Part shown: piece after piece, positions 1 through 64,000 of the stretch
How the letters are laid out: every line of letters begins with the position of its first letter
Position numbering within the stretch: position 1 is the first letter of the stretch
Source of the DNA: Octopus vulgaris
Lineage: Eukaryota
Reading direction: 5' to 3'
NCBI GenBank assembly: GCA_951406725.2
Contig: OX597817.1
Coordinates: 79,422,001-79,486,000 of the forward strand
DNA length: 64,000 nt
Position numbers and translations under genes: made by a program
The notes under the pieces: model-generated
What the model was told of the DNA's origin: nothing
Database searches by the model: none
What the model saw: only the letters and a program-made list of their open reading frames with translations

Positions 1-536
1 TAAGATGCTAATGTAGTGTAAATAATTATCTATTCAACAAGGAAACTTAATTAGATTTAATTAGAATAATGTACATCTTAGCTATGCAGTCAAGAAACTG
101 GTTGAATATTATATGTATCTACACAGTGTTTCAGATACAGTCAGTACCTGTCCTTTTCAAAACATTGATTCTTTTTGCTTTGTAACAGTACCAATTTTTG
201 CTGCTGACAGATTGGTCAATACATAAATAGAAAATGACATACACACAATATATAACTAGTATTTCTTTTGTTGACTCTACTAAGAGGAAGCACAAACTAG
301 ACTTTGTTGAGCTTAAACCTGGAAAACAGAAGGCTCAAGAAGATATACATGTAATATATAATTGGTAGTTATTCTATCGAGTTCATAGTAAAGTTAAAGT
401 TGATGCCAGAAAGCCTAAGCTTGGAATATGGAATGGCATCTATTCTATTGACTTTATTAGGATGAAAAGTAAAGTCAACTCCAGGATATTCAAACTCAGA
501 AAAATGAAGATCAAAGAAGACATACATGTAATATAT

Positions 537-740
537 TCTTTCCTACTCTAGGCACAAGGCCTGAAATTTTGGGGGAGGGGTCCAGTTGATTAGATCAACT
601 GCAGTACTATAATTTATGGACCCCAAAAGAATGAAAGGCAAAGTTGACCTTGGCAGAATTTGAACTCAGAGTATAAAATGAAACGAAATATTGCTAAGCA
701 TTTTGCCCGGCATTCAAATGTTTCTGCTAGCTTGCTGCCT
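537..740 (-). mobile_element. SINE family A copy (tRNA-derived, cephalopod-type)
   Basis: Reverse complement of recurring consensus (aaggcggcgagctggcagaa...ctgagttcaaattccgccgaggtcgactttgcctttcatcc); flanked by near-duplicated tacatgtaa(t/c)ata, a probable TSD. Confidence 0.8.
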
Positions 741-767
741 TATACATGTAACATAATTAGGCCTGTC

Positions 768-977
768 AAGGCAATGGACTAGCAGAATTGTTAGTATGCT
801 GGGCAAAATGCTTAGCAACATTCATCCATCTTTACGATCTGAGTTCAAATTCTGTCATGGTTAACATTGCCTTTCATCCCTTCAGGGTCGATAAAATAAG
901 TACCAGTTATGCAGTAGAGTCGATGAAATCGATTTACCTACCCACTTTGCTGACCATGTGCCAAAATTTGAAACCAG
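768..977 (+). mobile_element. SINE family A copy
   Basis: Matches consensus: gcagaattgttag...ctgagttcaaattc...gcctttcatccc...ccaaaatttgaaacc. Confidence 0.75.
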
Positions 978-1252
978 TACAGTAGAAGCTTAACCTGGTT
1001 TCCATGGCATATATATGACTGAGATGATAACACTCTCTCCCGAACAGGGCACCAGTCCCTCACAAGGATAACTTCCCAGCTATTGCTGGAACTCATTTTA
1101 CAATTAAGTGGAATAGAGTAATATGAATTGATGTGCTTTGCTCAAGAAAAAAATGCACTGTCCAGTCTGGGAATTGAAACCATGATCTTACAATTAAAAG
1201 CATAGCATCTAAAGGCTTGTACCTTTACTTTATATAATATATAACTGGTATT

Positions 1253-1470
1253 AGGGTTGCAAGCTGGTATAATCATTAGCATCACCAGGCAAAATGCTTA
1301 GCAGTATTTCATATTTTTATGTTCTGAGTTCAAATTCCGCTGATGTTGACTTTGCTTTTCATCCTTTTGGGGTCAATCAAATAGCTACCAGTGAAACACT
1401 AGGATCGACATAAATTGACTTGACCCATTTCTCAAAATTGCAGGCCTTGTGTCAAAACTTGAAACCAATA
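1253..1470 (+). mobile_element. SINE family A copy
   Basis: Same consensus motifs; tatataactgg on both flanks (probable TSD). Confidence 0.75.
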
Positions 1471-2351
1471 TATAACTGGAATTTATTCTATCGATTTCTT
1501 TCGAATAATACCAGAAGGCTTAATCATAGAATATAAATGGTCAAAACAAACTATTGTCAAACCATAACTCTGATATTCTTTTGTTTCTTTCAGCTTAAAT
1601 GCTCTCTCAAGAAGAATTGTATTGATTTATTTCAGTTTCGAATATTCAAATATGAGTGATATTTGTCACATGAGCATATAGGTGATGACTTAACTGTTTT
1701 ATAATTTTTATACTTATTCTATTGAACCAACTGGGATTAAGGAGATAAATACAACCTTAGTAAAAGTAGAGCAGAACTTAGGAAATGAGATGAAATAAAG
1801 AAAGAATCCAGATTGATCATATGCTCTTCTAAAGTATCAGTCCCCAAAATTTATGGAATTATCAGTTGTGGAGAAGTATTAAGATTATTTGGGAATTAAG
1901 TGTCTGGTGAATCAGGATCAAGTGTTTGATACAGTATTTTTCAGGTAACATCTGATGCTAACCCATTTTATTGGGCATTGTCTGAAACAATGGTTGTCAA
2001 CAGGGATCTATAATGGCCCCTGAGTGCCCATATAAGATTTTTGGAGGTCCATACAACAAAGTGGTTGGTAAGCAAGCTACTTACCACACAGCCACTCCTA
2101 TGCCTATTACTATGTAAATATAAAACATACATTCACTCATACACATACACACATAACACACACACACATATCTGTGTGTGTGTGCGCGTATTATGATTGT
2201 CATTTATTATCCTCTTTTTATGGCTGACATGGATCAGATGAAATTAGTCGAGGCAGATTTTCTACAGCTGGATGCTCATCTTGTCGCCACCCTTCACCTG
2301 TATCCAAATAAGGTAATATTTTCTTATGACCAGACATGCTTTTACAAAAGA

Positions 2352-2567
2352 TTGGAAATTAACAACCCCGCTTGTATGATTGTGACACTCGTTTACAACT
2401 ATCACTCGATGTGCAGACAAGGAGATATTCACACAACCACACACAGATAAACACGTACACACATACACCCATATGTGTGTGGTTGTGTGAATATCTCCTT
2501 GTCTGCACATCGAGTGATAGTTGTAAACGAGTGCCACAATCATACAAGCGGGGTTGTTCATTTCCAA
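2352..2567. repeat. Near-perfect inverted repeat (~93-bp arms, ~30-bp spacer)
   Basis: aacaaccccgcttgtatgattgtgacactcgtttacaactatcactcgatgtgcagacaaggagatattcacacaaccacacac is mirrored at 2474-2567 with only a few mismatches. Confidence 0.95.
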
Positions 2568-2816
2568 GAGATGCAGCACGAATTTTTGTCAGTGAACAGG
2601 TCGCGGTCTTAAAGCGCCGAAAATATTTTGACAAATTAAACTTAAATGTTGAAGTGAATCGAACGGCTTTTGTGCGTTTCTTAAATGGCTTACAAACACA
2701 TTCCACACTGCAATTATTTTCGTTTCAGCACACGATCTCAGATCAAATCACTTGCTATGCAAGTACATCTCTGTAATATATATATATATATATATCATAT
2801 ATAAAATAGGCTTCTT

Positions 2817-2960
2817 TCCAAAGCCATCCTTCAGGGCACTGTTGAGGGAGGGCGAAAGAGAAGGAGACAGATAAAATCAGGGTCTGACAACATCAAGGAT
2901 TGGACAGAGAACAGTGGTGGCCCAATCACTGGCTGCACTAGTTAAGTGAACTTCATGATG
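2817..2960 (+). mobile_element. RTE-clade LINE 3' fragment
   Basis: Translates as SKAILQGTVEGGRKRRRQIKSGSDNIKDWT, typical of the RTE/BovB ORF2 C-terminus (ILQG.VEG.R.RGR..K.W.DNIK.WT). Confidence 0.7.
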
Positions 2961-3005
2961 ATACAGTTTGTTTCTTTATATAACCTGGGTCTATAGCAGA
3001 AGTTG

Positions 3006-3260
3006 TGGAGGCACGTGGCCTAGTGGTTAGGGTGTCAGCACCATGATCGCAAGATTGTCGTTTCAATTCCTGGACTGGGCGACGTGTTATGTTTTTGAGC
3101 AAAACACTTCATTTCACATTGCTCCAGTCCACTCAGCTGGCAAAGATGAGTAACGCTGCGATGGACTGGTGTCCAATGCATCTGGGGAACACATACGCCA
3201 TAGAAACCAGGAAAATCAGGCCCATGAGCCTGGTTAGGCTTTAAAGGGGCGCATTTATTT
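3006..3260 (+). mobile_element. tRNA-derived SINE family C copy
   Basis: A box tggcctagtggttagg and B box gtttcaattcc, followed by ttgagcaaaacact body shared with other copies. Confidence 0.75.
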
Positions 3261-4126
3261 ATTATAGCAGAATAAATAAATGCGCCAAGTGGAATTGAAC
3301 TTGCAGCAAAAAACTTGGGAAGTAAGCTTCCTAACCACATAGCCATGCCTGCGCCAAGCAGCAATCTGGCACCAGATTAAAAAATAGTCTGATGAAACAT
3401 TAAAAGCATGTGGGAACAAAGTACACAATATAGATCAACACATCTAGATATTACAATTGCCTTTCACTTCAATAAGTAACTAATATTAGGTTTAACATCA
3501 TAGCTAAAACCATAATGACAAATTCACTCCCCACTAAGGTGTCAGTGCCAATTTTCACAATCTTGCATAGGCTGGCCATTTTAGCAGTAGGACACATCTT
3601 CATTTGATATCCAGAGTCACCTCATCAGATATTCCCATCTGCATTCACTTGGTCTTTTTGTGTGTGTTTGTGTTTTAAGCCTATAAAGATGACAAATAAC
3701 TTAAGCTTCAGTTTCATTATAACTCAGAAAGATCAAACTAAACACTGCTTGATATTTTAATCAATTGTTTCTATATTTCTATCCCTTTCCAATCTAGTGT
3801 TTAATATGATTAATATAATCTTGTTGAAATTAATATTGATACATATCTTCTACTGGAAAGCAATATTAATTGCAACAAGAGGGGTTAATTCACCCAACAA
3901 CGGGGTTATTTCACAGATAAATTGGAACTTTGGATTAAATGTAATATAATATTAATGACATAAGTAGCCGCAAGGAATTTCTATCTGATGGTGCCTGGCT
4001 TTACTTCCATGATTCAAGCAAACAAGAGATAAATCTCTCCAAGGATTGTATTCTATGTTACTGCCAATAATATTTGCATATCATAGGGTACGTATTCCCA
4101 ACAGTAAATTTGATATACTGCTAAAT

Positions 4127-4396
4127 CAGGGGTCAGCAAATTTCTTATGTCATTGATAGCTTATCAACCCCATCATGAAATTTTTTTTAATAAAAACTGA
4201 AAAGTATAATTAATATAAAAGTTCTTAACTTAAAAATAATAAATTCTTCTTTCCTTTGCCACTTCATAATGAGAAATACTTGAAGGAATTTAATGAAAAG
4301 ACTTAAAGAAATTGTTAAAGAACAATAAAATATTGGTTTATAGGACCCCATCTCACTTCAAAAAAAAAAAACATTACATGAGCCGCACTTATTACA

Positions 4397-4431
<35 letters not shown>

Positions 4432-4567
4432 TGCTGCTGCTTTGCTGCTACCACTACTGCTGCTGTCATTACTACTACTATTACTACCACTGCTGGTGCT
4501 GTCACTACTACTACTATTACTACCACTGCTGCTGTTGCTGCTACCACCGCTGCTGCTGCTGCTGCTG

Positions 4568-4603
<36 letters not shown>

Positions 4604-4843
4604 TTTTCTCAGAATATTTAATGTTAATATTAAATATGTGTTTGGTGAATACTAGTTATACCATTGATATTTGACTGGAAATTAGTGAGTTTTAGTCTTA
4701 CATTAATTACTGTACTCTTTTGGATCCATTTTACTAATAATTCAACACTCTTAATGCTCAAAATCATTTCAGGTGATTATTGACTCCTGAGATAGCCACA
4801 TAGACCTCTGGGAGGTAATACTAACCACTTTGCTGAAACTCTG
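4127..4843. mobile_element. Old hAT-like MITE (degenerate)
   Basis: caggggtcagcaaa ... tttgctgaaactctg imperfect TIRs; TSD degenerate. Confidence 0.4.
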
Positions 4844-5363
4844 GTTGAAATAAACACATGTTAACATTCAAGAAGTAGATTCAAGCTCAGTCCAGATGAG
4901 CTGGTAATCTAATGTTACATCTTACTCGACAATACTATATATTTTATGGTGTTTAGTTTTGTTTCTTATTTTATCAACCCTGAAAGAATGAAAGGCAAAG
5001 TTAATTTCATTGGAATGTGAATGCAAAAGTAAGGCTAGAAGAAATACTATAAAACACTTTGTCCAGCTTGGTAACAATTCAACATGCTTACAACACAAAT
5101 AATAATAATAATAATAATAATGATAATAATGATAAAAATAATAATAATAATATTAATGATGATGATGATTTTTTTTAAAATACATATTTTACCCTGTGAA
5201 TTTGCATGTGTAATCTGGGAAGGCATACAATGAGCTTCTCTGCCTTAGGTGTATGGAAAACGCTTGGTGAGAAATGGAAGAAAATTTGAAGAAAGAAGGA
5301 AAGTAGTAATAATAATAACAATAATGATAATAATAATAATGATAATAATAATAATAATAATAA

Positions 5364-5570
5364 TCCTTTCTACGAAAGGCACAAAGCCTGAAATTTGGGG
5401 GAGGAGCCTCGTCAATTACATCGACCACAGTGTTTCACTGGTACTTAATTTATCGACCTCAAAAGGATGAAAGGCAAAGTTGAACTCAGCAGAATTTGAA
5501 AGTAGCAACAGATGAAATGCCACTAAGCATTTTGCCCAGTGTTCTAATGATTCTGCAAGCTCACCACCTT
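5364..5570 (-). mobile_element. SINE family A copy
   Basis: Reverse complement of consensus, adjacent to (AAT)n. Confidence 0.75.
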
Positions 5571-5837
5571 TCTGCTAGTAATAATAATAAACAGAAAATA
5601 TCATCATAAACTTAGAGAAACATTCTTAAAATAAAAAATATAGCAGATATTGAAAGATATTTAACCCTTTAGAATTTAAACCAGCCAAATATTCTTCCTG
5701 GCCCAAATTTTCTTCCTGTTTTATGATGTTCAAATTGACCAGATTCAGCTTCTCACACCTACCCTATCCAACAGTTGTCACTCTAAGCACACATATATAT
5801 ATATTTATATATACAGAGCAAGAGAAAGAGAGAGAGA

Positions 5838-5999
5838 GGTGCAAGAGTGACTGTGTGGTAAGTAGCTTGCTTACCAACCACATGGTTCCAGTTTCAGTCC
5901 CACTGCATGGCACCTGGGGCAAGTGTCTTCTACTATAGCCTCGGGCCGACCAAAGCCTTGTGAGTGGAATTGGTTGACAGAAACTGAAAGAAGCCTGTC

Positions 6000-6087
<88 letters not shown>

Positions 6088-6320
6088 GTATGTATGTGTG
6101 TGTATATGTTTGTTTGTCTGTGTTTGTCCCCTCAACATTGCTTGACAACCGATGCTGGTGTTTTTATGTCACCCGTAACTTAGTGGTTTGGCAAAAGAGA
6201 GTGATATAATAAGTACTAGGTTTACAAAGAATAAGTCCTGGGGTGGATTTGCTTGACTAAAGGCAGTGCTCCAGCATGGCTGCAGTCAAATGACTGAAAC
6301 AAGTAAAAAGAGTAAAAAAA
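5838..6320 (+). mobile_element. SINE family B copy with internal (TA)n
   Basis: gtggtaagtagcttgcttaccaaccacatggttcc...gaaactgaaagaagcctgtcg-(TA)n-...gactaaaggcagtgctccagcatggctgcagtcaaatgactgaaac. Confidence 0.8.
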
Positions 6321-8592
6321 ATAGAGTATATATATGTATATATATATGTATGTATGTGTGTATATATATAAACGTATATATATATGTGTGTATACATACA
6401 TGTATACATATATGTAGGTGTGTGTGTGTGTGTATATATATATAAAGTGTGTTTTGAGCATTTACAGAACACGTATCCAATAGAAACTCACACACACACA
6501 CACACACTAACACACACTAGTGTAACCATAGCAGATAATGAACACTAATGAGTGTGTTATAATGTTGGGAAAATACAGCCAAATAAGAGAGATAAAGAGA
6601 GAAGGAGAAAAAGAAAATGAGAGAGAGAGAGAGAGAGAAATAGAGATAAAGAGATAGATAGATGAGCATTTGATTTTTATCAATAATGTAACCAAACTAA
6701 ATAATGAACATTAGCAACCAAGTTATACTGTCCAATCGAATACTGAGAAAAATAAAATGATAGATGTATAAATTGAGAGAAATAAAGTAAGAAAGGAAGA
6801 TAAAGAGAAAGAGAGAGAGAAAGAAAGAGCGACAAAGAGAACTAGAGCAATATAGAGAAAGATAGTGAGAAGGTGAGATGAAGATTCAATCATTATCTTT
6901 CTAACAGTATAGAAACAACAGCTTTTTAAATCACATCATACAATGTGCTCCAGCAGATTCTTGATTTTATCATAATTATGGAAATGCCTCCTTGCAGAGT
7001 TGAAATACATTTCTGGCTGCTTTCTCAGTCATCGTTGAAATTTCCATAAAATCATTCAGTGGATGGATGGGTGGATGGATGGATGAATGGGTTGGGTTGG
7101 TTGGTTGGTTGGTTGGTTGGTGAGGGAGGTGTGGGAAAATCTCATAATGGGGAATAAACCTCTGAAACATACCACTGACCTCTTTAACTTATCATTAATA
7201 TGTGTTCTGCGCATTTTCAAATTTTCCACATGTTCAGGTTGTTCAGTGGTATTACGGACACTTCAAAACTATCTAAATTTATAATATAAATCTGAAATTA
7301 TCTAACTCATTAGAGTGTAAGTTTTAAATTGATTTGTGATTTTGTAGTCTCTAAAGAATTTAATGTAACTAGCATTATTAATTGCTATCTCAAATTGTCT
7401 CTGTGGTTTAGCTTCAATGGTCAGTGTGCCAGTATTCCAAGAACTGTAAAGCAATTACATTGGCTGCCAAACCTTTACTTCTATAGAAGACTCAATCAAG
7501 AGAAATTCTAGGCAAATTTAAAACGCCTGCTCAAGAGAATATTGGCATGATTATAGAATGCAATCACTTACAAAATCAATGAAACAAGCAAAACGAGAAT
7601 GTTTTGACCTTCAAATAAAGATAGAGATTTCTCGGACCACTACTCTGTATTACTTTTCGTCCCTTGTCGTTTTTAAATTGCTTTACGTATGTCTTAAAGC
7701 AGTATTCATTAGAGAAACCCAGTAATTCTAGGCTAATATCTAAGACTTTTACTACACATTTAGAGGGAGAATTTACCGGAGGTTAATTAAAAGTTAATTC
7801 GCAGTTACTTTTGCAGGATTATCCTTTCCATTTAAAACAAGCCCAGTGTTGGCTAGATTGATTTTACCAGCAAATAATTTCCTTCATGTAGCCAATAGGC
7901 AATACTTTGGAATTAAATATCAACATTACATTTCTTAATGAGTATCAGAAGAATTTTTACTTTTTATACATATTTTATACATATTCTTCATATGATGGTC
8001 TAATTTCACTTATAATGTCTTCAACATTTTCGGATAAATCAATTTTGGTTTTTATTATTTTACAAATTTTATCTGTAGATGAATGACAATTCGGATGGAT
8101 TGTGTGAAGAAGTCAAAAAATAATCAACAGATATTATTGCAAGCAATATGTAACAAGTTAATCCAAAGCCCCACTAACTAGAGAACAATCGAGCATTACC
8201 ATGAATTTATACCTTTCATCCATGAGATAATATATCCATGCTTAAACTATGTTTTTCTCACTGCTAAAGGACACTGGGTTGTATATAAATACTAAGATTT
8301 CGTCAAAATCAATAATGTAAAGTAGCGATAACATGGTTACATTAACAGGTGAATATTTTTTGCATGTTCTGTGGCCACTTGCCATGCTGAATGCAAATAG
8401 TGTGATGGAATTAACTTGAAGAAGGATGTGTTCTCTAAGACTCAGTTGCTATAGACATGTTGAATAAAGACAAATATTTCATCTTTGTCCAAGGAATCCA
8501 ATGGGACTGGAAAGTGAAGACCAATGCCAGCACAACACACACACCAAGATAGGAATGCCTATATATATATATATATATATATATGTACATAC

Positions 8593-8625
<33 letters not shown>

Positions 8626-8830
8626 GTTAATCCAAACACGAAAACACAAAGAGAAAACACAACAACGCGAGGACGTGGAACAAATATAGTATTATTGGAC
8701 ACTCAGGAAAGAAGGAAAGAAGGAGGGTTTAACGTTTCGAGCGGAGCTCTTTGTCAGAAACATAGGAGAAGGAAAGGTCCAGAGAAGGGAAGACAGAGGA
8801 AAAAAAATTGCCAACGGTACACACGCAGTA
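8626..8830 (-). mobile_element. Short Penelope-derived (pLTR-like) element carrying a hammerhead, inserted in TA-rich microsatellite
   Basis: Unique ~200-bp island between TA/CA microsatellites; contains HHR and downstream motif ttcctgagYgt..aatac shared with 13844-14085 and 63527-63685. Confidence 0.65.
8727..8761 (-). ncRNA. Minimal type-I hammerhead ribozyme (G8>A variant)
   Basis: Minus strand: GUUU CUGACAA A GAGC-ucc-GCUC GAAA CG UU^ AAAC; stem I GUUU/AAAC, stem II 4 bp, palindromic stem III ACGU. Confidence 0.75.
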
Positions 8831-8874
8831 CACATACATATATATATATAGATATATACATATATAGACATACA

Positions 8875-8912
<38 letters not shown>

Positions 8913-8913
8913 C

Positions 8914-8958
<45 letters not shown>

Positions 8959-9306
8959 CATACATACATAAATATATATATATGTAAATATATGTGTGTG
9001 CGTGTGCATGTGTGTGTTTCCTCTTTAAGAGCATGTGTGTTTGAAGCGATTTAACATAAGCACTCACACACTAGAAAAAACTTCTTCCCCAAAAGTTTAG
9101 TAACATCCTCATAAAAGATTTCCTAACAATTTTTTAAGCACCAATATTTTTTTAAAATCAGCTGTGCACTTCAAAAACTGTATTAAGTAATCCTCATAGA
9201 CTTTCAAATATATATCTTAGTGTGTATTGTATATGTATATCTGTCTATTTATTGATCTTTCTGTCTAACTATCAATCTATAAATGTGCCTCTTTTTCTAT
9301 CTATTA

Positions 9307-9340
<34 letters not shown>

Positions 9341-9365
9341 TTATCTATCTATCAATCTATCTATC

Positions 9366-9434
<69 letters not shown>

Positions 9435-9516
9435 ATGTGTGTGTGTATGTGTGTGTGTGTCTGAGCCTTGCTAGCATGGAAGTCAGATGTTAAATGATGA
9501 TGATGATGATAATGAT

Positions 9517-9549
<33 letters not shown>

Positions 9550-9799
9550 CACATATACATACATACATATACATATTTGAATTTATTTACATATGTATGT
9601 ATTGGAGTGTTTTCACATGTGCAAATCATGTATATTTATAAATAAATAGATACAGGTAGATATATGTTATATATCTGTGAGTGCATGATTGCTTGCAAGT
9701 TTATATGCATTTGTGTACACGTGCATTGTGTGTGTAGATTGGGGAAAAAAATGTAACAATGTGGTACTCATTGAAAAGTACAGTCAGTTATATCAATTA

Positions 9800-10328
9800 C
9801 TAGCAGTATAACCCGGCTTTGCCCGGGATTAAGTTAGGATTATTTAGCTAATCATGTTCTTTATTTCAAACCAAACTAAGTAACATCAATGTCAAATTTG
9901 GGCAAAATCTGTTGAAATTGGTTTATATATATACATACACCTATTGCATACATGTTTTTTGTATCTATACATGTTTGTGTGTGCGTGTGTGTGTGTATGT
10001 GTTGCCTGTATATCAACAAAACACTTTTTCCTCGATGGAAAAACACCCAACAAAAGTCTTAACAAAAACTTACTTGTCGCTAGAAGGGGACTTAACTCCT
10101 GTTTGCAAACAATGGTGATTTCTCCAATTTGAAAATTGTTAAAAGTTTTGGTTGAAAATTTATTTTTACTGCTATTCGTTGGTGCCTCTGGGAAAATAAG
10201 TTGATGAAAATATAGGTAGGGTTATGACGAATGTCCTCCTAAAACTGGAGCGACATGCGTGCTAATTTGTGGATGTGCGTAAATTACATTCTCACACACA
10301 CACACATCCTGCCTTTTATATATACAGA
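9800..10328 (-). mobile_element. Non-autonomous Helitron
   Basis: Minus strand: 5' A^TCtgtatatataaaagg, 3' hairpin cccgggcaaagccggg then CTAG^T; no TSD. Confidence 0.8.
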
Positions 10329-10499
10329 TATCAATAGAAAGCAGAATCAATCTGTGAGAAACTTGTAATCAGAATATGAAGGGATGAACCCAAATAACTC
10401 ATGGTACTTTTATTTACATTTAGTGACAGAGTTAATGATAGATAGGCTTATATATTTCTTTGTATATAAATATAAAAAGAATAAATACACACAAATTCA

Positions 10500-10962
10500 A
10501 ATATGCTTAGCTGTGTAAAGAAATGCTGAGTTCCAATTGTAGAGGGTGCTTGTGAAAGGGGTAGACCCAGGAAGACAAGGGATGATGTCATGAGAAAGGA
10601 TCATCAGATGCTGGGCCTCAATGACCAGGGGATGCGGCAATTTGTTGTACTTGATAAGATACATGAAGCTAAGTAAATCTCTGTCTTTCACACATACAAG
10701 CTTGTCCATTCAGGTACCAGTGCCACATGCTGTGTAAATACAACCACGTCGGTGCTGTGTAAGTGTACCCATGCTGGTGGCATGTGAAAAGCCCCTCCCC
10801 AGCACACTCTGTAAAGTGGTTGACGTTAGGAAGGGCATCCAGCCATAGAAACCATGCTACAACAGACAGTTGGTGTTTGGACAGCTCTCAACTGACCAGC
10901 TCCATATCAAACTGTCCAACCCATACCAGAATGGAAAGCAGACATTAAACAATGATGATGAT
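10500..10962 (+). mobile_element. RTE-like LINE 3' end with (ATG)n tail
   Basis: Translates VPIVEGACERGRPRKTRDDVMRKDHQMLGL (GRPRKTW-type motif), followed by 3' tail ...ccaacccat..catggaaagcagacattaaac-(gat)n. Confidence 0.6.
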
Positions 10963-11029
10963 GAGGAGGAGGACACAGATATACATACAAACATAAATGG
11001 ACCAATATATATATATATATATATAAGCG

Positions 11030-11620
11030 CAAGTGTGACCATAACCTTGTGGCCTATGCTAGGGGTGTAACCAGTCCACTAGTGCATGCCTTTTCTTCAC
11101 TGGACACTAAACTCTGCTTGTGAAGACCAGTTGAGCCAAGTGAAATCGAAGTCAAAATCAAATTTGGTGACTGGCATCCGTTGCTAGTGGAGCGCTAAGT
11201 GTACAATACAAGTGAGATCGTTGCCAGAGCAACAAGCTGGCCTCTGTGCTAATGGCACGTTAATACACCATTCAAGTGTGATCGTTACCGCGTCGCCTTA
11301 CCAGCACTTGTGCTGGTGGCATATGAAATATTCGAGCGAGGCCGTCGCCAGTGCCGCTGGACTGGCTCCTATGCAGGTGGCACGTAAAAGGTACCATTTG
11401 GGCGTGGCCGTTGCCAGTACCACCAAACTGGTCCTCGTGCCAGTGGGATATAAAAGTACCCACTACACTCTCGGAGTGGTTGGCATTAGGAAGGGCATCC
11501 AGCTGTAGAAACTCTGTCAGATCAGATTGGAGTCTGGTTCGCCAGACCTCAGTCAAATCAACCAACCCATGCTAGCATGAAAAGTGGACGTTAAATGATG
11601 ATGATGATGATGATGATGAT
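11030..11620 (+). mobile_element. RTE-tailed SINE/retroposon (family E)
   Basis: Shares 3' tail (gagtggttggcattaggaagggcatccagc...aacccatgctagcatg...ttaaatgatgatg) with 10800-10960 and 9465-9510. Confidence 0.65.
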
Positions 11621-11652
11621 ATATATATATATAATTCATTTCTTGAATAAAG

Positions 11653-11701
11653 TCCAACCCATGCTAGCATGGAAAGCGAGCACTAAATGATGATGATGAT
11701 G
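11653..11701 (+). mobile_element. Extremely 5'-truncated retroposon (~50 bp) with 15-bp TSD
   Basis: tccaacccatgctagcatggaaagcgagcactaaatgatgatg flanked by atttcttgaataaag at 11638-11652 and 11702-11716. Confidence 0.8.
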
Positions 11702-11858
11702 ATTTCTTGAATAAAGGTTCTTGAAGTACATCATATACAGGTATATAAAAAAGAGGAGGTAAATATTGGGTTGAAAAATCCTTATGGATATTTACATGTT
11801 ATTCTTTATAGGTGTATATGATGTACTTTGAGAACCATTATTTGAAAAAGCGAATTAT
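11702..11858. repeat. Imperfect palindrome / small MITE-like element
   Basis: ttcttgaataaaggttcttgaagtacatcatatacaggtata is inverted as tataggtgtatatgatgtactttgagaaccattatttgaaaaa. Confidence 0.7.
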
Positions 11859-12397
11859 TTCATGCTCTCTTGAAAGCTTACAAAATTCTTAAGACTTCAA
11901 CAACTCACACACATGCATACATATATTTAGAGAGAGAGAGACAAGAGAGAGAAAGAGAGAGAGATGGATAAATAGAACGAATGATAGATACATATATATC
12001 TATATATATGTATATACGTATATGTATATATGTGTGTGTATATATATATATACACATATATATGTGTGTGTGTGTGTATACATATGTATATATACAATCA
12101 TATATAGGCACACAAAATATATATATACTCACACTGAATACATGTACATATATACATGTGCATGAAATCATATACAAACACACACACACACATATATATA
12201 TATGTAAATGGGTAAGTATATACTAATGCTTCAATCTGTGTATGATGTATGTGCATGTGAAAGTACACATGAAAAAGGTGTGCAAGTGAGAAAGGGAGAC
12301 AGAGAGAAAAGTGATAGAATGATAAAGAGAAAGGAAGAGCGAGAGGTGGAGAGGGGGAGAGAGCTATTATGTTTTTGAACATTGATTTTGTTCTTAC

Positions 12398-12417
12398 CTG
12401 AGGCAACAAATGTTTGT
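12398..12417 (-). other. Candidate 20-nt microexon
   Basis: Minus strand: ttttaac (branch-like) tctataatttgcttccAG|acaaacatttgttgcctcag|GTAAGA. Confidence 0.35.
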
Positions 12418-12599
12418 CTGGAAGCAAATTATAGAGTTAAAACAAGTTTCTATGCCATTAAATACAACTATTCTCTATACAATATATGTGTGTATGCATA
12501 TGTTTGTGTGTATATTACAGGATATACCTCTTTCTCACTATTTGTCTATGTGTGAATATATATGTGTGGTTGTGTGTATGGAAATATCTAGTCTGATAT

Positions 12600-12625
12600 A
12601 TAAAGTATGTATGTATGTATCTATC

Positions 12626-12675
<50 letters not shown>

Positions 12676-12755
12676 TATATAAATATGTGTATATATATAT
12701 ATATATATACATACATATATATGTATATACATATATATATACACATAAATATACG

Positions 12756-12798
<43 letters not shown>

Positions 12799-13000
12799 CA
12801 CATACACATACATACACACACATATATATACATATATGCGTATATAGATATATATATGTATTCATATTTATACACATGTAAATATACATATGCACACATA
12901 AATATGTATGTATAAATATATATACATACACACACATATATCTACATATATGTGTATATACATATATATATGTATTCATACTTATATATGTATAAATATG

Positions 13001-13058
<58 letters not shown>

Positions 13059-13310
13059 TATATTTACACATACATACATATAGTGTGTGTATATATATAT
13101 ATATAATATATATGATATATATGTATTTTATCTACATATACATATGCAAGTATGCATATTAATTTATATGTATGCATATATGTATTATACATATGTATGT
13201 GCATATGTACATGAATACACACACATATGTGTGTGTATTATACATATGTATAATATATGTGTATGTATGTGCATATGTACATGAATACACACACATATGT
13301 GTGTGTATTT
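12600..13310. repeat. Compound (TA)n/(CA)n/(TATG)n microsatellite
   Basis: Directly visible. Confidence 0.95.
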
Positions 13311-13811
13311 GTTTGTGGTGTATGGCAGATGTTTATAAAGTAAATTACAAAAGTTATATGTTAATCATATTGTTGTCACTAACACCTAAATCTATAATAC
13401 ATTTTACAAACACACACCTTACCTTCTTTCTTCTGTCTATGGTTCATGCATATATGCAAGTCATATATGCAAAAGCAGTTAGAAACAGACACCTATTAAT
13501 TCATAACTGTACGAGTTGGTGTTGAAGAGAACCAACCAAACAACAGAACCCACCAATCTACCAACCAACCAACCTGCAAGCTACTCAGCCAGCCAACCTG
13601 CCGGTCAGCAAGCCTGTTAACTGGAAAATGCTGCTGTTCACTTTTATAACGAAGTCCTTCCTTCAGTTCCTGAACTGTTCCCCTGTACAATTTGCCATGG
13701 AATAACTTTGAAAGATATGAAAGAGATGCTTCTATTTGAGGCTTAGCATGTCAACTGTCTGTTTTGCATATAAGCATCAAAACCACCCTGTACAAATACA
13801 TATGTGAGTGG

Positions 13812-13843
<32 letters not shown>

Positions 13844-13849
<6 letters not shown>

Positions 13850-14084
13850 AGAATTTACGGAAAACTGAAAGAAGACAGGTGTGTAAACAACAAACTGATG
13901 TAATTCTTTAACGCTCAGGAAGTGAGAAAGTCTTTTACATTTCGAGCCTACATTCTTTGATGGAAAGGAACACAGAAATATACAGGGAGAGAAAATAGAA
14001 AAAGGTATAGTGGCTAGCAATCTATCATGGTAAATCCCAGACAGAGGGGTCACACAGGAGAGCTAGGGAGAGAGGGAGATAAAG

Positions 14085-14085
<1 letters not shown>
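13844..14085 (-). mobile_element. Penelope-derived short element with decayed hammerhead, (TA)n on both sides
   Basis: Homologous to 63527-63685; minus strand 13931-13968 reads cuuu CCAUCAA AGAAUguagGCUC GAAAUGUA AAAG (degenerate HHR). Confidence 0.65.
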
Positions 14086-14126
<41 letters not shown>

Positions 14127-14145
14127 GTGTGTATGTATATTTATT

Positions 14146-14191
<46 letters not shown>

Positions 14192-14339
14192 GAGAGAGAG
14201 AGAGACACACACACATACATATATATATATATACATATATTTACATATTTGTTCATAATATGTATATGTATATATAATATATATATACACACATATACAA
14301 ACACACATGCACACACACACACACATACATATACATGTG

Positions 14340-14798
14340 CACCGTGTTGTATCAACTCATTAAACAAAATAAGCATATGCTTAGGGTATTAAGGGATGGA
14401 GGCACCACAGAAATGAAAATGGTTTACACCACAAAAAAAATCACTTGAAACTTGCTAAAATAATATTTGTAATGCCTTATCTTTACAAAGTATAGAAGCA
14501 GAAGTTTTACATAAAATTAATTTTAACGATATCATCAAACACATTGCAATTAAAAAGAAAGAGAAAAGACGGTGAAAACTTTTCAAATATGAATAAAATG
14601 GAAGTATACAAAAATAAACATTATTTTCTGTCTTACTGTGAATTTTGTTTCATTCTGAAAAATAAAAATTTATTTTATGGTTTATAATTTTTTACATTTT
14701 GAATTAATTTTGTTTACATTTTGCACCGTTTACATGTACTTGAGGGCACCAAAACCTTTTAAGTGCTTAGGGCTTCTATAGGTCTTTATCCAGCCCTG
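14340..14798 (-). mobile_element. hAT-like non-autonomous DNA element (one clear end)
   Basis: Minus-strand end cagggctggataaagacc; 14672-14780 has a diverged inverted copy at 18508-18618; left boundary uncertain. Confidence 0.45.
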
Positions 14799-15239
14799 CA
14801 GGTGAATACTAATTAGTACCATAACAGTGCTACCTATTATTACGATTATAGTAATTATATTGACGAGCCTGAATATCATAATGAGAGTGAAACTGATGAT
14901 GATGATGATGATGACAACGATGATGGTGATGGTGATGATGATGATGATGAGAATGATAATGACCACGATTTCGACATCTATAATGGTGATGCAATATATG
15001 ATTACAAAGATATGAATGATGTCCACTATGTGTGTGAATAATGATTATATCAATGCTAATGTTGACAGTGATAATGGAAATGATGATGATGATGATGATG
15101 ATATTGATGATGACATTTAAGTTGTGAAAGAACAATATAATTCAGGACTGTGAGGAAGATATTACTGTAGAGGTTGGTGGCAAATTACAGCCAAATGAAG
15201 AAAATGTGTGTTAAAAATCTTAGACCAACTGAGATTATC

Positions 15240-16300
15240 TGAACAATCGATGTCCAAAATCAGCAATCAAGGGGAATAATTTTAATAAGCTCAGTTGATT
15301 GAATGTACAATACAGACACGGCTGATTAGGTGATGTAGTTGTTTCAGCTCAGGGATATTTGACATGGTCTGAGAAGTGTAACAGGACTCACTGTTGTATG
15401 TGCTCAAAGATCTTTATATTTAGGCCTTTTTAGACAGATAGATAAGGAAGTAAGGTGAGATAGAGACAGGAATTGAAAACTTTTGGGAGATTAAGGCTTT
15501 GCCTTGGAGTTTATTTTCTGGTGGGGTATGAAAGACCTACTGCCAGGGCCAATGGCCTTAGCAGTTTAACCCTTTCATTACTGTATTTATTTTGAGATGC
15601 TCTGTGTTTTTGTCAATTAAATATAACAAAGAATTTAGTAAAACAACTTAGTTATCATTAAGCTAGTGTTAGGAACATAAGTTGTGACTAAGGTTTGGTG
15701 GAAGATTTTAATTCAAAACTTATGAAAACAAGACATTTGTACTCAGAGCCTGAGCCGGTTTCAGCCGGGTTGGTAACAAATGGGTAAAGAGACAGAGATA
15801 CTTTCATGATTCACATGTACTTGGTGATCTTAGAGGAGTTGAAAAGAAACATTTGGAGATTAACCAAGCATGTACAGTGTGAAGCTAGATGTAAAGCTGG
15901 CAGCAAATAAGAAGCCTTATTTTGCATGAGTACTACTTACATAACCATTTTATTTAAGAAGCTGTCAGCTGAGAGTTCCTATAAATTTGGCAGAGATTCT
16001 TTTGAAAATAGACAAAAAATGGGCTCTAGTTTGGGAAGATTGCCAAAGATATGGCTTCTGTACTCATGGCATCGATATAAAGTGAGCTGGAGAGCCAAGA
16101 ACAACTTTGAAATTATGGAGAGTGAGGACTCTGGATGAGGATGAGTTGAAAAAAGTGGTTTGATATCTAGAGAGAGGTATAGTGAAAGAGTTTCTGGTGT
16201 GTGAGCTTCTTCAGAAAATGATAATGGAAGATATACATGGAGGGGATTGGGAGACTTATAGGCAGAGTAACTAGAAACCCTTTCTACGAATAACCAGGTG
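15240..16300 (-). mobile_element. Decayed CR1-group LINE RT C-terminal fragment
   Basis: Minus strand encodes YRCHEYRSHIFG, resembling the RP.MEYCSHIWG motif of CR1/Zenon-type ORF2; many stops; boundaries approximate. Confidence 0.4.
15570..15784. mobile_element. piggyBac-like MITE
   Basis: TTAA-ccctttcattac ... ggtaacaaatggg-taaa; related copies near 35524-35990 and 36340-36615. Confidence 0.6.
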
Positions 16301-16837
16301 AGACAGGCAAGTGATATGATAAATGGAATCTACATATGCACAGACACAAACTTTTGTGAAATTTGAGTAAATACTGTAACCTGAACAAAAAGGTTGAACT
16401 GCATATTTGCAGATTCCCAGTCTGGACAACAAATTTCTGTCAATATTATGAATCTGAATGCTGTTGTTGTGGAAAACACAAAACAAACGGCACTGGAATT
16501 AGTGAAATAGTTCAATTCATGTCACACTTCAATCATAAAACACTATCATGACCTAAGGAAGAGCCTAAATTTGGTTAGTGAGTGCCTTATCATCTTGCTG
16601 CTTATTAGCTTAATCAAAGAGATGCCTTCAGCTACTGAATCTTTCCTCACAAACAATAAAAAATAGGTTCTCTAGAATATCCAATGGAAATGAAAATAGT
16701 TAGCATCCAATGAAGATGGAGAATCCAAACCTGGGCTACACCTGAAAAAATTATAGTGGCTAGCGATCTATTATGGTGAATGCCAGACAGAGGGGTCACA
16801 CAGGAGAGCTAGGGAAGAGGGTGAGATAATAAAGTAA

Positions 16838-18443
16838 TCTATATATATAAAACTGAGAATGTGTGTCTGTCTGTCTGTGTGTTTCCCTACAACTTGAGAA
16901 CTATACAACCAATTACTTTAAAATTTTACACATGTCTTACTTAGGGTCCATGTAGTTTCATGGGCAAAAGAAATGTTCAACCTCTTGCCTATGGCAAGCC
17001 CATAGCAATATCATATCTTCTCCACTATTTCAGTATTACATATCAAAAGTGAAACAAAAACATTTCTCTATTTTATGTCAGATACTTTCACTTTAACAAT
17101 AAAAATTAGAGATAATAATGACAAGTGAATCATATGTAGTAAGTAATAATTAAAATCAAACTAAAGTATAATATAATAATTAAATCGTAACATAACAAAA
17201 GTAAAAATAGCAATTGGTATAAAATTGCATCAATGACTTGAACTTGAATAAGTGGTTTCACATGAATGGGAATAAATTAAAAATAAAATTAGTGTGCAGA
17301 AATGGAATAGTCCAGATGGAGCTGTGCACATACCCTTTACCATGGCTTTTATATTAGATTATCTGCTAATTAGCTAGCATTAAGTATCTATATGACGTTT
17401 GGCTGTATGTAATGTCTGTTTTATCGAACAGCCGCCTCTACTGAGTACTGCTGTTGGTTTATTTCTTATACATAAAGGACTATAGCTTCAACTGCGTACT
17501 GCTTTTTGATTCACTGTAAGGTTTGTTGTTATTATTACTGTTTAAGTATTGTTTCACATTTTTTGGTTCCTCGTAAGGGAAACGTTGTTGTGTTGCATTT
17601 GTTAAATAATTGTAAACCATAACCCTCCCCCTTTGGGAGAACGAGCTTTGGTTATTGTTTAAAAATTGAATTGTGTCTCTGTTTGGGGAAATTGACAATA
17701 TTTTCACCATTTATACAGAAGCATTTTTGTTAAAATGCCTTCGATAGAAGAAAGTCCAAAAATGAATTTCGCTGCAGCCGTCGGCAGGCGCAAACTCATT
17801 AAAATTAAAATGGAAGAAATACAAACCTATTTCGGATTGGTCAACAACAAAGACAGTGAATCTAGGATAACACCACCAAATGAAATGAAAAATTAAATCA
17901 AAGAAAAGACTATTGTCTATAAAGTATACAAAGTAGAGAAAAAAAAGATTTGAACACCTGGAGGAAAGCACCATCGAAAAGTGTCTTGGTGCAGCTATGA
18001 AAGATATCAAGAATCTAACCAGAGGCGGTAAATTCGCCACCATAGAAGCAGGGTTCGAGTCAACGGAGCATGCAAGGGAGTACTCGACTCGAACCTTGCA
18101 AAGTGGAAATATTTTATTTTCACCTTTATATCTGGGACGTAGGACGTCCCGGATAAAAATTAAAAATGTCCCCCCAGAAGTAGAGGTGGGCTGGATTGTA
18201 GCCACACTTCTATACAAGAGGGAGGACAAGATCCATTTGATCGAAATTGCAAGAGACAGGCCTACAATTCCAGTCTGTTATATATTTTGAGTATTGTTAT
18301 CACTAGCGATATCAAGATATAACTTTGTATTTTGTATTTTATGTGTAGATGTATATATATAGATGTGTAATATGTACACATATATATACACATATATACA
18401 TGCACTAGTACTATGACCCGACAACGATGAGTCATAATGCTAG
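16838..18443 (+). mobile_element. Non-autonomous Helitron containing a LINE ORF1 fragment
   Basis: 5' A^TCtatatatataaaac; 3' imperfect hairpin tatgacccg..gagtcata then CTAG^T. Confidence 0.7.
17900..18270 (+). pseudogene. Tx1/L1-like LINE ORF1 fragment
   Basis: ESTIEKCLGAAMKDIKNLTRGGKFATIEAGFEST...LYLGRRTSRIKIKNVPPEVEVGWIVA aligns by eye with the 52500-52800 ORF1 that carries a CCHC knuckle. Confidence 0.55.
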
Positions 18444-18458
18444 TATATATATATATAC

Positions 18459-18502
<44 letters not shown>

Positions 18503-19199
18503 CACCCATAGAAGCCCTAAGCAATGAAAAGGTTTTGGTGTCCTCAAGTGTATATAAATGACTCGAAAGGTAAATAAAAATTATTCAAAATGTAAATGAT
18601 AATAAACTATAAAAAATATGGGCTACACCTGAAAAAAGTTTGGTAGGATATGAGCAGTGTCATCTATCATGAAATATTAAACCAAACCAAAAACAGATGA
18701 TTCAGAGAAATATTGTTGTCATATAGAAGCTGCACAAAAAATTGCAGGAAAAGACCAACAATTTCGGGAGAGAGATAAATCAATCACATTGACAACATAA
18801 AATAAAAATAAAAATAAAATAAAAATAAAAATAAGAAATAAGTGGAAATTTTACTGATGAATGTGTTACCTTATAAGGCACAAAAAGAAAATGATTCTCC
18901 CCAGACACAACAGAATATGCTTCAACACACAAACTCATATAAAGAATCTTGCAAACCAAATCCCAAAATGAAATATTGACAAGTGTTCAACTAGTACTTA
19001 TTTTATTGACCCTTAAAGGATGAAAGACAAAATCAACCTCAGTTGAAATTGAACTCAGAATATGACGACGGACGAAATTGTTTTGCCCAACATATTATCG
19101 ATTCTGCCAGTTCGAAGTGCCCAGGATTAATCTGTCATAAAGGGTTGTTGCCCTCACACTATTATATATAAGTCCACATATTACCCAAATCACTCAGGA

Positions 19200-19440
19200 G
19201 AACATTATGTCTCTAAATACGGACATTTGCTGCATCTTCATGATCTTGCTCTAACTGATCATTACAATAAAATTAGAGCGAAAACAGTTTAATAACTGAG
19301 AAGGAGGTAAAAATGATGTTGATTATTTCTTTGCTTCAAATCTTGAAGAATTTTATGCCTGAGGGATGAACAATTTGCCAAACAGATAGAATTATGTTAT
19401 CAATCATGAAGGGAAATATCATCTTGATTAATATATCTTT
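19200..19440 (+). pseudogene. mariner transposase C-terminal remnant
   Basis: DLALTDH (cf. DLAPSDY) and DVDYFFASNLEEFYA*GMNNLPNR*NYVINHEGKY resemble the mariner C-terminus. Confidence 0.6.
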
Positions 19441-19600
19441 GAGACCAAAGACGATTTTGTTTCTTTCATATCTCAACAGGACTTTCTTTCCAACTTAATA
19501 TTTAAACTTCTCCTTGAGTACAGCAACTGTACATGCAAAACACTTCTATTTATTTTTCTGTTTTATTCTCATCAGAGGACCACTGTCTGAAATGTTGAGC

Positions 19601-19664
<64 letters not shown>

Positions 19665-19894
19665 ATTTCTTCTTCACAGAGTATCACCAAAATCTATTTA
19701 TTGTATATTCTTGTTTACTCTGTTTTCTTCTTTGTTGTCCTTGATACTCTTTTCTTTTACTGAATTAACATTATTTGAAGTAGAACCAGCTTTTGAATGG
19801 TGTAAATAAATTTCAGTATATTACTGGTATAATGTTAAAGGCAACAAAAGGACAAACTGTACAAAAGACCAAATTATTCTTTAAACATAAAGGA

Positions 19895-19935
<41 letters not shown>

Positions 19936-20144
19936 TAGAAATATATATATAACCACTTAAATGTATAATATATAACTTAGATATATTTTACTTTGACTTT
20001 TATGTTTTGATTGTTGTCCATTCTTCCAATATTTCTACTCCATTTTCTTTAAAAATTCCACTTCTATTTGTTCCTTCTCCAATCTTTTTCCTCTTCTTCT
20101 TCCCCTCCCCCTCCATCTTCTTTATCAACATCACTGTCATCATT

Positions 20145-20188
<44 letters not shown>

Positions 20189-20339
20189 TTTATTCCTTCA
20201 GTGTTCACAAGTTTTTCTTTGAGGAAAAAAAAGAAATTCCTCTAAACCAAAATTTTTATATATTTATTTTTAATTTTTAATCAGAAGACTGAAAGAACTT
20301 GGCTCCCAAACTTCATTTCCATCATCAGAACCATGTCAA

Positions 20340-20525
20340 AGGTTGCTGATTGAATTCTCTTGGTGCCAATCAGGATATTAAACCATTTCCTGCCAATAAC
20401 TGGATAGGGGTGGGTGTAGATTGAATGCCAAAAATGGTAAAGCAGAATAAATTTTCCTGATTGGTTAGCAAATTACCTGAATTTAAGAATTTACATCCCA
20501 TCTGTGAGTTGCCATGGTTACTTGA
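20340..20525. promoter_or_regulatory. Candidate promoter/enhancer: three CCAAT boxes plus RFX X-box
   Basis: CCAAT at 20366 and 20393, ATTGG at 20460; GTTGCCATGGTTAC at 20508-20521, in apparently non-repetitive sequence. Confidence 0.35.
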
Positions 20526-20731
20526 CACATGTATGTGCGTGCCTCTATTAGAACTAGAAAGAAACTAGTCAATGGCATTAGCTGTTTTTTTTCTTTTGTT
20601 CATAAAGCGAAGGGCCATATAAACATGTGTGTCTGTGTATGAGTGTTTGTGTGTGTGTGTTGGTATACATGAAAAAAAAACACACATGTAAACATATGCA
20701 TGGATGTATATGTCCACGTGTGTGTGTGTGC

Positions 20732-20768
<37 letters not shown>

Positions 20769-20908
20769 GGTGTGGCTGTGTGATAAGAAGCTTGCTTCCC
20801 AACAACATGGCTCTGCGTTCAGTCCAACTGCATGGCACCTTGGGCAAGTTTCTTCTACTATAGCCTCAGGCCGACCAAAATCTTGCGAGTGCGTTTGGAA
20901 GACTGAAA

Positions 20909-20990
<82 letters not shown>

Positions 20991-21265
20991 TGGCTAATCT
21001 GGCAAAATGACCATTCCGAAATATAACAATATATATATGTGTATGTATGTATATGTATATATTTAAGTGTGTCTTTCTGTGTATGCTCACCCCTGCATTG
21101 CTTGACAACCGATGTTGGTGTGATTACGTCCTCATAAGTTAGTGGTTCAGCAAAAGAGACCGATAGAATAAGTACTAGGCTTAAAAAGAATAAGTCCTGG
21201 GGTCGATTTATTCGACTAAAGGCGGTACTCCAGCATGGCCACAGTCAAATGTCTGCAGCAAATAA
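20769..21265 (+). mobile_element. SINE family B copy
   Basis: Same head and tail as 5838-6320, internal (CA)n/(TA)n. Confidence 0.8.
20989..21028 (+). mobile_element. Solitary 40-bp terminus of the 23-kb palindromic element family
   Basis: ttggctaatctggcaaaatgaccattccgaaatataaca nearly identical to 23501-23539; sits in (TA)n. Confidence 0.8.
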
Positions 21266-21334
21266 AAAATATGAGAATATATATATGTATACATATGCAT
21301 ACATATTCATATGTATGTATGTATATATATAATA

Positions 21335-21408
<74 letters not shown>

Positions 21409-21442
21409 CATATGAATATGTATGCATGTGTATACAAATATA

Positions 21443-22355
21443 CAGGGTGCGCTCGGTAAATTGTCGCCATTTTATATTTTAATTTTCGCGCATGTGCATT
21501 GTTTGTCTTTGATTTTGTCAACTGCACAGTATAGTAGGGTCAATTGGGCACCATCTGTGAGAAAAACAGTACCATGTCGCAATTCACTCTGCCACAAACT
21601 TGGAAACGACATGCTATACTGCTTGGCATTCGCGATGGAAGCTCCAATACGAACATTTCAGAGTGTTCGTGTGTAAATCTGAGGACAGTGCAGAGTATTC
21701 GGAAAGAGTCGAATCAATCTATTGGATATTACGAAAGTACGGTAGCTCGGAAACTCACTCTGATCGTTCTGATAAGAAAAGAAATCCGGAATTTGGTGGT
21801 AAGAACCAGACCATGACTGACAACAATCCCTCCAAGTCAAGCAGGTCCATCGCCAGGGACATGGGAGCGTCTGAGTTTCTTATCAGGCAGGTAGTGCATG
21901 AAGACATTCGGTATACCTCATACAAGATGAGAATGAACCAATTTTTATCCCAAGCCATTAAGGACAAGAGGTAAGACCACTCTACGAAGCTTTTGAACAA
22001 ACTCAAGCATCCCATCCAACCGAACATGCTTTGATTTTTCGCAGACGAGAAAAATTTCTGCCAGGATCAAATGGTGAACACACAGAATAATCCTTGGCTT
22101 GCCGTTACCCCAAAATATGTACTGAGAGGGATAAAAATCAAACATCCATTCAACATCATGGAGTTTGGAGTGATCAGTAGTGATGGTGACGTTATACCAC
22201 CATTCTTCATACCACAGCCTCACACTCAATACAGAGGCCTATACCAAGTGCTGGCAGGAGGTAGGACTGTCCTGGCTCAAGAGGGTGACTGCTGGAAGGC
22301 CCTATGTCTAGCAACAGGACTCTGCACCATGCCTCATAGCAAGAGAACCCAGTCA
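21443..22355 (+). pseudogene. Tc1/mariner (maT/DD37D-like) transposon, decayed
   Basis: TA-cagggtg start; frameshifted transposase with SSRSIARDMG, FFADEKNF, MEFGVISSDG, QQDSAPC motifs. Confidence 0.85.
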
Positions 22356-22490
22356 TTTTTACTTTTTAATTTTCATATTTCCGTTTTCCGTTTACCGTCT
22401 TTTAACCTTCCCCATTTTTTATATGCTTCCTTCTCAGCTTTTCACATTTCTTCTCTCATTCAATTTTTAGCTGGCTATGATATGTCGTTT

Positions 22491-22545
22491 GTGCCTGATG
22501 AATATGTTTGAGGTAATTCTCAACATAGGCAACTATTAGTAGCAC
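22491..22545 (+). ncRNA. Type-I hammerhead ribozyme motif (GAAA mutated)
   Basis: GUGC CUGAUGA A UAUGUUuGAG-guaauu-CUCAACAUA gGCAA CUA-u-UAG UA^ GCAC; three stems intact; immediately upstream of (TA)n. Confidence 0.65.
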
Positions 22546-22587
22546 ATAAAACATGTACAATATATATATATATATTTATATACATAG

Positions 22588-22628
<41 letters not shown>

Positions 22629-22680
22629 TATATATATATATAGTTATATATATATATATATAGTGTTATATATATATATA

Positions 22681-23068
22681 TGGAGGCGCAATGGCCCAGT
22701 GGTTAGGGCAGCGGACCCGCGGTCGTAGGATCGCGGTTTCGATTCCCAGATCGGGCGTTGTGAGTGTTTATTGAGCGAAAACACCTAAAGCTCCACGTGG
22801 CTCCGGCAGGGGATGGTGGTGATCCCTGCTGTACTCTTTCACTACAACTTTCTCTCACTCTTACTTCCTGTTTCTGTTGTACCTGTATTTCAAAGGACCG
22901 GCCTTGTCACTCTCTGTGTCACGCTGAATCACCCTAAGAACTACGTTATGGGTACACGTGTCTGTGGAGTGCTCAGCCACTTACACGTTAATTTCACGAG
23001 CAGGCTGTTTCGTTGATCGGATCAACCGGAACCCTCGTCGTCGTAACCGACGGAGTGCTTCCATTCCA
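22681..23068 (+). mobile_element. Young tRNA-derived SINE (family C)
   Basis: A/B boxes (tggcccagtggttagg, gtttcgattccc); highly similar to 38683-39069. Confidence 0.85.
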
Positions 23069-23199
23069 TATATATATATATAGTTATATTTCGGAATGGT
23101 CATAATGCCAGTTTAGCCAATAAAAACACACGCACTATATATTTGGTGTTATTTTGCTTCAGTGTTATTTATTTTTTGCATTAATCTTAATCTTATTTC

Positions 23200-23243
23200 G
23201 GCCAGAGTTCTTTCGTCACACTCCTGTGACCGCATCAGTGGTC
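23200..23243 (-). ncRNA. Hammerhead ribozyme motif (left arm)
   Basis: Exact reverse complement of 23378-23421. Confidence 0.65.
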
Positions 23244-23377
23244 CTTTGTTTTCTTCTTTCTTATTTGTGTCTCTCCTTACTAACCGTCAGCCATGCGCAA
23301 ATGAAGACATACAATAGAAATACAAAATGGCTGACGGTTAGTAAGGAGAGACACAAATAAGAAAGAAGAAAACAAAG

Positions 23378-23421
23378 GACCACTGATGCGGTCACAGGAG
23401 TGTGACGAAAGAACTCTGGCC
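23378..23421 (+). ncRNA. Hammerhead ribozyme motif, A9>C variant (right arm)
   Basis: gaCCA CUGAUGC G GUCACA-ggag-UGUGAC GAAA G-aa-C UC^ UGGcc. Confidence 0.65.
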
Positions 23422-24329
23422 GAAATAAGATTAAGATTAATGCAAAAAATAAATAACACTGAAGCAAAATAACACCAAATATATAGTGCGTGTGTTTTTA
23501 TTGGCTAAACTGGCAATATGACCATTCCGAAATATAACAATATCTGTGTGTGTGTGTGTGTATACATACAGGTATGTGTGTGTGCGTGCGTGTTTGTGTG
23601 TGGGTGTGTGTATCGTGGACTCTCCTGTCGTTGATGACAGATGAAGAGTCTGCAATTTCTCGGTAAACGACATGCACAGGTGGTGTGTTTATAATAATCA
23701 AATATTTGTGTAGCTCGTCAGCTCATTCCTTCCATCAAATCGGCGTTGTCTGAATACATACACGGTGTGTCATTGCCTGGTGGGGATTTGATTTCAGAAT
23801 AACGTGAGATCAAGTGTTTTGCTCAAGAACACAATGCTCCACTCAGTTGGGAAATCGAAAGCATGATCTTGCTATCGTGTATACAAAACCCCAATCACTA
23901 GGCCACGACCCCCTATAAATATATATTTACATACACACACACACACAAACACTCACACATAGACAAACATAAATAAATATACATACACATACATATATGT
24001 ATAGAAAAACATATACATATATACATTTACAAATACATATAATTGTATAAACTCGCATCCACACATACATGTAAGGTGCAAGTATGGCTGTAAAGGAAAG
24101 TTTGCAATCAAGAGATCCCGAGGTTTGATACAATGGCATGACATATTTTCCTATAGCCTTGGGTCAGCTCTCTTATCCTGATGATAAAACTAATTTTATA
24201 ACGCATTTTATACACTGAGATATAGAAACAAAATTATTATTATTGGCTAGTAAAGTATATCATAGTTCAGAAGAGCAGCGGTTATCTGTCTTGCGTTACA
24301 TAATGGAAATTACAGTAAATTACATAATC

Positions 24330-24900
24330 AATATTGAATGTCCAATCGTCAGACACATCTAACCGTTATACAACTGTTACGTTATGAGAAAAAGGCAATT
24401 CATGTTCGATAAAACTGGGAGAACCATGTGGTCCAGTTAAAGCGCTTGCTAAAGAAATTCAAGCACCTCGAAGAGCCCGATAAGTTCTGGCTCTTCTCTG
24501 ATGAAACAAACGTTCAATATTAAAGTACGATTAGGAGAAATACGAACAGGAGAAATGACAGATGGCTCTGCGTCAGCTCTACTAAAGTCCTCACTTTTAT
24601 GCGCACCAGTGTCCATCTTCTGCAATGATTTCATGGGTCTTGACAAACGAGTGTCATGTCATGTCCACTCATTTTTTTCTCGCAAGGTCTTAGGGTTAAT
24701 GCGGCAGCCTATCTCGAGATATTGGAGACGGTTGTCAAGCTCTGGATCAAGTGGGCTGTTTAGGACGGGTCGTATGTATTCCAGCAAGACGCTGCTCCTT
24801 CTCATATAAGCTGCACAAAACAAGTCCGAAAATTTTCACGATCATGTCACCCCGAGCATTTGGTCATCTAGCTCTCTTGATTTTGGGCCTATATTTCAAA
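24330..24900 (+). pseudogene. Second decayed Tc1/mariner (DD37D-like) transposase fragment
   Basis: FWLFSDE and VFQQDAAPSH motifs with frameshifts. Confidence 0.7.
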
Positions 24901-25384
24901 CGATTTAGGGTCAATTCCAGTAGCTTTCAGTTGGTGCTTATATCTTCGAAGAGGGCGACAATACGCACAATGTGTCAAACAAATTGAATTTTAATAATTG
25001 TTTAACAAATTCATTGGTTTCCTGATTTAATTTACATTGAATCTAAGGTGGATTTTAAAATATATTCCCCATTTCAATTGTCCCAGAATCAACAATTTTA
25101 TTGCCCCCTTCTTTACTAGTATAAAACAAACATTAGCAAAATGTTTTTACTCATCAAACCATAACTCATGTTAAAGGTGGACGTTATTTGCAATAAAGGC
25201 AACAGTGGAAAACTCAAACAGCAAATCTTTGATGATGTAACATTAGTAGTATGATAATGTTAAAATGATTATTTGTAATGTCTACAAAATATAAAATAAG
25301 TAACGTAACTTCATGGTACACAGCCATTATCGCGTCACAAAGATATTTTAACCGCTATGTTTTTGTCTTTTTGTATATATGTAT

Positions 25385-25432
<48 letters not shown>

Positions 25433-25705
25433 ATATATTTGTGTGTGTGTATGTATGTATATATGTATGAATGTGTATGTGTGAGAATGTATGTATGTAT
25501 ATATATATATATATATACTGTATATTTTTACACGCACACACAAATATATATATATATATATATATATACACCAAACCACTTATTAGCTACTAACTATATA
25601 TAAATATATGCACGCGCGCACACATTCATGTATATATATATATATATATGCAAATGTAAATACATATATACATACACACACATAATACATACATACATAC
25701 ATACA

Positions 25706-25736
<31 letters not shown>

Positions 25737-26856
25737 TTACATACATACATATGCACATATATATTTACATTTACGTAGTGTATATGAATACACGTACACA
25801 TTTTTGTATGTCTGTGTGTCTGTGTGTGTACCTATGTATCATAGTATTTTTGTATGCGAATATGTGTGTTTGTGTGGATCTGCGTTTATAAATGTGTGTG
25901 TGTGTATGAGTACGTGTATATGTGTGTATGTATAAGGAAAATTTTCAATCGAATTGTTGCGTATAGTCGGACACTGTTTGATTGTGTACAATTAAATTAA
26001 ATGGAATTCTCTTTCATATAACCAGTTCTGTCTGTATCCACAATTTTGTTGTTTCAGCACATATTCTCCAATGAAACTTTAGATTAAATATCACATAAAA
26101 GTAAACATTTTAATCTAATTTTATGGTTGATGTTAAAGATCATAAGGCGACAGCATAGAAGCTATCCATTTCCTTTTGTTTTTTTCGCAATGACCTCAAC
26201 GAATTTATGAGAGTCACCACACGCACTACCAGAGTATAAACAATGAAACCAATATCAGATGACCGTTTGAACAATTTGTAAGCAAAAGAACACTTAACCA
26301 TGTGGGGATGTAGAAAAATAAGCCAATCATTCTTACAAGAAGTGATTTTAATATTTAATATTTCAATAATTTCTTTATTAACCACTAAAGGTTAATACTT
26401 AGTGTTATAATATATACCATAACCATAAACTTCACCTTATGAGTGGTTTAATTTTAAACAAGTCAATATATAATCCAATGTACGCGTAGCTGTAACGTGA
26501 TAAGTTTGCTCCCAACCATATGGTTCTGGGTCAGTTCCCCTACGTGGCACCTTGGTCTTCTATTATAGCTCTAGGATGACCAAAACTTTTGTAGCTGGAT
26601 TTGGTTGACGGAAACTGAAAGAAGCCTGTCGTATATATTTATATATATATATATATATATGAAAAATTGAGAAAGGAGACAAATAACCAGGATGTTATTA
26701 AAATATTTATATCTTCATATATTGTACATACATTTCGATATATGCATTCAAAATACGTCCGACAGGAAGAATTATGGTCAGCTATACATCAATCCCATCA
26801 AAAAGGATATAAACAACAACATTCATCAAATAGACATTTTACAGACATAAGAAACC

Positions 26857-27072
<216 letters not shown>

Positions 27073-27894
27073 ACATGCATACATGCATATCATATATGCG
27101 TGTATATATATACGTGTATATTATATGCGTATATAAATATATATATATATATACGTGCATATAGTCATGTATATAATATATACACATCAATGCGTACTTA
27201 TATGCATACCTATACACATACAAACCACACATAAAATGCACTTCAGCTTTGCTCAAATGAGGAAAATGTCGATCGTCTTTTGGCTCTTTGAAAGAATGAC
27301 GTTCATCTTGAAATTTTACCTCGTGGCCTGATGATCAACAGAAAAATTTACTTGGATGCTGCTAGGCATTTGGAACAGGTAGTACGAAAAAAGAGGTGTG
27401 AATCATGTGTAAAGAACATTTGAATGTAGTGTCCAGATTATGTGTATGCATGCCTCAAGCATCACACCACCTGAGAAAATATTGCGACAATTCGCCTTTC
27501 CAACGAAACAATTTAAAAACGATCACGTTTAAATCCTTATCTGTGAATTTTGGAAAAGCACGCAAAGACTTACGTTCCCTGCACCACACACCACCACTCT
27601 AATTTCTGGATTTGGTTCCTGTTAAGTTTTTGGTTAGCAAAAATGAAATCACTCTCAAAGAGAGGGTTTTTAATTTTGCTAGGATAAAAGAGAACGAATA
27701 TCTCTACAAGAATTGCGTGTTTCATAATTAGTGGGAGAAAAAGAGAAACAGCACGATTGGTAAGTGGACTGAAGGAACTGGTTTGGGAGGAAACAAGTCT
27801 GACGAAATGGCATGTATGCACACAGTACTGAAAATGTTTGGGGCAGGCAAAACGGAAACGAAACGTGGAGATAGAAAGTATTGTACAATATACC

Positions 27895-28110
27895 GGTTTC
27901 AAATTTTGGCCCAAGGCCGGCAATTTTGAGTAGGGGGGATAAGTCGATTACATTGACTCTTGGTGTTTAACTGGTACTTGTTTTATCAATTCCAAAAGGA
28001 TGAAAGACAAAGCTGACGTCGGTAAAATTTTAACTCGGAACATAAAGACGGACAAAATGTCACTCATTATTTTGCTTGGTGTGCTAAACATTTGGCCAGC
28101 TCGCCACCTT
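27895..28110 (-). mobile_element. SINE family A copy
   Basis: Reverse complement of consensus. Confidence 0.75.
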
Positions 28111-29559
28111 AGAAATATGGTACAATATCTTATCTTCATTGCCTTATTTTCTTTTCCTTTCTGTTTCCTTGTTTTTCTTTTTTGTTGTTGTTTCTTGGTT
28201 AGGGAATTTCTATTGCTTCGAGAGTATTTTACTCCTGTCCATCTCCCATTCCCTCCCCTATCGTTTTGCGACGAAAGAACGTTGTTAATGGCTTGAGTCA
28301 TGCAGGTGACTTCTGATCGTTTATTCCTCGTACTACGGATGAGGTTATTTCTTTCGGTATCTTCGTAACTATGGCCTTAGAGTTCTGGAAAGACAGAGTC
28401 CGAGAAACGCTACAATTGCATTTCTACTTCTGCTGTGTTTTCTTCCCCATCTTTCTTCTAAAGATCTTCTAGATAGGAAGCGCTCGTGTGACTCGTTTAA
28501 TGTTAACTTTTTTGCTCTGTACTAACAACCTCGTCGCTTTTCCATCTGCTACCACAATTTTGCGATAGCTCTATCTCTCTCGGTAATTGATCTTCCTACT
28601 GTAGTTGATTCAAGCAAATCACAACCTATTTAATTTAATCCCATGTTGCTTAGCACTCTCTACTTAATTGCATTGTGTCGCAGAGATGTATTCGAACCAA
28701 AGTTCAGCGTCACCAGCATTTTCTCTAGCTGTGACTCTCGTGCTACGTTGTCCAGTATTTTGCTTAACTAGCTAATGTACAGGTGTATGAACTAGCATTT
28801 CTGCCTATTCCCTAACCACATCCTATATGTCGAAGTCCAGAAAGATATCGTCAAAATATTTCTTCAACTATTCCTTTGTTGGCAAATGAAAGATTATTCA
28901 CGCTTTTTGAATCAGAAGTAACTTCTCTCTTTCCACTTAACAATTTTCAATTTTAAACAAATACATATTGCAAGTAAACACTCCCTTTTGTGTTTACTTA
29001 ATTAATTAATTTGACCCATGTTTAAAGCTTTCTTTGGGATTGTAATGCTTGCAAAGGAATTGATTGTACGTCTATGAGTATCGTACAGATTTGCGTTGCG
29101 ATTGTTTTTCTGATTAGAACTTTTATTTAAACCGTGCAAGTTCGTAATTTTTGTGACTTCTATTTGTGGTTGTGTCTCTTTATTTAATTGTCATGTTTTC
29201 TATTGATCTTATTTCTAAATATTTGTGTATTATGTTTTAAATTCGCTTTTGTGTGTTCAAAAGTAATAATTATTATTTTGTGGGAGGTGTATCAAATGTT
29301 AATTTCTTTGTTGTTAATACATCTTCCGTCTCCACCTTATGACAAATAACATATTGAACTAATTGTAAGTACAAAAAATAATTTAAAACGAACAAAAAAC
29401 ATTGTTTAAATGGCAGACCATTTGTCTACCCCACTGTATAGAATAGATATCAGCTTATTCTGAAAAAACTGTTTGAAATTGTTTGACAATAACTAGTAAG
29501 ACGGTAATAATCTAGTTTCCTCGCAACGGTTTAAAACTAAGCCTATTTTCATCAAAACA

Positions 29560-31830
<2,271 letters not shown>

Positions 31831-32167
31831 TGTTTTCAACAGATGTGCTAAAAGTTAATGGAGTTGTATGCTTTATGCACATTATCTTTTTAAAAAACAA
31901 ACTATTTGAATTTGTTTTTGCGCTTAGATAATGTGTAGCTTTAACATAACATTTACACGAACATATCTGACTATACATATACATATATATATATATATAC
32001 ATAAACACACACACATATATATATACACCCACACATACATATACATAAATATGTGTATGTACATGGTGTGTAAATATACGCACAATCATAGATTTATGTG
32101 CGTGTATGTGTGTGTTTGTGTACCTAATTTTCGTAATTATGTAAATATGCACATACTTTGTATGTGG

Positions 32168-32246
<79 letters not shown>

Positions 32247-32471
32247 TGTGTTCACACGTACACACATAGATAAAACATAAATACGTAAAAATGCACATAT
32301 ATGAAACCATTCACAGGTGCGCAAGAATACACATCTCCCTCTTTCTCCTTTGTATTTCTCTCGTTATCTCTCTTTATCTCTAAATGTGCGCGAGTGTAAA
32401 TGTGTATGAATACGTATATATGGAAATGTTTATGTCTCTATTCTCTTGCACAGTGTATAACTATAAATCTT

Positions 32472-32527
<56 letters not shown>

Positions 32528-33519
32528 TATATATTTATACACACATACATATATACATATACATACATACACACACATTAACACATGTTAGCATTAAATT
32601 GGCTTTGAACACGTTACTATTCCATACCTAGCAATTATTCGTATTATAATATGGGTTGCTTGTCAATTACATTCTTGATATTTTTATATATATATTGATG
32701 AAAAAAATTTCGTTTTTGATGTTCCTGTAATGATTTCATTAGACTCTACACCTGTTTTTAGTTTGTAACTTACGTCCTCATGTAATTATAGCAGATTCAT
32801 TGGTTATTCATCATCACCATCATTATCTTCAATGTCATCACTATCATCATCGTCAGCGATGTCATCATTGTCAAATTTATTTGTATCACCTGCTTTTACT
32901 CCTGTTGTGAACTGTGATTAGATCCATATCATCTCTAATCTACTTCAAGTATGACCTAAGCCATCATAATCCTAACCATCCATCTTTTGTTTCTTCGTTC
33001 TTTTCTTCTTTCTTCATGTGCAATCTTGGAGTATAGGTGCAGGCTTAGGCATGCGGTTAAGAGTGTTTGCTTTGCAACCGTGTGATTTCAGGTTTGATCT
33101 TACTGAGCCTCAGCTGGACCGTGTGCAAATGTCTTCTAATATAGCCCCAAACAGACCAATGCTTTATGAGTGAATTTGATGCATGGAAACTGAGAAATTC
33201 CCATTCAGTGTGTGTGTAGAGAGAGAGAGAATGAGAGAGAGAGAGAGAAAGACAATGTGGAATAGTATTTAACTGCTATAGTGGAATAGTATTTAACTGC
33301 TATTTCTAAATTTCGGTATGTGGTGAAGCAATTTTGCTGAACCCTAATTATAATTATGCTCATAATTATAGAATTTTTGTATAAGTTTACCGATAATGGT
33401 TCTTTTAACATACCGAACTATTTGGTAAAATTATCAATTATTAATTGATTAATTAATTTTACCCTTTATTATTATTGATAATATATAGAGAGATAGATAT
33501 TGATGTATACGTATACTCA

Positions 33520-33581
<62 letters not shown>

Positions 33582-33720
33582 TATATATATATGTGTATAT
33601 ATGTATGTTGTATTTCAGGATGGTCAGTTTTTGTTTTTGCCAAATAAACATACGCACTCTCTATTTGTTCTTCCCTCGTTTATTATTGTTCTTATTTTTT
33701 TTGTTTTAACTAATGTCCAT

Positions 33721-33765
33721 TGTCCGGAAATCTTTCGTCACACATCTGTGACCTCTTCAGCGACA
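33721..33765 (-). ncRNA. Hammerhead ribozyme motif, canonical core
   Basis: UGUCG CUGAAGA G GUCACA-gaug-UGUGAC GAAA GAUU UC^ CGgACA. Confidence 0.75.
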
Positions 33766-34284
33766 CTTTTCGTTTTCGTGTGTGGTCTTGCTCCACTTAC
33801 TCCAATTTGTTCTTCTAAGATGTGTATTCTTATGTGTGCATGCATTTGCATCCGCGCGTGTGTGTGTGAGTGTATGCTTGGGTGTGTGTGTGTGATTGTT
33901 CTTAGCAGCAATATGGCCTTCCCCTCAGCTCCATCCTCTCAACCCATTGTGCAGCTACTGTCCTAAGACCCGAAGATTCGGTACCGTTTTTGTATCTCTC
34001 TGTTTGTGTTCGCACACGCTGTTGCCATCGTGGTAGTTGTTATTGTTGTTGTTGTTGTTATTTTTATCGTTGTCGCCGCCTCTGCTGCTGTCGCTGTCAT
34101 TCGTGTTGTTGATATTGTTGTGGCCGTCCGTGAAATTTCCTGTATGTGTGCTTGTGTGTGCATGGGTTCGCTTCGTATGTTGTTTGTATCCATGCCATTT
34201 ATATAGATTTATTTATTTATTTTATCTATCTATATTTCTTATATTTATCACAGGTATGTGACAAATATATCTATTTATTTACAT

Positions 34285-34668
34285 ACTCTTTCAGTCATTT
34301 GACTGCGGCCATGCTGGAGCACCGCATTTAATCGAGCGACTCGACACCGGGACTTATTCTTTTGTAAGCCCAGTGCTTATTCTATCGGTCTCTTTTGCTG
34401 AACCGCTAAGTTACGAGGACGTAAACACACCAGCATCGGTTGTCAAGCAATGCTAGGGGGACAAACACAGACACACAAACATATACACACATACATATAT
34501 ATATACGACAGGCTTCTTTCAGTTTCCGTCTACCAAATCCACTCACAAGGCATTGGTCGGCCCAGGGCTATAGCAGAAGACACTTGCCCAAGATGCCACG
34601 CAGTGGGACTGAACCCGGAACCATATGGTTGGTTAGCAAGCTACTTACCACACAGCCACTTTTGCGCC
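34285..34668 (-). mobile_element. SINE family B copy nested in the palindromic element
   Basis: Reverse complement of family B consensus. Confidence 0.8.
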
Positions 34669-34991
34669 TTTATTTATCTTTTATTTTTAGCAGTTATTTT
34701 TTATTTATCTATCTCTTTTATTGTATGTATCACAGGAAAGTGCATATATGCCTATTGTGCGTGTATTACCCTGTATGTATCTGTGTATTATTTACGATGT
34801 TTTCCCCTCTCTCTTCTCTTCACTTCTGTCTTTAGTTCATGTGGTGTGGTGGGGTGGTGGGTGTTACTGTTCCATTTGCGTTTGTTAATGAGGCTCTATC
34901 TGTCTAGTGCTATATGTGTAGCCTCTGTGGTCGAAGTGTCGTGTCAGTTGTATGCGTTGATAGACGCAAAAGCACACATGAAAACGAAAAT

Positions 34992-35036
34992 TGTCGCCGA
35001 AGAGGTCACAGAGGTGTGACGAAAGATTTCCGGAGA
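34992..35036 (+). ncRNA. Hammerhead ribozyme motif (U4>C)
   Basis: UGUCG CCGAAGA G GUCACA-gagg-UGUGAC GAAA GAUU UC^ CGgAga. Confidence 0.6.
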
Positions 35037-36076
35037 ATGGACATGAGATAGAATAAAAAAAAAAGAATAGTAATAAACGAGTGAAGAGCAAATATATTGT
35101 GCATGTGTTTATTTGGTAACAAAAAAATGACCGTCCTGAAATACAACAATATCTGTTTCAACACACGATTTCACAATAGGAAACTTGCTACACAAATTGA
35201 TAAACGAATATATATATTTATATATTTATATATATATATTCCTCCTTTTATTCTTTCTTTTAAAACTAGGTATTCAGTGGGTAGAAAATATGCGTTCAAT
35301 CTCTCCAAGGAGTGTATTGTTTGCTGATATGAGGCATTATTTTGTAATAAATCTGTTATGATAAATCCTTTTGTTTCGACAGCCTCTTTCAAAAAAAAAA
35401 CATCATCACATTCACCATATATCCCTAGTTACTGCTGTTGTCTTTGTTGTTATTTATCCCCAAATCAGTATTGAGTAATAATCAAAACTAAGATAACTTT
35501 GAAGATCTCTATAACTGCTTTCACCCTTTTGTTACCGTATTTTTGGTAACAAGCTTTGTGCTACGGACGCTGAAACTGCCAGCTCATCCTATCATAGAAG
35601 AGATGAGGTGCAACGAAACCACATAGTTCTGGCGCCCGCAGCAGACGATTCACGTTTACTAGTGATATAAATAATTGTGCCTTTATGCATTTTATGCATA
35701 ATGCGTTCATATGAAAACTTCTCTGAAAGTAAACATCGCAGTATTCGGCGTTCTAACATAACATCCACGTTAAGTTGGATATAAAGATTGTCTTTTTGTA
35801 ATAATACTGCTTCTGTTGTTTATAATTAGTTTTGTTGCACCCAGTTTCAATTGATTTTGAAAAGTGATGAAAAATATTGTAAAATAACGTTGTCATTATG
35901 AAGCTAGTGTTTGGAACAAATTAATATAATATTTTGATGGAAGGTTTTAATTTGGATCTCTATAAGACAGGAAGTCCGAATCATGGAATCAGGAGTTGTT
36001 TCAGGACGATTGGTATCGAATATGTTAATCGTATTTTATCTTTTACTGTATTTTTGTTTTTAATATAGTCGCAATT

Positions 36077-36292
36077 AAGACTGCGAGCTTGAAGAATCGT
36101 TAGCACGCCGAGCAAAATGTTTAGCGGCATTCCATCGGTCTGCACGTTATGAGTTCAAATCCCGCCAATGTCGACTTTGCTTTTCATCCTTTTGGTGTTG
36201 ATAAAATAAGTAACTATTGAACACTGGGGTCGATGTATCCGACTTAGCCGCTTACCTGAAATTGCTGGCCTTGTGCCAAAATTTGAAACCAA
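36077..36292 (+). mobile_element. SINE family A copy
   Basis: Matches consensus; aatatagtc/aatatagcc flanks. Confidence 0.8.
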
Positions 36293-37799
36293 TATAGCCA
36301 AAATTATATTTCAATGTTCAAGTTTTTCCAGTTGAAGTGAAAAAATACTTAAAACAATAGTTACTCTGTCTCTGTGTGACTAGGTCAATTCCTTTCATGC
36401 CAGCCTGCCAGAGACTACTCCTCCTGGTTCTATGATTCAAACTTTCTGTTTTAAAGGGATCTAAATCTAAAACCTCCCTTCAAAATTTCCTGCTAATTTA
36501 TACTCCAAAACACCAGCTTCATGATGATAAAGTTATTTTTATTCATTTCTTCATTTCTTTCAAAATTAATTGAAAAAGAGGCTGTGTATTTCAGTAGAAA
36601 TAGAACAATAGGGATGAAATAACTGAATTACCACACAAACATACTCAAACACATATACAACACACAGACACAAAGACGCAATTACACATTCTGGAGATCA
36701 TTAAAATAAAATATAACTGCACGGCTGAGTATACCAATACTTAGTAGTACTCTACTATTCTACTGACAGTATATCTGTTTGACTTCTCTTTTTCTACTTC
36801 AACAATGGTATTTGCTACTTGAAATAACAAACGGCGTACCATCCCCAAACAAAATTCATGTTACACCTATCCTCTTCCCATTATCCATACTGTGTCGCCT
36901 CCTCAAATACTTGATTACAATATTTTAACAAATCCTTCTTTCCTAGAAATACAAAACAAATGCGACCCCAAACTCCATTGAGCATATTTTCACTATTAAC
37001 ATTCAACCTGTGGATCAGTTGAAAATAAAAGCAAATAAATACGACCACACTGAAATGGTTTGTAAAGGTTTCTGGTATTGGACTCTGACACTCTTCTTGG
37101 ATTAAATAATAACAATAAATAAATAAATCAAACAAAAATCTAGCTTCTGTTCATATCTGTCAATTTCTTTATCACAGGCTCATGACCATCTTCTCGCTAA
37201 ATTTGTCTCTGGAATAGAGCCAAGATTTTGTAATCTAACCACTCGCCTTCATCATCATACGTACATCTTCTCCTGACAACAAGATCTGCTATAATCCGAG
37301 ATAATCCCAGGAATTCAAGAAGATTAGTGATTTCCTGTATCAGCTATTCGAGAATGCAGCAAAGGAATTAATATACGTTGGAATGTTATGAAGAGAAGTA
37401 AACCTTGGAACCGTTTCTGTTCACACAGCTAGTCCATCAAGAATGTCCTTTCTTATTACTTTTGCATGTGTTAGCTTTTGGTTTTGGTATCTCTCCTTTC
37501 AATCAGTGTAAAGCTTCATTCTCTATTGTGTTCCTTTCTTTGTACTGTCTGCAACATCTTTAAAACTTTGTAGCTCATTACGAAATTGTTATTAGTCGTA
37601 ACAGTATTGAGGCGGCGAGCCAGAAAAATCATTAACCGTACCAGACAGATGATTAGTGTCATTTCTTCCGGATTTTCTCCTTTAAGGCTCGATGAAATAA
37701 ATATAAGTTGAGCACTGGGGTCAGTGTAATTCATTTCAACCTCCCCTAAATTTTCTGGCCCTGTGCCAAAATTTGAAACCGTCATTATTATTATTATTG

Positions 37800-38164
37800 T
37801 TGAGTGAGAGTTCAGTGCATGCCATCAAAATGTCACTGGGTTAAAATATACGAAGCCCAGTATACCCATCATAACTACCCGTCTGATAAGGGTACACCAG
37901 CCACATGCATCACAACCATATGTGCACGACATGGTGATCTCATATCAAGATAAACAGCATATGACATTACAAGTAGGGCCCAGTTCGTATTTTCGTCAGG
38001 TCGAGTAGCCCATCCCGCTCAAAAGGTCCCTGAATAAGGGTTGTTTAAGAATGTTGAACGAAACACCCATGTTTTCAGAGGTAAATTATTCAAGCCCCAA
38101 GGATTTCCTCTCAACACATGGCTATGATGCTCTCACAATACTTCTGCTCGTGATCAGAGATGCA

Positions 38165-38165
<1 letters not shown>
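37800..38165 (+). mobile_element. (ATT)n-associated interspersed repeat family D, truncated
   Basis: Highly similar to 50100-50465; (ATT)n on both sides. Confidence 0.8.
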
Positions 38166-38247
<82 letters not shown>

Positions 38248-38479
38248 AAAGGTATCCTCATAAAATCACATTCTTGACAATTTTTGGTTGTTACAGAGGG
38301 ATTGACATAGGTTTATATAAAGCTTCATTCTTACATACGCAAATGAGAGAGTGGAGAACATGGAATGATGGAACAAATACAACCTAGTGATACTTAAATC
38401 TAATTCATCGTAGCACAATGGAATATTCACAGTACTAAGAGCTAAAAGGTTCCAAGTTGCAGGCATGTTTGGTTCTATA

Positions 38480-40110
38480 AATTTTCAAAAAAGTGGAATG
38501 GAATTTATGACTACATGAGGGAATCGCATCAGAGAAATTATTTAATGTGTTTAAACTGTATGATCTAAGGATAATGTATGAGTCCCTTTTATATAACCTG
38601 CATCTATTCGAACAAGCACTATAAGGGCTCCTTAATTATGGACCAGGGTAAAGTATGGTACTGCTATCTCTTAGGTAGTGTATGGAGGCGCAATGGCCCA
38701 GTGGTTAGGGCAGCGGACTCGCGGTCATAGGATCGCGGTTTCGATTCCCAGACCGGGCGTTGTGAGTGTTTATTGAGCGAAAACACCTAAAGCTCCACGA
38801 GGCTCCGGCAGGGGATGGTGGTGATTCCTGCTGTACTCTTTCACCACAACTTTCTCTCACTCTTACTTCCTGTTTCTGTTGTACCTGTATTTCAAATAGC
38901 CGGCCTTGTCACTCTCTGTGTCACGCTGAATATCCCCGAGAACTACGTTAAGGGTAAACGTGTCTGTGGAGTGCTCAGTCACTTACACGTTAATTTCACG
39001 AGCAGGCTGTTCCGTTGATTCGGATCAACCGGAACCCTCATCGTCGTAACCGACGGAGTGCTTCCATCCAGGTAGTGTATATACGGGGCGAGAGTCGTTG
39101 AACTTTTATACTTAACTTTAGCAAAGGAATTTAATTGGACTCTATATCCCCTCTTAAAATCAGCAGTGCTTCCTATATAAACCTTAGTTTTTTGGTTGTC
39201 TACGTTTACTGTACGCATACACAGCACATTTTCCCTAAGATATGAACCGGCAAGTGGACATGATTCAGGGGCTCTACAGCTACATGTTTTTTTAAAAATT
39301 GTTCTGCTTGCATTCCTATTATTGTCTTTGTGCTTTATCGTTTTTTTATAATTTTTACAGGTGGGTTGTTCGGATGTGCAACTACCAAAGGTTCACGTAG
39401 ACTAACATCATTAAATTTAGATTTACTTAGATTTATTATTCTACATTTGTTATTATTACCAGGACCTACATTAGGTACATTATTAGTGTTAGAGTCCTTA
39501 TTCGATTGAAGTTTTATTTAACTTCTATTTATGGAAGCTATAATAGATTCTAGATTAGACATTACGGAGTAAGAAAATTTAATCGAAGATTTATTACAAA
39601 TCGAGTAATACTTGTGGTGCTTTAGAAAATTAGCCTTCAAGATCTTGAAAAACAACTTAGACAAGTTCTTAACACTAAGAGAAAAAAGGGAGGGAGCAAA
39701 CCAGATTATTTCGCGTTTTCTAGAATTGGATTGTATAAACATGTTAATCTTTTCAGAATGAAGATGTTTAAACCTATTATATTCATTATATTTATTACTA
39801 GATTGTATTCCACTAGGTATGATATGATTAACATGTGGTTTATTTATATCTATGCTTATCAATACAAGGTTTGCGCTAATAATTTTAGAAATAGAGTTAG
39901 GAGATATACTTGCTAATTTTCTTTTAAGTTTAGTGTTAGGTATGTAAAAAAGTTGATCATTAAAACCACTTAGTTTCAAGGCGTTATTGTAAACCGGAGC
40001 ATGTTAATTAAAGATCTCCTCGTTGGCAGATAAACTTGAGATTCTAATGGCAATAGCTGTAACAATGCTGTTGATAGTTAATCCTAGGGGCTTTTTTTCA
40101 TCTTTTCTAC
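38480..40110 (-). mobile_element. Decayed Penelope-like retroelement (RT thumb/linker + GIY-YIG endonuclease)
   Basis: Minus-strand peptides YNNALKLSGF, KREIIWFAPSLFSLSVKNLSKLFFKILKANFLKHHKYYSICNKSSIKFSYSVMSNLESII, KVYIGSTADFKRGY..STTLAPYI, and WSIIK..NRCRL..SCSHK match PLE linker/GIY-YIG motifs. Confidence 0.85.
38683..39069 (+). mobile_element. Young tRNA-derived SINE (family C) inserted in the GIY-YIG domain
   Basis: Highly similar to 22681-23068; TSD aggtagtgta(t) at 38673 and 39070. Confidence 0.9.
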
Positions 40111-40358
40111 TGCCGGTTCAGAAGGCCATGGGTGGCAAGGAGCTGCTATGTATTTTTATGTATATTTATATTTTTAAAACTATATGTCGATATGTATTAA
40201 TATATATCGTGAAGTATATACCTCGCTCAGAGATTTATTATTGTTCATTAATATATATATATATACGCATTTTAAGTCGAATTTATAACTGTACGAGTAT
40301 GTAAAAACGTTGACTGCCTACTTTGAGTTTTTACTTTAAATCTTGTGTGTGTGTGTGT

Positions 40359-40409
<51 letters not shown>

Positions 40410-40540
40410 TGTGTATAAGAGGGTATTGTAGTTCGCTGGAAGCATTCTGAGTTGTTTGTAAAATGTAGCATGTCTGGAATGGCACAACAATGTGGAGTGG
40501 ACTAAAATAAGTGTTATAAATAATTTAATTATTCATAGTC

Positions 40541-40584
40541 TAATATAATATTTCGGAATATAAAAATTCCTTCTTCAGATATTA
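40541..40584 (-). ncRNA. Minimal type-I hammerhead ribozyme, canonical core
   Basis: UAAUAU CUGAAGA A GGAAU-uuuuau-AUUCC GAAA UA UU^ AUAUUA; 6-bp stem I, palindromic stem III AUAU. Confidence 0.8.
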
Positions 40585-41329
40585 CTAGGAAGTAATGGAG
40601 TCAATGTTATAGTTGGTTTTCCAACGGTGACTGAAATCTATCGGAAGCTTCCCTGCACTGATCTCACGAAGCTCCTTTCAGAATTCCTCATGAGAAGTGC
40701 GTGAGGGTAGCCATGTCTCGAGCTCGATGGGTTGGCATATCCGGAGCGCTGCTTCCAAGTTATGTACTATACGTGCATTTATTTATTTATTTTTTTATAT
40801 AATGTTTTGTTACATGAGCATGTTACCATCGGGCGTACATGGTTCGATGTTGTTAAATAATATAGTGATTTTTAATTTCCAATCTGTTGTTAAATTGGGG
40901 TCCTAGCCTGTCTATGAGTATAGCCTTTGTTAAATAATATGATGATTATTAATTTCCAACCTGTTGTTCATTTGGAGCCCTAGTCTGTCTATGATGTTAA
41001 ATAATATAGTGATTGTTAATTTCCAACCTGTTGTCGAAATTAACAATCACTATATTATTTAACAATATCGACACCCTGCACACACGATGGTAACATGCTG
41101 ATGTAACAAAACATTATATAAAAAAATATAAAAATTTAAAATGTACGTATAACTTGAAAGCAGCGCACCGGATATGCCAACACATACGAGCTCGAGACAT
41201 GACCGCCCTCATGCACTTCTCATGAGGAATTCCGGAAAGAACTTCGTGAGACCACTGCAAGGACGCTTCCTATAGATTTCAGTAACTGTTGGAAAACCGA
41301 CTGTAACAGTGACTCCATTACTTCCTAGC

Positions 41330-41371
41330 AATATCTGAAGAAGGAATTTTTATATTCCGAAATATTATATT
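41330..41371 (+). ncRNA. Minimal type-I hammerhead ribozyme, canonical core
   Basis: AAUAU CUGAAGA A GGAAU-uuuuau-AUUCC GAAA UA UU^ AUAUU. Confidence 0.8.
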
Positions 41372-41485
41372 AGACTATGAATAGCTAAATTATTTATAAC
41401 AGTTATTTTAGTCCACTCCGCATTGTTGTGCCATTCCAGACACGTTACATTTCACACACATAGGTATATATATATATGTATATAC

Positions 41486-41516
<31 letters not shown>

Positions 41517-41555
41517 TGTATGTATGTATGTATGTATGTATGTATGTATGTATGT

Positions 41556-41621
<66 letters not shown>

Positions 41622-41959
41622 GTAGAAACATACAACGATGTTTAGATTTTTATGCGTATATAAGTGTGCGTGCACGCAAGTATGGTATATACGAGATCTT
41701 TTATTTAATGTTGAACGGTATTTAACGCTGTGTATAATTGTCCACTTCCCATTCGAATATTTGAACACTGATCAGACACAGTCCATTTACAGCACCTCAA
41801 CCGAAATTTTATTTTCCATCTACTGAAGTTCTCCTTCTATTGTTGAAAACGATAAAATATATGTAGACACGAACACATTGAAATATATTGTAAATCAATG
41901 AAATTTACCCTACAATCAATACACTCTCGGGTGAAAAACAACATTGGAAATAAATAACT

Positions 41960-42180
41960 GTTTCTTATTTTGGCACAAGTCCAGCAATTTTTAGGAGAGA
42001 GGGTTTAGCCTTTACCATTGACCTCAGTATTTGACTGATTCTTATTTTATCGACTACGAAACGATAAAAGACACAGTTGACTTCGGCGCATTTTGAACTC
42101 AAAAGTTAACGAGCAGGAAGAAATGCAGCTAAGGTTTTTTTGTCCGACGCGCTGGTGATTCTGCCAGCTCAGTGCCTTAA
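41960..42180 (-). mobile_element. SINE family A copy (diverged)
   Basis: Reverse complement of consensus. Confidence 0.65.
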
Positions 42181-42359
42181 CGACAAAATATCTGTAAGTT
42201 TAGTTCTGTCTTGAGTACCAGGATTCATAATTGCTGGGATTAACCTAGTTTCCAAGGCGTATAAATGGCTGGGATTGCAACACTCACCACTGAACAAGAT
42301 ACCAGTTTACCACAGAGTTAACTTCCCAAATATTACTGGAATTTGTTTATAGCTGATTG

Positions 42360-42780
42360 GGATCTTTTCGGTTTGAACGGCAGTTTTTAACGTAACTTCT
42401 AGGTAATTAAAAAATTTTAAACTTCGTATACTGGTAGAATGTGTTTATAAAACATCTTTTTCTCTTGCCTTTATTGAGAAAATTCTATAGTTTGTAAGAT
42501 ATTTGTTGGTTTTTTTTTCGATTTCTGCAATTTCAACCAATCAGTGACGTCTATTGAGTTAAAAAGCATTCTGTGCCGTATGAATATGTCCCTCGTTTAA
42601 GAAACAAATTGGGTTTATTTATATTTGTGAAGAAAAAAAGATACCTTTCCTCCACCCCTAACTCTACCCTAACCCTAAAAGAGATTGAAATGCAATAGAT
42701 CGATTCTAGGGTCATAATTATGGGTGACAATTTCATATGACACCGCTAGAAAAAAACTGCCGTTCAAACCGAAAAGATCC
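42360..42780. mobile_element. Merlin-like MITE
   Basis: Perfect 29-bp TIR ggatcttttcggtttgaacggcagttttt; 8-bp TSD gctgattg; GG termini with 8-bp TSD fit the Merlin superfamily. Confidence 0.85.
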
Positions 42781-43307
42781 GCTGATTGAATTGAAGCAAC
42801 ACAAGACGAAATGTTTTTCTCAAGAACTCAACGCCCCGCCCCGTTCGGGAATTGAAACCATGATCATGTGACGAGAGTATAACAGCCTTACCACTAGGCC
42901 ATACATCTTTACAAAGACTAAAAGATAACAGGAAAAAGGAAAAGGTGAATAAATAAACGAGTAAAAGTATTTCACTTTAACTTCTACTGACCTTCATTTT
43001 GTATTGCGTACCGGGAAGTGATTCTTAGTTCAGTTTTCAAGTTGATGTTATTAGCAGGTGTTCGTATTTGTTAATGAGGGGGAATTTATTTAAAAACAAA
43101 GATTTTTTTTATTTATATTTGCTAATTTCTATGTTCATATGTTTTATTTTTGTGCATTTAAAATTGTGTTTTTGCATATTTGTTTAAAAAAGAATGTTAT
43201 TTGCTTTTTCATACTTTCAACAGTTTTAAATGAGAAATATTTCGTTAAATTCACACAAATGTACATTAGTACACACAAACGTACACACATGCACAACACA
43301 TCCATTC

Positions 43308-43366
<59 letters not shown>

Positions 43367-44174
43367 TATGTGCACGTGCATATGTGTGTTTCTATGTATG
43401 TATGTATAGTTTAGGCGCAAATAACTGCCGATTAAAAATTAAACTTCTTCAGTAACATGCTTACAATTTCTTCAACATATCTGATTGGTTACTCTAATTA
43501 AGATAAATATACACAAAATATTTTCAAAAAATATAGAAAATACAATAAAATTAAGTAAACTAAATAATAAACCCATTTGAAAAAAAATATTAGGAATACT
43601 TCTCTCAGTATTTTCAATCTTCTGCAAGTATAAAGGAATTTTGTAGAAAACTTTTGACTCTAATTTTCTTTAACATCTATCCTTGCAACCATCTGATTTC
43701 AAATGTACACATCTACCTAACAACATATGTGTGTGTATATGTGTGTGTGTATAGATATTGTATTGTATAACAAAAGAACAACAGTGGGTACAGATCCATG
43801 TTTAGTAGTTACATCTGAACTAAGAAAATAAAGTTCCGTAAGAAATGTTACAATTTATTTGGTCCGACGCGCTAACGATATTACCAGTTCGCTCAGTCAT
43901 GAAATCTCGAAGGGATAGAAAAAATATGAAACTTTAATTCAGGTTAAAAAAGGGAAAATATGGAATGTTAAGAGACACATTCATACATTACAAAAGAAGG
44001 AGTAAAGAACGTTATATATTACGGGAGAATGGTCAAAGCAGTGTTGACGAAAGGTGATCTGGGTTTATTAAATCAAATTAAATTTAGAAGTCTAAATGAT
44101 ATCTGAAGATCACAGAGTCACATCGGAACTGCTTTTAGTAAAAGGCACCGAGAAAAATTACGTATCATTAATAA

Positions 44175-44379
44175 TCTCTTCTACAAGGATATGAAATTTG
44201 TGGGGAGGGGCCAGTCGATTAGATCGACCCCAGTATACAACTGGTACTCAATTTATCGACCCCGAAAGGATGAAAGGCAAAGTCGACCTAGCAGAATTTC
44301 AACTCAGAACGAAAGACGAACGAAATACCATTAAGCATTTTTCCCGGGATGTTAACGATTCTGCCAGCTCACCGCCTTA
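44175..44379 (-). mobile_element. SINE family A copy
   Basis: Consensus match; TSD tacgtatcatta on both sides. Confidence 0.8.
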
Positions 44380-45719
44380 CGTATCATTAATAATACAGGG
44401 TAGAAAGCCTAATTTGATAGTGTAAAATACACTTCAATGTTGAGAGCCTGGAAAGCTGGAAATCAAACAAAAATGTGAAAGTAATGAAAATCAACAGCAC
44501 AATTTTAAAAATCAACGAAGTTCAGTTTACTGAGCACTACCAGCTAAAACTCTGAGGATAACAAATGAAATATATTTAGGTCGGAGGAACATAAATATAT
44601 GGGATTATATCTCAGATTTTAAAAGTTCTTGTTGAACCACGCCGTCGTTGTGCAATGAAGAAGAAATAATAATTGCATATGAAAATTTTTTTAATGTTCT
44701 GTGAAATTATGATAAGAAAATAAAATCGGAAAAATTACAGAAAGAGAAGATTCAGTACTAAAAAACGGAAATAGCTGAGGCAGAACAGTATCTCGCAAAC
44801 GAAAGCGAAATCCCTCGACAAGAAAATGAAGAAAGAAAGGAAGATAATGAACATGAACTAAGATTCTTAGAAAATCAAACAAACTGTTAATAGACAGATT
44901 TACGCATCTATGGTGCCATGGATTTCATTTCAGAATATCCATAACATGCAAAAAGTAGTTTACTAGGAAAATTTAAGCTTCAAAATTACACTGAAGTTAA
45001 AAGTGGATGCAATCAAGGCGCCGGTGTTTCTAAACGTTAAATGTCTCAAAAATGCTCACTGATACATTTGGCTGCACTCGATATAATTTCTCAAATTAAT
45101 AAATGAATAAGGTCGTGCAACTCCCAAATGATCCTAACCATGTATTATTTCATTTAAATTATATCTTATTTCAATTATTCTTTTCTTGCAAATATTTTAT
45201 TTATTTCCAAGCTATTATGTGTTTACGCCCACATAGCGCATGCATATATGCGTGTATATTTACATTCATGTGCGGGCATGTATATATGTACAGGTATATA
45301 TCTATGCAAATATGAGTGCATGTACATAAATATGGTGGTTATGCACGTGTGTGTATAGGTACCGTTAAGATTTTTACTACGCCCTTTCATATTTTGTATA
45401 AGAACTTACGACTTACTTCATAGTTTATAAACGTTTTACTTCACACACAATTCTTTCTTTGTAACCCCTAGTGAAAGTTTCATAATTTTTTTTTGTATCT
45501 TCTAGAACTCGTGGCTGAACGAGCAGGCAGACTCCTTAGTGTGACAAGTAAAAATGATAGCAGCATTTCTTCTGGCTCTTTATCATCTGAGTTCAAAATT
45601 CATTGCGATCAACTTTACTTTTCATCTCCTCGGAGTCTATGAAATAAAGTATCAGTCAAGTTCTGAGGTTGATGCAATGTCTAGCATCCTCACTCTAAAA
45701 TTTACTGATCTAAAACAAG

Positions 45720-46105
45720 GTGCTTCTTTTCCAATCACCGAAGTGTATGGAGCCCTGCCTAGGAGGAAGTTATGCCATCAGACGGTATCCAACGATCAAC
45801 GGATGTCTCGACCCTAAACCGTAACGCCCTCTCGTTGGTTGGTCAGCAGAAATAGCCAGATCACTGCTCATCATTTCCTCCAGGCTTCCAACTTAACTCC
45901 TCTCTTGCTCCATAACCAGCAAGAGGCTCTTTCTGCCGCCGTTCCCATCCTGCTCACGGTCGCTTTCCGCTCTTCCAATGACTGCAAGCATCCTCTAGAT
46001 ACCGACTGGGCAACGAATCCCTTACAGCCAGTCTCAAATGGGAAAAGCCATTACCGCCATCCATTCTCCCTGCAATCTCGGAAAAGGCTCTCGTGCTTGG
46101 CAGGT
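45720..46105 (-). mobile_element. HERO-like non-LTR retrotransposon 3' end (restriction-like endonuclease C-terminus)
   Basis: Minus strand: KHESLFRDCRENGWR*WLFPFETGCKGFVAQS...AAERASCWLWSKR, resembling the HERO motif C..GW....P.EVGCRGF...AAE.ASRWLW.KR. Confidence 0.65.
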
Positions 46106-47399
46106 TTTCATTCGATAAAAATACCATTTGAACACTGGGGTCGATAGGGTTAGGGTTAGGGTTTACCCTCTCCTCCGAAATTGCCGGCCATGTGCTAAAA
46201 TTGGAAACCATTATTATTGTTGTTGTTGATGATAATGATAATGATGATGATAATGATGATAATGATGATGATGATGTTACTGTCGTCATTATATGCGTGC
46301 ACCTTTGTTCTTAATAATAGTAATGGCAGCATCTTTTAAATTACTTAGCTCAGTCAACCCTCAACGCATGCACTGCCATCCGCACACACATTCAGACACA
46401 CACATACACACGCACACGCTTCCATATACACACATTTCCGCGCACACGCGCGCTTCCACACACACACACACACACACACTTTCATGCACACACAGTTCCA
46501 CACACACACACATACACTTTCATGCACACACAGTTCCACACACACACACACACACACTTTCATGCACACACATTTCCGCACACACACTTCCACACATACA
46601 TACACACATATTCAGACACACTTCCACACATCCACACACACACGCACACACCCACATTCACACACACGCACGCACAAACAAACAAACATGCCAAAACAGG
46701 AAGTACTTCCCCCACCTTTGACTTCATAATTGGAGATAAAATTACGAAATTGCCCTTAAGACATTTATTAGGGCAAGAAGTAAGATTTTTGTTTGGTTAT
46801 TTGAATGTGGTCGGGGTTAGAGGGAGCTATTATAGTGCATAGTGATTGTTTCGGGGGCTATGTTATTGGGTTAGAGAATGTCTGAGTAAGGGACATTGAC
46901 CACAGGTCTTTATTTATTTTTTTTTTTACTTATTTATTTGAGTTCATCAAGGGCCGAGGAACATTTAATCAGTCCTGGTATTGCAGTCATTTTAATCATA
47001 ATGATACTTCGGTACAGGAAGTGGGGGAAGCATAGGTGATAGTATTGATGTAGGGACTAGTCGAGGATGTTTGTGACAGCGTGGCTGAAAGCGCTGTTGC
47101 TGCTGCTAGTGCTGCTGCTGTTGCTGTTGAAGAGATTTAAAGAGATGGGTTGAATGTTGTGGGTTGCGACGTTGACATTGGTCAGAAAGATGTTCCGCGT
47201 TATCATTTTATCTTTCCAGGTCAGTCAGTACTCTTACAGCAAATACATAAGCAACGACATTCCACACATAAGACTATATTATTCTATATATAAATCCTAC
47301 CTATTCTAAAAATATGTGCATATGATTTATAAATTAAACACGCCTGCAGAGGGACTCGAACCTGCGACACTCAGATTCTTCCTAGTGTGAATATCATAA

Positions 47400-47870
47400 T
47401 CTTTTCTGCTGTAGGCACAAGGCCTGAAATTTGGCGGGAGGGAGTAAGTCGATTACATCGACCCCAGTGCTCAACTGGTACTTATTATACCCTCCCCGAA
47501 AGGATGAAAGACAAAGTCGACCCCGGTGGCATTTTAACCCAGAACGTGAAGACAGACGAAATACCTATTTCTTTACTACCCACAAGGGGCTAAACACAGA
47601 GAGGACAAACAAGGACAGACACACGGATTAAGTCAATTATATCGACTCCAGTGCATAACTGGTACTTATTTAATCGACCCCGAAAGGATTAAAGGCAAAT
47701 TCGACCTCGGCGGAATTTAAACTCAGAACGTAGCGGCAGACGAAATACCTATTTCTTTACTACCCACAAGGGGCTAAACACAGAGGGACAAACAAGGACA
47801 GACAAACGGATTTAGTCGATTACATTGAACTGGTACTTAATTTACCGACTCCGAAGTTCAAAATTCTGCC
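47400..47870 (-). mobile_element. Tandem/nested SINE family A units
   Basis: Repeated gacgaaatacctatttctttactacccacaaggggctaaacacagag units at ~47555 and ~47740. Confidence 0.75.
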
Positions 47871-48529
47871 CAGGCCGACCTTGCCTTTTATCTTTTCAGG
47901 GTCGATAAAATACATACCATTTAAACACTGAAGTCAATATAATCGACGAATCCCTTCTTTTAACTGCTATTTTTTGTAGATCGAACAAAACACCAAATAG
48001 AACTTCCTTTGTTGGTGACGTTTTCATCATATTGTCAAAGCTTTGAGACAGGCTGATGTCCAAACATTTCGAACTCACATTGAGGATTAATACAAGATGC
48101 AACAGAAAAACCTATCGTAGTTCACTCCGCAGCCATTGGTTTGTGAACTAGGGAAGTTAGGCAAATGATAGTGATGTCTTCGTGAAGCTAACGGTTTATG
48201 GATAATTTTATGATTACCATCAGAGCTTCCACTGGGTCACACAGTGAGTTTCCTGATCAAAGCTTTAACAAGAAATGCTGAATCTGAAGAATTGGTTTGT
48301 CGCAAACTATAGCAGCAGGAAGATTAATGAATAATTACTGATTTTGGCACAAGCCAAGCAATTCTAAGAGCAGGGATAAGACGATGATATCATCTTCATT
48401 ATTTCACTGGTACTTTATTTTATCGACCATGAAAAGATGAAAGGCAATGAAAGATAGCCTAGGCGTGATTTGGAATCAGATTTGTCTGTATCACATCACA
48501 TGCAAGTAAAAACAAGCAAGAATATAATT

Positions 48530-48735
48530 AAAAGGCACAAGGCTTGAAATTTTTTGGGGAAGGGAACTAGTCGATTACATCGATCCCAGTGTTTCACTGG
48601 TACTTAATTTATCAACTCCCTAAAGGATGAAAGGCAAGGTCCCTCCACTGAATTTGAACTCAGAATGTAAAGACGGACGAAATGCAGCTAAGCATTTCAC
48701 CAGACGTGCTAACGATTTTGCCAGATCGCTGCCTT
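48530..48735 (-). mobile_element. SINE family A copy
   Basis: Reverse complement of consensus. Confidence 0.75.
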
Positions 48736-49344
48736 TAATAATAATGATAACAACGACAACAACAATAATGATAATAATAATAACAACAATAATGATGATG
48801 ATGATGATGATGATGATTTCACTAGCTATCAGGGCCCGACACATTGAGGACAATACCAAAGGACGAAATACAAGCCACAACAACTGGAGTTGACATCGAT
48901 CAAACACGAAACAACAGCAGGAAACCACATGGCATTTTGCCCGGCGAGCTAACGATCCTGCCAGCTCGCAATGAATATTGTAACAGGCGAATTTTCAAAG
49001 AAGCTGGCGGATCTTGGGAGACAAAAGGGATTGTGGTTTCCAGGAAGTATTTACTAAAAAAAAAAAGGCTACAAGGTCGGTGTGACGCGGTATTAATGAT
49101 AAATGATAACATATAGGGGTAAGTACACCAAGAGGGGTTTTAGTGCATATGCGGTGTGTGTGTGTGTGTAAGAGTGGAGAAACAATATGAAATCAACAGG
49201 GTTTCTGAGAAACCGAGACAATTTGTTAGGAGCTACTGTTGTCTTTACTGCTTAAGCCTGTGTTGTTATTATTGTTGTTGTTGTTGTTGCTGTTACTGTG
49301 GCGGCTGAATTTATACCTTATTATTATTATTATTATTATTATTA

Positions 49345-49388
<44 letters not shown>

Positions 49389-49813
49389 GTTATTATTATT
49401 ATTGCTGTTGTTGTTAATGTAGCTGCTATTTTATTTGATTCAGCTCGCAATGGAAGGCTAAAAGTTTAATAGTTATGAGGTCATCATGTCAAATGTCAAG
49501 AAAAGGAAAAAAAAAAAAAGAGTAAAGAAAACAACTGCAAAGGTGCGAATTAGTTACTCATGCACTGAACTCTTCCTTTTCGTTTTGTTTTTTTGTGTGT
49601 GTATTATTTCATCCGGTTTGTGTGCGTGTGTGTGTGATTGTTATAATTTCTTTTTTTCTTTTATTTTTTTTCTATGTTCAACTATTTATTTGCACGATAG
49701 TTATTCGTGTTTCTCTTTTGTTAGATTACTAAAATAAATCATCACCATCATCGTCATCAACACCCCCCCTCATCATCGCATTCATCATCATCCCTGTCAT
49801 CATCGTCGTCGTC

Positions 49814-49861
<48 letters not shown>

Positions 49862-49874
49862 ATTATTATTATTA

Positions 49875-49936
<62 letters not shown>

Positions 49937-49960
49937 GTTATTATTATTATTATTTTTGTA

Positions 49961-50011
<51 letters not shown>

Positions 50012-50041
50012 GTTGTTGTTATTATTATTATTATTATTGTA

Positions 50042-50099
<58 letters not shown>

Positions 50100-50101
<2 letters not shown>

Positions 50102-50658
50102 GAATGAGAGAGCAGTGCATGCCATCGAAGTGACACTGGGGTAAAATATTCGAAGTCCAGAATACCCATCATGACTACCCGTCTGATAAGGGTACACTAG
50201 GCACATGCATCACAACCATATGAGCGCGACATGGTGATCTCATATCAAGATAAACAGCACATGACCTTGCAGGTGGAGCCCAGTTAGAAATTTCTTCTGG
50301 TCGAGTAGCCCATCCCGCTCAAAAGGTCCCTGAATAAGGGTTGTTTAAAGATGTTGAACGAACCAACCATGTTTCCAAAGGTGAATTATCCAATCCTCTA
50401 AGAATTCCTTTCAACACACGGCTATGATGCTCCCCCACTACTTCTGCTTGTGATCAGAGATGCACATATCTTCAGCCACTAAAGGACATGGTCAATTAGT
50501 TAAGGTCAAACAACTAACAAGCAAATCTGTGGTATTGAGCAGAATATTTGCTGTAGCCCATCTTTAATACCAAGACAAAACAATGTGCATGATAACATTT
50601 CCAATCAGTTAAGATCAGAAGCCATGAGAGCCACTGCCTGGTACGGCATCAGGGCATT
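50100..50658 (+). mobile_element. (ATT)n-associated repeat family D, full length
   Basis: tgaatgagagagcagtgcatgcc ... catcagggca, flanked by long (ATT)n on both sides. Confidence 0.85.
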
Positions 50659-50672
50659 TATCATCATCATCA

Positions 50673-50736
<64 letters not shown>

Positions 50737-50756
50737 CATTATTATTATTATTGGTA

Positions 50757-51180
50757 AGGCTGCGATTAGGTAAAATCGTTAGCACTCTGGACAAAACGCT
50801 TAGCGGCATTTCGCCCGTCCTTACGTTCTGAGTTCAAATTCCGCTAAGGTTGACTTTGCCTTTCATCGTTTCGAGGTCGATAAATTAAGTACCAGTGAAA
50901 CACTGGGGTCAGTGTAATCGACAATCCTCCTCCCCACAAAATCCAGGCCTTGTGGCTATAGAAGAAAGGATTATCATTATTATAAAGGCGGCAAGCTGAC
51001 AGAACATAGCTACAGGCGATATTTCGCCCGTAGCTTCGTTCTGAGTTCAAATTCCGCCAAGGTCGACTTCACCTTTTATCCTTTCGAGGTCGATAAATTA
51101 AGTACCACTGAAACACGGTTCGGTGTAATCGACTAGTCCCCTCCTCCTGAATTTCAGGCCTTGTGCCTATTATAGAAAAG
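50757..51180 (+). mobile_element. Two tandem SINE family A copies
   Basis: Consensus match twice, each ending in (ATT)n. Confidence 0.8.
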
Positions 51181-51201
51181 ATTATTATTATTAATATTAT
51201 G

Positions 51202-51739
51202 GGGGAGCAACGCATGCCATCAGAGCGACACTAGGATTCAAATATACGAAGCCCAGTATACTACCCGTCTGATAAGGGTACACCGTGCACATGCATCACA
51301 ACCATATGCGCGCGACATGGTGATTTCCTATCAAAATAAACAGGGCATGACCTTGCAAATGAGGCCCAGTCAGAATTTTCGTCAGTTCGAGTAGCCCATT
51401 CCTCTCAAAAGGTCGTTGAATAAATGTTTTTAAAGATGTGAACAAAACACCCATGTTTCCAGAGGTGAATTATTCAAACCCTAAAAAAGTCTTCTCAACA
51501 TATGGCTGTGATGCTCCCAAACTACTGCTCGTGATCAGAGATGCACATATCGTCAGCCATAAATTGACTTGCTAAAACTCGTTATGGTCAAACAACTGAT
51601 TAAGCAAATCTATGGTATTGAGCAGATTACTTGCTGTAGTCCATCTTTTATACCAAGACGAAACGTACGTGATAACACTTTCCATCAGTTAAGATCAAAA
51701 GCCATGAGAACCAGTGCGTGGTGTTGCATCAGAGCCTTT
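51202..51739 (+). mobile_element. Repeat family D copy (diverged)
   Basis: Colinear with 50100-50658. Confidence 0.8.
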
Positions 51740-51989
51740 TACAATCACAGTTGTTTGCGTTTTTCCCACCAACATGACGAAAACACAACAAAACACAGTG
51801 ACGCTCATATGTGAGAGAGGGAAAGAGAGTAAGGAGTGCCACTAAATGTCAATTAGAGAGAGAGTGCGAATGTGGTAAACGAATTAGCACTAAAAGGCGA
51901 ATTAATGCTAAGAAAACGAAACGACGACCGTATTTTTTGTTGAAAGAAAGGAAAAAAAGACAGCAGGGCCAAATTTTTTCTAGAAAGAT

Positions 51990-54480
51990 CTCTTAGAAGA
52001 ACTTCGGAAAAACAACGGATCCGGTTTCGACAACATTGTTCGAAATAAAAACAGCTATTTTGAATATGTAATCAATGAGAGCCATTTCGAGAGCGAAGCA
52101 TACATACGATGCGAGTACAAGTAAGAACAATGCCAGCAACAGCAATAACAACGACAGCAACAATAACAACAGCAACAACAACATCAGCTACACCATCAAT
52201 AACTGCAACAACAACATTAGAAAAGGTGACAAAAACAACGGCAGCAACAAAAGCAACAACAAGGATAAAAAGAACAAAGCAACTGAGAAACAAAACTATG
52301 CAACGGCTTGGAATAACTCTTCTAAACTTTCTTTCGCTGGAGCAGCCTAGTCATCTCTTCAGAGAATACAATTCTCTGAAGAGGAACTTAAAAATGCCTG
52401 ACAGCAAGTCGAGAGAGACAGAATAGCTGTAAAGCTAAATATTCCAACTGAGAAAATCCAGGATACGATACATCGCACAATGACGTACCGTAAAATCGGT
52501 TTAAAATCAAGGCGGGTGGAAAGAGCTACAAAGGCTCAAATACCAAAATCTTTAGGTCCCGGTTGGAATCTAAAGGAGTGTACAAAAAGAGGAAGAGGTT
52601 ATGGCAAGATGGGCAATAGATTCCGCACCAAAGACGAAGCCAAATTCCACTCTCTGAATCCCTTCAAAAGCAAGGAGTTGTTGTTGGTTCCTTTCACTTG
52701 CGGTTAGAGACTGTCCAAAATCATCATTCAACAGATGCCACCAGAAATAGACATTCCTTGGCTATTTGCTGCAGTGACACTATGTAGCGGGGAAAATTCG
52801 AAAATCCTCGAAGCCTATCAGATCAAAAAGGAGAACTGGTCCGGGATGACCATAGAACATCTCATACAAATGACACAAAAGAACGTAGATCTCATCCTGG
52901 ACCAGTTCCTTCTTCCTGGGGTGGGTGGACAGCATAATTCCAGTAGATGGAAGGAAAGCAAAGTGCCACATTTGCTTTTCAGCTAATCATTTAAAAGCCT
53001 TCTGCCCGAGACTGAAGGAAAAGAGAGTCGGGAACCTCTCCATCCTACACCACCAACGGCCACCAGAAGTCCAGCGACAACAGCAGGAGCATCATGACCT
53101 TCAGCAGATTCATCCGTGGCACCACCAACACCAACAATCATACAGACACCAAGTTTCCCCAAACACTTCTCAGCGTCCGAAGATATTATGGTTTCTTCAG
53201 ACGTCTGGAAACCTTCCTGAGAACGTCCCGCTAATTAGGGAAAGATATTATGGTTCCCATACCTGGACACATACAAATCATTCAAACAATACAAAACACA
53301 TACACTTAAAAGCCCAATTCCCGCAGAAAACCGGAGATTTTCAAGGAAATAAAACCAAGAGAATTCTTGGTGATTTACTGTTGGAAACACCCCAAACCAA
53401 CAGTCGAAGATTATGAACAATTTCCAAAAGTCTTTCGCATGGCAGTGCTACAGAGGGGCATTGCCCGTTCGAGACAAGCTTTTCAGGCATGGAACTGCCT
53501 TTTTGTTTGTTCTGTCTCGAGCCATGCATGGCTCATAAGGGCCGGTTTTCAAACCCGCGATTCCTCCACCGCGAGTCCGCTGCTCTAACCACTTGGCCAT
53601 GTGCCTGCACACAGGCATGGAAGTTCTAACAGCCGAACCTCCCCGAGGTGTTTGCAGGGGGGTGAAACCGTCGTGTATGCAGTAATTCAGTGTCCGTGCA
53701 TTAGAGAGTTGTGGGATTGTGTCAAGCAGCTGTTGTCGTGTGTAAGACGAATTCAGCTGTCTGTCGAGTGTATACTGAAGATTGACATACCACCTTCCCT
53801 TAGTAGAGAAGGAATGCAGATCTTTCTCCGCTTAGTGACTCTGGCAAAAGAGACTGTGTGGTAGACCTGTCTGAAAGGTTTGAAAGTAGGCACTTTCCTA
53901 TCTAGCCAAGCCCTCTTCAATTTCTTCAAATATCATTTGAAGATGAAGCTAAGAGTAGAGAATGAAGTACTACCTTCTAATGCAGTGCTTTTCAAACTTT
54001 TTGCTGGAGCGGAACCCCAAGGAAACATTCCACTGGCTCGAGGAACTCCTGTGCAATAATTTAATAATTTTATGCACACATATCTGCACAGGAGAATTAA
54101 AAATTACTGCCGATTTTAGCAGTTTTGAAACTTCTTGCGGAACCCCTGGACTGTACTGGCGGAACCCTAAGGTTCCGCGGAACCCTGGTTGAAAACCACT
54201 GTTCTAACGTGTTTATCAAAAGGTGGTCGACAGTTGCAAAACTGGTAAGGTTGAATGGATCTACTCTGAATATGCTTTCCTAAGCAGGAAGAAAGATACT
54301 GGAAGAGGACACTTTCCCCATGCCTTGGAGATGGCAGAGTAAGCTGGGATTTTTGTGGGATTTACCTCGGTTTACTCTAAGTGGATTGACCCGCTATTGA
54401 GGATAATTTTTATTTATTTATTTATCTACTTTCTATTATATATCCTCTGTTATATCTTTTAAAGTAGTAGTATCTCCCTT
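51990..54480 (+). mobile_element. Internally deleted Tx1/L1-like LINE
   Basis: ORF1 remnant with CCHC knuckle KCHICFSANHLKAFCP (~52960-53010) followed closely by ORF2 C-terminal zinc-finger region PRCLQGGETVVYAVIQCP..ELW...AKETVW; no EN/RT motifs seen between. Confidence 0.7.
53983..54201. mobile_element. hAT (Charlie-like) MITE
   Basis: TIRs cagtgcttttcaa / ttgaaaaccactg; 8-bp TSD ttctaatg / ttctaacg. Confidence 0.85.
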
Positions 54481-54910
54481 TGATTGAGTTTAATCCCACA
54501 TATTTTTGTAATTTTGTTTTGTGTTTTTGTGTGTGTGCGTGCGTGTGTGTATGGTGTTACTCGTCCTTCGACATTGTCGTCCATGTCTTGGGCCCTTGTG
54601 GCCCATAAAAGAAATCATTATTATTATTTTTATTATTATTATTGTTGTTGTTGTTGTTGCTGCTGTTTTGTTATTGTTGTTGTTGTTACTGCTGTTGTTT
54701 TGTTTTAATCAACATTAAGAGACGATATTAAGTTAGAGTGAAATCATTAGAATGATTCATAGCGAGTTCGGTCAGTCAGAGACCAGGAACTGCTTGACAC
54801 TAACGGAAGTTTCTGTCTTTCCAGGTCAACAACTAGCAAGTCAAGTAAACAGCTTTTCCACCGCCACCACCACCGTCAACAACACCACGTCACAAGCATC
54901 AACACCATTG

Positions 54911-54943
<33 letters not shown>

Positions 54944-54944
54944 G

Positions 54945-55006
<62 letters not shown>

Positions 55007-55515
55007 ACACCGTACATCTCTTCTACCACCAAAACATCCCAGAGTTCTTTCACTATGCCATCGCAAACACCATTACCACCAACTCCACTACCACTTACAC
55101 CACCACTACCATCACTACCATCAACGTCACCATGCAACCAGAACGACATCAATCATCACCAGAAGTACAATCATTGCCTCTTCATCATCATCATCATCAT
55201 GAAGCATTATGCTCAGCATCACCATTATCATCATACCTTCATGATTATCATCGTCATCGTCGTCGTCGTCATGATCATCATGATCATCATCATCACACCA
55301 ACAAAATATCCCTAATACCAACCTCACTACCAACACCACCATTCTCAGTACCTCCATCACCATCACCACCACTAGGTGTTCGACCAACATCATTTCCTGC
55401 AAAAAAAAAAATTGATTGTTTTTTATGCGTAATGAAACCACGAACTTGAAATATCAGTAAATACAATTGTCTGTATCACATCACACGCAGATAGAAAATA
55501 TAGAGACAAGGGAAA

Positions 55516-55593
<78 letters not shown>

Positions 55594-55595
<2 letters not shown>

Positions 55596-56150
55596 GCCCT
55601 GATGCAGTACCAGGCAGTGACTCTCATGGCTTCTGATCTTAACTGATTGGAAGTGTTATCATGTACATTGTTTTGTCTTGGTATAAAAGATGGGCTACAG
55701 CAAATATTCTGCTCAATACCACAAATTTGCTTGTCAGTTGTTTGACCATAACCAGTTGAGCATGTCCCTTAGTGGCTGACGATATTTGCATCTCTGATCA
55801 CGAGCAGAAGTAGTGGGGGAGCATCATAGCCATGTGTTGAGACGGATTCTTTGGGGTTTGAATAATTCACCTCTGGAAACATGGGTGGTTCTTTCAACAT
55901 CCTTAAACAACCCTTATTCAGGGACCTTTTGAGCGGGATGGGTTACTCGACCAGGAGAAAATTCTAACTGGGCCCCACCTGCAAGGTCATGTGCTGTTTA
56001 TCTTGATATGAGATCACCATGTCGCGCACATATGGTTGTGATGCATGTGCCTGGTCTACCCTTATCAGACGGGTTGTCATGATGGGTATATTGGGCTTCG
56101 TATATTTTACCCCAGTGTCACTTTGATGGCATGAACTGCTCTCTCACTCA
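55594..56150 (-). mobile_element. Repeat family D copy, full length
   Basis: Reverse complement of 50100-50658; (AAT)n on both sides. Confidence 0.85.
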
Positions 56151-56289
56151 ATAATAATAATAATAGCAATAATAATAATAATAATAATAATAGTAACAAC
56201 AACAACGAGGAAAAGGGGAGGAGGAGAAAGAAGAGGAGGAATGGAAGAGGAGGGGATGGTAGATGAGAAGGCGGAGGATTCCTTTTATT

Positions 56290-57200
56290 GGTCACAAGGT
56301 CCTAAGACATTGAAGACAATGCGAAAGGACGAAATACAACACACAAAACGTAATGGATACAACGAAATATATAAAAATAACAGTCAGAGAAATGAATAGA
56401 TAAGTAAATAAATAAATAGAATTCACCAAGGATTATTCTAGGAAAACTCTACACAAAAAGACCTGGATTACTATGCTGTTCCCAAGGAAGAATGCTATCT
56501 TCCAGTTTCTTTCCTCTTACACAACATAGACAGAGTAGATCTATTCAGACTCGCTAGTTTTACTACTCTCATCCACCTTTCGATAAACACACTTAAAGGC
56601 AGTACCCCGCTTTCTACTACCCTCACCTTCTTCAAATGATTCTTAGAGAATCTGACGAGGACTTGGCTAGATAAGAATATGCCTGTTTACAAACCTTTCG
56701 CACGAATCTTGTCATAGCAACTAAATAAATAAGTCTACCTCTCTTCTTTGACAAAGAAAAGTGGTGCATCGATCTTCACTATACATCCGACAGACTGCCG
56801 GATTCGTCCTGCACGAGATAGCAGCTGTTAGACAAAACCCCACAAATTGCTACTACACGGACGTTTTCGTCCTTCTACATGGATCTTGGACAGGTTTGTT
56901 TGTTGGCTCTTTCTTCCCTCAAAACCTGTCTCGAATAGTTAATACCCAACCCCTCAAGCACTGCCATCCCAAGTTACGTTTGGAAGTTATCCATAGTCCC
57001 TGATCTGAAAGTCCTCGAGAAGAGACCGTTCGGACTGTTCTTGTCGATTTCCAGAGTGGATATCAGGCCAGCATCTCTCATATCCTCAAATGACGATGCT
57101 ATAGAAATCTTAAGCTGTTTTCTACTAACGGCGTTGTCCAGCTTGTATAATTCCGTAAGCTACTGGCAATAGCAACATTCTAACTGTTCACAATTAAATG
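56290..57200 (-). mobile_element. Tx1/L1-like LINE 3' fragment
   Basis: Reverse complement resembles 53870-53960 (gaaaggtttg..tatctagccaag..catttgaaga..gtag) and the 54590-54610 3' UTR. Confidence 0.6.
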
Positions 57201-57557
57201 ATTTCAGTAGGATTTCATTTCCCAAGGAACTATCAAAGACCTGTTGCAGCTATTTATAAATAAACCGAAGAAATGATATACTTATTACAAAGAAGAACAA
57301 AATCTAGTTGGATTTCTGATGAACAAAATTTTTATTCTTCCCGTAAACAAAGAACAAATGTTGTCGATACTACGAACGATAAAACGTCGAGAGAGTTTGA
57401 ATTTTATTCTTCTTGGTGTGATTGTAACAGCAGATAAAGCGTGGCTGGTTGCTTGCCGTGCTACTGACTTCTAATATCTTTCATCCTTTGACTGTTCATT
57501 GTCTTTGTTGACAGATCGGGTTCGCTGTGTCTACTAGCTATCTCCTAAGGTATCTGT

Positions 57558-57790
57558 CGGCGAGCTGGCAGAAACGTTAGCGCGCCGGGCGAACTGCTTA
57601 GCGGTATTTTGTCTGCCGCTACGTTCTGAGTTCAAATTCCGCCGAGGTCGACTTTACCTTTCATCCTTTCGGGGTTGATAAATTAAGTACCAGTTACGCA
57701 CTGGGGTCGATATAATCGACTTAATCCGTTTGTCTGTCCTTGTTTGTCCCGTGTGTGTAGCCCCTTGTGGGCAGTAAAGAAATAGGTATC
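57558..57790 (+). mobile_element. Young SINE family A copy
   Basis: CpG-rich near-consensus copy; TSD aggtatctgtc. Confidence 0.85.
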
Positions 57791-58306
57791 TGTCAATGCT
57801 CTTCCTGAAGTAGTTAAGGTGTGCTGAATTTATTTCATCAAAAAGATGAAATCGTTGCTAGAGCCCGTTCTAGGCGAAGTCATATTTTTTTTATCACGTG
57901 GGTAATATTCTAGCGAATCGCGACATCGGGTGTGATGATCTGAGAGCAGAATGTCCCCGCTACACGTTCATTACTTCTGGTTATAATTTTTTTTTGTTTC
58001 GTTTGGCAGAATTGTTAGAGCGTTATAAAAAATACTTTTCCAGTTCTTTATGTTCTGAGTTCAAATCACATCAAGGTCAACTTTGTCTTTCATTCTTTTA
58101 GGGGTCGAGGAAATTAAATATTAGTCATGTCCTGAAGTCAATGAGATAGAGGAACTCCACTTTTTAAACTTTTGAAATTGTTGACCTTTTGCATAAATCA
58201 GAAACTATTTTTAATATACTATTCTTTACACCCCAAGAATTTCTATTCTCACACACACATACACTCTCACAAACACATACACGTGCACACATACAGTCAC
58301 ACACAC

Positions 58307-58359
<53 letters not shown>

Positions 58360-58865
58360 AGTGTATATATGTATATATGTATGTGTGTTTATATCTATAT
58401 CTGGGAGTGTGTGTGTGTGATTTATGTACGAATCGATTAACATGAAACGTACTGTGCGATGGATCTTTTTGATAAACATACGATACGATTTTAGCCCCAT
58501 TATGGAAAATATGCAAAAAGGTTTAATCATGTTTTTATCTCTTTGTGGGCGGTAGAACAAGTGCGGGGGTTGGAGATCAAGCTGTCTGTGTTTTGGTCTT
58601 TTTAGATTTCCATCATAGGAAGATTGTCTAACTTCAGTTCATGGAGAGATTAGTAGCTTATAGTTGTTAACAGTGTATATATTTTATAGCAACAAGTCAT
58701 TTTAATTTGCGTAACGATGATCTGTTGACGGGTATTTCAAATTTATTGATACATTTAGTTTACACAGCAAGGCCAAAGTTTTGCCAATTTATCAAAGAGT
58801 ATATTTTGTCATGTCATACATTTCAAAACGTGGGTGTGTATATACATACATGTGGGGCGGGAGGG

Positions 58866-59150
58866 GGAGCGCATGGCCTAGCTGTTAGGGTGTAGCACTC
58901 ACGATCTAGCGATCATGATTTCAATTCCTGGACCGGGTGGTGCGTAGTGTTCTTGAGCAAAATACTTCGTCTCATGTTGCTCTGCAATCACTTCGATACC
59001 TGACGCGTGGTACACTGTGTACCTGTTCAGACAGCGCCGATTTGATGGAGGGAGTGAGCTAATGGGCAGTAGAAACATTTGATCACTATAAACAAATCAT
59101 TTGTGCAGGTCGTTCGGCAAAAGCTGAACGATCAATCGTCGTCTTCGACC
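58866..59150 (+). mobile_element. tRNA-derived SINE (family C-related)
   Basis: A/B box head catggcctagctgttagg..tttcaattcctggaccggg. Confidence 0.65.
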
Positions 59151-59352
59151 GATCCTTTTTCCAAGAAATCTAATGCTCGTAGCTTAGTTATTCCTTGGGG
59201 CTGGCCGGATCGGAGCGATCTCAAGATTAATCAGCCGAAATTGCTAGGATGATCCGGTTCTTGACTGAAGATTGAAGGCTTTGAATGTCCCGTCCGTGTT
59301 TTTTGTATCGTCTTCTAAATGTTTTACGTTCTTGTCCCAGTTTGTATTTTTC

Positions 59353-59395
<43 letters not shown>

Positions 59396-59489
59396 AGAAC
59401 AAGGTGTACGTACGCAGCTATATATATATTCAAAATACAAAATGAGACAAGAACGCAAAACATCGGGACAACTAGGTGATACAAAAAGC

Positions 59490-59815
59490 TTACGATCGTG
59501 AGGTTGTGAGTTCGAATCCCGGACCGGGCTGCGTGTTGTGTTCTTGAGCAAGATACTTTATTTCACGTAGCTCCAGTTCACTCAGTAGTAGAAATAAGTT
59601 GCGACGTCATTGGTGCCAAGCTGTATCGGCCCCTTTGCCTTTCCCTTGGATAACACTGGTTGCGTGGAAAGGGGAGGCCGGTATGCATGGGCGACTGTTG
59701 GCCTTCCATAAACAACCTTGCCTGACTTGGGCCTGGGAGGATAACTTTCTAGGTGCAATCCCATGGTCAGACCATGGGATTGCATCGAATTGCAGTCATG
59801 ACCGAAGGGGGTCTC
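59490..59815 (+). mobile_element. tRNA-derived SINE, 5' truncated
   Basis: B box gagttcgaatccc and ttcttgagcaag body. Confidence 0.65.
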
Positions 59816-59998
59816 AACATGCATGTGTGTGTGTGTGTATGTATGTATGTATGCATGTATTATGAATGTATGTATGTATGTATATGCGTATTTGTGTATG
59901 TGTGTATCTATGTCTGTCTGTCTGCATGGTGGCTGTCAACTGGATTACGCACATAAACATTTTCTTATTGCACGCATAAGTATTAAGGTTATATACAT

Positions 59999-60403
59999 TC
60001 TTTTATTCTTTTACTTGTTTCAGTCATTTGACTGCGGCCATGCTGGAACACCACCTTTAGTCGAGCAAATCGACCCCAGGACCTATTCTTTGTAAGCCTA
60101 GTACTTATTCTATCGGTCGCTTTCGTCGAACCGCTAAGTCACGGGGACGTAAACACACCAGCATCGGTTGTCAAGCGATGTTGGGGGGACAAACACAGAT
60201 ATACAAACATATACATACACATACATATATACATATATACGACGGGCTTCTTTCAGTTTCCGACTACCAAATCCACTCACAAGGCTTTGGTCGGCCCGAG
60301 GCTATAGTAGAAGACACTTGCCCAAAGTGCCACGCAGTGGAACTGAACCGGTAACCATGTGGTTGGTAAGCAAGCTACTTACCACACAGCCACTCCTGCG
60401 CCT
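59999..60403 (-). mobile_element. SINE family B copy
   Basis: Near-consensus reverse complement. Confidence 0.85.
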
Positions 60404-61078
60404 ATATATAAAATTCCCTTGTAGACTTACAGTGCTATCTATCATCTAATGTTTTACTAATTTTATTTCGTTTACTGTTTTCAAAGACTTACAACAACCC
60501 TTTTTTAAACGCTTGGTCAACCGACAAGAAAGTGTTTTTCTGATATGTCCTATGTAAGAGTTTTCCGCATCATATTCACAACTTCCTTGTCAGCATAAGC
60601 ATTTTCATTATGGCATAATTTTGCGAAGTACATTTCATGGATTACGAGTTTGTAGCTTCGAGTCGATAAGTGGGATTACCATTCCAGTGTAATATTCTAT
60701 TTTAACCATAATTTCATTGTTCTATATGATGCATACTTTTATCAAGTATTATACATTCTGTAACTAGGGTGCATTTAATTCTTGCAGTATTGTATACGGT
60801 GAGTGTGGTTTGTCTACTTTTAATAGGTAAAAAGACATCAGTTGTCTCTTCTTTGGGTAACTTCCATTCAATTTCTGTTGTTCTATGGTATTTTCTCCTC
60901 ATCTATTCGGGTACCCAGTGGAAACTAATATTTATCTTACACCATGATTTTCTTATTTAAAGGTTAACACACACACGTGTGTGTGTATCTACAAATATTC
61001 ATACATGTACGTATTTATATATATGCATGTATATATATACATATATACATATACATATATATACACATATATATGTGT

Positions 61079-61131
<53 letters not shown>

Positions 61132-61137
61132 CATACT

Positions 61138-61238
<101 letters not shown>

Positions 61239-62103
61239 AAACAGTATATCACTGGATGATAACAATCTTGTACTGATCTCCTTTAAATACTACTGTGAAC
61301 AATTACACACCCACACCCATTCGCAACAGGTTCCCGCACACAGGCGTATATACGCATTCACACACACATACGAAAAAGATTGATTTTGACAGTAGAAACA
61401 CACTCACAACACACCGGCATATGTATGTATGTATGCATGTATATATGTATGTATGTATTATGTATATACGTATACAAAAAGAAACTCAAGAATAATTATC
61501 TGGTATTTACTTCCTAGTATAAAGATATAACTTCCAGGTATCATCATATAGACACTGCTACACACATATACATAAAACCACATATACAAAACACCACATA
61601 TACGCAAAAACACGAACGCACTGACGCATCCATGCGCATACATACACATATGTCTTCACAGATGTGCATTCCTGCACACGCATATACATATATATAAAGC
61701 GCAAAAGTTCGTTATATGATGTGAAACACGTAGTTGGCAAAATCTGTCATATTTATAAATTTGTTTCATCTCGTTAATATGAATTCGTTTCCCATTATAT
61801 GAAGAAATCAGTAGCCACTGTAGTACTTTCAAGTCCTTTTGAAGTGATTTCCATTAATATGTGCCTAAAGTCATCTTTCTACTGGTTTTTGTGCCAGCTT
61901 TACCTTCCCACCGGCCATACGCGATACTAATACTTTCATTAATATAATGTTATTACCTAATCCAGCAAAATATCGGTGCAAATTATGTCACCCCAAAAGC
62001 AATAAGGAAACACGTTGAAAAAGCGACGTAGACAAAAAAAGAAAAACAAAAAAACAATAACACACACTCTGGGATATATATATATAAATATGTGTATATA
62101 TAC

Positions 62104-62146
<43 letters not shown>

Positions 62147-62378
62147 TAAATGCATATATATATAAATGCATATAGTCATGCACATGTATGTATGTATGTA
62201 TGTATCGATCAATATGTGTGTATGCATGTGTCTTTGTACGTACAATCGTATATAGATGGATGTGTATATATATTATAAATATATATATATATATAGATAG
62301 ATAGATAGATAGATACAGAGATGGAGGGAGAAAGAGAGTGAGGGACCGAGTATATATATATATGTATATATATGTATG

Positions 62379-62412
<34 letters not shown>

Positions 62413-63219
62413 TGCATACATATATATACTAGCGCATAAGATAATCCCCACGCACCTCCACTACCTTACCAAATCTGATCATTAGAACAATGATAAAGTA
62501 AAATAGAAAACCAGAGGACAATCTTTTACGTTCATGTGATTATCCATTTAGATGCAGTTTTTAATTAGTTTCTTCTGGTAGAATGCAGCTTGAAATATAC
62601 ACGTGTTGTTGGTTTGGTTGGGAATTAGGATTGCATTAACCAATGAAATTCGCTTTGGTTAATTTTGATCAGGGGGAAAATATTCCTTAGAGATGTCATC
62701 AGTGTTTTACCAAGCGAATATAAAAGCCGAGTACGTTTTGGAGAAGAGGAAAAATAAGTTCACTTGTGGAAAGCCGCAAAGATATGCAACAGAGTTGAGT
62801 GGACTGTGCTTGGAATGACATATGAACAAACATACATGATGTTTTCCGGGTTTAAAACTGTTGGGAAATTGTGGTTACTGTCGTTGTTGTTGTTGCTGTT
62901 GCTGTTGTTATTTAGACCATCGTCAATTCAGATTGTGCTGTTCTAATATCAAAAGTATTCCAGCCGTGACTACTTCGTCTTATTTACGACTAGATTATAC
63001 AACGAATAACTTATCTTTTATCCATAATACTCGTTTCAGTCGTTAGACTGCAGCCATGCTGGGGTACCGACTTGAGGAGTGTTTAGTCGAACAAATCGAC
63101 TTTAGTACTTTTTATCAAACCTGGTATTTTTCTATCGGTCTCTCTTGTGGAACTGCTAAGCTACGTGGATGTTAACAAACAACAATAGTTTCCAAGCGGT
63201 GGTAGTGGACACAGATACG

Positions 63220-63359
<140 letters not shown>

Positions 63360-63398
63360 TACGGGTACATATAGGCGGTGGTAGTGGACACAGATACG

Positions 63399-63514
<116 letters not shown>

Positions 63515-63526
63515 ATATATATATAT

Positions 63527-63682
63527 AGGGAGAGTTTACGAAAAAAACAAAAGACGAAGACAAGTGGTGTACAAAACAAACAAATGTATTAGTATAACGC
63601 TCAGGAATAGGAAAAAGTTTTTTACGTTTCAAGCCTACGCTCTTCTACAGAAAGGAACACAGAAAAAACAAGGAGAGAAATA

Positions 63683-63685
<3 letters not shown>
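63527..63685 (-). mobile_element. Penelope-derived short element with hammerhead, (TA)n on both sides
   Basis: Homologous to 13844-14000. Confidence 0.7.
63620..63654 (-). ncRNA. Minimal hammerhead motif, A6>U variant
   Basis: cUUU CUGUAGA A GAGC-guag-GCUU GAAA CG UA^ AAA; palindromic stem III ACGU. Confidence 0.65.
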
Positions 63686-63730
<45 letters not shown>

Positions 63731-64000
63731 GACGGGCTTCTTTCAATTTCCGTCCACGAAATCCACTCTCATGACTGTGGTCGGCCCGAGATTATAGTAG
63801 AAGACACTTGACCACGGTGCCACACAATAGGACAGAACATGGAACCATGTGATTGGGAAGCAGACATCTTACAACTTAGCCACGCCTGCCCCTTTATTTA
63901 CTTTTTTAAAGTCTAGTACTTATTCTATAGGTCTTTTGTCGACCCATTAGGTTACTGGGGCATAAATACACAATCAACAAAAATAATGTGACCCCTTAGA

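What the first reader, a model, noticed from the sequence alone, without database searches (positions are those of the whole stretch)
23083..23538. Almost perfect 456-bp palindrome with an outward-facing hammerhead in each arm
Seen: 212-bp arms with about one mismatch and a 32-bp spacer, no obvious TSD, microsatellite flanks. Both outer ends correspond to the 3' end of the ribozyme-sense strand. It mimics a MITE but is better explained as an inverted pLTR product of Penelope retrotransposition (inference). Transcription from either side gives a long dsRNA hairpin that would sequester the ribozyme and be a potential ADAR/Dicer substrate. Arm identity implies recent origin or arm homogenisation.
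Basis: partly seen in the sequence, partly recalled or inferred. Interest (0 to 1): 0.8.

Follow-up and report, generated by a model that had tools for sequence, protein, structure and literature searches.

The report
Double-ended Penelope retrotransposon insertion
The palindrome is a one-off, back-to-back stump of a very abundant Penelope-like jumping gene, and its relatives, which almost always pair one long end with one short end, suggest that such stumps likely form when both cut strands of the target DNA start copying the same RNA at two different points.

Summary
The palindrome is real: 212-bp arms, one mismatch, 32-bp spacer. It is not a MITE. Spacer plus right arm is continuous pseudo-LTR sequence of a Penelope-like element (PLE; intact 1312-aa ORF, RT + CX4CxxC + GIY-YIG; 5,383 exact end-motif hits), and the inversion junction is unique in the genome. 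Inverted pLTRs, a tail on one end and opposite-strand hammerhead pairs are all published, so the object is ordinary. Arm identity needs only youth. The hammerhead is degenerate (A9C, non-palindromic helix III). The family statistics are the useful part. Inverted insertions pair one tail-bearing (long) end with one tail-less (short) end in 46 of 46 typed pairs, 49 of 50 same-size palindromes and 12 of 12 older pairs. The short arm usually reaches further (32 vs 6), 8 of 45 pairs share no sequence, and stalls are coupled (p 3e-6). That fits twin priming on one RNA, not simple fold-back, and strains the published antisense self-priming model. This copy is the lone short/short exception, so fold-back remains possible for it. 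dsRNA/ADAR claims are untested.

The parts
23083..23294 (-). Left arm: inverted pLTR copy, element coordinates -192 to +19 (0 = first base of the end motif at 23519). Ends at the usual short (tail-less) site in (AT)n; carries the one private substitution (23105).
23292..23294 (.). 3-nt CAT microhomology at the inversion junction; junction unique in the genome
23295..23326 (+). 'Spacer': ordinary pLTR sequence (-224 to -193) contiguous with the right arm in other copies
23327..23547 (+). Right arm: direct pLTR copy to +28, i.e. only the first 9 nt of the roughly 60-nt tail, joined to (GT)n at TGT. This exact end is unique in the genome.
23377..23421 (+). Minimal type I hammerhead-like motif: helix I GGACCA/TGGCC, core CTGATGC (A9C), extra G before helix II, 6-bp helix II, helix III AGAACT; predicted cut after 23416
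   Evidence: sequence; definition in PMC4209133
23200..23244 (-). Mirror copy of the hammerhead-like motif in the left arm
23518..23547 (+). First ten codons of the element's long ORF (MTIPKYNNIC); the tail is the continuation of this frame in the intact tandem copy L114
23068..23082 (.). (AT)n target remnant, left flank
23548..23620 (.). (GT)n-rich target, right flank
22682..23064 (+). Unrelated high-copy SINE-like repeat sitting in the same AT microsatellite (neighbour, not part of the unit)
   Evidence: 8,319 candidates, best other copy 98%

Best explanation
The palindrome is a 5'-truncated, head-to-head insertion of the pseudo-LTR of a Neptune/Nematis-type Penelope-like retrotransposon, likely made in one event in which both nicked strands of a microsatellite target primed reverse transcription on the same element RNA and the two cDNAs were then joined through a 3-nt microhomology. 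Shown: parent element, unique junction, long/short end pairing in the family, common source of both arms, coupled arm lengths. Inferred: the endonuclease nicks both strands. One RT starts at the short site (+19 to +28, in a predicted hairpin loop) and leads; a second starts at the long site (about +70 to +83) and trails, displacing the first cDNA. Both stall at a stem (-30..-23 paired with +32..+39) or run off the RNA 5' end near -177 to -218, probably the pLTR transcription start. In this copy the second primer ended in (CA)n, so it would have paired at the UGU at +26..+28 instead of the long site, or the tail was deleted later. The hammerheads are passengers, probably weak or dead. The unit is a dead end, not a mobile palindrome.
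For: [quoted passage not shown] Pfam GIY-YIG is weak, E 0.0012. Atlas hits at 0.97 carry HTH_animal/RVT_1/GIY-YIG. Pairing: of 78 insertions at 77 loci behind the first 100 listed motif hits on contig C1, 46 are divergent pairs with both ends typed, and all 46 are long+short. So are 49 of 50 same-size palindromes (two loci shared with the first set) and 12 of 12 pairs among 30 loci of an older subfamily. Polarity in 45 pairs: short arm further in 32, long in 6, within 10 nt in 7 (p 2e-5); Spearman 0.60. In 8 of 45 the arms share no sequence. All 6 short arms stalled at -12..-24 have long arms stalled at +47..+69 (Fisher p 3e-6). Ends are identical in 12 of 30 near-symmetric palindromes, against 2.2 by permutation. 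Arms agree at 181 of 186 subfamily-diagnostic positions, against 125 expected. TSDs flank whole inverted units (L110, L095). In vitro, a PLE protein cuts and extends both strands, starts at two internal sites bounding the tail, and is a predicted dimer (PMC11167929).
Against: This copy breaks the family rule: neither end has the tail. Its right-end type pairs with a long end in all 4 other paired cases. Its left arm lies wholly within the span of the right arm, which is also what fold-back would give. In vitro, PAc showed no difference in start site between strands and no homology between primer and start site. Five of the 78 insertions have an inverted piece ending at neither site, one is ambiguous and 26 have a single arm. 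The stem is a prediction: the region folds no better than shuffles (z -1.25). The RNA 5' end was not observed. Inner-end values were read by hand from BLAST tables, and one complex locus (L106) was left out. Two RNAs from one source locus cannot be fully excluded. Reads did not span this locus.
Confidence: 0.68

Rival explanations
1. Fold-back: the first cDNA (right arm, primed at +28) stopped at -227, its 3' ATG paired with CAT 32 nt back, and it was extended over itself to make the left arm. This could hold for this copy even if not for the family.
For: The left arm is nested in the right arm's span, the junction has the required 3-nt complement, and neither arm has sequence the other could not supply. 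This is the only short/short case among 50 + 46 + 12 pairs.
Against: In the family, the tail-bearing arm is the less extended one in 32 of 45 pairs and shares nothing with its partner in 8, which fold-back of the first cDNA cannot produce. Zero-spacer palindromes centred on AT or TA would need a hairpin with no paired primer. The left end sits exactly at the usual short priming site.
Confidence: 0.17
2. Self-priming on an antisense transcript, the published model for head-to-head PLE repeats (Arkhipova et al. 2013), followed by integration of the hairpin and endonuclease trimming that leaves the tail on one end.
For: Proposed from junction palindromes and intron retention in Adineta (PMC3846280). 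It can give the majority polarity seen here (short arm further) if the hairpin is copied from its tail end.
Against: It needs overlapping arms, yet 8 of 45 pairs do not overlap. It gives one polarity, yet 6 of 45 pairs (17 of 49 in the size-selected set) have the other. Junctions are scattered over kilobases and mostly have 0-5 nt microhomology, not built-in palindromes.
Confidence: 0.08
3. A MITE or other self-propagating palindromic unit with terminal inverted repeats.
For: 50 palindromes of similar size exist, and a few zero-spacer junctions recur exactly (-199 three times, -210 four times).
Against: This junction occurs once (the one-mismatch hit L141 is unrelated sequence). Relatives have unequal ends (tail on one side only), variable centres and variable or no TSD, and all the sequence comes from a PLE pLTR.
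Confidence: 0.03
4. Assembly artefact (chimeric fold-back read).
For: No read or contig spanning the junction was shown.
Against: The arms differ by one base and have different outer flanks. The centre uses a microhomology like those of dozens of relatives, and relatives show a strict biological asymmetry and TSDs.
Confidence: 0.04

Closest known systems
Inverted 5'-truncated copy and one-sided 'tail' of endonuclease-positive PLE insertions (Craig et al. 2021, PMC8557442 Fig. 2; Arkhipova et al. 2013, PMC3846280; passages read)
   Same: Head-to-head pLTRs, tail on only one end, partial tandems, microsatellite targets that hide TSDs, tail encoding the start of the ORF.
   Different: The tail here is about 55-60 nt rather than 30-40. 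Those papers call the tail optional or frequent and explain it by endonuclease resolution or antisense self-priming; here the pairing is counted and is almost absolute. This copy lacks the tail on both arms.
PAc (Poseidon of Anolis) in vitro, Frangieh et al. 2024, PMC11167929 (main text parts 1-2 of 4 and passages read; supplements not read)
   Same: Two internal RT start sites bounding the tail near the ORF start, in an AC-rich stem-loop; AT-rich targets; both strands cut and extended; ribozyme cleavage not needed.
   Different: PAc is Penelope/Poseidon clade, without the CX2-5CxxC linker. In the text read, the paper does not connect two-strand extension to inverted insertions and found no strand difference in start site.
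Minimal type I hammerheads of metazoan PLEs, Cervera and de la Pena 2014, PMC4209133 (parts 1-2 of 4 read)
   Same: Short helix I, long helix II, extra nucleotide between 9 and 10.1, G10.1-C11.1, tiny helix III. Pairs of motifs 100-700 bp apart on opposite strands are already noted in Schistosoma.
   Different: A9 is C in 81 of the first 100 listed copies, including the intact element, and helix III is not palindromic.
Twin priming of LINE-1 (Ostertag and Kazazian 2001; recalled, not read)
   Same: The second target strand primes internally on the same RNA, the cDNAs are joined by short microhomology, and the result is a 5' inversion within one TSD.
   Different: L1 arms do not overlap and the second site is random. 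Here the second site is fixed about 55-60 nt from the first, arms usually overlap to give palindromes, and about six in ten insertions are affected.

Membership tests
EN+ Penelope-like element (canonical, C-terminal EN) | Single ORF with PLE-type RT followed by GIY-YIG endonuclease | tested here: met
   L114 1312-aa frame with RT motifs and C-terminal VVYSIRC...TYVGET; Pfam GIY-YIG E 0.0012, below the curated cut-off, and no Pfam hit on the whole protein; Atlas neighbours at 0.97 with RVT_1, HTH_animal, GIY-YIG
EN+ Penelope-like element (canonical, C-terminal EN) | pLTR from partial tandem, containing a hammerhead motif and the ORF start, with optional tail | tested here: met
   L114 tandem unit 4,598 bp; window arms map to its pLTR
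EN+ Penelope-like element (canonical, C-terminal EN) | CCHH motif with two cysteines between GIY and YIG | tested here: met
   Two Cys between VVY and YVG (IRCIEGRC) and downstream His residues, read from the translation; definition
Neptune or Nematis clade | CX2-5CxxC linker between RT and EN; (TA)n target bias | tested here: met
   CTDNYCTVC; most ends run into (TA)n
Neptune (versus Nematis) | RT phylogeny with named reference elements | not tested
   No named PLE references were held; the linker does not separate the two clades
Metazoan minimal PLE hammerhead | Helices I and II, extra nucleotide at 9/10.1, G10.1-C11.1, G12-A13-A14, NUH site | tested here: met
   Sequence, fold, alignment
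Metazoan minimal PLE hammerhead | Conserved core CUGANGA | tested here: not met
   A9 is C; of the first 100 of 4,246 hits, 81 have C, 18 A and 1 T
Metazoan minimal PLE hammerhead | Palindromic helix III/loop 3 allowing the dimeric form | tested here: not met
   AGAACU self-duplex +0.7 kcal/mol versus -6.4 for the AGAUCU variant
Metazoan minimal PLE hammerhead | Self-cleavage | not testable with these tools
   Indirect only: 55 of 58 arms that reach the site run past it and 3 end within 6 nt of it
MITE (class II) | Multi-copy unit with the same interior, TIRs at both precise ends, fixed TSD | tested here: not met
   Junction unique; relatives have unequal ends and variable centres; TSDs variable
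Non-LTR retrozyme | Head-to-tail tandem units each with a hammerhead | tested here: not met
   Arrangement is head-to-head and single; definition in bioRxiv 10.64898/2026.07.22.740005, part 1 of 5 read

The most novel reading that the evidence does not exclude
Thousands of genomic copies record the missing step of the Penelope-like transposition cycle. An RT-endonuclease pair bound to one folded RNA primes both target strands at two fixed start sites, one leading and one trailing, so the tail, the inverted pLTR and the palindromes are all products of programmed twin priming. This would replace antisense self-priming. The most recent bursts came from a subfamily whose hammerhead core had already degenerated.
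Probability: 0.55. Interest if true: 0.65.

Novelty: new member of a known kind. Interest (0 to 1): 0.42.

Why it matters
The palindrome itself is routine for Penelope-like elements. But how these elements make inverted repeats and one-sided tails is still described as undefined (PMC8557442). This family supplies counts that discriminate between models and gives sharp in vitro predictions for an existing assay: one start site per strand, both arms from one RNA, and coupled stalling at a defined stem. An intact, young source copy is at hand (L114). The data also suggest that hammerhead cleavage is dispensable for large-scale amplification in vivo. Roughly six in ten insertions create inverted repeats, a possible source of dsRNA or cruciform DNA whose host effect is untested.

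Tried and rejected
Rfam found nothing at gathering thresholds, and at E<=10 only hairpin-shaped miRNA models far below their cut-offs, which any palindrome gives. PDB sequence search gave no meaningful hit. Pfam found no RT domain. Laying two raw-read and two contig runs was inconclusive: repeat-derived pile-ups, no record spanning the locus, and no RNA run laid. The first junction script used a wrong reference and its coordinates were discarded (junction lines only); it was redone. One search's hand table gave L109b as -22; this was corrected to -12. The idea that ribozyme cleavage sets the 5' ends was rejected: 3 of 90 arm ends lie within 6 nt of the site. Arm homogenisation was rejected as unnecessary. 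The idea that L101 was a full-length element was rejected; it holds pLTR-sized pieces, one of them repeated with its flank. A same-size palindrome search for the older subfamily found none. No structure prediction of a protein dimer was obtained, so the dimer rests on PAc only. Earlier-findings look-ups by sequence, place and long word lists returned nothing.

Full report
Observation. The arms 23083-23294 and 23327-23538 are reverse complements with one mismatch around a 32-bp centre. They lie between (AT)n and (GT)n, and no duplication is visible. The window lies in a 2.8-Gb genome of 227 contigs; its repeat landscape looks cephalopod to me, which is recalled and untested. Reads did not verify this locus: no listed record spans it.

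The spacer is element sequence. Spacer plus right arm matches other loci end to end at 97-100%, so the structure is one direct copy of 256 bp (23292-23547) plus an inverted copy of part of it, joined at a CAT microhomology. The junction 18-mer occurs once exactly; the single one-mismatch hit is unrelated DNA. The exact right end is also unique.

The parent. Upstream of longer copies lie RT and GIY-YIG coding sequences. L114 holds an uninterrupted 1312-aa frame in a partial tandem with a 4,598-bp unit. It has RT motifs, a CX4CxxC linker and two cysteines inside a C-terminal GIY-YIG. These are the marks given for the Neptune and Nematis clades (PMC8557442 passages). Pfam support is weak (E 0.0012 on one fragment, none on the whole protein), but Atlas neighbours at 0.97 carry RVT_1, HTH_animal and GIY-YIG. 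The frame begins in the pLTR end, and the tail is its continuation. A 20-mer at the pLTR end has 5,383 exact matches. Below, 0 is the first base of that motif (window 23519).

Two kinds of end. Copies stop either at about +19 to +28 (short) or at about +70 to +83 (long, with tail), mostly in (TA)n. I fetched the DNA around all of the first 100 listed hits on contig C1, 77 loci in all; some have only 1.5 kb of flank. Of 78 insertions, 46 are divergent pairs with both ends typed, and all 46 are long+short. Five have an inverted piece ending at neither site, one is ambiguous and 26 have one arm. A genome-wide pattern for palindromes of this size gave 50; 49 are long+short and the exception is this copy (two loci overlap the first set). 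Among 30 of 94 loci of an older subfamily, 12 of 12 divergent pairs are long+short, two typed from the printed sequence or BLAST extent. Where the target is not a repeat, duplications of about 12, 14 and 28 bp flank the whole unit (L122, L110, L095).

One template. In 31 palindromes the two arms agree at 181 of 186 subfamily-diagnostic positions, against 125 expected, and differ from each other by 0 to 15 bases. The window's right arm equals an unlinked copy over 212 nt. Youth explains the arm identity, and no homogenisation is needed. In 45 pairs (L106 left out as complex; ends read by hand) the short arm reaches further 5' in 32, the long arm in 6, and 7 are within 10 nt. Lengths correlate (Spearman 0.60), and 8 pairs share no sequence at all. 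All 6 short arms that stop at -12 to -24 have partners that stop at +47 to +69, against 2 of the other 39 (Fisher p 3e-6). These two stops flank a predicted stem, -30..-23 with +32..+39, and the short site lies in the loop of an inner hairpin. The wider region folds no better than shuffles (z -1.25), so the stem is only a lead. Inner ends also pile up at -177 to -218 (18 of 90). Both arms end on the same base in 12 of 30 near-symmetric palindromes, against 2.2 by permutation; preference for AT/TA joints and size selection may inflate this. I read the pile-up as the RNA 5' end. Penelope of D. virilis starts transcription inside the pLTR (PMC2377424 passages). No RNA evidence was obtained here.

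Mechanism. Fold-back of the first cDNA cannot put a tail on the less extended arm or make arms that share nothing. Self-priming on antisense RNA (PMC3846280 passages) needs overlap and gives one polarity. Priming by both target strands at two fixed sites on one RNA accounts for pairing, polarity, coupling and TSDs. It matches the PAc protein, which cuts and extends both strands, starts at two sites bounding the tail and is predicted to be a dimer (PMC11167929, parts 1-2 of 4). Against it, that study saw no strand difference in start site. For this particular copy the case is weaker. Ends like its right end occur at 8 of 20 loci checked, and the 4 others with a partner have a long partner, so this copy is short/short with nested arms. 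Second priming at UGU on a (CA)n end, later loss of the tail, and fold-back all remain possible.

The ribozyme. The motif has the layout of metazoan minimal PLE hammerheads (PMC4209133 parts 1-2 of 4), but A9 is C and helix III is not self-complementary (+0.7 versus -6.4 kcal/mol). Of the first 100 of 4,246 hits, 81 have C, 18 A and 1 T, and the intact element has C. Core changes usually cost most activity (PMC3088659 passages; A9C is not named there). Of 58 arms that reach the predicted cut, 55 run past it, so uncut RNA is the usual template, as in vitro. Whether this locus is transcribed, edited or diced was not tested.

What is known. Inverted 5'-truncated copies with a tail on one end (PMC8557442 Fig. 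2 legend; PMC3846280) and hammerhead pairs 100-700 bp apart on opposite strands (PMC4209133) are published. Two earlier notes of this scan reached the same class in other genomes. I found no paper proposing twin priming for PLEs or counting the long/short pairing. The library lacks most subscription papers, I did not see Arkhipova 2006 or Evgen'ev and Arkhipova 2005, and I read no supplements, so prior statement of the idea is possible. LINE-1 twin priming is recalled.

Verdict. Real, ordinary as an object: a new member of a known kind. The family-wide pattern makes an open mechanistic question testable, which sets interest at 0.42.

Noticed in passing
window 33606-35215: A second, older divergent pair of a related PLE subfamily (about 70% identical) with canonical A9 in its hammerhead; the left end is short and the right end carries the tail, as the rule predicts.
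   Followed up: yes
window 20988-21032: A lone 45-bp short-end stub of the same family starting at about -24, one of the stall hot spots.
   Followed up: partly
window 22560-23082: The AT microsatellite upstream of the SINE has three AGTT-type interruptions that repeat the left junction of the palindrome. Either slippage copied the junction before the SINE landed, or the motif pre-existed and aided priming. The SINE's nearest copy among 40 scored is 98% identical, so the order is unresolved.
   Followed up: partly
L114 (G000:C1:59392300-59402100): Intact 1312-aa ORF in partial tandem with an inverted long arm. It has a long Asn/Ser-rich stretch between the N-terminal region and the RT, reminiscent of the N-rich inserts of Adineta Penelope. 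Its subfamily also changes the hammerhead cleavage-site C to U.
   Followed up: partly
L113:650-865: Pieces of the ORF start (+27 to +195) are captured between the two arms, showing that the template RNA extends beyond the long start site.
   Followed up: no
L142, L145, L173 and L159, L178, L182, L189: Perfect zero-spacer palindromes with identical centres recur at -199 and -210, both at AT dinucleotides.
   Followed up: partly
window 23322-23342: At the inner-end hot spot lie a YY1-like motif (likeness recalled, not tested) and an ATG followed by a possible splice donor; in D. virilis Penelope the start site lies 46 bp before an intron.
   Followed up: no
L032:508-3204 (G000:C10): An open 899-aa frame of a different PLE-like family (RT motifs and a GIY-YIG-like C-terminus by eye; no Pfam hit).
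   Followed up: no
window 21561-22350 and 24380-24860: Decayed fragments that look like a Tc1/mariner-type transposase (likeness recalled).
   Followed up: no
L095, L211, L203, L204, L129: Inverted pieces that end at neither start site; L095 has a 28-bp target duplication around the whole unit.
   Followed up: partly
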